DNA of 43,061 nucleotides. Source: an uncultured Pseudobdellovibrionaceae bacterium (GTDB lineage Bacteria > Bdellovibrionota > Bdellovibrionia > Bdellovibrionales > JAMPXM01). The position numbers were made by a program, and so were the translations under genes. The notes beneath the pieces were generated by a model. It did not search any database. It was given only the letters and a program-made list of their open reading frames with translations, and was not told the origin of the DNA. The stretch covers positions 1 to 43,061 of the forward strand of contig CAKQVW010000002.1 in NCBI GenBank assembly GCA_934277865.1, read 5' to 3'. Shown in pieces: positions 1 through 43,061 of the stretch (positions within the stretch are counted from its first letter, which is position 1; the number at the start of each line of letters is the position of its first letter).

Positions 1-1
1 T

Positions 2-3000
2 CGTGCGGACCGTGCCCGGACAAGACAGCAGGCAGACACAAATAGCTTTCTCTCGTCACTTACGAACTTATCGGCTTCAGACGCTCAACTAATTGATGCT
101 TTAATAAGAGATGGAGTACTCAAAGCACAAGATGGTTGGATAAGGTTCTCACATGATCTCTATGGTGATTGGATTCGGCAACGTTTTCTACTCTCACAAC
201 GGCAGAAGACTCTTCAAGAAATTGTCCAACGTAAAAACAACATCTATTGGCATCAAGCAATCAGACTGGCATCGCTCGAAATCTTAGAAACAGACGGATT
301 CGATAGCTGGAAAAAGGATGTTACATCGCTCAAAGAGAGTGGTGACGATGTTCTGGTCGATCTCTTTCTCGACATTGCCATCACATCTCTAAATCAAGGT
401 TCGATTCTCGTAACCATCAAGGAATTGCTCTTCTCTGATAACCTGAAAGTGCTCCATAGATTTTTAGAAAGGTTTTTGGCCTACGCTACTGCTCCAAATC
501 CTCAAGTGATGAGCATGCGTACGGAGCTCGATTTGGACGAGCTGGCGGCTGCTCAAATTAACAGAGTCCCCTTATATGCCTATTGGCCAAGTCTCCTAAA
601 TTTTCTTGCCAAGAATATTGAAGACGCTGGCGGCGGCAGAGCCCAGATGGCTCAAGTAGCTGAGAAGTGGCTAACGTTTACTCCCAATGATTTTCCCTTT
701 CGTGAAGACGCAGCCAAAATTATATTTGCATCAGCGAAATGGATTTTTGAATTTAAGAGAGGCCCTGGGCACAGCTATGTTCGGGACGAGGTTGATAAGA
801 AATGTTACCAGGCACTTTTGGCTGCCTATCCCGATCTGCCAAACGAAGTCGAGGATCTTTGCTTGAAACTCATCGGGCTACGCGACGACGGCATCGAGCA
901 TCCCGAGGTGCCAGTTGTACCATCAAAGTCAAAAGCGCCGCCTCCTATCATGCCAATCGTAACTCGCAGAAGGATAGAAAAAAAGGTTCTACCCAATGGC
1001 CCCGAGTTCGAGAGAGATCGGGAGTTTCAAAAAGTCTGCTTGAGTTCTCAGAATTTCCTATACATCGCAAAATACAACCCGTCTCTCGCAGCGAAACTTC
1101 TTCTTGCTGCAATTATTGAGGAGCCGCAAGAATACGAGGATATTTTTGATGACGGCTGGCGGATGGATGAACGTCTCGGCACGGCTTATACTCAGCAGTT
1201 CTATCCACCTCTTTATTCGAGCGGACCGTTTCTGAATTTCTTTCGGGCGGCTCCACAGGAAGCATTAGGTGCCTTGATCCAACTTGTGTCTCTTGTAACG
1301 GACCGATGGGCGGAGAGAGAAAAGAAAAGGCAGCATGAAGTGTTCGGATTTGAAATCGAAATAAACGGTATCAAGAAATTCTGGCGAGGCGATCCTCAGG
1401 TATTTCTTTGGGCGATGGATCTGGCAAATTGCCCAGACGTAGTGGTGGCGTTTTTAATGGCATTCGAAAAGTGGATGTACGAAAAAATTGATGTCAAAGA
1501 GAATGTCGATCCTTGGATTGATCAAATCATTCAGAAGAGTGACTCACTAGCTTTCATCGGTGTGTTGGTCTCAGTCGCTAAATATAGTCCGAAGTTATTG
1601 TTAGAGAAGCTGCGCAGTCTTTTGACCTTGCCTTACGTAATCTGGTGGGATCAGCAATTTTTGCTACAGAATCGCGCCGGCATGGTTTCGATGATCTCTT
1701 GGTCTGGCCAAGGCCCCTATATGGCGAACCTGGCCCTTAAGTGGTTTGGGATGGATCACCGTAAAACTTCAATGAAGCAATGGGCGATCCACTTTCTTCT
1801 AAATGTTCCGGATATGAGAGAATCTTTTGCTCTCGCGCGATCTGCCTGGGAGCGGGAAGTAAAAGATCAGCCAGATGCCTCGCTAGAGGCTCTAGCGTGC
1901 AAGTTCAATCCTGCAAATTATCAGGTCGGCCAACTCGCGGACGGAACTCAAGTGTGGAACTATTCTGCTCCTCCTGAATTTATTGAGAAGCACAAAGAGC
2001 GATTTGAAAAAAATGACGCTCACATGAGCCTTCTCGCGTTTCCAATGAATATTAACAAAGTTCTCGACGCGCATTCGTTTTCAGAAGCGGAATTTTCTCA
2101 GTTGGCAAAAACATCTGAACACATCGCTAAGACCATGACCGGCGAATCTGAAGATCCGATTCTTACTGCACCCAAGGATTGCCAACTGGCGATAGATGGA
2201 TTGAAGCTGGTTGCAGCGAAAAGAAAGATTGTTTCATTTGATGAGCGGACGTTGGACACGGCAAAGGAAAATATAGCCAAGGCACTCCGAGAGCTTTGGG
2301 CTGATCCAGGTGTAGCGGGTTATCCGTATGATCGCTCAGGCCAAAAATATGATACCATTTTGGCTAAAGTAATCGGCCAACTTGCTGTAGGCGCTGAGAG
2401 CGATCCCTGGGTCAGAACGCAGGTAGCCCATTTGATTTGCGGTCCTCGATCAGTTTCTGTGTCCGCATTAATTTCCAGCATTGCCTCTGCAAAGGCTAAC
2501 CACTCTTTCATTTTAGAAATCCTAGCGCTTGTATTCAACTACTCGAAAATTCGAACGGCTTGGCATGATGTAGATCGAACCGTTAGATATTCCAGACATG
2601 AGCGCAAGCAGTCCAAAATTAAGTCTTTCTTATCCAAGAATGACTTCATCAGGCTCAAAGTTTTTCGTGAGTATACACTTGAAGATCGAAAACAATTATT
2701 TGAATTAGAAGTGTCGAACTTAATGGCCAGATTCATCGCCGCGTCTATGCCGCCAGCATGGCCATCTTGGGATTTTGATCCTCACGCTTTTTTGTTCGCA
2801 AAAGATTTGGAGCTTCCTAGTGCAGGGAAAAATCTAATAAGTTTTGAAAGTTTCACGCAGGCCGCCGCTGGACTTCCACCTATGGAGCAATGGGACGACA
2901 ATTTAAAAAAGGGGTGGGTCGAATTTTGTTCCACTGGCTTAGATCAAATTTCAAAGCGTTTGGTTGAAGCGATAAAAGAAGATGGTGATGCGAAAGGTAC

Positions 3001-3700
3001 GCCATATCAACAGGACAACTGGATGATTAACGCCTTCGCTGTAACTTACTTCCTGCGAAACGACGCGAGACTTGATAAGTCTTTGAAAATATTTTTGGAA
3101 GTTGGCGCAGACGGACACTACTGGTTGGATGATTTCGGAAGAGACTTCTTTAGAATGGGTCTCAAAGATCCTAGTACCTGGGAAGCCTTCAAAACTAAAC
3201 TTGAAAAAATATTTGAGATGGCACTTTCCATTGAGAAGCTGAAACCGAGCAGGCGCTCTTGGGACGCCGACGAAATTTGGTGTTCGCTGGTGGGCCTTGA
3301 CGACATTACCATTCAGTTCTTACCGGCTGAGGTGAAGCCGTTAGTAACAGATCTCTTTCCTCTATATGAGAGCTTGATGAAAGCTAGGACCGGTTCAGAT
3401 AAATGTCTCAGCCGATTTATTTCCCTGTTATGTAAAGAAGCAGCAATGAGTATCCGGATGAAAGGGCTTTCAATTGTGGCTTCCGAACTTAAGGGAATTG
3501 ATTATTCGGATTATCGTCAAGGACACTTCATCTCAACGTATTCCTATTTCCTGGCTACCTTATGGCGCGAGAATTTAACTGAATTGCGAAATGATAAAAA
3601 TGCTTTGGCCAATTTCCAACAGATTTTGAACGGACTGATTTCAGTACAAGATCCGCGCGCTTTAGAGTTGGCAGCTCAAGTGAGTGCGACTCGCCGTTAG
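2..3700 (+). CDS. Large protein (at least 1,233 aa visible), 5' end cut by the window edge; function unknown, possibly the C-terminal helical sensor part of a STAND-type NTPase
   Basis: Frame 2 is open from nt 2 to the TAG at 3698-3700. The track's TTG at 425 is only the first in-window start codon. The early part reads ...DGWIRFSHDLYGDWIRQRF..., like the winged-helix end of NTPase modules. No catalytic motif is visible in the window. Confidence 0.75.
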   Translation, partial: RADRARTRQQADTNSFLSSLTNLSASDAQLIDALIRDGVLKAQDGWIRFSHDLYGDWIRQRFLLSQRQKTLQEIVQRKNNIYWHQAIRLASLEILETDGFDSWKKDVTSLKESGDDVLVDLFLDIAITSLNQGSILVTIKELLFSDNLKVLHRFLERFLAYATAPNPQVMSMRTELDLDELAAAQINRVPLYAYWPSLLNFLAKNIEDAGGGRAQMAQVAEKWLTFTPNDFPFREDAAKIIFASAKWIFEFKRGPGHSYVRDEVDKKCYQALLAAYPDLPNEVEDLCLKLIGLRDDGIEHPEVPVVPSKSKAPPPIMPIVTRRRIEKKVLPNGPEFERDREFQKVCLSSQNFLYIAKYNPSLAAKLLLAAIIEEPQEYEDIFDDGWRMDERLGTAYTQQFYPPLYSSGPFLNFFRAAPQEALGALIQLVSLVTDRWAEREKKRQHEVFGFEIEINGIKKFWRGDPQVFLWAMDLANCPDVVVAFLMAFEKWMYEKIDVKENVDPWIDQIIQKSDSLAFIGVLVSVAKYSPKLLLEKLRSLLTLPYVIWWDQQFLLQNRAGMVSMISWSGQGPYMANLALKWFGMDHRKTSMKQWAIHFLLNVPDMRESFALARSAWEREVKDQPDASLEALACKFNPANYQVGQLADGTQVWNYSAPPEFIEKHKERFEKNDAHMSLLAFPMNINKVLDAHSFSEAEFSQLAKTSEHIAKTMTGESEDPILTAPKDCQLAIDGLKLVAAKRKIVSFDERTLDTAKENIAKALRELWADPGVAGYPYDRSGQKYDTILAKVIGQLAVGAESDPWVRTQVAHLICGPRSVSVSALISSIASAKANHSFILEILALVFNYSKIRTAWHDVDRTVRYSRHERKQSKIKSFLSKNDFIRLKVFREYTLEDRKQLFELEVSNLMARFIAASMPPAWPSWDFDPHAFLFAKDLELPSAGKNLISFESFTQAAAGLPPMEQWDDNLKKGWVEFCSTGLDQISKRLVEAIKEDGDAKGTPYQQDNWMINAFAVTYFLRNDARLDKSLKIFLEVGADGHYWLDDFGRDFFRMGLKDPSTWEAFKTKLEKIFEMALSIEKLKPSRRSWDADEIWCSLVGLDDITIQFLPAEVKPLVTDLFPLYESLMKARTGSDKCLSRFISLLCKEAAMSIRMKGLSIVASELKGIDYSDYRQGHFISTYSYFLATLWRENLTELRNDKNALANFQQILNGLISVQDPRALELAAQVSATRR

Positions 3701-3795
3701 AAGCTCGTTAAACCTAGACCTTAACTTGGATATGGCTTCAAAGGCCCGTACCACCGCGAGACTTGCGCAGTGGCACGGGATACAAGATCAGGTTA

Positions 3796-4386
3796 CTATT
3801 TGCGCTCCGGCCAAATTTTTTCTTTTGGATTCCATGGGTTGGAATTCAAAAGCTCTAAATATTTAATACGACGCTGTGACCGGCCCGCCGAAGTTAGGTC
3901 GAAACTTTGAGTGGCGCTTCGACTGCCCCCGACCTTCGATTCGTTACGTTCTTCTTCAGTATTCAACTCAAGTATAAGCTCAGACTCTCGTTGAATCTCA
4001 CCATCGAAGGTCAGCGAGCATACTGACGTGATATTGCCAGCCAATGGATTATTGGTGTTAGGGTCGCCCCAGCTATACTCATTCACTGTCAATTTCGTAC
4101 TGTCATCGAACTTAGACAGAAATTCTCTGAGCTCGCCGGTAGTCTGAAATTTTGCAATAATCGGCTTTTCCGCACTCGAATGTGCAGGCACTTTAGCGAC
4201 CGATGAAACTTCATCAGGGGCATTGGATGACATCGCCGATGCCGTATTCCAATCCTTAAATCCAAAGACCTTGGCGAGCACTTCGAGCGAATGCCCATGT
4301 GGCAAATCGATATTGTGCTTTTCACGCAGTACTTGGCGAAGAAATTTCGCGCGCTCTTTAACTTGTTCTTTTGACGGTTCTCTCAC
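3796..4386 (-). CDS. Hypothetical 196-aa protein
   Basis: GTG start preceded by a GGGAG SD 6 nt upstream. N-terminal helical motif HGHSLEVLAKVFGFKDWNTASA. Convergent with the large ORF. Confidence 0.7.
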   Translation of the reverse strand: MREPSKEQVKERAKFLRQVLREKHNIDLPHGHSLEVLAKVFGFKDWNTASAMSSNAPDEVSSVAKVPAHSSAEKPIIAKFQTTGELREFLSKFDDSTKLTVNEYSWGDPNTNNPLAGNITSVCSLTFDGEIQRESELILELNTEEERNESKVGGSRSATQSFDLTSAGRSQRRIKYLELLNSNPWNPKEKIWPERK

Positions 4387-4608
4387 GGATACTCCCTTTT
4401 TTCGGACTTCGCGTTCTTTTGGTCGCCTTAAAGGACAGTCCTAAAAAGTTAGTATTGAAAAAACCTTTTATGATTGTGCGGGAAATTCACCTTAGCTTTT
4501 CAGCCGCGACCGGCAGGCTTCCCCAAGCCTGTGCATAATTTTAGCAATGACTCAGATCTACGGTCAATTAATTCAAACATAGACCGGCATAGTGTCATCC
4601 TAGCGGAA

Positions 4609-4794
4609 TCACCGGAATCTCTTAGCTTCCTCCGGAAAAACCGATATCGGCTTCCAATCAATCTTTACAGCTTGAAGAGACGCTCGCTGTAGTTTTGCAC
4701 GACACTGCCCCGAACGGCAGTTGAGATCCTTCAAGGAAAATCCAAAATCCAAAAGTGCGGCCGCGATTAAAATCTTGATAATGATGTCGTTCAT
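4609..4794 (-). CDS. Small 61-aa protein with a hydrophobic N-terminus, co-transcribed with the upstream HTH regulator
   Basis: ATG preceded by a strong AGGAGG SD that overlaps the regulator's stop codon. The N-terminus IIIKILIAAALLDFGF is hydrophobic. Confidence 0.5.
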   Translation of the reverse strand: MNDIIIKILIAAALLDFGFSLKDLNCRSGQCRAKLQRASLQAVKIDWKPISVFPEEAKRFR

Positions 4795-4802
4795 ATTTCC
4801 TC

Positions 4803-5441
4803 CTACTTTGCCAATGCTTTAATGACACTTGCCGCGGACAAAAGAGCCTGTTCATCTAGGCGATCAAGCAGCGCCACGATTTCTGCAATCACTTCATCGG
4901 CCATCACATTGCCTCTTACGATTTTTTCGAAATCTTCCCGCTTATATTTGAGTGAGCGCAAAATCAGATCGATTTTGCCTTCTGTTAAATCCGAGCGTCC
5001 TGCTTCGATCAGTCCGAAAGTACATCTTCTAAATCCACACAAGGCGGATGCCTTGTATTGGGATATTCCACGCCGTTTGCGCAAAATGCGGATGGCGCGT
5101 ACTTCTTTGGTGACGACTTTATAGAGATTGCGTCTCGGCTTACGAGACATGGTCCGTTCAAGATTGTAGGCATCGATTTGAGCGAGCGCCTTCTCGGGCG
5201 AACCATTGAGCAGGCCGAATTCGGCCCAAGTCATACCCATTTTCTCAACGATGCCTTTGATACGATCTTCAGAAAAATTGCATCGACCGTTTTCGAGCTG
5301 CTCGAGAGCTCTGATCGAGCAGGCACATTTCTCTGCGGCCTGGCGTCTGTTTAGACCGAGCGATAGGCGAGCGGCTTTCAGCGCCAGCACGGTCTTCGTG
5401 ATCTTTTTGACGGATGAACGTCGAACGACTTCTTCTTGCAT
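4803..5441 (-). CDS. Transcriptional regulator with two tandem XRE-type HTH domains
   Basis: ATG 5441 has an AAGGAG SD 8 nt upstream; the track's TTG at 5528 has none. Two HTH units are present: LGLNRRQAAEKCACSIRALEQLENGR and RGISQYKASALCGFRRCTFGLIEAGR. Confidence 0.8.
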   Translation of the reverse strand: MQEEVVRRSSVKKITKTVLALKAARLSLGLNRRQAAEKCACSIRALEQLENGRCNFSEDRIKGIVEKMGMTWAEFGLLNGSPEKALAQIDAYNLERTMSRKPRRNLYKVVTKEVRAIRILRKRRGISQYKASALCGFRRCTFGLIEAGRSDLTEGKIDLILRSLKYKREDFEKIVRGNVMADEVIAEIVALLDRLDEQALLSAASVIKALAK

Positions 5442-5523
5442 TTGCGGACTCCTTTCAAGAGTGGTTTGCAAGAAGCAGCTTGTTCGTTTTAAAAAATCCG
5501 GAAGTGGAACTACAGCGGGCCTG

Positions 5524-5622
5524 CTCAAAAATAGCGATTTTTGCCAGGCACCTAGTATGAGTGACTTTCAATACTTACGGTTCATCGGCTACTCAAAAAA
5601 TAGCAAACTTTGCCGAAGGCAC
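5524..5622. repeat. Two imperfect ~28-bp direct repeats (CTCAAAAATAGC.A..TTTGCC..AGGCAC) upstream of the tandem-HTH regulator
   Basis: Copies at 5524-5551 and 5592-5622, read directly from the sequence. A possible operator duplication. Confidence 0.4.
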
Positions 5623-5787
5623 GAAAAGCCAAACACAAGCCATTCATAAGCCAATTTGAGGCTGTGAACGGCAGTTCTAGGCAGGTTTCAAAAGTTGAAC
5701 CTGATCCCCTTTGAGGTCTCTAAGGCTTTAAATTGTTTTTGCTTTTTAAATTCGCTTCGCGAAGCCAAGTCCCCAAGGTCGGGAAAT

Positions 5788-5804
5788 TGGAGGTGGTAGA
5801 GGGA
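5788..5804. repeat. attL core (displaced copy of the tRNA-Cys 3' end)
   Basis: TGGAGGTGGTAGAGGGA is identical to 41303-41319. The next ~12 bp are only partly similar (cctgcaccgtg versus ttcgcacccccgt). Confidence 0.8.
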
Positions 5805-5864
5805 CCTGCACCGTGATTTGAAAAAGACAAAAGAAACAAGCCCTTGCGAGAATCGCAAGAAATC

Positions 5865-5891
5865 TGTGGACCACTTGTGGACCGTTTCTCG
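5865..5891. promoter_or_regulatory. Candidate integrase arm-type binding site (tandem 11-bp TGTGGACCACT units), left arm
   Basis: TGTGGACCACTTGTGGACCGTTTCTCG matches 41113-41139 at 25 of 27 positions in direct orientation. It overlaps the perfect 16-bp palindrome GTTTCTCGCGAGAAAC (5884-5899). Confidence 0.5.
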
Positions 5892-5940
5892 CGAGAAACT
5901 CGCCGGCTCCCAGTGGCACTTTGATGCGCTCCGAAGGTCG

Positions 5941-7236
5941 TCATCTGGCACCGCCAAAGGACTTCTTCATGAACGCTTGCTTCACCTCGAGGCTGATCTG
6001 ACTAACGTAGACCCGCTCGTAGACATCGAGGCTCATGTCCATTATCTCACATGCAACCTTTGGTGGCCAGCCGAGTTCCGCTGTCATTGTCGCGAAGGTT
6101 TTTCGGCAATCGTGGTAACGCGCCTCGTATGGCCCGATGTCTTCGATTTTTGCGATCTCTCGCGTCCGGTACCACGTCTTTTCGAATACACCATGAGAAA
6201 GCGTCTTCGTCGGGTCATTAGGCGCCGGAAACAACCACTTTGAGTTTAGATGTTCGTTCGCCTCAATCTGGAACACGAGAGCTTCACGCGCCTCGTCGAC
6301 AAGCGGAACGTCGCGCCAGTGGTGATTCTTGAAGGACCACACCTTCAAACTCCCATTCTTGAAGTCAACTTTCGATTTCTCGAGTCTCGATAGTTCGCTG
6401 TAGCGAACGCCTCCAAGAAGCCCGATCGCCAAAAACGCGCGCGATCGCGCGGCGAGGATCTTTCTCTGGCGTGATGGCTCTGTGCCGTCAGACGTCTTTA
6501 ATATCTCTTTCCATGCATCGAGCAACCTGCGTTGCTCATCTTTAGTGTAAACTCGGCCCGCCTTTTGGTATCGAGTCGCCTTCTTGACGATCTCATCGAT
6601 GTCTTCAAGAGGAGAAATGTCCGGGAACTTTTTAAAAAAGCCGCGGTTCACACCAAATGTGAGTAGCATTTTGAGGAAGTCGAAAGTCTTCTCGAAGAGC
6701 TTGTCGCCGCGGTTCTCTAGGTACCATGCCTTGTATTGCACGATCGCGACGTCATTTACTCGGTCAGCTGTCATGTACGGCGGCCGCGGGATTGAAGTTG
6801 GATAGTGCGCGCGATCCTGTGCCAGCTCGGACGGATTCTCTGGTGGAACACCCCAGAAGCCACGAAGTCCATGCTTCCAGTTCTTTTGATAATTTCTTAT
6901 CGTGCCCGGCGACTTGCCCACAGTTTTCTCTGAGAAAAGAATCTGCCAAACAGAATCCACGCTCGGATTCGTCACGCCTGAGACATGAAGATCAAGCTCA
7001 ACACCAGTTTTCCCAGTTCGTACGCCTTCGAGATGTTCGTCGACGACACGTCTTGCGGCCGTGATGCCTTCGCAAATTCCGGTCTTCTTGTTGAGCTTCC
7101 CCTCGATACCCGTTCGGATTTTCAAGCGGCGACCATTGAATGTCGTTCTGAATACGAGCTGACCTGTGGCCGGCACGATGTACCACCCTGGATAGTTCGT
7201 AAGTCTCACGAGGTCGCGGCTTGAATCTTTACTCAT
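5941..7236 (-). CDS. int: Tyrosine integrase (phage integrase family)
   Basis: 431 aa from ATG 7236, which forms an ATGA overlap with the xis stop. Catalytic pattern R (GGVRYSEL) ... H-x-x-R (HDCRKT) ... Y (VYERVY). The gene ends 137 bp from the attL core. Confidence 0.95.
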   Translation of the reverse strand: MSKDSSRDLVRLTNYPGWYIVPATGQLVFRTTFNGRRLKIRTGIEGKLNKKTGICEGITAARRVVDEHLEGVRTGKTGVELDLHVSGVTNPSVDSVWQILFSEKTVGKSPGTIRNYQKNWKHGLRGFWGVPPENPSELAQDRAHYPTSIPRPPYMTADRVNDVAIVQYKAWYLENRGDKLFEKTFDFLKMLLTFGVNRGFFKKFPDISPLEDIDEIVKKATRYQKAGRVYTKDEQRRLLDAWKEILKTSDGTEPSRQRKILAARSRAFLAIGLLGGVRYSELSRLEKSKVDFKNGSLKVWSFKNHHWRDVPLVDEAREALVFQIEANEHLNSKWLFPAPNDPTKTLSHGVFEKTWYRTREIAKIEDIGPYEARYHDCRKTFATMTAELGWPPKVACEIMDMSLDVYERVYVSQISLEVKQAFMKKSFGGAR

Positions 7237-7439
7237 CCAGCTCTCTTCTTCTTCACCAGCTTCTTGGCGCGAAAGTGTTCCCAGTCCGACCAATAGATTC
7301 TTGTCACACCAAGATCGTATGCCGGGAGCTCACGACTATTGATCGCATCTCGAACAAATTTCGAAGCGACTCCTGCGCGCTCGCAGAGCTGGCTCACTGT
7401 CAGGCATTCGTTCTCTTGGTGATTCTTCTTTCTTGCCAC
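7233..7439 (-). CDS. xis: Excisionase / AlpA-MerR-type HTH DNA-binding protein
   Basis: 68 aa with a GTG start after a GGAGGA SD. HTH LTVSQLCERAGVASKFVRDAINSRELPAY. Translationally coupled to int. Confidence 0.8.
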   Translation of the reverse strand: MARKKNHQENECLTVSQLCERAGVASKFVRDAINSRELPAYDLGVTRIYWSDWEHFRAKKLVKKKRAG

Positions 7440-7453
7440 GTTTCCTCCAAACT

Positions 7454-7479
7454 CTACTAAATGCTACTAAGATTAGTAG
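7454..7479. promoter_or_regulatory. Candidate operator: three CTACTAA heptamers (two direct, one inverted) just upstream of xis
   Basis: CTACTAA at 7454-7460 and 7464-7470, and TTAGTAG at 7473-7479. The last two form a 7-bp-arm palindrome. Confidence 0.35.
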
Positions 7480-7540
7480 GAAGCGCCCGTTGCCTCAGTT
7501 TGTTTCTGTTCCAGTATTCAAAGCTTCAGCGCGTCTCGCT

Positions 7541-8140
7541 CTACTCGGTCAAACTTCTTTCAACACTCTCAGGAGATCGCTCTTCGCTTTGAGCAACAGT
7601 GCGATCTCCCGCGCACACTGAACTGCTTGTTCTGTTCTTTCGGGGACGATACGGACGTTGTCCTTGATGTCGAGAATCGAACTCATGTGAGAGTGCAATG
7701 CGCTCGCCGAGTCGTGCGCTAACTGCGCTGATTTCAACACGGCCGGCCTCAAGGTCTCGGATAAGGTTTGCGAGTCCGCGTCCAGGGTTTCTACGGAGAC
7801 GGCCTTCATAGATGTTTGCAAGACGCTTGGCGCGATTTCGACGGTAATATTCTCTTTGACGGGCGTTAATCTCATCTCGCCTCGCCGCTCGCGCCATTGC
7901 TTTTCTTCTTCGATCTCTTTCTCTGCGTTTCTCAAGATCTCGTTCATATTGCTCTCGCCCCCTCGCCCTCTCTGCGTCTGCATTCTTGTGATATTTTTCG
8001 CGCGCCTTAGCTCTCACTGCCTCAAGGTTCTCTAGGCGTCTTCTTCGTGCGCGTTCGTTTGCTCGTCGCTTTCGTTCTTCTGGAGAGATCGCCATTGCTT
8101 GTTCCGAAAAATCGGCCTGTTCTGGGTTGCTCCAGGCCAT
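7541..8140 (-). CDS. Arg/Glu-rich hypothetical protein with R-E-x-Y-x-x-N/D repeats (frame of the 3' half uncertain)
   Basis: 199-aa ORF with the repeats REKYHKN, REQYERD and REYYRRN. A second protein-like ORF (7549..7947, 132 aa) is nested in the +1 frame. Confidence 0.5.
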   Translation of the reverse strand: MAWSNPEQADFSEQAMAISPEERKRRANERARRRRLENLEAVRAKAREKYHKNADAERARGREQYERDLEKRRERDRRRKAMARAARRDEINARQREYYRRNRAKRLANIYEGRLRRNPGRGLANLIRDLEAGRVEISAVSARLGERIALSHEFDSRHQGQRPYRPRKNRTSSSVCAGDRTVAQSEERSPESVERSLTE

Positions 8141-8236
8141 CCACGAGTGTCATTGCGCCCATAGACCGTCGTCTCGCTTCGCAACCAAGATAGGAGTAAT
8201 ATGCATCTCGCTCCTACCGCCTCTCCGTTTCATAAA

Positions 8237-8488
8237 CTACGCCCGCTGACCAGCCGGCGGTCTCGAATCCACCGGTCCGCCGGTACTACGAGATTCAACT
8301 GGTGCCGCTGCTTCGAGAACCTCAATCTGCTGTTCGTCGAACCAACGCTCGTCGACAAACTTGCCGTCTTTATCCATCGGCGGTTGAATCGAAATCCGAA
8401 CGCAGCCATTCAAAAACACGCTTCGGCAAACTGCGACACCCTGAAACCCAGAAATCTTGTCTTTCACCAAACTACCAAGCTGAATCAC
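8237..8488 (-). CDS. Hypothetical phage protein (83 aa)
   Basis: ORF in the leftward early operon. No motif recognised. Confidence 0.6.
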   Translation of the reverse strand: MIQLGSLVKDKISGFQGVAVCRSVFLNGCVRISIQPPMDKDGKFVDERWFDEQQIEVLEAAAPVESRSTGGPVDSRPPAGQRA

Positions 8489-8692
8489 TCTAACACCCTC
8501 CTGACTTCATTAACCCACGGGCAGCTGTAGCAACACTCTAGGAGCAAATCATCGCCACCCGTGGGCCGTTTTCAATTGATCAAATGCCTTAGTGCAAAAG
8601 CGCAAAGAACAAGGCCGATCGCCAATCCCATTGAGAACGCCGTCATAGCCTCGCTATGAACGAGGCTCTTGCGCTCGAACGAAAACCGCTTT

Positions 8693-9043
8693 CTACGTGT
8701 CCAAGTCATGTGTGCCATCCTGAAACCTGTAACCTGAGAGTTCCATAGCCGGGCCCTTCCAGTTCGCTACGACTTCCGGGCATTCGTCTCGAAGACGCGC
8801 CATGCGTTCACGGATCTTTGCTCGCGCAATGCCGAGATTCATGATCGTCTTATCGAGTTCAAGTAGCACCGAATTCAACCGATCGACTTTCGAATCTGGA
8901 GTCTCTGCTATCTCGCGTGCGTTTAGTCGCTCGATCTCGAACGACGTCACTGTGTGGTTGATTGCTTCGAGCGTTTTGTTCAAGCACTCAACGACGGTCG
9001 CCGACGCGAGTGCCTTCTGTTCCTCGTACGGTAGCCTTGCCAT
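8693..9043 (-). CDS. Hypothetical phage protein (116 aa)
   Basis: ATG 9043 (MARLPYEEQ) follows a GAGGGGGG SD. The track's longer start at 9097 lacks one. Confidence 0.65.
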   Translation of the reverse strand: MARLPYEEQKALASATVVECLNKTLEAINHTVTSFEIERLNAREIAETPDSKVDRLNSVLLELDKTIMNLGIARAKIRERMARLRDECPEVVANWKGPAMELSGYRFQDGTHDLDT

Positions 9044-9158
9044 TCTCGATCCCCCCTCAGAAATCTTAAAAAGTCTGTCACGCCCAGTTTTGGGCAAAAA
9101 AATTCCAGCCTACGGAAACCCGTAGGAACTAGGCGTCATTGTTTGCTATGGTCGTCGA

Positions 9159-9431
9159 CTAGGAGACTGCGCCCGAAACTTCTTTTGCCGGGAAAACTAC
9201 TTCAACCGGCAGATTTAGTGTCTCGGCGAGCTTTTGACGCTGGATTTTACTCGGCACCTTCCCGCGGCGTGCGCGGCCAATGGCATCAGAGGTGAGGCCG
9301 CTGGCAACTGCCAATCGGGAAAGACCATCTGGTCGGTGTTCATAGATCCAATTGTCGATCGCTTCTCGGTTTACGCTGAGTCCGTCTTCCATGGGCACAA
9401 ATAACCACGAAGTTCGTCGCCTTGTCATCAT
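9159..9431 (-). CDS. Small HTH protein, Cro-like by position (first gene of the leftward operon)
   Basis: HTH GLSRLAVASGLTSDAIGRARRG. Divergent from the cI-like gene. The start is ambiguous (ATG 9431 or ATG 9392), and neither has a clear SD. Confidence 0.65.
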   Translation of the reverse strand: MMTRRRTSWLFVPMEDGLSVNREAIDNWIYEHRPDGLSRLAVASGLTSDAIGRARRGKVPSKIQRQKLAETLNLPVEVVFPAKEVSGAVS

Positions 9432-9440
9432 TTATGATGA
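9425..9440. promoter_or_regulatory. Candidate operator palindrome in the cro-like/cI-like divergent region
   Basis: TCATCA-TTTA-TGATGA inverted repeat, followed by ATGCAT. Lies between (or at the edge of) the divergent genes. Confidence 0.35.
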
Positions 9441-9476
9441 TGAATGCATGGATTTCAATGAGTCAGGGCATAAGTA

Positions 9477-9896
9477 TTGAGAAAAGCTGAGATTTCGATT
9501 GGTGAAATTATTCGCAATCGCCGAGTCCAGCTGGGGTTGACCCAGGGCGATGTTGCGACGAGTTCCGCCATTCCACTGAGGACCTACCAGGGAATCGAAA
9601 CAGGAAAGTCGGAGCCCGGCTTCGGGTCGCTTCGCGCGATTGCAAAGACGCTCAATCTCTCAACCGAAGACCTATGGGGCGAGGTCGGTCCGCCGCGAAA
9701 GGTCGCAGCCAGTGCGGTTCACGGGCCCCTCACTGCCGGCGACTGCGCCGCGATCTTGGAGCAATTGGAAAAGGTATCACCTTACAAGCGTGCACTGGCG
9801 CTGACGGTTCTGTTTGAAGATCCAACTCTATTCGATTCAGTCGATGTACCCGAAGAGCTTCCCGACTCTCTTCAAGCGCTTTTGAGAGTGCGATAA
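9477..9896 (+). CDS. cI-like repressor, XRE-family HTH
   Basis: N-terminal IGEIIRNRRVQLGLTQGDVATSSAIPLRTYQGIETGKSEP. One of only four plus-strand genes in the prophage. TTG start. No S24 peptidase motif in the C-terminal half. Confidence 0.8.
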   Translation: MRKAEISIGEIIRNRRVQLGLTQGDVATSSAIPLRTYQGIETGKSEPGFGSLRAIAKTLNLSTEDLWGEVGPPRKVAASAVHGPLTAGDCAAILEQLEKVSPYKRALALTVLFEDPTLFDSVDVPEELPDSLQALLRVR

Positions 9897-10027
9897 CTGC
9901 TCTAGCAAACTTCCGCGATCGTCCGTTCGGCATGCGCCACCCCTCTGTCTTTGAGTATGGCAAGCCCTGGGCCCCGGCCGCATGGGCTTCGTTCACAAAG
10001 CCCCCATCTGGGCCGAGCGGCGGATAC

Positions 10028-10615
10028 CTAAGACGCGCTATCTTTTCTCGATAGAACCGCCTGCAGCCAGTGCATCTCAGAAATAATAAGAACTCTTCCG
10101 GCCCCCTTGCGGTCTTTGTTGAGGCTCATCGCATCACGTATCTTCGTTCCATATCTGTTAGTTAGCCAATCTGGCGAGCTGTATTTACCCACTACAAGAT
10201 AGTTAAGATTCTTCACGACAGAATCCTTGATCTGCCCGCCTAACGCCTCAGTAAGGTCGTGACAAAACTGCTTAGAGCCCGCATCGAATTTCCCAGAAAA
10301 GCAGAACAGTTTTTTATCAAAGACCACATCCCTTTCATCGTCGAACTGGATCCCAAGCGGCTGACCGGCCAATCCGAAAAACTCACGCAGCTGCAGTTGA
10401 AGTCTTTTGGTCGACGCATCGTCAAAACCCCAATCTAGCGCGACCGCTAAGTGCTCACCCAATTCAGCAAATGGGAACTCATTTACAAACTCGGATCTTA
10501 CGATCTGTTCATACACATGAACCACCTGATCAATATCAAGCTTTTGTCCCCGACACAGAAGATCGAGTTGCGCGAGAAGAGCGACACGATCGCGCCTTAA
10601 ACGATTGGCTTTCAA
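10028..10615 (-). CDS. BRCT-like domain protein (195 aa) with an unassigned N-terminal domain
   Basis: The C-terminal ~95 aa fit the BRCT pattern: KLFCFSGKF...ALGGQIKDSVVKNLNYLVVG...GTKIRDA...RVLIISEMHW. TTG start 26 nt after the upstream gene. Confidence 0.75.
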   Translation of the reverse strand: MKANRLRRDRVALLAQLDLLCRGQKLDIDQVVHVYEQIVRSEFVNEFPFAELGEHLAVALDWGFDDASTKRLQLQLREFFGLAGQPLGIQFDDERDVVFDKKLFCFSGKFDAGSKQFCHDLTEALGGQIKDSVVKNLNYLVVGKYSSPDWLTNRYGTKIRDAMSLNKDRKGAGRVLIISEMHWLQAVLSRKDSAS

Positions 10616-10641
10616 AATCCCTATGGGTTCGGCCTTTTTTT

Positions 10642-11169
10642 TCAGGAGACGCCCCTTGTTGCGCTAACCGGTACGACACGGCCTTTTACCCATAGGCTAT
10701 CGATATCAACCTGCCCATCCATCGCAACCATCTTTCCCTGCTGAAGAAAACGAACGAATTCCACTTGAGTGGTTTTAAATGACATAAACGGAACGAGTTC
10801 GCTTCCAATCGCGCGCCACATAGAAAACACAACTTGGCCGTCACCATTGCTCAACTCATTACGGAAAGCTGGCGTTGCGGACTCAACACGAATCATGAAG
10901 CTTACGAATTGGAGTGCAAAACCGAACTGCATGCCTGGAGTTCTCGGCATCACGGAATCGTAGAACGTGTCGCCGGTGCGAAATGCGAACTCGGTGCCTT
11001 GGGTGATTACTGGGTAGGCTTTGCCGTTTAGCTTTCGATAGTCGAATCGAATATCTAGCGCAGGTGCGAAAACTTTTGGAACAGCGAACCGCCAGCCGTG
11101 CGCGTAACCGTTGCTATTAAAAATCGCGATCGGGATCACGGATCTTTTTGCGTTTACCAAGTTGCTCAT
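10642..11169 (-). CDS. Hypothetical 175-aa protein, first gene of the orphan two-gene cassette
   Basis: Clean ORF with an ATG start. No TM segment, signal peptide or recognisable motif. Preceded by ~220 bp of non-coding DNA. Confidence 0.7.
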   Translation of the reverse strand: MSNLVNAKRSVIPIAIFNSNGYAHGWRFAVPKVFAPALDIRFDYRKLNGKAYPVITQGTEFAFRTGDTFYDSVMPRTPGMQFGFALQFVSFMIRVESATPAFRNELSNGDGQVVFSMWRAIGSELVPFMSFKTTQVEFVRFLQQGKMVAMDGQVDIDSLWVKGRVVPVSATRGVS

Positions 11170-11388
11170 GCCATCAAGTCGGCGACCGCGTCTCGCAACT
11201 AAATTGCGCGAATGTCCCAGGTTGATAACAGGTTTAAGAATTCACAAAGTCGCGCTATCTCGAGACAAAAGCGAAGGCAGAACGCCCCGGGATGAGACCC
11301 GTCTCAAAACTGCACAAATTGTGCAATTCTGCAAATCCAACAGCCTCATCTCAAATTAGTTCTATTTGAGCCAAGAAAATTGCAGTAT

Positions 11389-11417
11389 TTGACAATCGTA
11401 ATACGGTGTCATACAAT
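11389..11417 (+). promoter_or_regulatory. Sigma70-type promoter for brnTA
   Basis: TTGACA (11389-11394), 17-nt spacer, TACAAT (11412-11417). The brnT ATG is 7 nt after the -10 element. Confidence 0.55.
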
Positions 11418-11423
11418 GGATAT

Positions 11424-11675
11424 ATGAAATTTGAATGGGACGACGTAAAGAACGACAGCAATAAGCAGAAGCACGGAATCGGCTTCGAAGACGTCCTCCC
11501 GTTGTTTGAGTCAGGCAACTACGCCATCGAGTTCGACGACGAAAACTCAACTCTTGATGAAGATAGATGGATTGCACGTGGCGCAATCTCCGGCGTTGGA
11601 CGTGTCGTAGTTGTCTTCATAGAAATCATTGATGGCGAGACAATTCGAATCATCTCTGCGAGAAAAGGTGAATAA
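11424..11675 (+). CDS. brnT: BrnT-family (DUF497) ribonuclease toxin
   Basis: MKFEWDDVKNDSNKQKHGIGFEDV ... IRIISARKGE matches the BrnT signature. The track's GTG at 11406 lies inside the promoter. Confidence 0.9.
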   Translation: MKFEWDDVKNDSNKQKHGIGFEDVLPLFESGNYAIEFDDENSTLDEDRWIARGAISGVGRVVVVFIEIIDGETIRIISARKGE

Positions 11676-11677
11676 AT

Positions 11678-11956
11678 ATGAAACTTAAAGAAGCAATGAA
11701 AGAAGCAAAGCGAACGAAGAGACCCCAACGGGTTGATGAACCGGAGCACGCCGGCGATACGAAAGTGCTTGTCTCGGCACGCCTCGATCTTGACGTTCTC
11801 AACCAGCTAAAGGCACGCGCCGAAGCGGAGAGAATTCCCTACAGCACGCTTATCAATTCGATCTTGAAGCGCCACCTTGATTTGTATCGGCTAGGGGTCG
11901 AACTCGATCTAGAGGCCCGAGTTAGCCGCCTTGAGAAAGAACTCAAGATCGGCTGA
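11678..11956 (+). CDS. brnA: BrnA-family antitoxin
   Basis: Starts 2 nt after the brnT stop. The C-terminal ...LDLDVLNQLKARAEAERIPYSTLINSILKRHL is typical of BrnA. Confidence 0.85.
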   Translation: MKLKEAMKEAKRTKRPQRVDEPEHAGDTKVLVSARLDLDVLNQLKARAEAERIPYSTLINSILKRHLDLYRLGVELDLEARVSRLEKELKIG

Positions 11957-11958
11957 TC

Positions 11959-12198
11959 TCAGCCTTCGGTATCGGCAAGGGCCTCGCGGAGCTTGATCGC
12001 CGCGGGGCCAGTAGGTTTGAAGCGCTCGAGCGCGAATCGTATCGCCTGGCGAAGATGCTTACGATCGTTGATCAATGCGAGAATTCTTTCAGGCATCGCC
12101 TCTTCGTGAAATCGCGAGAGCTCATTGAAGCTTCCATCGCGAGCCAATTCCGCGAGCTCGCGGAGCTCCTCAATCTCTTTTTCTTTCAGCTTGCTCAT
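11959..12198 (-). CDS. Hypothetical 79-aa helical protein, last gene of the late operon
   Basis: ATG 12198 (MSKLKEKEIEEL) follows a GAGGGA SD. The longer track start at 12303 is unsupported. Confidence 0.55.
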   Translation of the reverse strand: MSKLKEKEIEELRELAELARDGSFNELSRFHEEAMPERILALINDRKHLRQAIRFALERFKPTGPAAIKLREALADTEG

Positions 12199-12481
12199 CA
12201 GCGTAATCCCTCGAGTCGCTATCGTCTCTTTGAAGATCGATGATTTGCTGAAGCCGATCAGGCAAAGGTCGTCCTGGGTTCTGTTCCAGGTATTGTGCGA
12301 CAAGGTAGTTATTGATCAGTCGGATTTTGACGAACGCTCTTCGCCGCGATCTGCGACTCTGCGCCAATAACACCTTGGCGTAGGCGCCCATCAACCCGAT
12401 GCCGGCCGCGCCGATCGCGCCAATGATCTTAACGATGTCGTCGGCCGTGAGTCCGAAGATCGTTGCTAGCGTTTCTGTCAT
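12170..12481 (-). CDS. Single-TMD membrane protein of the lysis cassette (holin or i-spanin candidate)
   Basis: N-terminal TMD IIGAIGAAGIGLMGAYAKVLL followed by RRSRRR. Overlaps the endolysin stop. Confidence 0.6.
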   Translation of the reverse strand: MTETLATIFGLTADDIVKIIGAIGAAGIGLMGAYAKVLLAQSRRSRRRAFVKIRLINNYLVAQYLEQNPGRPLPDRLQQIIDLQRDDSDSRDYADEQAERKRD

Positions 12482-12873
12482 TCGTCCACCAATTCAAAGT
12501 GAACGAGATCCATGAACTTCTCGTCACGAAAATGAAGATCGCCATCCCAGTCGCCACCGAATCGGATCTTGATTCCGAGCTCTTCGGCAACGCGCTTCAC
12601 GTAACCTGCGAAGTGGTAGAACCGCTCTGTCTCTTCCCAGTTAACCGGATAGGGAGCCACATCGATCGCGCGCGACGGTGAGGAATTGTGTTTTCCTTCG
12701 GGCCATTTCTTCTTAGAACGTCCCAATCGAAATGCCTCGTCCTGTCCGGCTTGATCTCGGTGGCCACAGATCACCGTGTGATCGTACCCCTCGAGGACCT
12801 TTCGAAAGAGACGCTGAAGGTCCGGATGGCAAGTGGCCAATCGAGTCTCGCTCAGTGCCGAATACTTGGTCAT
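12478..12873 (-). CDS. Endolysin, peptidase M15 (VanY / D-Ala-D-Ala carboxypeptidase-like) family
   Basis: Zn-ligand pattern: GHRDQAGQDEAF, H..SPSRAIDVAP, DLVHFEL. ATG 12873 forms an ATGA overlap with the upstream stop. Confidence 0.85.
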   Translation of the reverse strand: MTKYSALSETRLATCHPDLQRLFRKVLEGYDHTVICGHRDQAGQDEAFRLGRSKKKWPEGKHNSSPSRAIDVAPYPVNWEETERFYHFAGYVKRVAEELGIKIRFGGDWDGDLHFRDEKFMDLVHFELVDE

Positions 12874-13202
12874 TTCCACACCCCACATCGGTTCAGTTTA
12901 TCGTTCAGCGCCTCTAGTTCCTCGATCGGAACACACGCCATTTTGTAGACCTGCGGTTCATCGCAGTTGATGGAGTCGCCATTGAATGCGCGGCGAAGTA
13001 CACACCGCCCGTCGACGTTCTTTACTTGATAGATCGAAGGCCGCCACATCGGCTCAGGTGCAGAGCGTCTGCTGGAGACGCAACCGATAGAAGACAGTGC
13101 GAGCATTGTGCAAAACAGAATCAGAATCGCAAACCAGAGATCACTTGGATCGCTGCTCGAATTTTTCTTCCACTCTGATCGCTGCATCGTCTCGCTCCTC
13201 AT
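12870..13202 (-). CDS. Membrane-anchored or lipoprotein-like protein of the lysis cassette (spanin or holin candidate)
   Basis: Hydrophobic segment LWFAILILFCTMLALSSIGC ending in Cys, a non-canonical lipobox. Cys-rich C-terminal part. Confidence 0.6.
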   Translation of the reverse strand: MRSETMQRSEWKKNSSSDPSDLWFAILILFCTMLALSSIGCVSSRRSAPEPMWRPSIYQVKNVDGRCVLRRAFNGDSINCDEPQVYKMACVPIEELEALNDKLNRCGVWK

Positions 13203-13350
13203 CTGTTTGTCCGAACCTGAATTGATGGACGGCCTTCTTAAGTTCCTCGGACCGCTTCTTGTCCTTCATTCGCTCGAGCGACCGATCGAGCACATCTCGA
13301 AAGAAACGCTCGAGCGCGAACAGAAGTGAAACGAGGAACTCTTCGGTCAT
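13141..13350 (-). CDS. Hypothetical 69-aa charged protein
   Basis: ATGA overlap with the upstream gene at 13347-13350. Overlaps the next ORF by ~60 nt. Confidence 0.45.
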   Translation of the reverse strand: MTEEFLVSLLFALERFFRDVLDRSLERMKDKKRSEELKKAVHQFRFGQTDEERDDAAIRVEEKFEQRSK

Positions 13351-13580
13351 GCTGCTTTGGAACCTTTCAGCTTCTTGCGAAGTGCATCGATGATGACGTC
13401 ATCGATCTCGCCCGGAATGAGATTCTTCAGCTTCACCAAAAAACCATCGATGTCCTGCTTCACCTCGAGCTTGGCTTCTGTGTCGGCACCCGCGTAGTCA
13501 ACGCGAATGACAACCTTGCCTTCTTCGAGCGCCAGGTCGTACTTGGCTTCTGGACCGACCGAACCTTCTTGAATATTCAT
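13347..13580 (-). CDS. Hypothetical 77-aa protein (downstream of the tail fibre genes)
   Basis: ORF in the operon. No motif recognised. Confidence 0.6.
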   Translation of the reverse strand: MNIQEGSVGPEAKYDLALEEGKVVIRVDYAGADTEAKLEVKQDIDGFLVKLKNLIPGEIDDVIIDALRKKLKGSKAA

Positions 13581-13603
13581 AGGCCTCCTTTGGTTGGGGT
13601 TCG

Positions 13604-14116
13604 CTAGAATTGAAGACTTGTGATCGCGACGTTGTTGATGGTGACCGAGGTACCGCCAAACATCTGCACTTGAAAAGTCACCGTCTTTGCGCCTGCCGAT
13701 GCTAGTGTGATTGAACCCATAAGATGGGGATCAAAGCTGCCAGTTCCATTGCTTAGTTGTCGTTGCGCAACTACTTCGCCATCAACTACAAGCCGACCTT
13801 CGACGATCCCGGTACCGGACATTGAAGTCGAACACATCGAACCGGCCCACCCGGTCTGAACCCAAAAGAGAGTCCTTCTTGCATTCCAAAATGATGAGCC
13901 AGCATAAGTGCAGACTGTTTGCCACCCGAGGCCGGCGGACACAGTAGTGCTATTGCCGACACCGCTTGCCGGAAGCACTGGCGCCAGCTTTGTGCGAGGA
14001 ATCTGTGTTCCTCCCGAAATATGAGACTCGAGCAAAGTGCCAAATTCGACCTTTGCGCCCGTCACCGCCTGATCTTCTATCTCGTTTGTGCCTACAATGG
14101 TTTTTGATGCGTCCAT
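13604..14116 (-). CDS. Tail fibre-like protein (170 aa)
   Basis: The N-terminal IEDQAVTGAKVEFGTLLESHISGG is a motif common at tail-fibre N-termini. Located in the fibre cluster. Confidence 0.6.
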   Translation of the reverse strand: MDASKTIVGTNEIEDQAVTGAKVEFGTLLESHISGGTQIPRTKLAPVLPASGVGNSTTVSAGLGWQTVCTYAGSSFWNARRTLFWVQTGWAGSMCSTSMSGTGIVEGRLVVDGEVVAQRQLSNGTGSFDPHLMGSITLASAGAKTVTFQVQMFGGTSVTINNVAITSLQF

Positions 14117-14125
14117 TTCATTGCC

Positions 14126-14635
14126 TCACGTCTTGTTAAAATCAATTCGCACAAGAAGACCGCGCGGGGTTCCGCCCTGTTTAGCAGTCAACAGTAGCCG
14201 CAAGAAATCACCTGCGAGAAGGTTCACCAAACTTAAGTTCAATATACCATTCGAGCTTATCGCTAGCGCACCGTCTGCGTGGTTCACTTTCGGTTTTGTG
14301 TTGAAGACGCTGGTCCAAGCGCCGACACCTCTCTTGAACTGAATATCGATCTCGGTGTCACCGCTCGAGCCAGCGTTTTCACAGATCAGGAAAACCCCAG
14401 TGAGGGTCAGGTTGAAATTGATTGTCGTAAGCAATGTTTGCGCATTTAGAGGTACACTTGCATAGTTGCCGTTTATCCTAAGGGTAATCGGTGGATAGAC
14501 CGTGTTACTCCCGCCCTCTAGGCTCGTCGTTCGTTCGTCGAGCTCCGACAAGTTCGTGCGAACCTTTTGAAGCATCTCGGTCTTCACCGACTTCCCAGGC
14601 AAGACCTCATTCAAATTCAACGGAGTAAAGGCCAT
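14126..14635 (-). CDS. Putative tail fibre / receptor-binding accessory protein (169 aa)
   Basis: Called from its position within the fibre cluster. No specific motif. Confidence 0.55.
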   Translation of the reverse strand: MAFTPLNLNEVLPGKSVKTEMLQKVRTNLSELDERTTSLEGGSNTVYPPITLRINGNYASVPLNAQTLLTTINFNLTLTGVFLICENAGSSGDTEIDIQFKRGVGAWTSVFNTKPKVNHADGALAISSNGILNLSLVNLLAGDFLRLLLTAKQGGTPRGLLVRIDFNKT

Positions 14636-14643
14636 CGTTCACC

Positions 14644-17082
14644 TCACCAAATCAGGAACCGCTCGAGCGACTCTTCGTCGTCATTGACGAGGTCATTCGA
14701 GTCAGAAATAAATCCGGTCGCTATTCGGCGATCGGCATTGGAATCCAAGTAGTCAGGTCCATTCGTGTCGACAAAGCAGGCGCGAGAAAAACCGCCACTA
14801 AGATCAACACATGAGATCGAGATCTCACCGTCGAGTCCCTTTGCAACCCCTTGAACCAGCACGAGAAGACGCTGGGACTCACCGCCCAGGCGCCGAGGGA
14901 TCTTCGAATGATCGACCTCGATGATGTCCCCGATGCTTGGCGCTTGGATCCCCTTGGCGCGAATCGCGAGCTCGCCCATCGCGCGATCGTGGAAAAACGC
15001 TGTTCGCATTGCCAAAACTGCTGCGTCGTCTTGGTTCACCAGCACCGAATTGATGGTTCTGGTCTTCAGGGTCTTGAGAATGTGCTTCGCGTGTTCGCTT
15101 TCCGCGGTGACGGAGGCGCGATACTCGGCGCCAATTTCCTCATGAAGCTCTCTGTGTGCGTAGGTCACGACTGTCGAGAGAGCCATCTCCTTGTTTGTCG
15201 ATGAGTATGCGACCTCGAGGACGTCTGTTTCTGAAAGTCGAAGACGGTCAACGTCGGCCCGCGGCTCCAGGAAGCGGAACCCGAAACGGAACTCCGAGGT
15301 TTGGAATACCATTCCGAAGGTGGAGACGTTTACTCGATTGATGAGCTCGCGGAATGTCGGAAGCTTCTTGTCGGTGCTCAACTCTGGAACCGCTAGGGCA
15401 AGTTGAGTTGAGCTTTCTTCGAAGGCACCGATGTCGTCTTCGGCCGCACCGGCGTCCGTGATCAACGTGCGAACGATCGCGCCAGGGGTTTGCAATAGCA
15501 CCCCCCCGGGGGTTCCATCATCTGTTCTGCCTAGTGTCTCGAGCGTGATCGTCGACTCGTCCCAGAAGCAGTCTGTCTTGTACTGCACGATTGCGCCGCT
15601 GCTATATGTGCTCGCCGTTCGAAGCGTCATCGATTCATCTGAATCGACTGACATGACTTCGAAGAATGCGAGCTGGCCTTTGGCGCGGACCAAGTACCCA
15701 GGCTTCACCCACGACTTGAACGATGTGCCTACACCAGTGACGGTTCTCGAGCCGTTAGAGAACGTCGCTGTCTCTGCGCCCTCCCGCACCGGACCTGCAT
15801 TCCACTCTGCAGTCTCTTCGAGCGTGAGCATGGCGGTCTCAGGGTCAAAGGCGTAGTCTCGATGAGGCTCGAGAAAGACACCGTCGATCTTTACGTTCTG
15901 TATCGCCATCCGGCGAACTGTCGTGCCAGCCGGGGGCGCCGTTGGAAGCGATGTCGCCAATCTGATCGTGACCTCATTGATGATCTTCCCGACGCGAGCG
16001 TTCAGTGTGCCGATGCGAACCACGTCGCCGGCAAACATATCTCGCGTCGATTGGACGAAGATCATGCTGACAGTGCTACCGGCCAGAGTCGTGGTAGTTG
16101 GGTCACGCAAGACGTGAGATGCGACCTTCCAGAAGCGATTCATCCACCGCCGCGGACTCTCGGGCGCGACTTCAATTGCTCCAGTGAAAGACTCGCCAAT
16201 CCACGGCTCCGTGAAAACGATAGTGTCTGCGTCAGAGACTTCAGCCAGCGTCATCTCAACGGCATTGATTCGGACCTTGTCGCCTGGCGAAAGGTACTTC
16301 AGCGCATTGGCATCTATGTCACACTCATCGTCGTCTTGTGTGACCGTACAGTCACCAGGCAGAAGGTAGTACCCGCCTCGCTTAGCATCGACATTGAGAG
16401 GTACGAAGCCGGCAACGCGTCCGAAGATCATGCGAACCAAGGTGTCGTCGTCGCTCTCCGAGATCTTCTCGAATCCCAATTGCGAGAGGAACGGTAGCGA
16501 CAAAGATCCGCGAAGATCCGCCATAAGGTTTTGAACTTTGAATTGAACGCTTCCACGGTTCCAAGACTTCGTTTCGACGCGGCCTTTGAAGATGCGCGTA
16601 CGGCCGCCAGAGCTGTCTTCCTCGAAGAGCTCCACGAGCTGGTTCTCGAAAAAGTACCGGTCGAAGTTCTCAACCCACCAGTCAGTGCGAAAGAAGTTGA
16701 TCGTGCCGCTCGAGTCGATCGCCAACGTGCTTTGCGCCACGATGTCTAGCTCGGTACCGAATGCCGAGATCGAAGCAAGCGAAGGCTCGTAGTACACGAC
16801 TGGCCCGCCGGCGAGATCCGCGGCCGCCTCAGTCGGTGCGATCGCGAAGTGAAATGATCTAACGACGGCCGTGAACCTGGAGTTTGGATTCTCAGGAGTG
16901 ACGATCGTAAGAACTCGAGTGCGCGCATTGAGGTCAAATGCGATCGCGACGCCATCTATCTCGACAGCGCGCACGTACTCGAGCCGCGGGAGAGTCTTCG
17001 TCCAAACGTCGCCAGGCGCACTAACCCACCCAACTTCGCGTTTCGCGGCGTTGAGTATGCAGAGCGTGTTAACTACTTTCAT
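14644..17082 (-). CDS. Large tail / host-specificity structural protein (812 aa)
   Basis: ATG 17082 (MKVVNTL) follows an AGGGGA SD directly after the upstream stop. Size and position fit a tail tip or baseplate protein. Confidence 0.75.
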   Translation of the reverse strand: MKVVNTLCILNAAKREVGWVSAPGDVWTKTLPRLEYVRAVEIDGVAIAFDLNARTRVLTIVTPENPNSRFTAVVRSFHFAIAPTEAAADLAGGPVVYYEPSLASISAFGTELDIVAQSTLAIDSSGTINFFRTDWWVENFDRYFFENQLVELFEEDSSGGRTRIFKGRVETKSWNRGSVQFKVQNLMADLRGSLSLPFLSQLGFEKISESDDDTLVRMIFGRVAGFVPLNVDAKRGGYYLLPGDCTVTQDDDECDIDANALKYLSPGDKVRINAVEMTLAEVSDADTIVFTEPWIGESFTGAIEVAPESPRRWMNRFWKVASHVLRDPTTTTLAGSTVSMIFVQSTRDMFAGDVVRIGTLNARVGKIINEVTIRLATSLPTAPPAGTTVRRMAIQNVKIDGVFLEPHRDYAFDPETAMLTLEETAEWNAGPVREGAETATFSNGSRTVTGVGTSFKSWVKPGYLVRAKGQLAFFEVMSVDSDESMTLRTASTYSSGAIVQYKTDCFWDESTITLETLGRTDDGTPGGVLLQTPGAIVRTLITDAGAAEDDIGAFEESSTQLALAVPELSTDKKLPTFRELINRVNVSTFGMVFQTSEFRFGFRFLEPRADVDRLRLSETDVLEVAYSSTNKEMALSTVVTYAHRELHEEIGAEYRASVTAESEHAKHILKTLKTRTINSVLVNQDDAAVLAMRTAFFHDRAMGELAIRAKGIQAPSIGDIIEVDHSKIPRRLGGESQRLLVLVQGVAKGLDGEISISCVDLSGGFSRACFVDTNGPDYLDSNADRRIATGFISDSNDLVNDDEESLERFLIW

Positions 17083-17090
17083 TCCCCTAG

Positions 17091-19085
17091 CTACCTCGGT
17101 CCTATGCACATCATCTCGATATACCCATCCTGAGCGGACCCGGTGGGGGTATATGTTCGGACGGTGGAACTTGAAGTCGTGGAATTATAGGCGGAACAGT
17201 GTCCGTCGAGTGAGCCTACTGTCGAACAAGTGCAAACCGGCGTTCCTGAAAAAGTTCCCGCATTAAAGTTGGCTTGGTATCCGCCAGTGCCTGAACGCGT
17301 GATGCTCGTAAAGTCACCGGACTGCGCTCCGATAGTGCAAGGGTTGGACGAGCAAACCGACTTAACACTGGCCCAAATCATTCTCGCACCATTAGCTACC
17401 GAGCTACTCACGCTGTTCGCGAGGATGGCTGTCGTGTAGCCAAAATGCTCTGTGACCTTGATGTAACCCGAACCGCCAGCTCCACCGTTACGAGTACCTG
17501 TACCCGCTGCGCCTGCGGCTCCGACCGTGTATGAAGCAGAACCACTCGGTGCTACACGATGCCATGTGATGTCTGCACCGGCGGAACCGCCTGCGCCAGC
17601 GTAGTATGCACCAGCATCAGCGGCGCCACCCGCGCCACCCGAGCCAGTGTTTGCTTGGGCCGCCGCGCCTGAAGCTTCGTATAAACCAAGCCCAGCTCCC
17701 CCAAGACGTGATTGAGCGCCATCACCACCCTGAGTATGGAGCGACCCTACGCTACCGTCTGTCACTGTACCAGCGGAACCACGGGCGCCACCACGACACA
17801 TGAATGTCTCATTTGTGGTACAGGGTACCGCTGTGGCTGCTCCTGGGATTCCAGCGCCAACTGATGATCCGCCGCCACCCGCGCCACCTGGCGCGTTCAC
17901 GCCGTCAAAGGTAGTAGTTCCACCTGTGCCACCTGCTGTGGATGCAGCGCCCGCCCCACCACCGCCGCCGCCACCGCCGATGATCTCGATGGTCGCGTAA
18001 GTGACCCCGTTCGACCACGTGTGCGTTCCGCTGCCAGAGAGGTAGTTCGTAACTTTTGGTGCGCGCTGCTGCTCAGGCGTCACGCACTGAGAGGCTGTCC
18101 AGCCTACGATTGGGACTCCCGAGAGTTCCACGTCAATCCAATCTCCAGAAACAAACGCGAAGGGGGCAACTTGAGTTACTGCAACGGCCTGCCCTGCGCT
18201 TTCGTATTGCACGATTACTGAGGTAGTCGTGTACGCGGCGGACAAACCTACATAGGAGCCTACAGATGAATCAGCAAGTCTAGATGACTGAAACGGTCTG
18301 TAGTTTGAGATGTTGCCGCCTGGAATCTTATTAACGTCAATCACGTGACCCGACGGTAGGCCGAGTGTCGGCGTGGACCACGTACCAGGAGAACCAGTAA
18401 ACAGGATTCTAAACTTATAACTGGCGGTGTCCCCGTTTCGTTTCCAGAATCCAGCAACCGTGTAATTGGTTAAAGTTCCTGATAGCGATGAAACACTGGG
18501 CGTAAAGCTTACCAACGGCGTATCAACACCGCACTGTGCGACTGTTCGAGCGTAACCCGCATAACCGCTATCAAGTTGAATCGCAGGTTCGTTGGACGCA
18601 ACAGACCTCAAGCACACCCGAGCTTGGTTACTGGCCGCTGCGGTACATGGGAACTCAACGTCGTGGCGCCACGCGGCTGTGCTTGAAACTACGTCCTCAA
18701 TAGCCAGGTCTTTCGACCCATCCTTTGCCACGATTTTGTGCGTGGCTGTTCCGCTCGGAACTTTGTAGGTCAGCGAGACCGCGCAGTTTCCGCTCTCTGG
18801 GACTTTCACCAACGCCGAGCAAACCTCTTGATCGCTCGATGTCGAGTCCCAAACAGCAAATTGCTTTGAGCCAGGAATAAATTGCGAGGCCGCATTGGAG
18901 TTTATCGTCAAGGCTGGCGAACCACTCCACTTAACGGTACCCGACTCAAACCCAGGGTTTTGATCGGCGAGCGCATTGACGTGACTCAGCTCCTGCCGGT
19001 CGTACGCCGTTAGTGCCGCCGCTGAAATCGACAGCGTGGCGATCGCATAGGCAGTGATTGCGATTGTCGCTATAGTCCGTCTCAT
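17091..19085 (-). CDS. Glycine-rich fibre-like protein with an N-terminal Sec-type signal peptide and a CBM-like region
   Basis: MRRTIATIAITAYAIATLSISAAALTA, then NPGFESGTVKW, then IEIIGGGGGGGGAG...GGAGGGG tracts. ATGA-coupled to the upstream fibre gene. Confidence 0.8.
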   Translation of the reverse strand: MRRTIATIAITAYAIATLSISAAALTAYDRQELSHVNALADQNPGFESGTVKWSGSPALTINSNAASQFIPGSKQFAVWDSTSSDQEVCSALVKVPESGNCAVSLTYKVPSGTATHKIVAKDGSKDLAIEDVVSSTAAWRHDVEFPCTAAASNQARVCLRSVASNEPAIQLDSGYAGYARTVAQCGVDTPLVSFTPSVSSLSGTLTNYTVAGFWKRNGDTASYKFRILFTGSPGTWSTPTLGLPSGHVIDVNKIPGGNISNYRPFQSSRLADSSVGSYVGLSAAYTTTSVIVQYESAGQAVAVTQVAPFAFVSGDWIDVELSGVPIVGWTASQCVTPEQQRAPKVTNYLSGSGTHTWSNGVTYATIEIIGGGGGGGGAGAASTAGGTGGTTTFDGVNAPGGAGGGGSSVGAGIPGAATAVPCTTNETFMCRGGARGSAGTVTDGSVGSLHTQGGDGAQSRLGGAGLGLYEASGAAAQANTGSGGAGGAADAGAYYAGAGGSAGADITWHRVAPSGSASYTVGAAGAAGTGTRNGGAGGSGYIKVTEHFGYTTAILANSVSSSVANGARMIWASVKSVCSSNPCTIGAQSGDFTSITRSGTGGYQANFNAGTFSGTPVCTCSTVGSLDGHCSAYNSTTSSSTVRTYTPTGSAQDGYIEMMCIGPR

Positions 19086-20209
19086 ACTTCAGAAACCTCC
19101 GTGGAATTCAACAGGATCTTGGCTGTGTCAGTTGAAGTGTCGCCAGAAATCTGGCGACGAAGCTCGACAAGAATGGTGTCCCCTGGCGAAACCGCTTCCC
19201 CGTTTATCTCGCCGTCACTCGAAGTAAGATCGAAAGCGAGGATCGTCGGCTTCGATGCTGTTCCGGCGCCAGTGGTGAATGGATCGTTAGTTGACGTCCG
19301 CTGGTTTGACGTAGAAGAGATCAGGTCCACGTCGGTTCTGATTAGCGTAGCTAGTGTTTTGAAATTGATGTCGCCAGTTGTTGATGCTGATACAAGCTTA
19401 ACTCGCATCACCAGCTGCGCACCTGCAGAGTACCCGAGAGGCACATCGACTGCGCAAATTAGCACTTGCTCTAGACCGGCTGCGAATTCCGCAACCTTGC
19501 GGCCAAATTCGTAGGAATAAAGTGGCGCGTTTGCTTCTTCAATCCAAGTAATCCCGCCACCAGCTCCACCGCCACCAGACCCGACCGGAATCACCTTGTC
19601 CCCGAGATCGAGGATCAGCTTCTTCTGGTCGGTCGCGTAGGTCAGAGAGGCTTCGACTCTATCTAGGCTTTCAATGTTTTCCCTGGTCTCTTTCGGGACT
19701 AGCCATACTCTTGAATTAGAGGCTACTCCACCATTGAGAAACTTATTTGTTAGCACCTGAGCGTCGCTCGTTCCAACGATGGCGCCAGAAACTCCATGCG
19801 TTGCAGTAGCAGCAGCGTGGAGAGCCAGCGCTGCATCTGATTCCATGATCTTCCACACTGAACCGTCGAAGATATATGTGGCTTGGTTGCCATCGCCGTC
19901 GTCGTCAACAAGGGCGACGTCTCCCTCTTCGACCTCCAGCTCGTCTCGTGCGGAAATGTCTGCAACCACGTGCACAGAAGTTATGGCGATCGCAGGAACC
20001 TGCTCGATTGGAACTTTCCCGTTCGCATCCAGCGCCGCTAGTCCGTTTGCTTGACCACGCTTTGTCGCAAGCTCCACGATCGCAGCTTGAACATTGATTC
20101 CAACCAACCCAGCATCTGGCGAGAACGTGATGTGACTCGCAGGAATACCTGTAAGAGTCGGTTCAAGGGATGAGGTGAAGCCATCTGCGAAATCAAGAAT
20201 TCTTGCCAT
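19082..20209 (-). CDS. Tail fibre protein
   Basis: Fibre motifs GQANGLAALDANGKVPIEQVP and THGVSGAIVGTSDAQVLTNK. Confidence 0.8.
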   Translation of the reverse strand: MARILDFADGFTSSLEPTLTGIPASHITFSPDAGLVGINVQAAIVELATKRGQANGLAALDANGKVPIEQVPAIAITSVHVVADISARDELEVEEGDVALVDDDGDGNQATYIFDGSVWKIMESDAALALHAAATATHGVSGAIVGTSDAQVLTNKFLNGGVASNSRVWLVPKETRENIESLDRVEASLTYATDQKKLILDLGDKVIPVGSGGGGAGGGITWIEEANAPLYSYEFGRKVAEFAAGLEQVLICAVDVPLGYSAGAQLVMRVKLVSASTTGDINFKTLATLIRTDVDLISSTSNQRTSTNDPFTTGAGTASKPTILAFDLTSSDGEINGEAVSPGDTILVELRRQISGDTSTDTAKILLNSTEVSEV

Positions 20210-20215
20210 ATCGAA

Positions 20216-20647
20216 TCACCTTTGAGCTTTCGCCCACATCTCATATCTGAGTGGCGCCAACAAGAGCGCATCCGAATAGTCGTAGTCGGCCGGGTATGTT
20301 TTGAAATCGAAGTCCGTGCACCAGCCAACCCAGTTGGTTTCTGAAAACTCGTAATCCTGCGCCTTAAGAACGAGCGAGTAGACCGAGTTTGCCGCGAGCT
20401 GTGCTATCAAGCTGAAGCGAATGAGCCCATGAAAGAACTCTCCAGGTATGTCAGACACGAGCACCGGCTCTGATTCCGCAACAAGACCCCGATCGTTTTC
20501 AATCGAAAGAATGACCTTCTCGGCCGTGAACAGACTTTGCTTGTGCACATATAGGTGCGGCCGAACGGCTACGATGTTCGTCACCCTATCTGGTGTCTTC
20601 ATGACCTGGCGGAGCTCGGTGACGAGTTCGTGCACATGCAACTTCAT
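20216..20647 (-). CDS. Hypothetical tail protein (143 aa)
   Basis: ATG 20647 (MKLHVHEL) forms an ATGA overlap with the upstream stop. Confidence 0.65.
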   Translation of the reverse strand: MKLHVHELVTELRQVMKTPDRVTNIVAVRPHLYVHKQSLFTAEKVILSIENDRGLVAESEPVLVSDIPGEFFHGLIRFSLIAQLAANSVYSLVLKAQDYEFSETNWVGWCTDFDFKTYPADYDYSDALLLAPLRYEMWAKAQR

Positions 20648-21690
20648 CCTTCCTCCGAAATCGAGAGTCCGCTTCCAAAATTGTCGCGCCACTTGTGACC
20701 GATGCCGACCTCAGAAGCCAGGCGTCCGTAGATCGCGCAGAAGCCTGCATTGAACAGAGATTCCATCTCATCAAGCGTTATGAAAACGGTCTCATGCGAG
20801 CCGACGCCGGCAAACGCTTCGAGAAGAGCTTCTGTTTCCTCGAGCGTTAGGAGGTCGAATTGGAAGTTTAGAACCTTCTGCTTAGGGAATCTGTTCACGA
20901 ATCCTTGCAGGGTTTTGTTCCTCTCGACTTCGGATCCATCTAAGACTTTGAAGTCAAATCCGTTCGAAATGAATGTCAGTAGCGCATCCGCTTTTGCAAT
21001 AATCGGGACTCCGAGCTCCACGAACCCGTGTTGGTTTCGTGGGTCAGTGATCTCGATCTGCCAATAGCGGAAAGAAACGGCCGCGAAGTGGTGCTGCGCG
21101 ACCTCGTTCTTGTCGTCGAACTCGAGGATCTCTTCAAACGCCGGCGACGCCCACTCGTTCGTGGCGTTCGCCTTGATCTTGATCACAGCCGAATCTGAAA
21201 GCTTGTACTTGGCAATGGGCCAGAGCAACACGACGGAATCGATCTCCTCGGAGGTTCGCATATCAAATGTGATTGTTTCCGATGTGTGGATCGCTGGGAG
21301 TGCGCCCTCGAATTCGAGACCTGTCCCGCCGGCCGTGAAACCCAATGCTTCCAAGAAAGGTGTGAGCTCTAAAGTGATCTCGTTCTCGGCCGCCAGCGTC
21401 CACCGAAATGAAGTCTGACTGTAGGTGACGGCGAAAGTCGGATCGTAGGCTTGGAGCTTGGCCTCGATCTCAGCACGAAGCTCTTCTGTGTTAAAGGCTC
21501 CGTCATCGATTTCGATCACTTCAGAATCAACGTTTATAGTAGCATCTACTATAACCCAATGTCCCGAGCTCCTCCATGTCTTAGCCCTGTGCTGGTGCTT
21601 CAAATTAGCAACAGGAAAGAATGGGTCTTCCGACGTCGCCATGATGATCGTTTGCGGCGACCTGGAGAGCACAGAATGAATCAGCTTCAT
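20644..21690 (-). CDS. Tail protein directly after the tape measure (distal-tail-protein position)
   Basis: 348 aa with an ATGA overlap with the tape-measure stop. The call is based on position only. Confidence 0.7.
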   Translation of the reverse strand: MKLIHSVLSRSPQTIIMATSEDPFFPVANLKHQHRAKTWRSSGHWVIVDATINVDSEVIEIDDGAFNTEELRAEIEAKLQAYDPTFAVTYSQTSFRWTLAAENEITLELTPFLEALGFTAGGTGLEFEGALPAIHTSETITFDMRTSEEIDSVVLLWPIAKYKLSDSAVIKIKANATNEWASPAFEEILEFDDKNEVAQHHFAAVSFRYWQIEITDPRNQHGFVELGVPIIAKADALLTFISNGFDFKVLDGSEVERNKTLQGFVNRFPKQKVLNFQFDLLTLEETEALLEAFAGVGSHETVFITLDEMESLFNAGFCAIYGRLASEVGIGHKWRDNFGSGLSISEEG

Positions 21691-23900
21691 GCGATCATCC
21701 TTCCTGCGCTCAAACCATCACGGACAACTGCGACAATATTTTTCCCGTCGATCTGAATCACTTGTCCACCGCGAAGGAGCGATGCAATTTCGCTCAGATA
21801 CGCAAGCGTATTGCCAGCAAGTCCACCGCCGTTGATCTGCGAAAATAGAGCCGACTGCTGTTGCCGATTGAGAATCATTTCTCCAGAGTTGACTCGAGCT
21901 GTGACGCGATCGCCGACATAGCTTGAACCAGGAACGATACCACCAGTGGCAAAGGACGGCGCTTGCTGATTGGCGATATTACGAATCTGGATTCCAGTCT
22001 GAAGAGCCATTGCGGCGCCGGCGGCAAGGTTTAGTGGAAAGGGACCGCCGGTCGCAAACGCATTCTGGACAGCTTGAAAACCTTTGATCGTAGCTTCTGA
22101 TAAAGAAAAAGCCTTCGCCATCTCAAAACCTTCACGACCAGCCGACGAGGCGATCGACGATAGGCTGCCAAACAAGTTTGCAGTGTCCGTGATCTTCTGT
22201 TCCCTATCCTTTTTCTCTTGTTCCTCTTTCTTCTTATTGATTTCGATAACCTTCTTTGTGAAATCGAGCTGAAGCTGGCTCGACTTATCCTGGTATGCTT
22301 GCTCGATATTTAGCAGTGCATCGTGTTTTGCCTGTTCACTGAGTGTCGATTGGCTGACGCGCTCAAGATCGGCTGCCTTGGCTTCTTCTTGGATCTCCCG
22401 CTGTCGCTCGACATAAGATGCTTCGCGATCGAGCTTTGCTTGGTAGTTAACTTCATCGCCAGTCAGCTCGATCAAGCCCTGCTCTTCATAAGCTAGCTTC
22501 GCGGCCTCAAGCTTTCGCTTATTTATCTCATCGCTTGAGTTCTGCGCGTCGGCGAGCTTTTGCACCCAATCGTTTGTCGATTTGGTTCGAGCCTGTGATT
22601 CTTCGTCGATAGCCTGCCGAACCGCGGCTGAGTTGTTTTCAACAGCCTGTCGGTTTTGATCACTTGCTGCCCGTTCGGCATCGTATGCAGCCCGCGCCTC
22701 TTGTGCCTTTGCGCGATATGCGGCGGCCTCTGCCTCGAGAGACTTCGCCACGCCGCTCGCGCCAAGCGCGGCACTGGCCTTCGCGGAAAACTCTAAAGTT
22801 GCAGCTAGAGCGTTGTAGGCGCTCGCTTTGATCGCATCCCAGTGTCGAACAACCGCGAAAACAGCCGCGCCTGTTGCGGCGATCGCGGCAATCGCGACAC
22901 CAACAGGACCAGTAATAGCTGTCCAAGCAACTGATGCGGCCGTAGAAAGTGCGGCGAAATTTGCTGTCGCGAAAATTACCTTGGCTGCAACCGCAGTTAA
23001 GCCAACAGCGGCTGTCGCAAATCCCATTGCTAAGATCTCAAGGTAATCACCGTTGCGCTTTGCCCATCCGCCAAAACTCTCAAGAGCTTCAGCGGTGGAA
23101 GTCAAAATCTTGGCAAATGTACCCATGGCCCCAAGGATCGCTGGGTTCTGAGTTATCAAGCCGCCGATCGCTTCGTACACTTTGTTCGAAGCGTCGGTAA
23201 TCTTCTTTTGTGAACCTTCAAACGTATTTGCTCGCGCGGCCGCGTGGCCCTGGCGAGCTTCAAGCGTTGCCAAGATCGACTCGAAATTTTGTACCTTCGT
23301 TCCGCTGGAGTCGAACTCGATGCCGAGCTTTTGAATTGCCGTCGTGTTTCCGCGCGAGGCTTTCGCCAGCGCCTCGGTCGCTGTTCCAAGATCCACATCA
23401 TAAGTAGCGGCCAACTCGGTTGCTGCCTGAATCGTACGCTCTATGCCATCTTTATTAAGGCTCGTCATCGACGTAAGAAGAGCCGTGTTTTCAAGTACGG
23501 CTCCGCCGGTGTAAAGAGTCGTGGCCTCGATCTGGTCGGCGAGATCCTGAAAGGATTTTGAAGTCTCGGCTGAATACAAGCCGTTTTTAGAAAGCGCTAC
23601 GTTGAGCGCGTTAATCTCTCGTTCAGCACTGGAGGCTTCTTCGATAGCCTTTGTGTAGAGCTGACTCATCTGCTCACGCAAAAAGCCAACTGCATTACTG
23701 GCGGCGTTCGCCATTAAATTTCCGGCGAAAGATGACCAGGTTTTGTCCGACTTCAAAACTTTTTCATTGAAGCTTTGAAGAGCGGCCTGCGCCTGATCTG
23801 TAATGACGTCTAGTGAAACCTTGACGGAACTACGAGCGGACACGTATTGCCTCTTGTTTCCTAATTTCTTTGGCGCGATCTTCGGCAGAAAGCGCTTCAA
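21687..23900 (-). CDS. Tail tape measure protein
   Basis: 737 aa, Ala-rich and helical, with central TM-like Ala/Gly segments. Lies immediately downstream of the G/GT chaperone pair. Confidence 0.9.
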   Translation of the reverse strand: MKRFLPKIAPKKLGNKRQYVSARSSVKVSLDVITDQAQAALQSFNEKVLKSDKTWSSFAGNLMANAASNAVGFLREQMSQLYTKAIEEASSAEREINALNVALSKNGLYSAETSKSFQDLADQIEATTLYTGGAVLENTALLTSMTSLNKDGIERTIQAATELAATYDVDLGTATEALAKASRGNTTAIQKLGIEFDSSGTKVQNFESILATLEARQGHAAARANTFEGSQKKITDASNKVYEAIGGLITQNPAILGAMGTFAKILTSTAEALESFGGWAKRNGDYLEILAMGFATAAVGLTAVAAKVIFATANFAALSTAASVAWTAITGPVGVAIAAIAATGAAVFAVVRHWDAIKASAYNALAATLEFSAKASAALGASGVAKSLEAEAAAYRAKAQEARAAYDAERAASDQNRQAVENNSAAVRQAIDEESQARTKSTNDWVQKLADAQNSSDEINKRKLEAAKLAYEEQGLIELTGDEVNYQAKLDREASYVERQREIQEEAKAADLERVSQSTLSEQAKHDALLNIEQAYQDKSSQLQLDFTKKVIEINKKKEEQEKKDREQKITDTANLFGSLSSIASSAGREGFEMAKAFSLSEATIKGFQAVQNAFATGGPFPLNLAAGAAMALQTGIQIRNIANQQAPSFATGGIVPGSSYVGDRVTARVNSGEMILNRQQQSALFSQINGGGLAGNTLAYLSEIASLLRGGQVIQIDGKNIVAVVRDGLSAGRMIA

Positions 23901-24668
23901 TCAACTTTAAAATCTCGACAGTTCGCGCTGGCTGGGAATCTAGTGATCCCGCGTGCGGGTAAACTCTCCTCGCCTCAAAATCCCTGAAGGCTTCCATGTA
24001 AAAGTGGAAGCATGGAAACTCGTCGAAGCGTTCCCAATCAACTTTGAAAGTGAAAACGCCAAGAACGGTAACCGGTTGGAAATTGGCTCGAACATGCTCA
24101 TCAAAAGCCTTCAACTGCTCTTCGCTATACCGCGTGCGGTCGATCTGCCTTTTGGCAGGTGACGAACGGCGCTTCCACGAAGCGATGATCTGAATCATTT
24201 CCAGAGCCGACAGCGAAGACATAGCGCCCACTTTTTGGGACAAATACTCCGCTACTGGTGGACCGATTACGGACTGTTCGTCGTCTCTTTTTTTTTCTCG
24301 ACCAGGAACACTCCGTCAGGGAGACCTCGCGGGATTCCCTGAAGAAAGCTCGCGATGTGATTCATAACCGGTTCAGTCACAGACATGTTTAACAACACGT
24401 CTAAACTTTCCCAAGAAAGTCGTCCGTCTTCGTCGAATGATGGTCGCCAAGGCTTGCCGTCTTCGTCTTCAAAGCCATTCACGTCTTTAATTGCATAGCG
24501 AAGCGTTTCGAAATTCGTTTTGAACGCCTCTTGCGGGTCCTTTAAAGCCGATGCTTTCCCCATCTTAGTCAAAATCTCGGACTTTTCTGGGAATGTAAGT
24601 GGCGAAACGACGAACTCAATCTCGTCAATTTTCAGAGTAATTCGTTCGCCAGGCTTGTAAATCCGCAT
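23830..24668 (-). CDS. Tail assembly chaperone frameshift fusion (gpGT-like), made by a -1 shift at 24288-24296
   Basis: The downstream ORF is in the -1 frame. That frame is open from the A9 run (...KKK RDDEQSVIGPPVAEYL SQKVGAMSS...) through to 23830. Confidence 0.7.
24267..24668 (-). CDS. Tail assembly chaperone (gpG-like)
   Basis: 133 aa, located between the major tail and tape measure genes. Ends ...LVEKKKETTNSP with an A9 run near its 3' end. Confidence 0.8.
   Translation of the reverse strand: MRIYKPGERITLKIDEIEFVVSPLTFPEKSEILTKMGKASALKDPQEAFKTNFETLRYAIKDVNGFEDEDGKPWRPSFDEDGRLSWESLDVLLNMSVTEPVMNHIASFLQGIPRGLPDGVFLVEKKKETTNSP
24288..24296 (-). other. Slippery A9 run (GAG AAA AAA AAA GAG), the programmed -1 frameshift site
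   Basis: Nine consecutive T on the plus strand. The A AAA AAA heptamer sits in the zero frame. Confidence 0.7.
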
Positions 24669-24773
24669 CGATGCCTCATCTAAGGTGAAAAAGGGCAGCT
24701 GTTCTCAGCCACCGAGCGCTCACTCTTTAATTGCCGAGCGCTAGCAACCCCGATTCGTGGGCTCGTTTCTAAA

Positions 24774-25940
24774 TCAAATGAAAGTCATGAAGCATTCGTC
24801 GATCGTTCCAGCTGACCCACGGTCGGCCGAGAAACTGATCGACTCCTTCATCAACCCTTCAGCGTCGGCATCCGACATCTCTGTCGCAAGACAGTTCGGC
24901 ATGTAGATCGCGACGACGCTCGCCTTCTCGCCCGCTGCACCAGGCAATGAAGCCAATGCGAAGAGAGAGAATGGCGTATTGGTTTTGAACTTCGTGAAGT
25001 TCGCGACCGAATCGTTAGCCGCATAGGGATCGATCGTTCCGGTGAAGGTCCGCTCTGTGACCCGCGAAGCCTTGCGGCCGTTCGGTGCGCATGTCGAAGT
25101 CTTGAACCCGATCGCATTCTCAAGATTCAACGACAACTCGTTGATGTCGATGCGTTGTCCGTCCATGAACACGCAAGCACCGAGAATGATCGGCGGCTTT
25201 TGTTCGCTGTACGTCGGTGTGTGAGCTTGCGTGTGCAAGTTCGAGTCGAAGTCCAGACCCGAAAGGCCAAAGGTCAATGATGGAACCCCCGAAACCGAGA
25301 AGTTCCCGAGCGCCATCGACGAGACCTTGGCTCCGACGATGTACTGTCGAACCGCTTTCTCAAAGTACCGAGTGACGGAAAGCGAGTCATGCCCGGACTC
25401 TGCGACGTGGTATGTCGTGAACTTCCCGATCATCACTCCTTCAGCAGGCGCCTCCGCCAGAGGAACCAAAAGAGTGAGTTCATCGTCTTCGAGGTCAACG
25501 CCGACGATAGGTGACACATGGTGTGCTCCCGGAACTTTTACAAGGACCGTGTCTCCGAAACTGAAAAGTGACGCATCCGCAACCTTCAACTTTTCAGTAG
25601 TTGAGCCGGAAGCAAGAGCGACTTCTGCCGCCAGAGATCTTTTGCCTCCAAACGCCGCCTTCAAGAGCTTGTCGAGTTCGGGCGCTTCTCCTTGTGTCAT
25701 CGCCGCTTTCCACTCGGCTGCGATCGTTCCGCCGGCCGTGAACATTCCAGTTCGCGGCGAGACTTTTCCGAGCGATCCAGTGAAGATGTTGCGCTCGACG
25801 GTTTCTTTTGATTTCGAAATTTCCGAACCGTCTCGTTGCACTTGAACGTATGAGGACGCGGAAGTCGGCGCCTTGTAGACACCTTCTGTGTCTTCGACCT
25901 CTACCGCCCATGCCTGACTTTTGGTTGCTACGTCACCCAT
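24774..25940 (-). CDS. Major tail protein (gpV position)
   Basis: 388 aa, located directly upstream of the chaperone pair and downstream of the gpU-like gene. The call is mainly by position. Confidence 0.65.
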   Translation of the reverse strand: MGDVATKSQAWAVEVEDTEGVYKAPTSASSYVQVQRDGSEISKSKETVERNIFTGSLGKVSPRTGMFTAGGTIAAEWKAAMTQGEAPELDKLLKAAFGGKRSLAAEVALASGSTTEKLKVADASLFSFGDTVLVKVPGAHHVSPIVGVDLEDDELTLLVPLAEAPAEGVMIGKFTTYHVAESGHDSLSVTRYFEKAVRQYIVGAKVSSMALGNFSVSGVPSLTFGLSGLDFDSNLHTQAHTPTYSEQKPPIILGACVFMDGQRIDINELSLNLENAIGFKTSTCAPNGRKASRVTERTFTGTIDPYAANDSVANFTKFKTNTPFSLFALASLPGAAGEKASVVAIYMPNCLATEMSDADAEGLMKESISFSADRGSAGTIDECFMTFI

Positions 25941-25948
25941 CTAGGACC

Positions 25949-26368
25949 TCACTTGATGTATTTGATTTCGAAATTGATTCGAGCGGCGCCAACCGCGGCT
26001 TGAACTGACTCACCTTCCAGCACGATCTCCGTGCTTAGATAAGCGATCCCTACCGCCAAGCCGCCGAGTTCTTGGTTCCCAAGAATTCGTTCTTCGATTG
26101 CATCCGAGATTTCATCGAGGTCATCGTCCAGGCCCGAATTCGCCTGGGCGATCACCTCTACGACCAAATTCATGGAACGGATGTAGCGGGAATTTGACGT
26201 GTCCCTCGGAACGGCATTCTCATCGCTCGTATAAATTGCCACTCCCGGGAGCTCCGACTTGTCGAAAAGCTCGATCCGGTTGGCGAAAACACCAACTACT
26301 TTCGGGATAGCAGGAGCCAGAAGTAAGGCCGCGATCGCGTCGCGTATGTCCTTCCTCTTCGAACTCAT
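25949..26368 (-). CDS. Tail terminator, lambda gpU-like
   Basis: 139 aa. The pattern ...IRDAIAALL...FANR...FDKSELPGVAIYTSDE...LVVEV...LDDDLDEISDAIEE... parallels lambda gpU. Confidence 0.65.
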   Translation of the reverse strand: MSSKRKDIRDAIAALLLAPAIPKVVGVFANRIELFDKSELPGVAIYTSDENAVPRDTSNSRYIRSMNLVVEVIAQANSGLDDDLDEISDAIEERILGNQELGGLAVGIAYLSTEIVLEGESVQAAVGAARINFEIKYIK

Positions 26369-26673
26369 GCGGATTTCTCCTTAACAACTAGCCGAACGAT
26401 TTCCCCTTCGGTTTCCTGAACGACTGCCACCTTGAAAACGATTGCCCCGCGTGTGATTTCGTCACCGCGTTTTGGTGCGGCGATGTCTCGCTTGGAAACT
26501 TCGCACAACATCTCATAGGTCGAGACCCCGTTAGTCTCGACCCACTCTTTGAAGAACACCGCTTTGACTGACTTGGTCGTCGACCCCGATTTGTAAGAAG
26601 CAGTTTCGCCGAAGAATCTCTGCGAAACTGCTTCGGCTCGCTTTGCGAACTTATCGAAAGCCGACGACATCAA
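26365..26673 (-). CDS. Head-tail joining protein, lambda gpFII-like
   Basis: 102 aa. FDKFAKRAEAVSQRFFGETASYKSG...RGDEITRG... parallels gpFII. Confidence 0.65.
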   Translation of the reverse strand: MMSSAFDKFAKRAEAVSQRFFGETASYKSGSTTKSVKAVFFKEWVETNGVSTYEMLCEVSKRDIAAPKRGDEITRGAIVFKVAVVQETEGEIVRLVVKEKSA

Positions 26674-26693
26674 ATCCTCTCAGCCAGTTCGGG

Positions 26694-28628
26694 TTACGGT
26701 TCTGGTTCTGGTTCTGGCGGAACGTACGTTCCGCGGATGATCCCTTTGTGCGTTCCGACCCCCACGCAGTTCGGGTACTCAACTTTCAACTGGAAGTTCG
26801 ACGACTTGAAGTCGACCTCGGCTTCCACATTGGGCTCGGCCATGCCCTCGAGTGTTCCGTAAACAAGTGGGTTGATGTCCTCTTTGTCAGCGAGAGCATA
26901 CCAACGCAGGCCTAGAATCCGGGAGGACACAACGACCTCGAGTTCTCCAGCATACGGGTTCACGGCGTCGACAGATCCTGGAACAACCTTGGACGACGCG
27001 ACCTGCTTGGCCATGACTTCCAACGCGGTACCGACAAGCAGGATCTTCGTTCGAAGATCAAGAGGCTCGCCAGAGCCGTCTGTGAAAGCGGCCATCTTGG
27101 CGTTGGCCGCTTCAACGCCGGCAATGTTCGGCCCCTCGCCATCGCTGAGAATGTTTCCGTGGTCAGTATGAAAGAGTCGCTTCGAGTCTTTCATAACTGG
27201 GCCATTCCCTGAGTCCAAATTCAGCATCGCATACATCTGCTTTTCGATATCGCGCGGACCCGCACGATAGGACATCTGATTCAGGAGCTTGAAAGCCCCG
27301 ATGTCGTCGTTGATGATCGCTTTTTGCGAAATTCGAACCAACACTCCGCGCTCAGCGAGTGTGATCACCTCATCACTGTCTGCGAGCGTTGCATCCGCAT
27401 AGTCGCCGCCTTCCGTCTTTTCAGCGAGATTTACTCCGCTGAACAGAATGATCGACGTCGGCTTGAAGTCGCGAAGCGACTGGTGAGTTGCAATGCGATC
27501 GTAAGTGAACTTCTCTCCTGATTCATGCCCAAGGAGTTTGTTGGCGACATTCGCCAACACCTCAGAAAGGCCTGCGTTCAAAATGACCGCGCGCTTTGCA
27601 AAGGCACTGTCGCTCTCGTCGCCCTTTCGTTCGACGATCGCCGCGAAAAGATCCAGAAGCTTTGCGCGCTTGAATGGGTTTGATTGGTCAACTTTGAATC
27701 GTTTCGCATCGACGCGATTCAAAAGTGCCGCTTCGACGAGCTCACGCTTTGTCATTTCACGTTCCTTGGTTGGTGTTTTTGGTTTCTTCTTTGCTTCTTC
27801 GGCGAGGCGGAAGATCTCTTTCGAAGCATCTTCCATCGTGATCTCGCGCGAGATCAGCTCACTCGCCACCTCTGCGCCCAGGCCAGCAGCGGCCACGGCC
27901 GTCGTGATACTGGAGGCACGCGAGCGCTCCGCTTCGACGGCCTTGGTATCAACTACTGGCGTCGCTGGTGGTTGTGCGGGTGGATCCACCTGAACTGGTG
28001 GAGTCGCTGGTTCGCGAGTTGTGATTGGAGTCGGCGCTGGCGCAGTTGCTGGTGTAGACACGATTACCTCTGTTATGTGTGGTTGTTCTTCCTCTCCCTT
28101 GCTTCGAACAGAAGTTTGGGCATTTGGATCAAATCCGATTGCGACGATAGATGCTTCCATCGGTGTCCATTTCACCGCTAGAAGCGTTCTGATATCGTCT
28201 CCTGGCTGCGTGAGATCTCGGTACGTTGTGACGTGGTACCCAACGCTGACGTTCTTTAAAACGCCTGCTTTGATGTCTCGAATGATCTCCTGCATTTCCG
28301 CACGGACAGATGGCTTCACGGTCGCGTAGCCCTTTCCATCCTGAATCCACGCACGTTCGATCACGCCGGCCACAGCCCAAACGTGGTTTGCATGCTGAAC
28401 TAAAAAAGGCGCTGCGCCGTTGTTCATGCGCGAGAGATCGCAAGCCGCTTCTGAAACCTCGAGTTCCTCGTAGTATCTCCCTAGGTCCCAGTCGTACCGG
28501 AGACCTTTCGAGCCTGTCGTCCACACGATGTCGAACGTGTCGGTGTCTGGCGCACCCTCTTCTCGCTTCACGATCTCGATCTGTGTTACCGCCTGAAGCT
28601 TTCGGGTTTTCATTGTCGAATTTGTCAT
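26694..28628 (-). CDS. Fused prohead protease - linker/scaffold - major capsid protein
   Basis: The N-terminus carries a prohead-protease pattern (APFLVQHANHVWAVAGVIERAWIQDGKGYATVK...GVLKNVSVGY). The middle is a Pro/Ala-rich linker plus a charged helix. The C-terminal ~330 aa are capsid-like. No separate capsid or scaffold gene exists between portal and FII. Confidence 0.85.
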   Translation of the reverse strand: MTNSTMKTRKLQAVTQIEIVKREEGAPDTDTFDIVWTTGSKGLRYDWDLGRYYEELEVSEAACDLSRMNNGAAPFLVQHANHVWAVAGVIERAWIQDGKGYATVKPSVRAEMQEIIRDIKAGVLKNVSVGYHVTTYRDLTQPGDDIRTLLAVKWTPMEASIVAIGFDPNAQTSVRSKGEEEQPHITEVIVSTPATAPAPTPITTREPATPPVQVDPPAQPPATPVVDTKAVEAERSRASSITTAVAAAGLGAEVASELISREITMEDASKEIFRLAEEAKKKPKTPTKEREMTKRELVEAALLNRVDAKRFKVDQSNPFKRAKLLDLFAAIVERKGDESDSAFAKRAVILNAGLSEVLANVANKLLGHESGEKFTYDRIATHQSLRDFKPTSIILFSGVNLAEKTEGGDYADATLADSDEVITLAERGVLVRISQKAIINDDIGAFKLLNQMSYRAGPRDIEKQMYAMLNLDSGNGPVMKDSKRLFHTDHGNILSDGEGPNIAGVEAANAKMAAFTDGSGEPLDLRTKILLVGTALEVMAKQVASSKVVPGSVDAVNPYAGELEVVVSSRILGLRWYALADKEDINPLVYGTLEGMAEPNVEAEVDFKSSNFQLKVEYPNCVGVGTHKGIIRGTYVPPEPEPEP

Positions 28629-30088
28629 GTGTTCGCCTTTCCATTCAGTGCAGCTAGAGAATCTGCAGATTGGAGCTGCTGGTTCGCTGTTCTTCGCGGA
28701 TCGGTGTCCAAAATTAGGCCAAGCTCATCGATCTTTTTGTTCGAGTCTGCGATCTCTTGGAGGTGTCTTTCTGGATCAATACCAAGCTCGCGGAGCGCAG
28801 AAGGAAGAGATTTGAGCCCGCTTCGAATCGCGTTGCTTGTTGCTGAGATTTCTTCGCTAGGAGAGATCATCGGCCACGACGGCGTCACCCACTCCACAGT
28901 TGCTTTCGATGCATCTACGCCTTTAATAGCGCAGTATCTTTGAAACCGTTTAAAGGCTGGGTTCAGGAAACGAGGAATGAACATTCCCCACCGCCACGAT
29001 TCGCAGTTTTGCTTGAAAACGATGTCGCCCAGGCGACCAGACGAGAAATTGACGCCGCCCCAATCGCCAGCTAGTGCTTCGTATTGAATTCCAAGGCCGG
29101 CTGCGACCTCGAGTAACGTCAACTTTGTCGTTCCACCAAAGCCTTCTGGGTTCGGAATTTGCGGGAACTGAACTGACTCGCCCGGGTTCAGGAAGTGAAA
29201 AGTGCCTGGCGAGATATCGAAGTCGGCTTCGCGCTGTTCCTTTTCTTTCAGAGCTGGCATCTGGCTACGTTCTTTTGTGACGATGCCAGTAATTGAAGCG
29301 GACAATTTCAAGCGCATGAGCTGAGTCCACTGAAGTTCGTTGAGCATCTTCAGCGGGTGTACCACCGGCGCGAACCAAGATATTCCTCGGTCCATTTCAG
29401 GTCGGTCTTGGCGGAAAACGTGAATAACTTCATCAGCCGACACCAATTCCGAAGAACCCCGTCGGACAATTCCGTATCCGCCCGGGTGGTCCAAAAACAA
29501 TGCGTAGTAGAGAGGGCGGTTCATGTGATCTTTCAGGATCCCATTCGAGAACTTGTGATCGGTGCCAGACAGTTCCTTTTGATCGTTGATGTAGTCCGAC
29601 TCGAGCAATCGAAGGCGGACGCTACCGTCAGTGATCTCATCTCTAGTGATGACCTCTCCGTCACCAACTGTCGCACGTACTACTTGACGTTGTAGTGACG
29701 CAAAATCGATTGTGCGATCGACAGAGCAATTTCCCTCGCACCACTCTTTCCAAAGATCCTGGATCTTGGCCTGTCTTTTCGGGTCATCGTGTTTGATGGA
29801 AGCTTCGATGCCCCAGCCAACCATGCCGTTCACGATGATAGAGAGGCCGCGCTCAGCGAAGGGCGTATTCCGAACAACCTCCCGCACGTTCTCTCGAATT
29901 GGCGCTACTTGCCCGCGAACCTCATTGCTAGCCGACTTAGAGCTTCTGGCAATCTGTGAAGAATTGTGCGACTTCGCGGCGTCGTAAGACCGAAGCACTT
30001 GCAGCTGTGCGCGGGCAATCATTCGATTTCGGAGAGCGGACGGGCTGATATAGCCGACGAAGCGGTCAAGGTAGGTCAGTTCATTCAT
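28625..30088 (-). CDS. Portal protein, lambda (gpB) family
   Basis: 487 aa. SYDAAK...IRENVREVVRNTPFAERGLSIIVNGMVGWGI is typical of lambda-family portals. Lies between gpW and the capsid gene. Confidence 0.9.
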   Translation of the reverse strand: MNELTYLDRFVGYISPSALRNRMIARAQLQVLRSYDAAKSHNSSQIARSSKSASNEVRGQVAPIRENVREVVRNTPFAERGLSIIVNGMVGWGIEASIKHDDPKRQAKIQDLWKEWCEGNCSVDRTIDFASLQRQVVRATVGDGEVITRDEITDGSVRLRLLESDYINDQKELSGTDHKFSNGILKDHMNRPLYYALFLDHPGGYGIVRRGSSELVSADEVIHVFRQDRPEMDRGISWFAPVVHPLKMLNELQWTQLMRLKLSASITGIVTKERSQMPALKEKEQREADFDISPGTFHFLNPGESVQFPQIPNPEGFGGTTKLTLLEVAAGLGIQYEALAGDWGGVNFSSGRLGDIVFKQNCESWRWGMFIPRFLNPAFKRFQRYCAIKGVDASKATVEWVTPSWPMISPSEEISATSNAIRSGLKSLPSALRELGIDPERHLQEIADSNKKIDELGLILDTDPRRTANQQLQSADSLAALNGKANT

Positions 30089-30300
30089 TTACGAGTGAAC
30101 CTTCCTTGAATAGTCCGCGGCGAAACTGGGATCTCTGAAGGTGATGCCTGTGCGGCGATCGCTTCCTCGATTTCGCGGATGAGCTTTTTTAGAGCTTCAG
30201 GAGTTTGGAAAACGACCGTGCGGCCGTTGATAGTGATGCTCGTCGCTCCGGAGGTTAAGGCCTCCTTCAGTGCTTCGAGATCCGACTCTTGAAACGTCAT
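30085..30300 (-). CDS. Head-tail joining protein, gpW-like
   Basis: 71 aa. LEALKEALTSGATSITINGRTVVFQTPEALKKLIREIE parallels lambda gpW. Confidence 0.7.
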   Translation of the reverse strand: MTFQESDLEALKEALTSGATSITINGRTVVFQTPEALKKLIREIEEAIAAQASPSEIPVSPRTIQGRFTRK

Positions 30301-30336
30301 CCGCGCGAGACTCCTTCATAAGAGTCCCAGCGTGTC

Positions 30337-32313
30337 CTACGCTCTGCGTCTTAGGCCTCCGTTGCGCCAAAGAGAGTTTCTGGATTCAGCGCGTTTCCGC
30401 TCCTGGCGCGGCTTTTCGTCCGATGCCCCAATGGGGCTCGGCGCCTCCTGGACTATCGGCTGATCAACGGTGACGCCGGTCTCAATTGCTTCGGCGACGA
30501 GATCTTCAAGCACGTCCCAATCGTCGGCCGAGAATCGATCGAGGCCGAACATCGCCGCGGCCGCGCGTGCGATCACGAAGGTATCGAGTGCCTCATTTCG
30601 TTCGCGATCCTTGGTCCACTCCCAGCCTTTCTTGGTCCGTTGCAGGCTCTCCGAACAAAGCTGCTTGAAGAACTCCTGATCGAAGTCCGGCGTGTGAATG
30701 TAGCCAGGCGCCGCTACGCCATCGATCGGCGACGGCAACTTGAACAGCCCGTAGACAAGCTCCTTGATAAACGAGGAACCAATCTGCCACACGTTGTGAG
30801 CGAACTTGTTCTTTGAACCGTCGAACTTCGTGTCGACCGCCGAGCCCATCTTGTAGAACGTGTGAAGGTTGTCGTAACCCTTGGTCGCACGCACTTGGTT
30901 CGGTGAGAAACGAGAAACGAACTCATACACCTTCGCAGTGTAGGCCCCCGAATCGACCCCGGTGAATGTGATTCGAAACCTCCGCTTGTCATCTTCGTAG
31001 GTTTTGTTTCGGAGGAACTGCTCCACTTCGTCCCAAACTTCCGGGAGAATCGTCGACCCACTGAATATCTGGTAGTCGATGATGTATGCCTGCTTATCTC
31101 TCGTCCAGCCAACAACCATCACTTCAACGCGATCGCCTTGCACGTCGATGCCGCAAGTGAGGAACTTGATTCCCTTGTGTGGAATTCGGCCGACAGGATA
31201 GAGCTCACGCCTATCGTACAAACGCTCCCAGTCCGGCTTGTCGACTGCTGGTTTCCAAGTCTCCGCAAGCGATGTGTTGATGAACACCTGCAGCTTCTCT
31301 GGATCTTTGCCGGCATCGAGAAACTTCTGAACCATGTTAGAAAGCGGCTGCCACGGACTTGCGATCGCATTGCAGTGGAATCCCGCATGACCCTTAAATG
31401 GCTTGGTCGCGACGTACTCACCATTCGAAACTGCCTTGAGGCGTTCAATCTCTGTCCATGGTTTGGAGCATTTTGAGCACTCATAGTAGGCCGTTTCTGG
31501 ATCTCGATTCTCCCATTTTACTTGTGACCACTCAAGACGCTCAAGCTCACCGCAGTGCGGACAGCGGCCGTGGAAGTGCGCCTGATCAGAGTCCGCAAAG
31601 CGCGCCGCGATTTTAGATTTGCCATCAACCGTTGGCGAACAGACAGCGATACTGAGAGCATTCCAGAAAGTTTCGCTACGCTGTTCGATCAACTTCTCGG
31701 CGTCCCCTTCATCGCCAGAAGATGTGTTCTTGTCGATCTCATCCATGAGCACGATGCGTGCTGGTCGCGAAGCGACGTCAGACGGAGATCCGGCCGACAC
31801 AATGGCAATGAAGGCGCCGGGAAAAGACTTTAGGAACTCTGTGTTCCCAGAGTCCCTCGTCCGCTTGTCTTTGACGAGATCGCGCAATACAGGCGTATCG
31901 CGAAGCATAGGATCAAGTCTCAACACCGACCATGTTTTTGCGAGCTTCTCGATTGGCTGCATGAGCACCATGGGACTCGGGTCCTGATGCATGAAGTAGC
32001 CAACCACATTGTTCAGGAACTCAGTCTTGAGAAGCTGAGTCGGTCCCATGACGGTGATCTTTTTGATTCCGGGACGAGTGACAGCGAGCATCGGTCCACG
32101 AGCGCATTCGACCAGACTTGTTTTCCAGCGGCCAGGCGTACTCGAGCCTGCTGAAAGAAAGCGAAATGTGTCGGCCCACTCAACTAGATTCAGTCGAGGT
32201 TTTGGTTTCAGTATCTGTGCTCTGAGATTCAGGAGCTTTGTCCGAAGGACTCTCTGCGGTTCCATCGTTCTCACCCGCTTCGTTGACCTGGACTCCATCG
32301 GAGTATTTCTCAA
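30337..32313 (-). CDS. terL: Terminase large subunit, gpA family
   Basis: ...LVEWADTFRFLS...GRWKT..., the Walker-like MGPTQLLKTE, and the Zn ribbon CPHCG...CSKCSKPW. The true start is uncertain because the ORF overlaps terS by ~130 nt. Confidence 0.95.
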   Translation of the reverse strand: MRNTPMESRSTKRVRTMEPQRVLRTKLLNLRAQILKPKPRLNLVEWADTFRFLSAGSSTPGRWKTSLVECARGPMLAVTRPGIKKITVMGPTQLLKTEFLNNVVGYFMHQDPSPMVLMQPIEKLAKTWSVLRLDPMLRDTPVLRDLVKDKRTRDSGNTEFLKSFPGAFIAIVSAGSPSDVASRPARIVLMDEIDKNTSSGDEGDAEKLIEQRSETFWNALSIAVCSPTVDGKSKIAARFADSDQAHFHGRCPHCGELERLEWSQVKWENRDPETAYYECSKCSKPWTEIERLKAVSNGEYVATKPFKGHAGFHCNAIASPWQPLSNMVQKFLDAGKDPEKLQVFINTSLAETWKPAVDKPDWERLYDRRELYPVGRIPHKGIKFLTCGIDVQGDRVEVMVVGWTRDKQAYIIDYQIFSGSTILPEVWDEVEQFLRNKTYEDDKRRFRITFTGVDSGAYTAKVYEFVSRFSPNQVRATKGYDNLHTFYKMGSAVDTKFDGSKNKFAHNVWQIGSSFIKELVYGLFKLPSPIDGVAAPGYIHTPDFDQEFFKQLCSESLQRTKKGWEWTKDRERNEALDTFVIARAAAAMFGLDRFSADDWDVLEDLVAEAIETGVTVDQPIVQEAPSPIGASDEKPRQERKRAESRNSLWRNGGLRRRA

Positions 32314-32830
32314 GTTCCTTGAGTGAGTCTGATTTCAACTCCTCAAGGATCTCATCGACTGTCTCTGTCAAAACTCTGTTCACTTCTTCAGCGTCGGTGA
32401 TGACTGCGAGCTGCCTTGCGAGACGTGAAGGCATGGCCATCACTAGCTTTCTCACTGTTGAATACTCTGTGGAAATTCCGTCCAAGATCACAGCAACAGG
32501 CATGTATTCACCACGCCGAATGTTCAAATCGATTTCCGCTTTTTCTCGTTTAGCGCGAACCATCTTCAGCTCTTCTTGCTGAATCAAATTTCCAATTTCA
32601 GTTCCAGGGTCTGGGGCCGCAGCCTGGGGGGGCATAGTCAACGACTCGACCACGTCGGCCAGATGATAGAGCTTGGAATTTCTCGGACCGTCTTCAAACT
32701 TCGTCCGCGCCGCATGAAGTTTCTCCGCGACGGTTCTTCTCTCCCAGCCAAGCGCGATCGCGAGCTGTGAAATATTCCAGAGTTTTGGAATTGAATTCGA
32801 CGTCGGTTTTGTTTCGAGTTTTTTTGCCAT
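32180..32830 (-). CDS. terS: Terminase small subunit (Nu1-like HTH N-terminus)
   Basis: 216 aa directly upstream of terL. N-terminal HTH-like LWNISQLAIALGWERRTVAEKL, with the central KAEIDLNIRRGEYMPV typical of small terminases. Confidence 0.7.
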   Translation of the reverse strand: MAKKLETKPTSNSIPKLWNISQLAIALGWERRTVAEKLHAARTKFEDGPRNSKLYHLADVVESLTMPPQAAAPDPGTEIGNLIQQEELKMVRAKREKAEIDLNIRRGEYMPVAVILDGISTEYSTVRKLVMAMPSRLARQLAVITDAEEVNRVLTETVDEILEELKSDSLKELEKYSDGVQVNEAGENDGTAESPSDKAPESQSTDTETKTSTESS

Positions 32831-33070
32831 GGTTCGCTTTCAGAAAGTGACAAAAAGATCGGATTGTGAATCACTCAAAAAGCGTTGCGGACCTTGTGAA
32901 GTTGACCATTTCCAAGCTCGATTAGTTCGATCTAATCCCAACTCGAGCTGAGTAGTCGTCATCTCCAAAAAAAGCCCTATCTGGAGCCAGATCCCGGCCG
33001 CTGCCACCTCGCAGAACTGAAAATTGCTGGGAAGGACCCAAAGCACCGGGGTCGCGACGAATTTCACCAG

Positions 33071-33637
33071 CTACAATTTTCCAAGTTCATATTCGAGTTG
33101 TGTTGCGAACCGTTTCTCGAACTCCTGCTGCATGAAGCTCACAAGGCTACGTTGGTGCGACTCCGCAACCTGCTGCAGTGACAGCGTTGCTTGTGACAGC
33201 GGACGTCTCTCTTCTCCCTTGCGCATCAACACAATGGCTTTCCCTGAAGGGGCTTTCCATAAGAATGCCTTAGGCACTAGAGTGCGTCCTTCAGGCAGCT
33301 TCACTGTGACTCCACGATACTTCCGAGCGGTCTTGCCCTTGCCAATCCGTACAATCTTTTCCTTGGGTGAGAACTCAGCCAATGGCACACCATACTGCAC
33401 CCCGAAGGAAACGAAGCTAAAGGGGCTGGCCAATGAGGCTTTCCTCACGTACATGCGCTTAGTGATCACCTTAGCAGCCAATCCCGTGCTCGCTCTGATA
33501 TCCTTGGTCATCTGAGTCTTAGTCATGGCGGCCGCGCGATTGAGTGCACGATAAGCCGCGACCCGTTTAGCTTTCAGCAATCGTTGGGAGATCTTCTTGA
33601 ACTGATTAAGCACGCTTGTTCCTCTTGTGGCGCACAC
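33071..33637 (-). CDS. Minor tail / tail completion protein, lambda gpZ-like (displaced upstream of terS)
   Basis: ALNRAAAMTKTQMTKDIRASTGLAAKVITKRM...VPKAFLWK..GKAIVLMRKGEERRPL parallels gpZ. The start may be GTG 33613 rather than 33637. Confidence 0.6.
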   Translation of the reverse strand: MCATRGTSVLNQFKKISQRLLKAKRVAAYRALNRAAAMTKTQMTKDIRASTGLAAKVITKRMYVRKASLASPFSFVSFGVQYGVPLAEFSPKEKIVRIGKGKTARKYRGVTVKLPEGRTLVPKAFLWKAPSGKAIVLMRKGEERRPLSQATLSLQQVAESHQRSLVSFMQQEFEKRFATQLEYELGKL

Positions 33638-33995
33638 CGACGCTCGTGCGCGGCTCGAGGTCAGGATACTTGCGGAAGATAGATTGAATCAGTTTATGCA
33701 TTCCAGATCGCGTCTTAGGAACCTCATATTCAGTCGCCAATTGCCGCCGGATCTCCATGAGTGAGTACCCGTCGGCATAGAGCTGCATGGCCTTCTTCTT
33801 GTGTTCAGGAGCGTCTATTTTGGCGAGCGAGCCATTTATGCGGTGATAATCGGCCGAGGATTTGGCATTGGAGTTGTGTGCTGTGAATACCTGGCGAGAG
33901 ATCTTGGTGCCTTGGTCAATGGCTCCAAGCCCTAGAGCCCGCAATTTTACTTCCCAGATCGCCTGAACGCTTGATTTTCCGCGCTTAGAACTCAT
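33606..33995 (-). CDS. Small DNA-binding protein (C-terminal HTH), possible late-gene regulator
   Basis: 129 aa. AMQLYADGYSLMEIRRQLATEYEV resembles a sigma-70 region 4 / LuxR-type HTH. The regulatory role is inferred from position. Confidence 0.55.
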   Translation of the reverse strand: MSSKRGKSSVQAIWEVKLRALGLGAIDQGTKISRQVFTAHNSNAKSSADYHRINGSLAKIDAPEHKKKAMQLYADGYSLMEIRRQLATEYEVPKTRSGMHKLIQSIFRKYPDLEPRTSVGVRHKRNKRA

Positions 33996-34197
33996 CCCGC
34001 CAGTCTCGCTTTCTTTGGAACGAAATCAGGTCGTGTGGAAACTTCAGGATTTCGATTCTTTCAAAGTGGACTCGATTGCCGGTGCGAATGCAGACATAGC
34101 CTTTATCATCGATGCTATCGATTTGTTCCTTCGATAGCTTCGTACCGTATTTCTTCTCGATTTGGCGGATCGCTGTCATGTCACGCATTCGACTCAT
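33985..34197 (-). CDS. Hypothetical 70-aa protein
   Basis: ORF overlapping the next gene's start by 11 nt. No motif. Confidence 0.55.
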   Translation of the reverse strand: MSRMRDMTAIRQIEKKYGTKLSKEQIDSIDDKGYVCIRTGNRVHFERIEILKFPHDLISFQRKRDWRDEF

Positions 34198-34312
34198 GGT
34201 TGAACCTCTGACTTATGAGAATCAAAGTACGATCTCTTGCGAGTGTGAAAGGAAATCTGCGAATGGCGCGGCTTCTGGACTATTCGGACACAGACTGAGA
34301 AGACTTAAGCTC

Positions 34313-34570
34313 TCAATGTAAGTGAGCATGCTCGAGCCCCAAATCGACCGCCGGCGACACGACTTCATCATCACACCACTTCGCAGCCATGGTCTCCCAC
34401 TCTTCTGCGGTTGCTTCGTGGATGAATATCGGTCGCGAAATCGGAATACCAGTGATGACGAACGACGGATGAAATAGGCGCGACACTTCCGGACTGCAGT
34501 CGAGATCGAGCTGAATCCTCTCGCTTCCTACTTTGCGGAGATCTGGCCAAAACGCGCCTTTGAGCTTCAT
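34313..34570 (-). CDS. Hypothetical 85-aa protein
   Basis: ORF with an ATG start downstream of a GC hairpin. No motif. Confidence 0.55.
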   Translation of the reverse strand: MKLKGAFWPDLRKVGSERIQLDLDCSPEVSRLFHPSFVITGIPISRPIFIHEATAEEWETMAAKWCDDEVVSPAVDLGLEHAHLH

Positions 34571-34581
34571 TCATAGGAACG

Positions 34582-34603
34582 GCGGGGAGGTTGCCCTCCC
34601 CGC
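34582..34603 (-). other. GC-rich hairpin (9-bp stem GCGGGGAGG / CCTCCCCGC, 4-nt loop) just after the micro-ORF stop
   Basis: Perfect stem read from the sequence. There is no U-tract on the minus strand, so it is not a canonical terminator. Confidence 0.4.
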
Positions 34604-34608
34604 TCGCC

Positions 34609-34701
34609 TCAGCCCTTTTTCCCTTTGGCTTTTGTCGCCTTCTTGGCTTTAGCCTTACGCTTCCCTGCTTGGACTGGTTTTGCCGCCTTCTTGCTGCCCA
34701 T
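34609..34701 (-). CDS. 30-aa lysine-rich basic micro-protein (MGSKKAAKPVQAGKRKAKAKKATKAKGKKG)
   Basis: Not in the ORF track because it is under 60 aa. ATG preceded by an AAGGAG SD 7 nt upstream. 14 of the 30 residues are K or R. Confidence 0.45.
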   Translation of the reverse strand: MGSKKAAKPVQAGKRKAKAKKATKAKGKKG

Positions 34702-34874
34702 CTCGTCGCTCCTTTGCGCCGGTTCATTTTCGTGAGACCTTTGTTTTAGCGCGATCGAATCAGTTTGAGAAAATTATTTGATTTGATGCCTCTGCAGGAG
34801 ATCTACCGGAAATCACACCGCTTGCTCTTGATTTTCGATGATGTTCTCCTAGCTAAACGGACCAGGAGGGGCCT

Positions 34875-35804
34875 ATGAAATATGCGAAGTTCGAGGGAAT
34901 GACGTTTTTCAAAGCCATCAGCACCGAAAAGAAGGCACGTTTGTTTGCTTGGAAAACAAAGTTCGATGGAAAGAGTTTCGTTTGTCCAAAATGCGGCCAC
35001 AGCAGATTTTGGGAATTCGAATGTGAGCCGGAAATTCGTAAGTGCCGTAAATGTGAGACGCACGTTCGACTGAGAGTTGGAACGATGTTTGAGAATTCAA
35101 AGATCTCAATGCTCACTTGGCTTCGAGCGATCTACTTCGTGATGTCCTCCAAGCGCGGCATCTCAGCTCTCGAGCTTCAGCGCCGCCTCGAGATCAAACA
35201 ATACGTGACCGCATTGAAGATCCTCAAAACGATCCGCCAGGCGCTGATGGAGCGCGACGCAAAATACACTCTGAAAGACACCATTGAGCTCGAAGGAACG
35301 ACATTCTGTGCGAACGCAAGCAGCGCAAAGAAGGTTCTCGTAGCTATAGAAACCAAGCAATGGGTTGACGATCGCGGCCGGCGAAAGACTAAGGCTGGAT
35401 TCGCGAAGGTACTTGTCGAAGACGAGCTCACCGAAGAGATCGCGACCGAATTCGTTGCGGAAACAATTTTACCCGGCGCGAAGATCGAAACAAATTCCGA
35501 CTTGCAGGTGCCGAATGTTCGCGGCGTCAAACCGCGGCGATTCAAGAGTGCGCAAGAAAAGTTCGACGGGCTTCCGTGGGTGTATCGATTCATATCGAAC
35601 GCGAAGGTTTGGATTGCGGGGACGCATCACGGCGTTGACCAGAAGTACCTTCACTTGTATTTGGCGGAATTTGCGTTTCGCTTTAACCGCCGCCACGATC
35701 CAGACTCTCTATTTCATCGAGCCCTGTATGCAATGATGCTCGCCAATCACAAGGCCGCCGTGCAATCCGAATTCGAGCTCAACCAAGGTAGACGTTCTGC
35801 ATAG
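34875..35804 (+). CDS. IS1595-family (ISXO2-like) transposase homologue
   Basis: N-terminal Zn ribbon CPKCGH...CRKCETH and the C-terminal hallmark KYLHLYLAEFAFRFNRRHD. AGGAGG SD 6 nt upstream. A lone plus-strand gene among minus-strand phage genes. Confidence 0.85.
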   Translation: MKYAKFEGMTFFKAISTEKKARLFAWKTKFDGKSFVCPKCGHSRFWEFECEPEIRKCRKCETHVRLRVGTMFENSKISMLTWLRAIYFVMSSKRGISALELQRRLEIKQYVTALKILKTIRQALMERDAKYTLKDTIELEGTTFCANASSAKKVLVAIETKQWVDDRGRRKTKAGFAKVLVEDELTEEIATEFVAETILPGAKIETNSDLQVPNVRGVKPRRFKSAQEKFDGLPWVYRFISNAKVWIAGTHHGVDQKYLHLYLAEFAFRFNRRHDPDSLFHRALYAMMLANHKAAVQSEFELNQGRRSA

Positions 35805-35815
35805 CAGAGTTTTTT
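35794..35815 (+). terminator. Candidate intrinsic terminator of the transposase-like gene
   Basis: Stem TCTGC / GCAGA (extendable by G-U pairs) around the stop codon, followed by G and then T6. Confidence 0.4.
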
Positions 35816-35875
35816 CTATTGCTACTCACGGCGCTTTCGGACTCATGGCCACGTCCGATGGCTCGGGCGAGGGCT

Positions 35876-35895
35876 CAAAAATCCGAGTTTTCGGA
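35876..35895 (-). terminator. Candidate weak intrinsic terminator ending the early (replication-side) operon
   Basis: On the minus strand: TCCGA-AAAC-TCGGA followed by TTTTT, 12 nt after the stop at 35907. Confidence 0.35.
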
Positions 35896-35906
35896 AGTGT
35901 AGTTTC

Positions 35907-36404
35907 CTAAGTGCCTGATTCTTCTCGCTCGATGGCCGCAATTTCGGCTTCAAACTGTGCGATTCTCTCCCGATACTTCGCCAGTGATTGCTTGTGATGC
36001 CGGTCGGCCGCGCGGTTTCGCTGCTCGGTAAGCTTCGCAATCACGCGCTTGAGCTTCGCGATCTCTTCATCCCTCACCCGCATCGTTTCTTTGAGCGTGC
36101 TTTCAAACTGCGAGGCCTTCGATTTCAGAATTTCGCGCTCTTCTATGATTTCAACGAGACCCTGACGAAGTTTCTTCGTGTACAGCCAATCTGTTCTGTC
36201 TCTTAATTGAGCGATGAGACCATTTAGGTTCTCATTCTGGAACTCGAGGTCAGCTATTTTACGACAAAGCTGTTTTCTGGACGGCGTCACCGGAGTTCCG
36301 AGGGCGACTTCTATCGTCCGAGCTGTCTCTTCCATCGCCTGTACGCCCTCCCAGAGCAGAGAGGCAGTGCTCTTTACTTCATTGTCATCTTTGGCATCGC
36401 TCAT
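35907..36404 (-). CDS. Coiled-coil hypothetical protein (165 aa)
   Basis: Long heptad-like charged helices. No enzymatic motif. Confidence 0.7.
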   Translation of the reverse strand: MSDAKDDNEVKSTASLLWEGVQAMEETARTIEVALGTPVTPSRKQLCRKIADLEFQNENLNGLIAQLRDRTDWLYTKKLRQGLVEIIEEREILKSKASQFESTLKETMRVRDEEIAKLKRVIAKLTEQRNRAADRHHKQSLAKYRERIAQFEAEIAAIEREESGT

Positions 36405-36610
36405 TTCTCCACCAATTCCAGCACTGATTCTGACTCAAGAAGGGATTCACATAGAAGATCCTGCGTCAGTGGCGCCAGGTCGTACTTCCACTCGCTCTTG
36501 CGGAACAGCCGAAAAGGCTTTGTGCAGCTCCTAACTATTCCAACGACGCCGCGATAAAACCCCGTTCTGATTCTAACCTTGTCGCCGAATTTGAATCTTG
36601 GTTCGTTCAT
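36401..36610 (-). CDS. Hypothetical 69-aa protein
   Basis: Overlap-coupled ORF. KFGDKVRIRTGFYRGVVGIV is a KOW/SH3-like strand motif. Confidence 0.6.
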   Translation of the reverse strand: MNEPRFKFGDKVRIRTGFYRGVVGIVRSCTKPFRLFRKSEWKYDLAPLTQDLLCESLLESESVLELVEK

Positions 36611-36828
36611 ATCTTCCTCCTGGCTAGCGCGCGTCTCTCGCGCCGCGAAAGTCCATCTTTCGTTTGCGGTGACGTCATCTCTGGGACCAGTGACTTGCCT
36701 CGTCTCGGATCGTGCTCGTCACACCACCATTCGCCGTTGTGCCGACCGTCCGGCAAACGGTGAGGAGTTCGATAGATGAAAGTCGATGCTGGATTTCCGC
36801 ATACATGGCACGGTCCAGAGCTGGTCAT
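36607..36828 (-). CDS. Hypothetical 73-aa Cys/His-containing protein
   Basis: CHVCG...WWCDEHD is a possible Zn-binding motif. Coupled to its neighbours. Confidence 0.6.
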   Translation of the reverse strand: MTSSGPCHVCGNPASTFIYRTPHRLPDGRHNGEWWCDEHDPRRGKSLVPEMTSPQTKDGLSRRERRALARRKI

Positions 36829-37211
36829 CAGTAGTATCCTTTCACATGGTCATAGTCGAAAAGTGCGTCATTATCTGCCCAAAGCATTTCCGAGATCAGA
36901 ATCCCACCCGGCTTTCGTGTTATCTGCCTGGCTTCAAGCGCAACGAAGTAAGCGTCAGCTCTAGTCACGAAGCGGCCTCTACTTGTGATGAAGCCTTGGT
37001 CCAAAGCTCTCGAAGACATCGCGAAGCCAGAGTTTTCACCTTTAATGAAGCATTCGGCGTGTGATTTACCAAGAATGGGCCAGCCTCTGTCCTCAGTAAG
37101 AACCGCCGCGTGCGTGATTCTTTCTCGGTTCACTTCCGCGGCTTCACGCGAATGCAACGCATCTCTCGCTTCCTCTTCCGGTGTTCTAAATTTCGGGTTA
37201 TCTGGGTTCAC
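36828..37211 (-). CDS. Hypothetical 127-aa protein
   Basis: GTG start in a GTGA overlap with the upstream micro-ORF. No confident motif. Confidence 0.65.
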   Translation of the reverse strand: MNPDNPKFRTPEEEARDALHSREAAEVNRERITHAAVLTEDRGWPILGKSHAECFIKGENSGFAMSSRALDQGFITSRGRFVTRADAYFVALEARQITRKPGGILISEMLWADNDALFDYDHVKGYY

Positions 37212-37363
37212 CTTTCCCTCACGGTTCCGAAGTCACACCCGCAACGCATACAAAACTTCGTTCGGTAGACTCCTGGTTCATCTTCAATTCTAAAAGCTAC
37301 GGACTCTCTGTCGTGGCCGATAATTAGACACACAATGCTCATGAGAAGATCGAGCACGCTCAT
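37208..37363 (-). CDS. 51-aa Cys-rich micro-protein (not in the ORF track)
   Basis: MSVLDLLMSIVCLIIGHDRESVAFRIEDEPGVYRTKFCMRCGCDFGTVRER. ATGA overlap upstream and GTGA overlap downstream. Confidence 0.4.
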   Translation of the reverse strand: MSVLDLLMSIVCLIIGHDRESVAFRIEDEPGVYRTKFCMRCGCDFGTVRER

Positions 37364-37614
37364 CCCAACTCTCCATCAAAGATTAAAAACGTCTCAAGTA
37401 GCAGCACGCGGATCGTGCGCAGCTCTTCGGGATCGCCGCGCCAGTTGGCAAAAGCGAAATCGCCGACACCGAAAAAATGGCGGAATATCTCTGGAATAGG
37501 CGTCTGATAGTCGTAATAATTCATGGCCGCCATCAGCGAGACCGTACAACTTAAGTCCGTTGCTGCCACAATCTCCGCCGCCCGTCTTATGATCTTGCGT
37601 TCTAGTGGGGTCAT
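37360..37614 (-). CDS. Hypothetical 84-aa protein
   Basis: Overlap-coupled ORF. No motif. Confidence 0.6.
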   Translation of the reverse strand: MTPLERKIIRRAAEIVAATDLSCTVSLMAAMNYYDYQTPIPEIFRHFFGVGDFAFANWRGDPEELRTIRVLLLETFLIFDGELG

Positions 37615-37865
37615 GGTTCTATTTCCTTTACGCCGACAAGCTTGGCCTTTATCGTGTCGTCATAAGGATTCTTGTCCATGCCCCAAGTCCTGCTTTCACT
37701 TCTCGCCGCGTATATCGTCGGACACTTCTCGATCTGCGCGGCGGCCCATATAAGAGCGTCTAGCCAGATCTCTTGCTGATGTGGAGACAGTCTCTTGCCG
37801 TAGACTATTCGATTAAACGCTTCGTTCTCCGCATCTTCTTTTGACCACGGCTGATGTTTACTCAT
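37611..37865 (-). CDS. Hypothetical 84-aa protein
   Basis: Overlap-coupled ORF. No motif. Confidence 0.6.
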   Translation of the reverse strand: MSKHQPWSKEDAENEAFNRIVYGKRLSPHQQEIWLDALIWAAAQIEKCPTIYAARSESRTWGMDKNPYDDTIKAKLVGVKEIEP

Positions 37866-38190
37866 AACGAAGCCTTTCCAATATCTCCGGGTCTACTTCG
37901 AAGAATCCGCCCTGGCGGAACTTCTGCTTTCGTTTGCACGCATAGACGTGAACATCGAAATGAGCGTGCGCAAAAGTCCGCTCGCAGTGTGGACATTCTC
38001 GATCCGGATAAAGCGGAAATCGATGCGTTGGCCGCCCCGCCAATTTCATGAGAGTACGCTTCGCAATTCTCTCGTCGAGTTCGTCGTTAAATTTCAGATT
38101 TTTGAAGGCACGAAACCAGAACTCACGCTCTTCAGCGCGAAGATTGAATGTCACTCCGCCTCGAAATCTGACTTTCTTCTTGCTGTTCAT
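37858..38190 (-). CDS. Hypothetical protein with a C2H2-like zinc finger
   Basis: ATG 38190 forms an ATGA overlap with the upstream stop. Zinc-finger motif: CPHCERTFAHAHFDVHVYAC. Confidence 0.6.
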   Translation of the reverse strand: MNSKKKVRFRGGVTFNLRAEEREFWFRAFKNLKFNDELDERIAKRTLMKLAGRPTHRFPLYPDRECPHCERTFAHAHFDVHVYACKRKQKFRQGGFFEVDPEILERLRYE

Positions 38191-38327
38191 TCCGGCCACG
38201 ACTTTTCGGTGCAACGGTATAGCTTACCTTGAATGACGATAGGTTTCCCGCTCGTGATTTCAATGTTCTCGGTACATGAAACGGTCGCACTCACTACAAA
38301 CGCGCATAGTAAAAGTAGCTTCTTCAT
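38187..38327 (-). CDS. 46-aa secreted / lipoprotein-like peptide
   Basis: MKKLLLLCAFVVSATVSC signal-like N-terminus after a GGAGAG SD. The longer track ORF (to 38462) overlaps the upstream gene. Confidence 0.5.
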   Translation of the reverse strand: MKKLLLLCAFVVSATVSCTENIEITSGKPIVIQGKLYRCTEKSWPE

Positions 38328-38389
38328 CTCTCTTCTCTCCAATTCTGGCGATGCCGGATTCCCGGCCGTGTTAGACCCTGACTTCGGAA

Positions 38390-39022
38390 TTACGGGTTGC
38401 TCTCGCGCGAGCAGCGATCGCCAGTTTCTTTGTGTTTCGTTTCTGATCTCTTCTCGACCCAACTTCCTTTTTGAATCTGCGCGAGAATTAGCTCCACCGT
38501 CCCGTCGACCGTGACCAGTCCGTCGGTCTTGATCGTGAGATCAAAACGACCATGCTCTGCATAGCGATCGAGACCTGTTTCGCTAGGATGAAGTGTGTTG
38601 CTTCCCCATGAAGCCGCGCGGTTGCGGCGAACATTCTCCGCGGCCGCCAGGCGCACTCGGAGTGCGTGTGGAAATGCATCGAACTCGTTTTCGAATCGAC
38701 AGTCGCCGACGATGATCAGCGAATTTGGTTCCACCTGGTGTATCCGGTTCCGAAGGATGTTCACCCAGATCTCGCTCCCATGTACTGATCGACCCCATTC
38801 GGTGCCGAGAAGTTGTAAGAGCGTTCTATCCTTTTTAGTTTTCGGATCGATACCGTACTCGCGCAAACCATCGAGCACGCGATCGTGCAGCCCATAGAGT
38901 GCATCGGCGAAGTTCATACTGTACGCCGTCTTGAATCCCGCGCGTGCGGCCGCAAGATAGAGCTTGTTCTGTGTCGCGGTTTTTCCCGCGCCCTGCTTCC
39001 CTGAAAGTAAAACGATCGTCAC
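38390..39022 (-). CDS. P-loop kinase, deoxynucleoside-monophosphate-kinase-like
   Basis: GTG start after an AAGGAG SD. Motifs: LLSGKQGAGKT, LLQLLGTEWGR...WV, IIVGDCRFENE. Confidence 0.65.
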   Translation of the reverse strand: MTIVLLSGKQGAGKTATQNKLYLAAARAGFKTAYSMNFADALYGLHDRVLDGLREYGIDPKTKKDRTLLQLLGTEWGRSVHGSEIWVNILRNRIHQVEPNSLIIVGDCRFENEFDAFPHALRVRLAAAENVRRNRAASWGSNTLHPSETGLDRYAEHGRFDLTIKTDGLVTVDGTVELILAQIQKGSWVEKRSETKHKETGDRCSRESNP

Positions 39023-39031
39023 GTTGTCTCC

Positions 39032-39322
39032 TTACTTCGTGAGTTCGATGAATCCCCAAATGACCAACACCCAAATTCCAATAGAGATCGCGGTCGCAAT
39101 CGTGTAGGCGTACGCCACGACAATCTTTTCCGAGCGGGCAATGCGTCTCACGACCTCCTCCGGTACTTCTTCACCTCGCCGCGCTTCAATCGGTCCCGCC
39201 AAGATCTGCACACTTCCGCGTTGCACGCTTTGCATCGCGATTGGCGCTGGTCCTTCTTCCGGTAGAACTCGTCTAGCGGCTTGAACTGAAAGCAGTTCGA
39301 ACAATGTTTCATAGACCTGCAA
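39032..39322 (-). CDS. Hypothetical protein with a C-terminal TM anchor
   Basis: C-terminal hydrophobic segment IVVAYAYTIATAISIGIWVLVIWGFI. Confidence 0.5.
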   Translation of the reverse strand: MQVYETLFELLSVQAARRVLPEEGPAPIAMQSVQRGSVQILAGPIEARRGEEVPEEVVRRIARSEKIVVAYAYTIATAISIGIWVLVIWGFIELTK

Positions 39323-40100
39323 ACCCCACCTGGCTGTTTCTCTTCTTATTCTTAGTGATGAGCTCTAGTTTCTGATCGAGCTCCGCAACCAGTTCGCGAG
39401 GCTTCCTCTTCGCTGCCTTTGCGCGCGCAATCACCTCGTACCTGAGGCGGTCCTTTGCTGCTCGGACTACATCTGAAGGCGTAGAGGCGACTTTAAGGAT
39501 TTCTGAAGCTTCGATTCCAAATCGACCTTGAATGACGTTCTCTGCGATCTGCAGCAGTACCTGTCTGCCAGGGGCCGCGACTTCTGCGATCAGGTGAAAC
39601 CTACGCTGAATCGCAGGATCGATTTCGGATAACGAATTTGTGCAGGCAACGATGAGCCCTAGCGGATTCGCTCGATCGAGACCTGTGAGGATTTCGTTCA
39701 CTACACGGTTGTCGGTTTTGCTTGCGCTGTCTTCAGCTCCCCAAAACCGAGTCGCTGCGATCGAGTCAAACTCATCGAACAGAAGTACGACTCGGTTAGA
39801 TTTCGCAAAGTCGAAAATCTGTGCGACGTTCTGTTCGGATTTGCCACGGTAGCTCTCATTGATCGAAGAACCCGCAACGACCGAGATCTTGATTCCGAGG
39901 AATTCTGCCAGACCATGTGCGATTGAGGTCTTGCCACAGCCTGGTGGACCATGGAGCAAGATTTTGTTTCTGACTTGAAGCCCGTGATCTGCGAGAGCGT
40001 CACTAAACTCGAGATCTTCCAGCAGATGCCCAATGCAGACCTGCATTTCTTCAGAAAGCACCAAGTCACTAAGCTTGTGCGACGGTGCATCGACTTTCAT
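39309..40100 (-). CDS. Classical AAA+ ATPase
   Basis: Walker A LLHGPPGCGKTS, Walker B VVLLFDEFDS, second region of homology ACTN...DPAIQRRF. ATGA-coupled to the replication gene. Confidence 0.9.
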   Translation of the reverse strand: MKVDAPSHKLSDLVLSEEMQVCIGHLLEDLEFSDALADHGLQVRNKILLHGPPGCGKTSIAHGLAEFLGIKISVVAGSSINESYRGKSEQNVAQIFDFAKSNRVVLLFDEFDSIAATRFWGAEDSASKTDNRVVNEILTGLDRANPLGLIVACTNSLSEIDPAIQRRFHLIAEVAAPGRQVLLQIAENVIQGRFGIEASEILKVASTPSDVVRAAKDRLRYEVIARAKAAKRKPRELVAELDQKLELITKNKKRNSQVGFAGL

Positions 40101-41002
40101 ACGCAGACCTTCCCGCCGGTGAGGGCGCGCAAGGCGGTGCGTTGATCTTCAGGCAAATCCGTCGGCCGAACTGGTCGCCTGACAGCGGTTGTTTGCTCCG
40201 AATCTTCGATTAGCGGCGCATTAGGACCCGCAGGTGGAGGTTTTCCCTTGGTCCCGTCTTTTGGGTCCTCGAAATCGCGCCAGCGCTCTTTGCCTTCTTC
40301 ACCGACAAACGTGGACCACTTCAGGATGTACTTGCGGTCGCGGCCCTCGACGCGACATCGACTCCCGTAGTTCGACGCAGCTCGTGCAAACCTGTCGAAG
40401 TCAGCCTGGCTTCTGATGCGCTGCTTAAGTAAGGCCATACCCTCATCCTTGCCCTCCTTCCTCGGGTACCCGGCGTAAACCTTTTCAAAATTGAAGTCGG
40501 CAGCCGCCGGCTGCATGTTTGTTTGTTTGTCTGTTTGTTTGTTTGTTTGTAGTGAGACAGAGTTGAAAGTTATGGATCCGTCAGGTGAAGTTATGGATCC
40601 ATGACTTGAAGTTATGTCACCGCTCGGTAACCGCTCGGTAACCGACTGGTTACCAGTCGGTGTCGGGTGGTTACCGACTGGTAACCGATCGGTGTCATAG
40701 CTCAAAATTACGGCATCGTTTGGTTCTTTCGCGAGCTTCTCGAGTGCATCGATCATCACCTCCATTGCGACCCCAAAAGTCTTCGCAAAGTAGTCGGCTG
40801 AGAACGGGATCGTCCCTATGCCCTTTTTCGACGCGTATCCGAGCAAACAAACCCAAAACCATTTCTGCTCGATAGTTAAGCCGTGCAGTGTCTCGCTGTA
40901 CGCGATTGAATTCTCGAGACGGAACCAAGTGTGTTGTTTGCGATCTCGCCGCGGCTGATAGGTGTCCCAGTTTTTAATTGTGATCGTCGTGATCGTAGCC
41001 AT
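40097..41002 (-). CDS. Replisome organiser / replication initiator (lambda O-like architecture)
   Basis: ATG 41002 (MATITTITIKNWDTYQPRRDR..WFRLEN). Iteron arrays are embedded mid-gene. Followed by the ATPase gene. Confidence 0.75.
   Translation of the reverse strand: MATITTITIKNWDTYQPRRDRKQHTWFRLENSIAYSETLHGLTIEQKWFWVCLLGYASKKGIGTIPFSADYFAKTFGVAMEVMIDALEKLAKEPNDAVILSYDTDRLPVGNHPTPTGNQSVTERLPSGDITSSHGSITSPDGSITFNSVSLQTNKQTDKQTNMQPAAADFNFEKVYAGYPRKEGKDEGMALLKQRIRSQADFDRFARAASNYGSRCRVEGRDRKYILKWSTFVGEEGKERWRDFEDPKDGTKGKPPPAGPNAPLIEDSEQTTAVRRPVRPTDLPEDQRTALRALTGGKVCV
40516..40696. repeat. Candidate origin of replication: three adjacent iteron arrays inside the initiator gene
   Basis: (TGTT/TGTC)x9 at 40516-40551. 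Three AAGTTATG(GATCC) units at 21-bp spacing at 40567-40616. Seven ~11-bp CGNYNGGTWAC-type units at 40621-40696, including the 17-bp palindrome CGACTGGTTACCAGTCG. Confidence 0.65.
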
Positions 41003-41112
41003 AGTGATGCGCCCCCTCGCGCAAACCGTTGGTGTTTCATGATGAAAAGTTGGAGATCGGAAAAGGTGGCGGATCGCGACCTTCAGAGTGCTCAAAAATG
41101 AGCCAACGAATT

Positions 41113-41139
41113 TGTGGACCACTTGTGGACCACTTCTCG
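41113..41139. promoter_or_regulatory. Candidate integrase arm-type binding site, right arm
   Basis: TGTGGACCACTTGTGGACCACTTCTCG is a direct repeat of 5865-5891 (25 of 27 positions). Confidence 0.5.
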
Positions 41140-41302
41140 AACCCACGTTTGGAAACGAATGGGAACAAAAAGGCACAAATTGGAACAATACTCAGATGCA
41201 ATTTAGCTAGGGGAAATGGGTGATTTCTGAGGCGTTTTTTGGCTGTACTCGAACCAATTCGAGGAAAACGCTGAAACCCAATCCAATTGTATTTGAAGAT
41301 AG

Positions 41303-41319
41303 TGGAGGTGGTAGAGGGA
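41303..41319. repeat. attR core (3' end of the functional tRNA-Cys)
   Basis: Identical to 5788-5804. Covers T-loop nt 60, the T-stem 3' strand, the acceptor 3' strand, the discriminator and CCA. Confidence 0.8.
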
Positions 41320-41376
41320 TTCGCACCCCCGTACGCGGATTTGCAGTCCGCTGCCTAACTCCTCGGCCATACCACC
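41303..41376 (-). tRNA. tRNA-Cys (anticodon GCA), 74 nt with encoded CCA
   Basis: Hand fold: acceptor GGTGGTA/TACCACC, anticodon stem GCGGA/TCCGC with loop CTGCAAA, T stem GGGGG/CCCTC, discriminator U73. The T-loop reads TGCGAAT, which is unusual. Confidence 0.85.
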
Positions 41377-41545
41377 GCGAAAGACGACCTTTAACGCTCC
41401 CAAGTGACAAAAAAGGTCCCTGGTTTTGAAAGGCTTAGAGACCATTCATAGTGAAGAGCTTGCTTTCGGTCAAACTGGAATGGCTTAAGTCTCGCACGAA
41501 ATGCAACACTTAGATGTCGATTTCCGGAATTCCGAGGAGCCCCCC

Positions 41546-43061
41546 GTGAAGACTCAGTTGAAGCCCCAGACCAAAAATCCCAGCCTGACCGGCGCTCTGA
41601 ACGTGACCTTGGCCATGACCTTGGCCCTGGCTCCGATTGCCTCCAATACAGGCAACCACGCGCAAACCGGCCTGGGGCTTGGCCTACAAAGCGCCCTCGC
41701 ACAGGCCAATAACCGAGCCACACCCAATTCCAAAGTCGCCGTGCTCTTAATCTTAGCCGCACGTGAGGAAAACGCAGGCAAAGCCTTGGAGCTTCTCAAG
41801 CAAGCCCGCGAGGAGCTCAATCGTGAGCAGCTTTCTGGCGAGCAAGCTGGCCGCGTATTGGCCGCCATTGATGCCTTGGAAGCCAAGATTCGCCGTCGCC
41901 TCCCACCACCGGCCCCTTCGCAGGAAACATCCCCTTCGGGCACTGGCCCCCTGCTGACAGGAACACTGCCGACCATCGCCAATCTCGGAACCGAAATCGG
42001 CGCAAGCCCTTCCAATACTCACAACTCCGCGGCAGAAGCCTTGCCAGAAAAAGAAATCGAAAAGGTTCTCAGCGACAATCCAGAAGTGCGCGAAGCGCTT
42101 TGGGAGATCTCACAAGGCCGTTTGGCTCGCGACACGTCCAACCTTGATGGCATCATTCGCGAGCGAACTGGCATGACGCCTCTTGAGCACGACGAGGCCG
42201 AGGCCATGATTCTTGCGATGGGAAATCAGCCAGGCCCGTTCCTCCAACTGCTTGATCGGCTCAACATGATGAATCTCGATGTCAGCGGCGCCAATCTTCG
42301 CCTCAAACAAGAGTTCGACGGCGTTTCTATCGACACGCTCGCAGAAAAACTCATCCAAGACGCCACCAAGTACTCGATCCCAGTCGGTGTTCTTCAAGGA
42401 GTCTTGACCGATGTTGGAATGACCGGCCGCATGCTTGGTCTCTCCAGCGAAGTTCTGATGACATTTGTTATCAATGCCAACCTCGCGCTTCGCCTCTCCG
42501 ATCTCTACGGCATCGAGATGAACAACTCGGAAAAAGAGATCGTTCTTCTCATCGTGTTTTCGGCCGCCAAAGTCGCCGGCCAGTACGGCATCGCCAACAA
42601 GGCCACAACAGGCATGCTCTCGGGTTTTGGAAAACGTCTTGGCGAATTGAAGTACGTCGGAAAGCCCGGCGAGTTTGTGAATTTCGTGAAAGCCATGCTT
42701 CGGCAGCCGGCGATTGCCAAAGCGGCAGGCCCGGTTGCGGCCGAAGTGCTTGCGGCGGTTGATGCCGACAAAGATGCCAAACCGGCTCCGACCGAGAACA
42801 AGGCGGACACCAAGGCCGACCCGAAGGCCACCAAAGATGGCCTGATCAAAAAGATGGCGTCTCGAATCAACTTCGTGAGTTTGTTAAAAGGCACGGTTCA
42901 CGGCGCACGTTCGGCGGTTGAAACCTACACCTTGGGACAAGCGGCAAAATACATCTTCAAGGCCGCGCACGAGTCCAAACGTGCGATCCACAACGACAAC
43001 TTCCGCCGTTTCCTCATGACTCCTTCGGGCGAAGGATTTTTAAAGCTCATGGTGCTCTCGA
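41546..43061 (+). CDS. Secreted host protein, 3' end beyond the window (at least 505 aa); function unknown
   Basis: GTG start 6 nt after a GAGGAG SD. The frame is open to the window end, so it is absent from the ORF track. Signal-like N-terminus MKTQLKPQTKNPSLTGALNVTLAMTLALAPIAS. Confidence 0.8.
   Translation, partial: MKTQLKPQTKNPSLTGALNVTLAMTLALAPIASNTGNHAQTGLGLGLQSALAQANNRATPNSKVAVLLILAAREENAGKALELLKQAREELNREQLSGEQAGRVLAAIDALEAKIRRRLPPPAPSQETSPSGTGPLLTGTLPTIANLGTEIGASPSNTHNSAAEALPEKEIEKVLSDNPEVREALWEISQGRLARDTSNLDGIIRERTGMTPLEHDEAEAMILAMGNQPGPFLQLLDRLNMMNLDVSGANLRLKQEFDGVSIDTLAEKLIQDATKYSIPVGVLQGVLTDVGMTGRMLGLSSEVLMTFVINANLALRLSDLYGIEMNNSEKEIVLLIVFSAAKVAGQYGIANKATTGMLSGFGKRLGELKYVGKPGEFVNFVKAMLRQPAIAKAAGPVAAEVLAAVDADKDAKPAPTENKADTKADPKATKDGLIKKMASRINFVSLLKGTVHGARSAVETYTLGQAAKYIFKAAHESKRAIHNDNFRRFLMTPSGEGFLKLMVLS

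Follow-up and report, generated by a model that had tools for sequence, protein, structure and literature searches.

The BRCT domain studied here resembles those of RFC1 and of the bacterial NAD-dependent ligase LigA. [quoted passage not shown] The BRCT domain of LigA helps nick joining (PMC10386641). Among eukaryotic BRCT scaffolds of break repair, XRCC1 is reported to bind DNA and poly(ADP-ribose) (PMC6334254). WYL domains act as ligand sensors in defence systems and have been described in fusions with BRCT and TerB (PMC4012209). In a 2026 preprint based on genomics only, BRCT modules were proposed to be damage-responsive regulators that take the place of quorum-sensing modules in Roseobacter prophages (PMC13345283).

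Here we describe a two-gene cassette found in a 43,061-nt stretch of DNA (the window) from an uncultured Pseudobdellovibrionaceae bacterium. It pairs a small BRCT protein with a member of a family that is defined in this work and is named X. The genomic associations of this family, the conserved residues of the BRCT domain and the position of related genes in temperate phages are used to compare possible functions of the pair.

The cassette and its prophage setting

The two open reading frames of the initial annotation were confirmed in translation on the minus strand. Gene 1, encoding X (10642–11169, minus strand), starts with ATG and has 175 codons for amino acids, while gene 2, encoding the BRCT protein (10028–10615, minus strand), starts with TTG and encodes 195 residues. 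They are separated by an A-rich spacer of 26 bp (10616–10641, minus strand) with AGGGA just 5' of the TTG, and this short distance indicates a tight operon. In relatives the X and BRCT genes are also encoded on the same strand, with distances from a 4-nt overlap to a gap of 76 bp. Some gene callers report a 162-residue form of gene 2 starting at a GTG (10516–10518, minus strand) that is preceded by AGGTGG. Judged from the alignment, this GTG is probably not the true start. The first 33 residues of the 195-residue form match conserved positions in relatives and can be aligned gap-free with an orthologue that begins with ATG, and the longer form is supported by this conservation.

The cassette is located inside a tRNA-Cys prophage (about 5788–41319) with att repeats at both bounds. 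As the initial annotation had proposed, it occupies an accessory position between a brnTA pair and a cI-like repressor, and Pfam matches agree with both neighbours. The region is low in GC, with 0.49 for the cassette versus about 0.53. The type II toxin–antitoxin pair brnT/brnA (11406–11956, plus strand), given here as context, is divergent from the cassette. Both of its genes score above the Pfam cut-off, brnT (11406–11675) with BrnT_toxin (E=4.5e-18) and brnA (11678–11956) with BrnA_antitoxin (E=3.2e-8). The cI-like HTH_3 repressor (9477–9896, plus strand; 139 aa) is convergent with the cassette and too short to hold an S24 peptidase domain. An endolysin of PHROG 465 is found at 12478–12888. 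The identical cassette is present in eight metagenomic copies of the same phage, and both open reading frames are kept as proteins in other genomes. When all window ORFs were scanned with the X and BRCT HMMs, no further protein with a BRCT domain was detected, and none of the window proteins examined was noted as a ligase. In 28 viral contigs with a related endolysin no further synteny, no X and no BRCT gene were observed, and no relatives of the cI-like protein were found in viral contigs.

The initial annotation also mentioned about 220 bp of non-coding DNA upstream of the cassette. Such a stretch is indeed present, but its length is 236 bp (11170–11405). It is shared with the divergent brnT and is the candidate promoter and operator region of the cassette. 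A sigma-70-like promoter candidate (11326–11354, minus strand; TTGAGA, 17 nt, CAGAAT) matches the consensus at 9 of 12 positions, with sigma-70-like sites in this region no more numerous than expected from shuffled sequence. Directly downstream of its candidate −10 element is a perfect 15-bp palindrome, TGCACAAATTGTGCA (11311–11325), which is unique in the window and looks like a candidate operator. No second copy with up to two mismatches is found in the window, the cI/cro intergenic region included. An operator common to the cassette promoter and the cI/cro region was considered and rejected, since no shared site was found.

Gene 2 carries a BRCT domain of the LigA/RFC1 class

A BRCT-like C-terminus had been suggested for gene 2 from the strings KLFCFSGKF, GGQIKDSV, NLNYLVVG, GTKIRDA and LIISE. 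All of them are found in the translation, and Pfam BRCT (PF00533) matches residues 98–161 with 24.1 bits, above the gathering cut-off of 21.3 (E=4.2e-5). The domain corresponds to residues 96–195 plus the stop codon (10028–10330, minus strand). In the PDB, the sequences that match it best belong to the RFC1 BRCT, in entries 2ebu, 2k6g and 2k7f, the last of which is a DNA complex, and in NCBIfam gene 2 partially matches the C-termini of the LigA and DnaQ-BRCT models. The β-α-β-β-α-β-α fold of BRCT domains is predicted for it from the alignment to the RFC1 and LigA BRCTs. In the window protein the phosphate-pocket positions are Ser106-Gly107, Lys114 and Lys158, the last within a G-T-K motif. The pattern [ST]-G, R/K(+7), G-x-K, in which [ST]-G follows β1 and the last Lys opens α2, is aligned in 18 of 18 partner BRCTs, two LigA BRCTs and RFC1, where the pocket is equated with Thr415, Gly416, Arg423 and Lys458 by our own numbering of the aligned sequence. 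By these conserved residues the gene 2 BRCT is assigned to the LigA/RFC1 class, as a putative 5'-phosphate-binding domain. It contains in addition a subtype-specific 9-residue insertion (SSPDWLTNRY) after strand β3.

The N-terminal domain (residues 1–95; 10331–10615, minus strand) is a helical repeat. Gene 2 matches phrog_3989 over residues 45–188 (E=2.2e-23), and its N-terminal domain is homologous to those of the K139 orf2-like proteins of this family. An orthologue of gene 2 at locus L110 aligns from residue 5. The repeat is a degenerate form of 'L.G..GI.ADG...E..L' and weakly resembles TerB/DUF533; TerB (PF05099) and DUF533 each match three of ten related N-domains, only at E of about 0.05–0.08. 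The window N-domain itself lacks the ADG motif and gives no match to either, and a PDB profile search returned nothing.

X represents a new protein family

X has no match among the Pfam, NCBIfam and PADLOC models, and its PHROG matches are weak and limited to families of unknown function. We defined the X family from an alignment (A1) with the signature R..W..F..LD...TQG..F..G...Q..F...L..G. In the window protein the signature residues are Arg9, Trp26, Asp39 (invariant), Thr56-Gln57-Gly58, Gly66, Gln135, Phe138, Leu142 and Gly145. The window protein matches the family profile over residues 5–156 (E=5.3e-47) with all near-invariant positions present. Exhaustive phmmer/HMMER searches (E≤1e-3) identified at least 321 representative clusters at 50% identity. 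The description of the cassette as an orphan thus holds for close homologues, as indexed single-protein searches with X or gene 2 returned self matches only, and fails at the profile level. A single X protein searched against viral contigs found no related locus, and megablast of an enterobacterial fusion gene against E. coli complete genomes gave no match.

The AlphaFold2 model of X has a pLDDT of 91.3 and a pTM of 0.85. A PDB fold search with this model found no relative (best E=0.55), and the sole match in BFVD is another member of the X family; as modelled, the fold of X is previously undescribed. X contains a single invariant Asp. No recognisable catalytic, DNA-binding or effector motif is found in it, and signatures of nucleases, NADases, pores or kinases are missing. 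The pI of the family is not consistently basic (median 7.8). Three candidate similarities were rejected. A glycosyltransferase, the sole match of A1 in the PDB profile search, is insignificant (E=0.04). A UDPGT match on protein PY3_2 of phage PY3 is weak and below the cut-off. The 1047-aa repeat protein P0005, from the phmmer list, was judged to be an artefact of its repeats and excluded, its 13 matching stretches covering only residues 40–84 of X.

X and BRCT genes form a functional unit

For a genome scan, the core motif of X was back-translated by hand into a degenerate DNA pattern; this gave 50 loci, 46 of which were verified by the X HMM. A BRCT partner is adjacent on the same strand or fused in 15 of the 46 verified loci, a SWIM zinc-finger partner is present in 17, and 33 have at least one of the two. 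BRCT is also the commonest Pfam domain in multi-domain members of the family (5/148). Natural fusions exist in both orders, X-BRCT in P0013 and BRCT-X in P0062 and P0090, and all three carry the BRCT subtype of the window protein, [SN]xxW...YG.KI. In an AlphaFold2 model of P0013 (pTM 0.60) the X half is well modelled and the BRCT half has a pLDDT of 40–57. In particular, an orthologous pair at locus L110 has diverged in step with the window pair: identity is 37% for X and, in an ungapped alignment of 184 residues, 38% for the BRCT protein, and the two genes overlap by 4 nt. Because of these natural fusions, the recurrent same-strand adjacency and the co-diverged orthologous pair, X and BRCT genes are a functional unit, and the initial view of the two genes as a pair is extended to other genomes. 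SWIM and BRCT partners have been swapped repeatedly across the X tree, which implies that BRCT is not strictly needed by X.

Association with the NAD-dependent ligase

LigA is encoded next to X in 7 of the 46 genome loci, and this adjacency is a property of part of the X family, not of the window locus. A LigA of full architecture adjoins or overlaps X in L018, L040, L044 and L054, and in L046, L048 and L061 the neighbour was judged to be LigA by its protein size and C-terminal BRCT. Two more cases come from L107, where ligA, X and a SWIM gene follow each other between secDF and bamA, and from the syntenic L106, in which the ligase gene calls are fragmented. At least six arrangements are observed (SWIM-X-LigA, LigA-X-exonuclease/BRCT, X-BRCT-LigA, LigA-X-BRCT, LigA-X and LigA-X-SWIM) in lineages that include Desulfobulbaceae, four lineages of Verrucomicrobiota and Chitinivibrionales. 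Translational coupling of X to LigA is frequent, and in one case the LigA concerned is clearly a housekeeping copy. In L044 and L061 the partner of X joins an RNase_T (DnaQ-like) exonuclease to a BRCT domain. The strongest genomic association of the X family is with the housekeeping NAD-dependent ligase and a DnaQ-like exonuclease-BRCT protein, which indicates a place in the metabolism of DNA nicks or ends and not in a classical system of sensor plus toxic effector. Since the family is elsewhere fused or encoded in a ligase operon, nicks or ends of DNA are the probable site of action of the X/BRCT family.

The most direct reading of the operons in which ligA and X are followed by a DnaQ-like exonuclease-BRCT or SWIM gene, in a core genomic context, is a repair function. 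The prophage pair would then be a fitness moron that helps to seal or process single-strand breaks in host or phage DNA, for example by recruiting LigA to cos nicks or by countering host nicking nucleases, with no antagonism involved. The 5'-phosphate pocket kept in the BRCT domain is consistent with this, as is the analogy to eukaryotic BRCT break-repair scaffolds such as XRCC1 (PMC6334254). However, a purely beneficial repair role leaves unexplained the consistent placement in lysogeny operons of temperate phages, the patchy distribution and the fast evolution. X has no enzyme signature, and the family is absent from many bacteria, at megablast level including the complete genomes of E. coli. 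We regard a repair-only role as improbable.

Relatives in the lysogeny modules of temperate phages

X or BRCT genes are found downstream of or beside repressors in at least six temperate-phage lineages, in agreement with the lysogeny-region placement that had been noted for the window cassette. In K139 the gene order is cI-orf2-glo-int, with the BRCT gene orf2 beside the repressor. Yersinia P2-like prophages and a second enterobacterial prophage encode a WYL-like-BRCT-X fusion between the repressor gene C and int, and locus L111 has the order CI, X, SWIM. A BRCT gene is beside the repressor of Mannheimia phage PHL101, and an X or BRCT gene is near the repressor in Pseudomonas phage Marin, Pseudoalteromonas phage PY3 and the uncultured phage UFOVP1367.

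Two types of phage BRCT protein can be compared with gene 2. The phrog_3989 type includes K139 orf2, a 'BRCT domain-containing protein' of Marin and a 'DNA polymerase' of Sulfurimonas phage SNW-1. Its members share with gene 2 the helical N-domain repeat and the BRCT with the [SN]xxW...YG.KI insertion, and like gene 2 they are encoded in a lysogeny or immunity region. These phages have no X gene, unlike the window cassette, and in them the BRCT gene comes after cI within one operon, whereas in the window it comes after X and converges on cI. We found no function for this type; the annotations given to its members are hypothetical protein, 'DNA ligase', 'exonuclease' and 'DNA polymerase'. The second type comprises the WYL-like-BRCT proteins of P2-like phages (Cartapus gp32, MLG42, PHL101 ORF34, Burkholderia vB_FUB5a and Vibrio PV94). 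They are likewise small BRCT proteins of a lysogeny or accessory region, and the same unit is fused to X in the prophages of Yersinia and the second enterobacterial prophage. Unlike gene 2, with its insertion and helical repeat, they have a BRCT without the insertion and a WYL-like N-domain, and X is absent from the cultured phages with stand-alone proteins of this type.

Such positions are those of exclusion and defence genes, and an anti-phage defence or abortive-infection pair, in which the BRCT protein senses DNA ends or a nucleotide-derived ligand and X is the toxic effector that infection sets free or activates, has to be considered. The window cassette is in a low-GC accessory spot beside a toxin–antitoxin pair and a repressor, and its relatives in lysogeny operons neighbour the known exclusion gene glo in K139 and a RES-domain protein in phage Cartapus. 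The patchy distribution, the fast divergence, the compact two-gene modules in varied contexts and the exchange of one partner module (SWIM, BRCT or WYL-like) for another are traits typical of conflict systems, and for WYL domains, which sense ligands in defence systems, fusions with BRCT and TerB are known (PMC4012209). Against this, neither protein matches PADLOC-DB v2 at E≤0.1, in line with the earlier statement that no named defence system is recognised, and full-text literature searches found no described BRCT-based defence system. A location of X modules in defence islands was not borne out: the neighbours of sampled X loci are heterogeneous and mostly housekeeping, each family appears at most twice in a Pfam scan, matches to defence models are scattered, and no consistent signal emerges. 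Furthermore, the translational coupling of X to a housekeeping ligA between core genes is atypical of a toxic effector, and X shows no effector enzyme signature and, as read from its sequence, no transmembrane segment. We consider a toxic defence pair possible but unlikely.

The neighbouring repressors bear on another explanation, in which the pair is a DNA-damage sensor for the lysis–lysogeny switch. Nicks or gaps would lead to inactivation or by-passing of a short non-cleavable repressor, in an antirepressor-like way that is independent of RecA-mediated self-cleavage. The repressors beside X modules are all short and HTH-only (139 aa in the window, 117 in UFOVP1367, 122 in L111, 122 in L067 and 142 in L071), which would create the need for an accessory induction route, and the X module is typically the first gene after the repressor. 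BRCT and WYL domains are characteristic of proteins of the DNA-damage response, and the replacement of quorum-sensing by BRCT modules proposed for Roseobacter prophages (PMC13345283) fits such a role. However, BRCT-only relatives are found beside long repressors annotated as CI-like (215 aa in K139, 275 in Marin and 228 in PHL101), and the copies of X in ligA operons have no repressor target. Most sampled members of the X family carry no prophage signature, integrase or XRE being neighbours in one locus each, with limited seed sensitivity. The window cassette itself is outside the repressor operon, and the cI/cro region has no copy of the operator-like palindrome of the cassette. We give little credence to a dedicated damage sensor.

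Proposed function

The explanation we prefer, with a little less than even confidence, is that the cassette is a module directed to nicks or 5'-ends and acting at the LigA step, in a split form consisting of X and a LigA/RFC1-type BRCT protein. The BRCT protein would dock on DNA termini that carry a 5'-phosphate, for example at nicks, gaps, recessed ends or annealed cos ends, and X would be brought to the terminus as a complex with it. The pair would then work at the step for which the host normally uses its NAD-dependent ligase LigA. In other loci the role of the partner may be taken by the SWIM zinc-finger protein or by the C-terminal BRCT of LigA itself. The prophage pair would be accessory cargo with its own operator-controlled promoter, and in the lysogen it would occupy or monitor DNA ends and nicks. 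The most likely outcome would be that sealing or circularisation of incoming rival DNA is disturbed, which would amount to exclusion; reporting of DNA breaks to the lysis–lysogeny switch or assistance in nick repair would be close alternatives. That the two proteins form a complex, that DNA ends are bound and in which direction ligation is affected are all inferred here.

To be noted, exclusion fits poorly with the presence of X in a housekeeping ligase operon. The window cassette has no ligA beside it and is convergent with cI, while most phage relatives are co-transcribed with cI.

A wider proposal, which we find possible though rather doubtful, is that X with a BRCT or SWIM partner constitutes an unrecognised bacterial module for single-strand breaks or 5'-phosphorylated ends that works with LigA. 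In prokaryotes it would correspond to BRCT-scaffolded break repair, with a fold that has no known relative, and it would have been captured repeatedly into the lysogeny regions of temperate phages of many lineages (P2-like, K139-like and the window phage) for exclusion or as a damage signal.

If action at the LigA step holds, a family of at least 321 clusters with an unmatched fold would partner an essential bacterial DNA ligase and BRCT or SWIM modules for DNA targeting. No comparable accessory factor for bacterial LigA was found in the searchable literature. The X family also offers a way into the repressor-side BRCT genes of temperate phages, for which we found no assigned function. Such genes occur in Vibrio K139/Kappa, in P2-like phages of Yersinia, Escherichia, Burkholderia and Mannheimia, and in Pseudomonas phages. 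The WYL-like-BRCT-X fusions of Yersinia prophages lend themselves to experiments in cultured systems, as does K139 orf2 in V. cholerae. Exclusion by blocked ligation or induction by nick sensing, if true, would each be a new mechanism.

Comparison with known systems

The architecture of the cassette, a tight two-gene operon with a palindrome at its candidate promoter, is compatible with a type II toxin–antitoxin system, and no toxin or antitoxin family in the Pfam and PADLOC profiles matches its proteins. Like RexAB of lambda, the cassette consists of two accessory genes within a temperate-phage immunity region. It differs from RexAB in several respects: no sequence or profile similarity is found, the cassette is convergent with the cI-like gene and not co-transcribed with it, no membrane component was assigned on reading its sequence, and the X family is mostly chromosomal and ligase-linked.

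Similarities are also found to LigA, RFC1 and the exonuclease-BRCT proteins. The BRCTs of LigA and RFC1 resemble gene 2 in sequence and share the conserved [ST]-G, R/K(+7) and G-x-K positions, and in relatives X is encoded directly after the C-terminal BRCT of LigA. The window BRCT protein is distinguished by the absence of the ligase, OB and HhH domains of LigA and by its 9-residue insertion. The DnaQ-like exonuclease-BRCT model PRK06195 of NCBIfam ('DNA polymerase III subunit epsilon') matches the window BRCT at positions 219–305 of 309 (E=7.5e-5), and proteins of this architecture are the partners of X in L044 and L061. Where the PRK06195 type has its exonuclease, the window protein has the helical, at most weakly TerB-like N-domain.

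The cassette and its prophage

The cassette consists of two minus-strand genes separated by 26 bp. Gene 1 (10642–11169, ATG start) encodes X, a protein of 175 aa, and gene 2 (10028–10615, TTG start) encodes the BRCT protein of 195 aa. Some gene callers start gene 2 at a GTG at 10516, giving 162 aa. Its first 33 residues match the conserved helix repeat of relatives and align without gaps to an orthologue with an ATG start, and the 195-aa form is therefore accepted. Both reading frames proposed in the initial annotation are real, and brnT/brnA, the cI-like gene and the lysis/late operon all lie where it had placed them. The type II toxin–antitoxin pair brnT/brnA (11406–11956, plus strand; both proteins exceed the Pfam cut-offs) is divergent from the cassette across a 236-bp non-coding region, with endolysin and the remaining late operon beyond it. 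The cI-like repressor gene (9477–9896, plus strand) is convergent with the cassette and encodes 139 aa with an HTH_3 domain and no room for an S24 peptidase domain, and a Cro/excisionase-like gene (9159–9431, minus strand) diverges from it only 45 bp away. An antirepressor, or some other route, is presumably required to induce the prophage.

The cassette stands outside the repressor operon and has its own upstream region, where a weak promoter match is directly followed by a perfect 15-bp palindrome at 11311–11325, with no other copy in the window. The GC content of 0.49 at 10–12 kb, against about 0.53 for the prophage, fits acquired cargo. A partial second copy of the palindrome half-site AATTGCA is found at 11378–11391, and a near-consensus brnT/brnA promoter (TTGACA, 17 nt, TACAAT) at 11389–11417. 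The cassette and brnT/brnA may share regulation.

The prophage, carried on a metagenomic contig, spans about 35.5 kb and is bounded by the 17-bp direct repeat TGGAGGTGGTAGAGGGA at 5788–5804 and 41303–41319 (attL/attR). At 41303 the repeat forms the 3' end of tRNA-Cys (41303–41376, minus strand); this tRNA is intact and lies at one prophage end, and the integrase gene (5941–7293) lies at the other. Head, tail and lysis genes are encoded on the minus strand, and replication genes are found near 40–41 kb. The far end (38390–41188, minus strand) encodes a deoxynucleoside-monophosphate-kinase-like protein (PHROG 139), an AAA ATPase (PHROG 3757) and a replication initiator (PHROG 270), which in the circular form come after int and attP on the same strand. 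Just inside each end is a 19-bp direct repeat, TGTGGACCACTTGTGGACC (5865–5883 and 41113–41131), itself an internal tandem of TGTGGACC; it could serve as an arm-type site for the integrase or as a binding site for an accessory factor on either side of attP. The stretch from the early genes to int holds two long minus-strand ORFs (7541–8140 and 7549–7983) overlapping in different frames; one would encode an extremely Arg/Glu-rich protein of 199 aa with no database hits. The same prophage with an identical cassette occurs in another metagenome (L001), yet beyond int this locus has SpoIIE and hydrolase genes, whereas L002 and the window have genes for Glyoxalase_8, an HTH protein and a protein of 1232 aa. 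The difference points to distinct host strains or integration contexts.

The X family

X has no match in Pfam, NCBIfam or PADLOC. It had been regarded as an orphan, but an exhaustive phmmer search places it in a family of 321 representative clusters, most of whose members stand alone at 150–200 aa. The family signature is sharp: R9, W26, an invariant D39, TQG56–58, Q135, F138, L142 and G145. An AlphaFold2 model built from the family alignment is confident and mostly beta (pLDDT 91.3, pTM 0.85). Fold searches with this model found nothing significant in the PDB (best E=0.55, TM 0.23) and only another X-family member in BFVD. Source annotations read 'hypothetical' or, for fusions, 'BRCT domain-containing protein', and the family is undescribed in the resources consulted. 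In one homologue (L027, 832–1641), the loop preceding the WTQG motif is enlarged by about 70 Cys-rich residues containing many CxxC motifs, showing that this loop tolerates a zinc-ribbon-like insert.

The BRCT protein

The C-terminal domain of gene 2, initially called BRCT-like, scores above the Pfam threshold and is a true BRCT domain. The whole protein matches phrog_3989, a function-unknown family that includes orf2 of Vibrio phage K139, and is thus a member of both the BRCT superfamily and this uncharacterised group. Its nearest solved sequences are BRCT domains of the clamp-loader subunit RFC1, including an entry solved with 5'-phosphorylated DNA. In isolation the RFC1 BRCT, a 'ligase homology region', has high affinity for recessed 5'-phosphate DNA (PMC9293004). 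In our multiple alignment, the S-G after strand 1, the basic residue at +7 and the Lys of G-T-K are aligned in every partner BRCT, in the NAD-dependent DNA ligase LigA and in RFC1. Judged from these residues, the gene 2 domain belongs to the DNA-binding LigA/RFC1 class, with a phosphate pocket predicted to be intact. Its subtype is marked by a 9-residue insertion, [SN]xxW....[YF]G. Over its N-terminal 95 residues, the protein is a degenerate version of the helical repeat L.G..GI.ADG...E..L, which is only weakly TerB/DUF533-like.

Linkage of X to its partners

X and the BRCT protein are a conserved unit on four independent lines of evidence: fusions, adjacency, an orthologous pair and phylogeny. 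No other additional domain is as common in the X family as BRCT, and the fusions P0013 (X–BRCT), P0062 and P0090 (both BRCT–X) share the insertion-bearing subtype of gene 2. The BRCT half of a predicted model of a natural X/BRCT fusion is poor. A search of species-representative genomes for the X core motif, written as a degenerate DNA pattern, yielded 50 loci, 46 of them HMM-verified. A small BRCT partner or fusion is present in 15 of the 46 and a SWIM zinc-finger protein in 17, with at least one of the two in 33. All partners are on the same strand as X, usually overlapping it or a few tens of bp away. The orthologous pair in L110, whose genes overlap by 4 nt, keeps the gene order of the window; identity to the window's proteins is 37% for X and 38% for the BRCT protein, indicating that the pair co-diverged. 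In the X tree, the window's X groups mostly with X proteins that have BRCT partners or are X–BRCT fusions; over the whole tree, SWIM and BRCT partners are interspersed. X is thus the constant core, and its partners are interchangeable, predicted DNA-targeting modules. The SWIM partner of a prophage-like locus (L111, 1497–2078) has an N-terminal zinc-ribbon-like CxxC...CxxC and two SWIM motifs, unlike chromosomal SWIM partners, which have a single motif and a coiled-coil tail.

Adjacency to DNA ligase

A protein of about 670 aa adjoins X in seven of the 46 loci. Four of the seven are complete NAD-dependent ligases by Pfam (adenylation, OB, Zn, HhH and BRCT domains), and these often overlap X by a few bases. 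On a long contig sampled independently (L107), ligA, X and SWIM follow one another, flanked by secDF and bamA; L106 is syntenic with the same layout, its ligase gene being called as two fragments. In this lineage the ligase is plainly the housekeeping one. At least six arrangements exist (SWIM-X-LigA, LigA-X-exonuclease/BRCT, X-BRCT-LigA, LigA-X-BRCT, LigA-X and LigA-X-SWIM), and the named lineages are Desulfobulbaceae, four Verrucomicrobiota lineages and Chitinivibrionales. By our own hand estimate, not computed by a tool and assuming that roughly 4 of 3000 genes are 'adjacent to ligA', chance would very rarely produce even five independent adjacency events in 46 loci (about 1e-8). Furthermore, the BRCT partner in L044 and L061 bears a DnaQ-like 3'-5' exonuclease domain by Pfam. 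As a family, X is linked to ligase, to exonuclease-BRCT proteins and to SWIM proteins as partners. Genes around X and its partner are otherwise heterogeneous and housekeeping in the sampled genome loci, with no recurrent neighbour family (no Pfam family more than twice) and no consistent defence-island signal.

At the molecular level, DNA termini with a 5'-phosphate, for example at nicks, gaps or annealed cos ends, would be the docking sites of the BRCT protein, which would bring X there, and the pair would act at the LigA step. We consider this reading a serious possibility, at slightly less than even chances. The sensor–effector pair of the initial annotation, read as a toxic system, is rather unlikely: X occurs in housekeeping ligA operons and lacks any effector signature, and PADLOC gave no hit.

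Phage contexts

Some X modules and BRCT proteins of this type are carried by temperate phages, almost always within the lysogeny region. In K139 the order is cI-orf2(BRCT)-glo-int, with transcription from the lysogenic promoter. CI is followed by BRCT in Pseudomonas phage Marin and Mannheimia phage PHL101, by X in uncultured phage UFOVP1367, and by X-SWIM...ParE...serine recombinase in L111. Pseudoalteromonas phage PY3 has a WYL-like...X fusion between int and the repressor, and an IMG/VR contig has X-BRCT...integrase. In P2-like prophages of Yersinia proxima and a second enterobacterial prophage, a WYL-like-BRCT-X protein (397 aa) lies between C and int; the WYL-like-BRCT unit without X is common among cultured P2-like phages. 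The slot between portal and replication genes in the P2-like Yersinia prophages with the BRCT-X fusion holds a reverse transcriptase–trypsin fusion (RVT_1 + Trypsin) in L067/L068 (1941–3590) and unrelated cargo, e.g. a DUF2971 protein, in L069 and L070, and resembles a variable hotspot for accessory or defence genes. Between int and ogr, Escherichia phage Cartapus has gp33 (L074, 1511–2716), annotated as a 'putative RES protein, NAD+ binding domain', a domain of toxin type; the next gene downstream is gp32 (WYL-like-BRCT). The gp33 slot is empty in the related phage MLG42.

The position in the lysogeny region and the patchy, fast-evolving distribution fit one of the competing readings of what the prophage pair does, in which it would serve exclusion and keep incoming DNA from being sealed or circularised. 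The repressors next to X modules are short and HTH-only (117–142 aa). A break sensor feeding the lysis–lysogeny switch in phages with non-cleavable repressors is improbable, and we give equally little credence to a role of the prophage pair as repair helper.

Comparison with known systems

The pair had not been recognised as any named defence system, and the PADLOC run, without a match, agrees. The cassette proteins match no defence, RexAB or toxin–antitoxin family. In full-text literature searches, no BRCT-based anti-phage system turned up, nor any study of what these phage BRCT genes do; X, its fold and its BRCT/SWIM/LigA partnership were likewise not described in the literature searched. 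Two genomic remarks touch on the BRCT side: WYL fuses to BRCT and TerB (PMC4012209), and BRCT modules are possibly damage-responsive regulators in Roseobacter prophages (PMC13345283). We rate the X-BRCT/SWIM/LigA module as new in kind.
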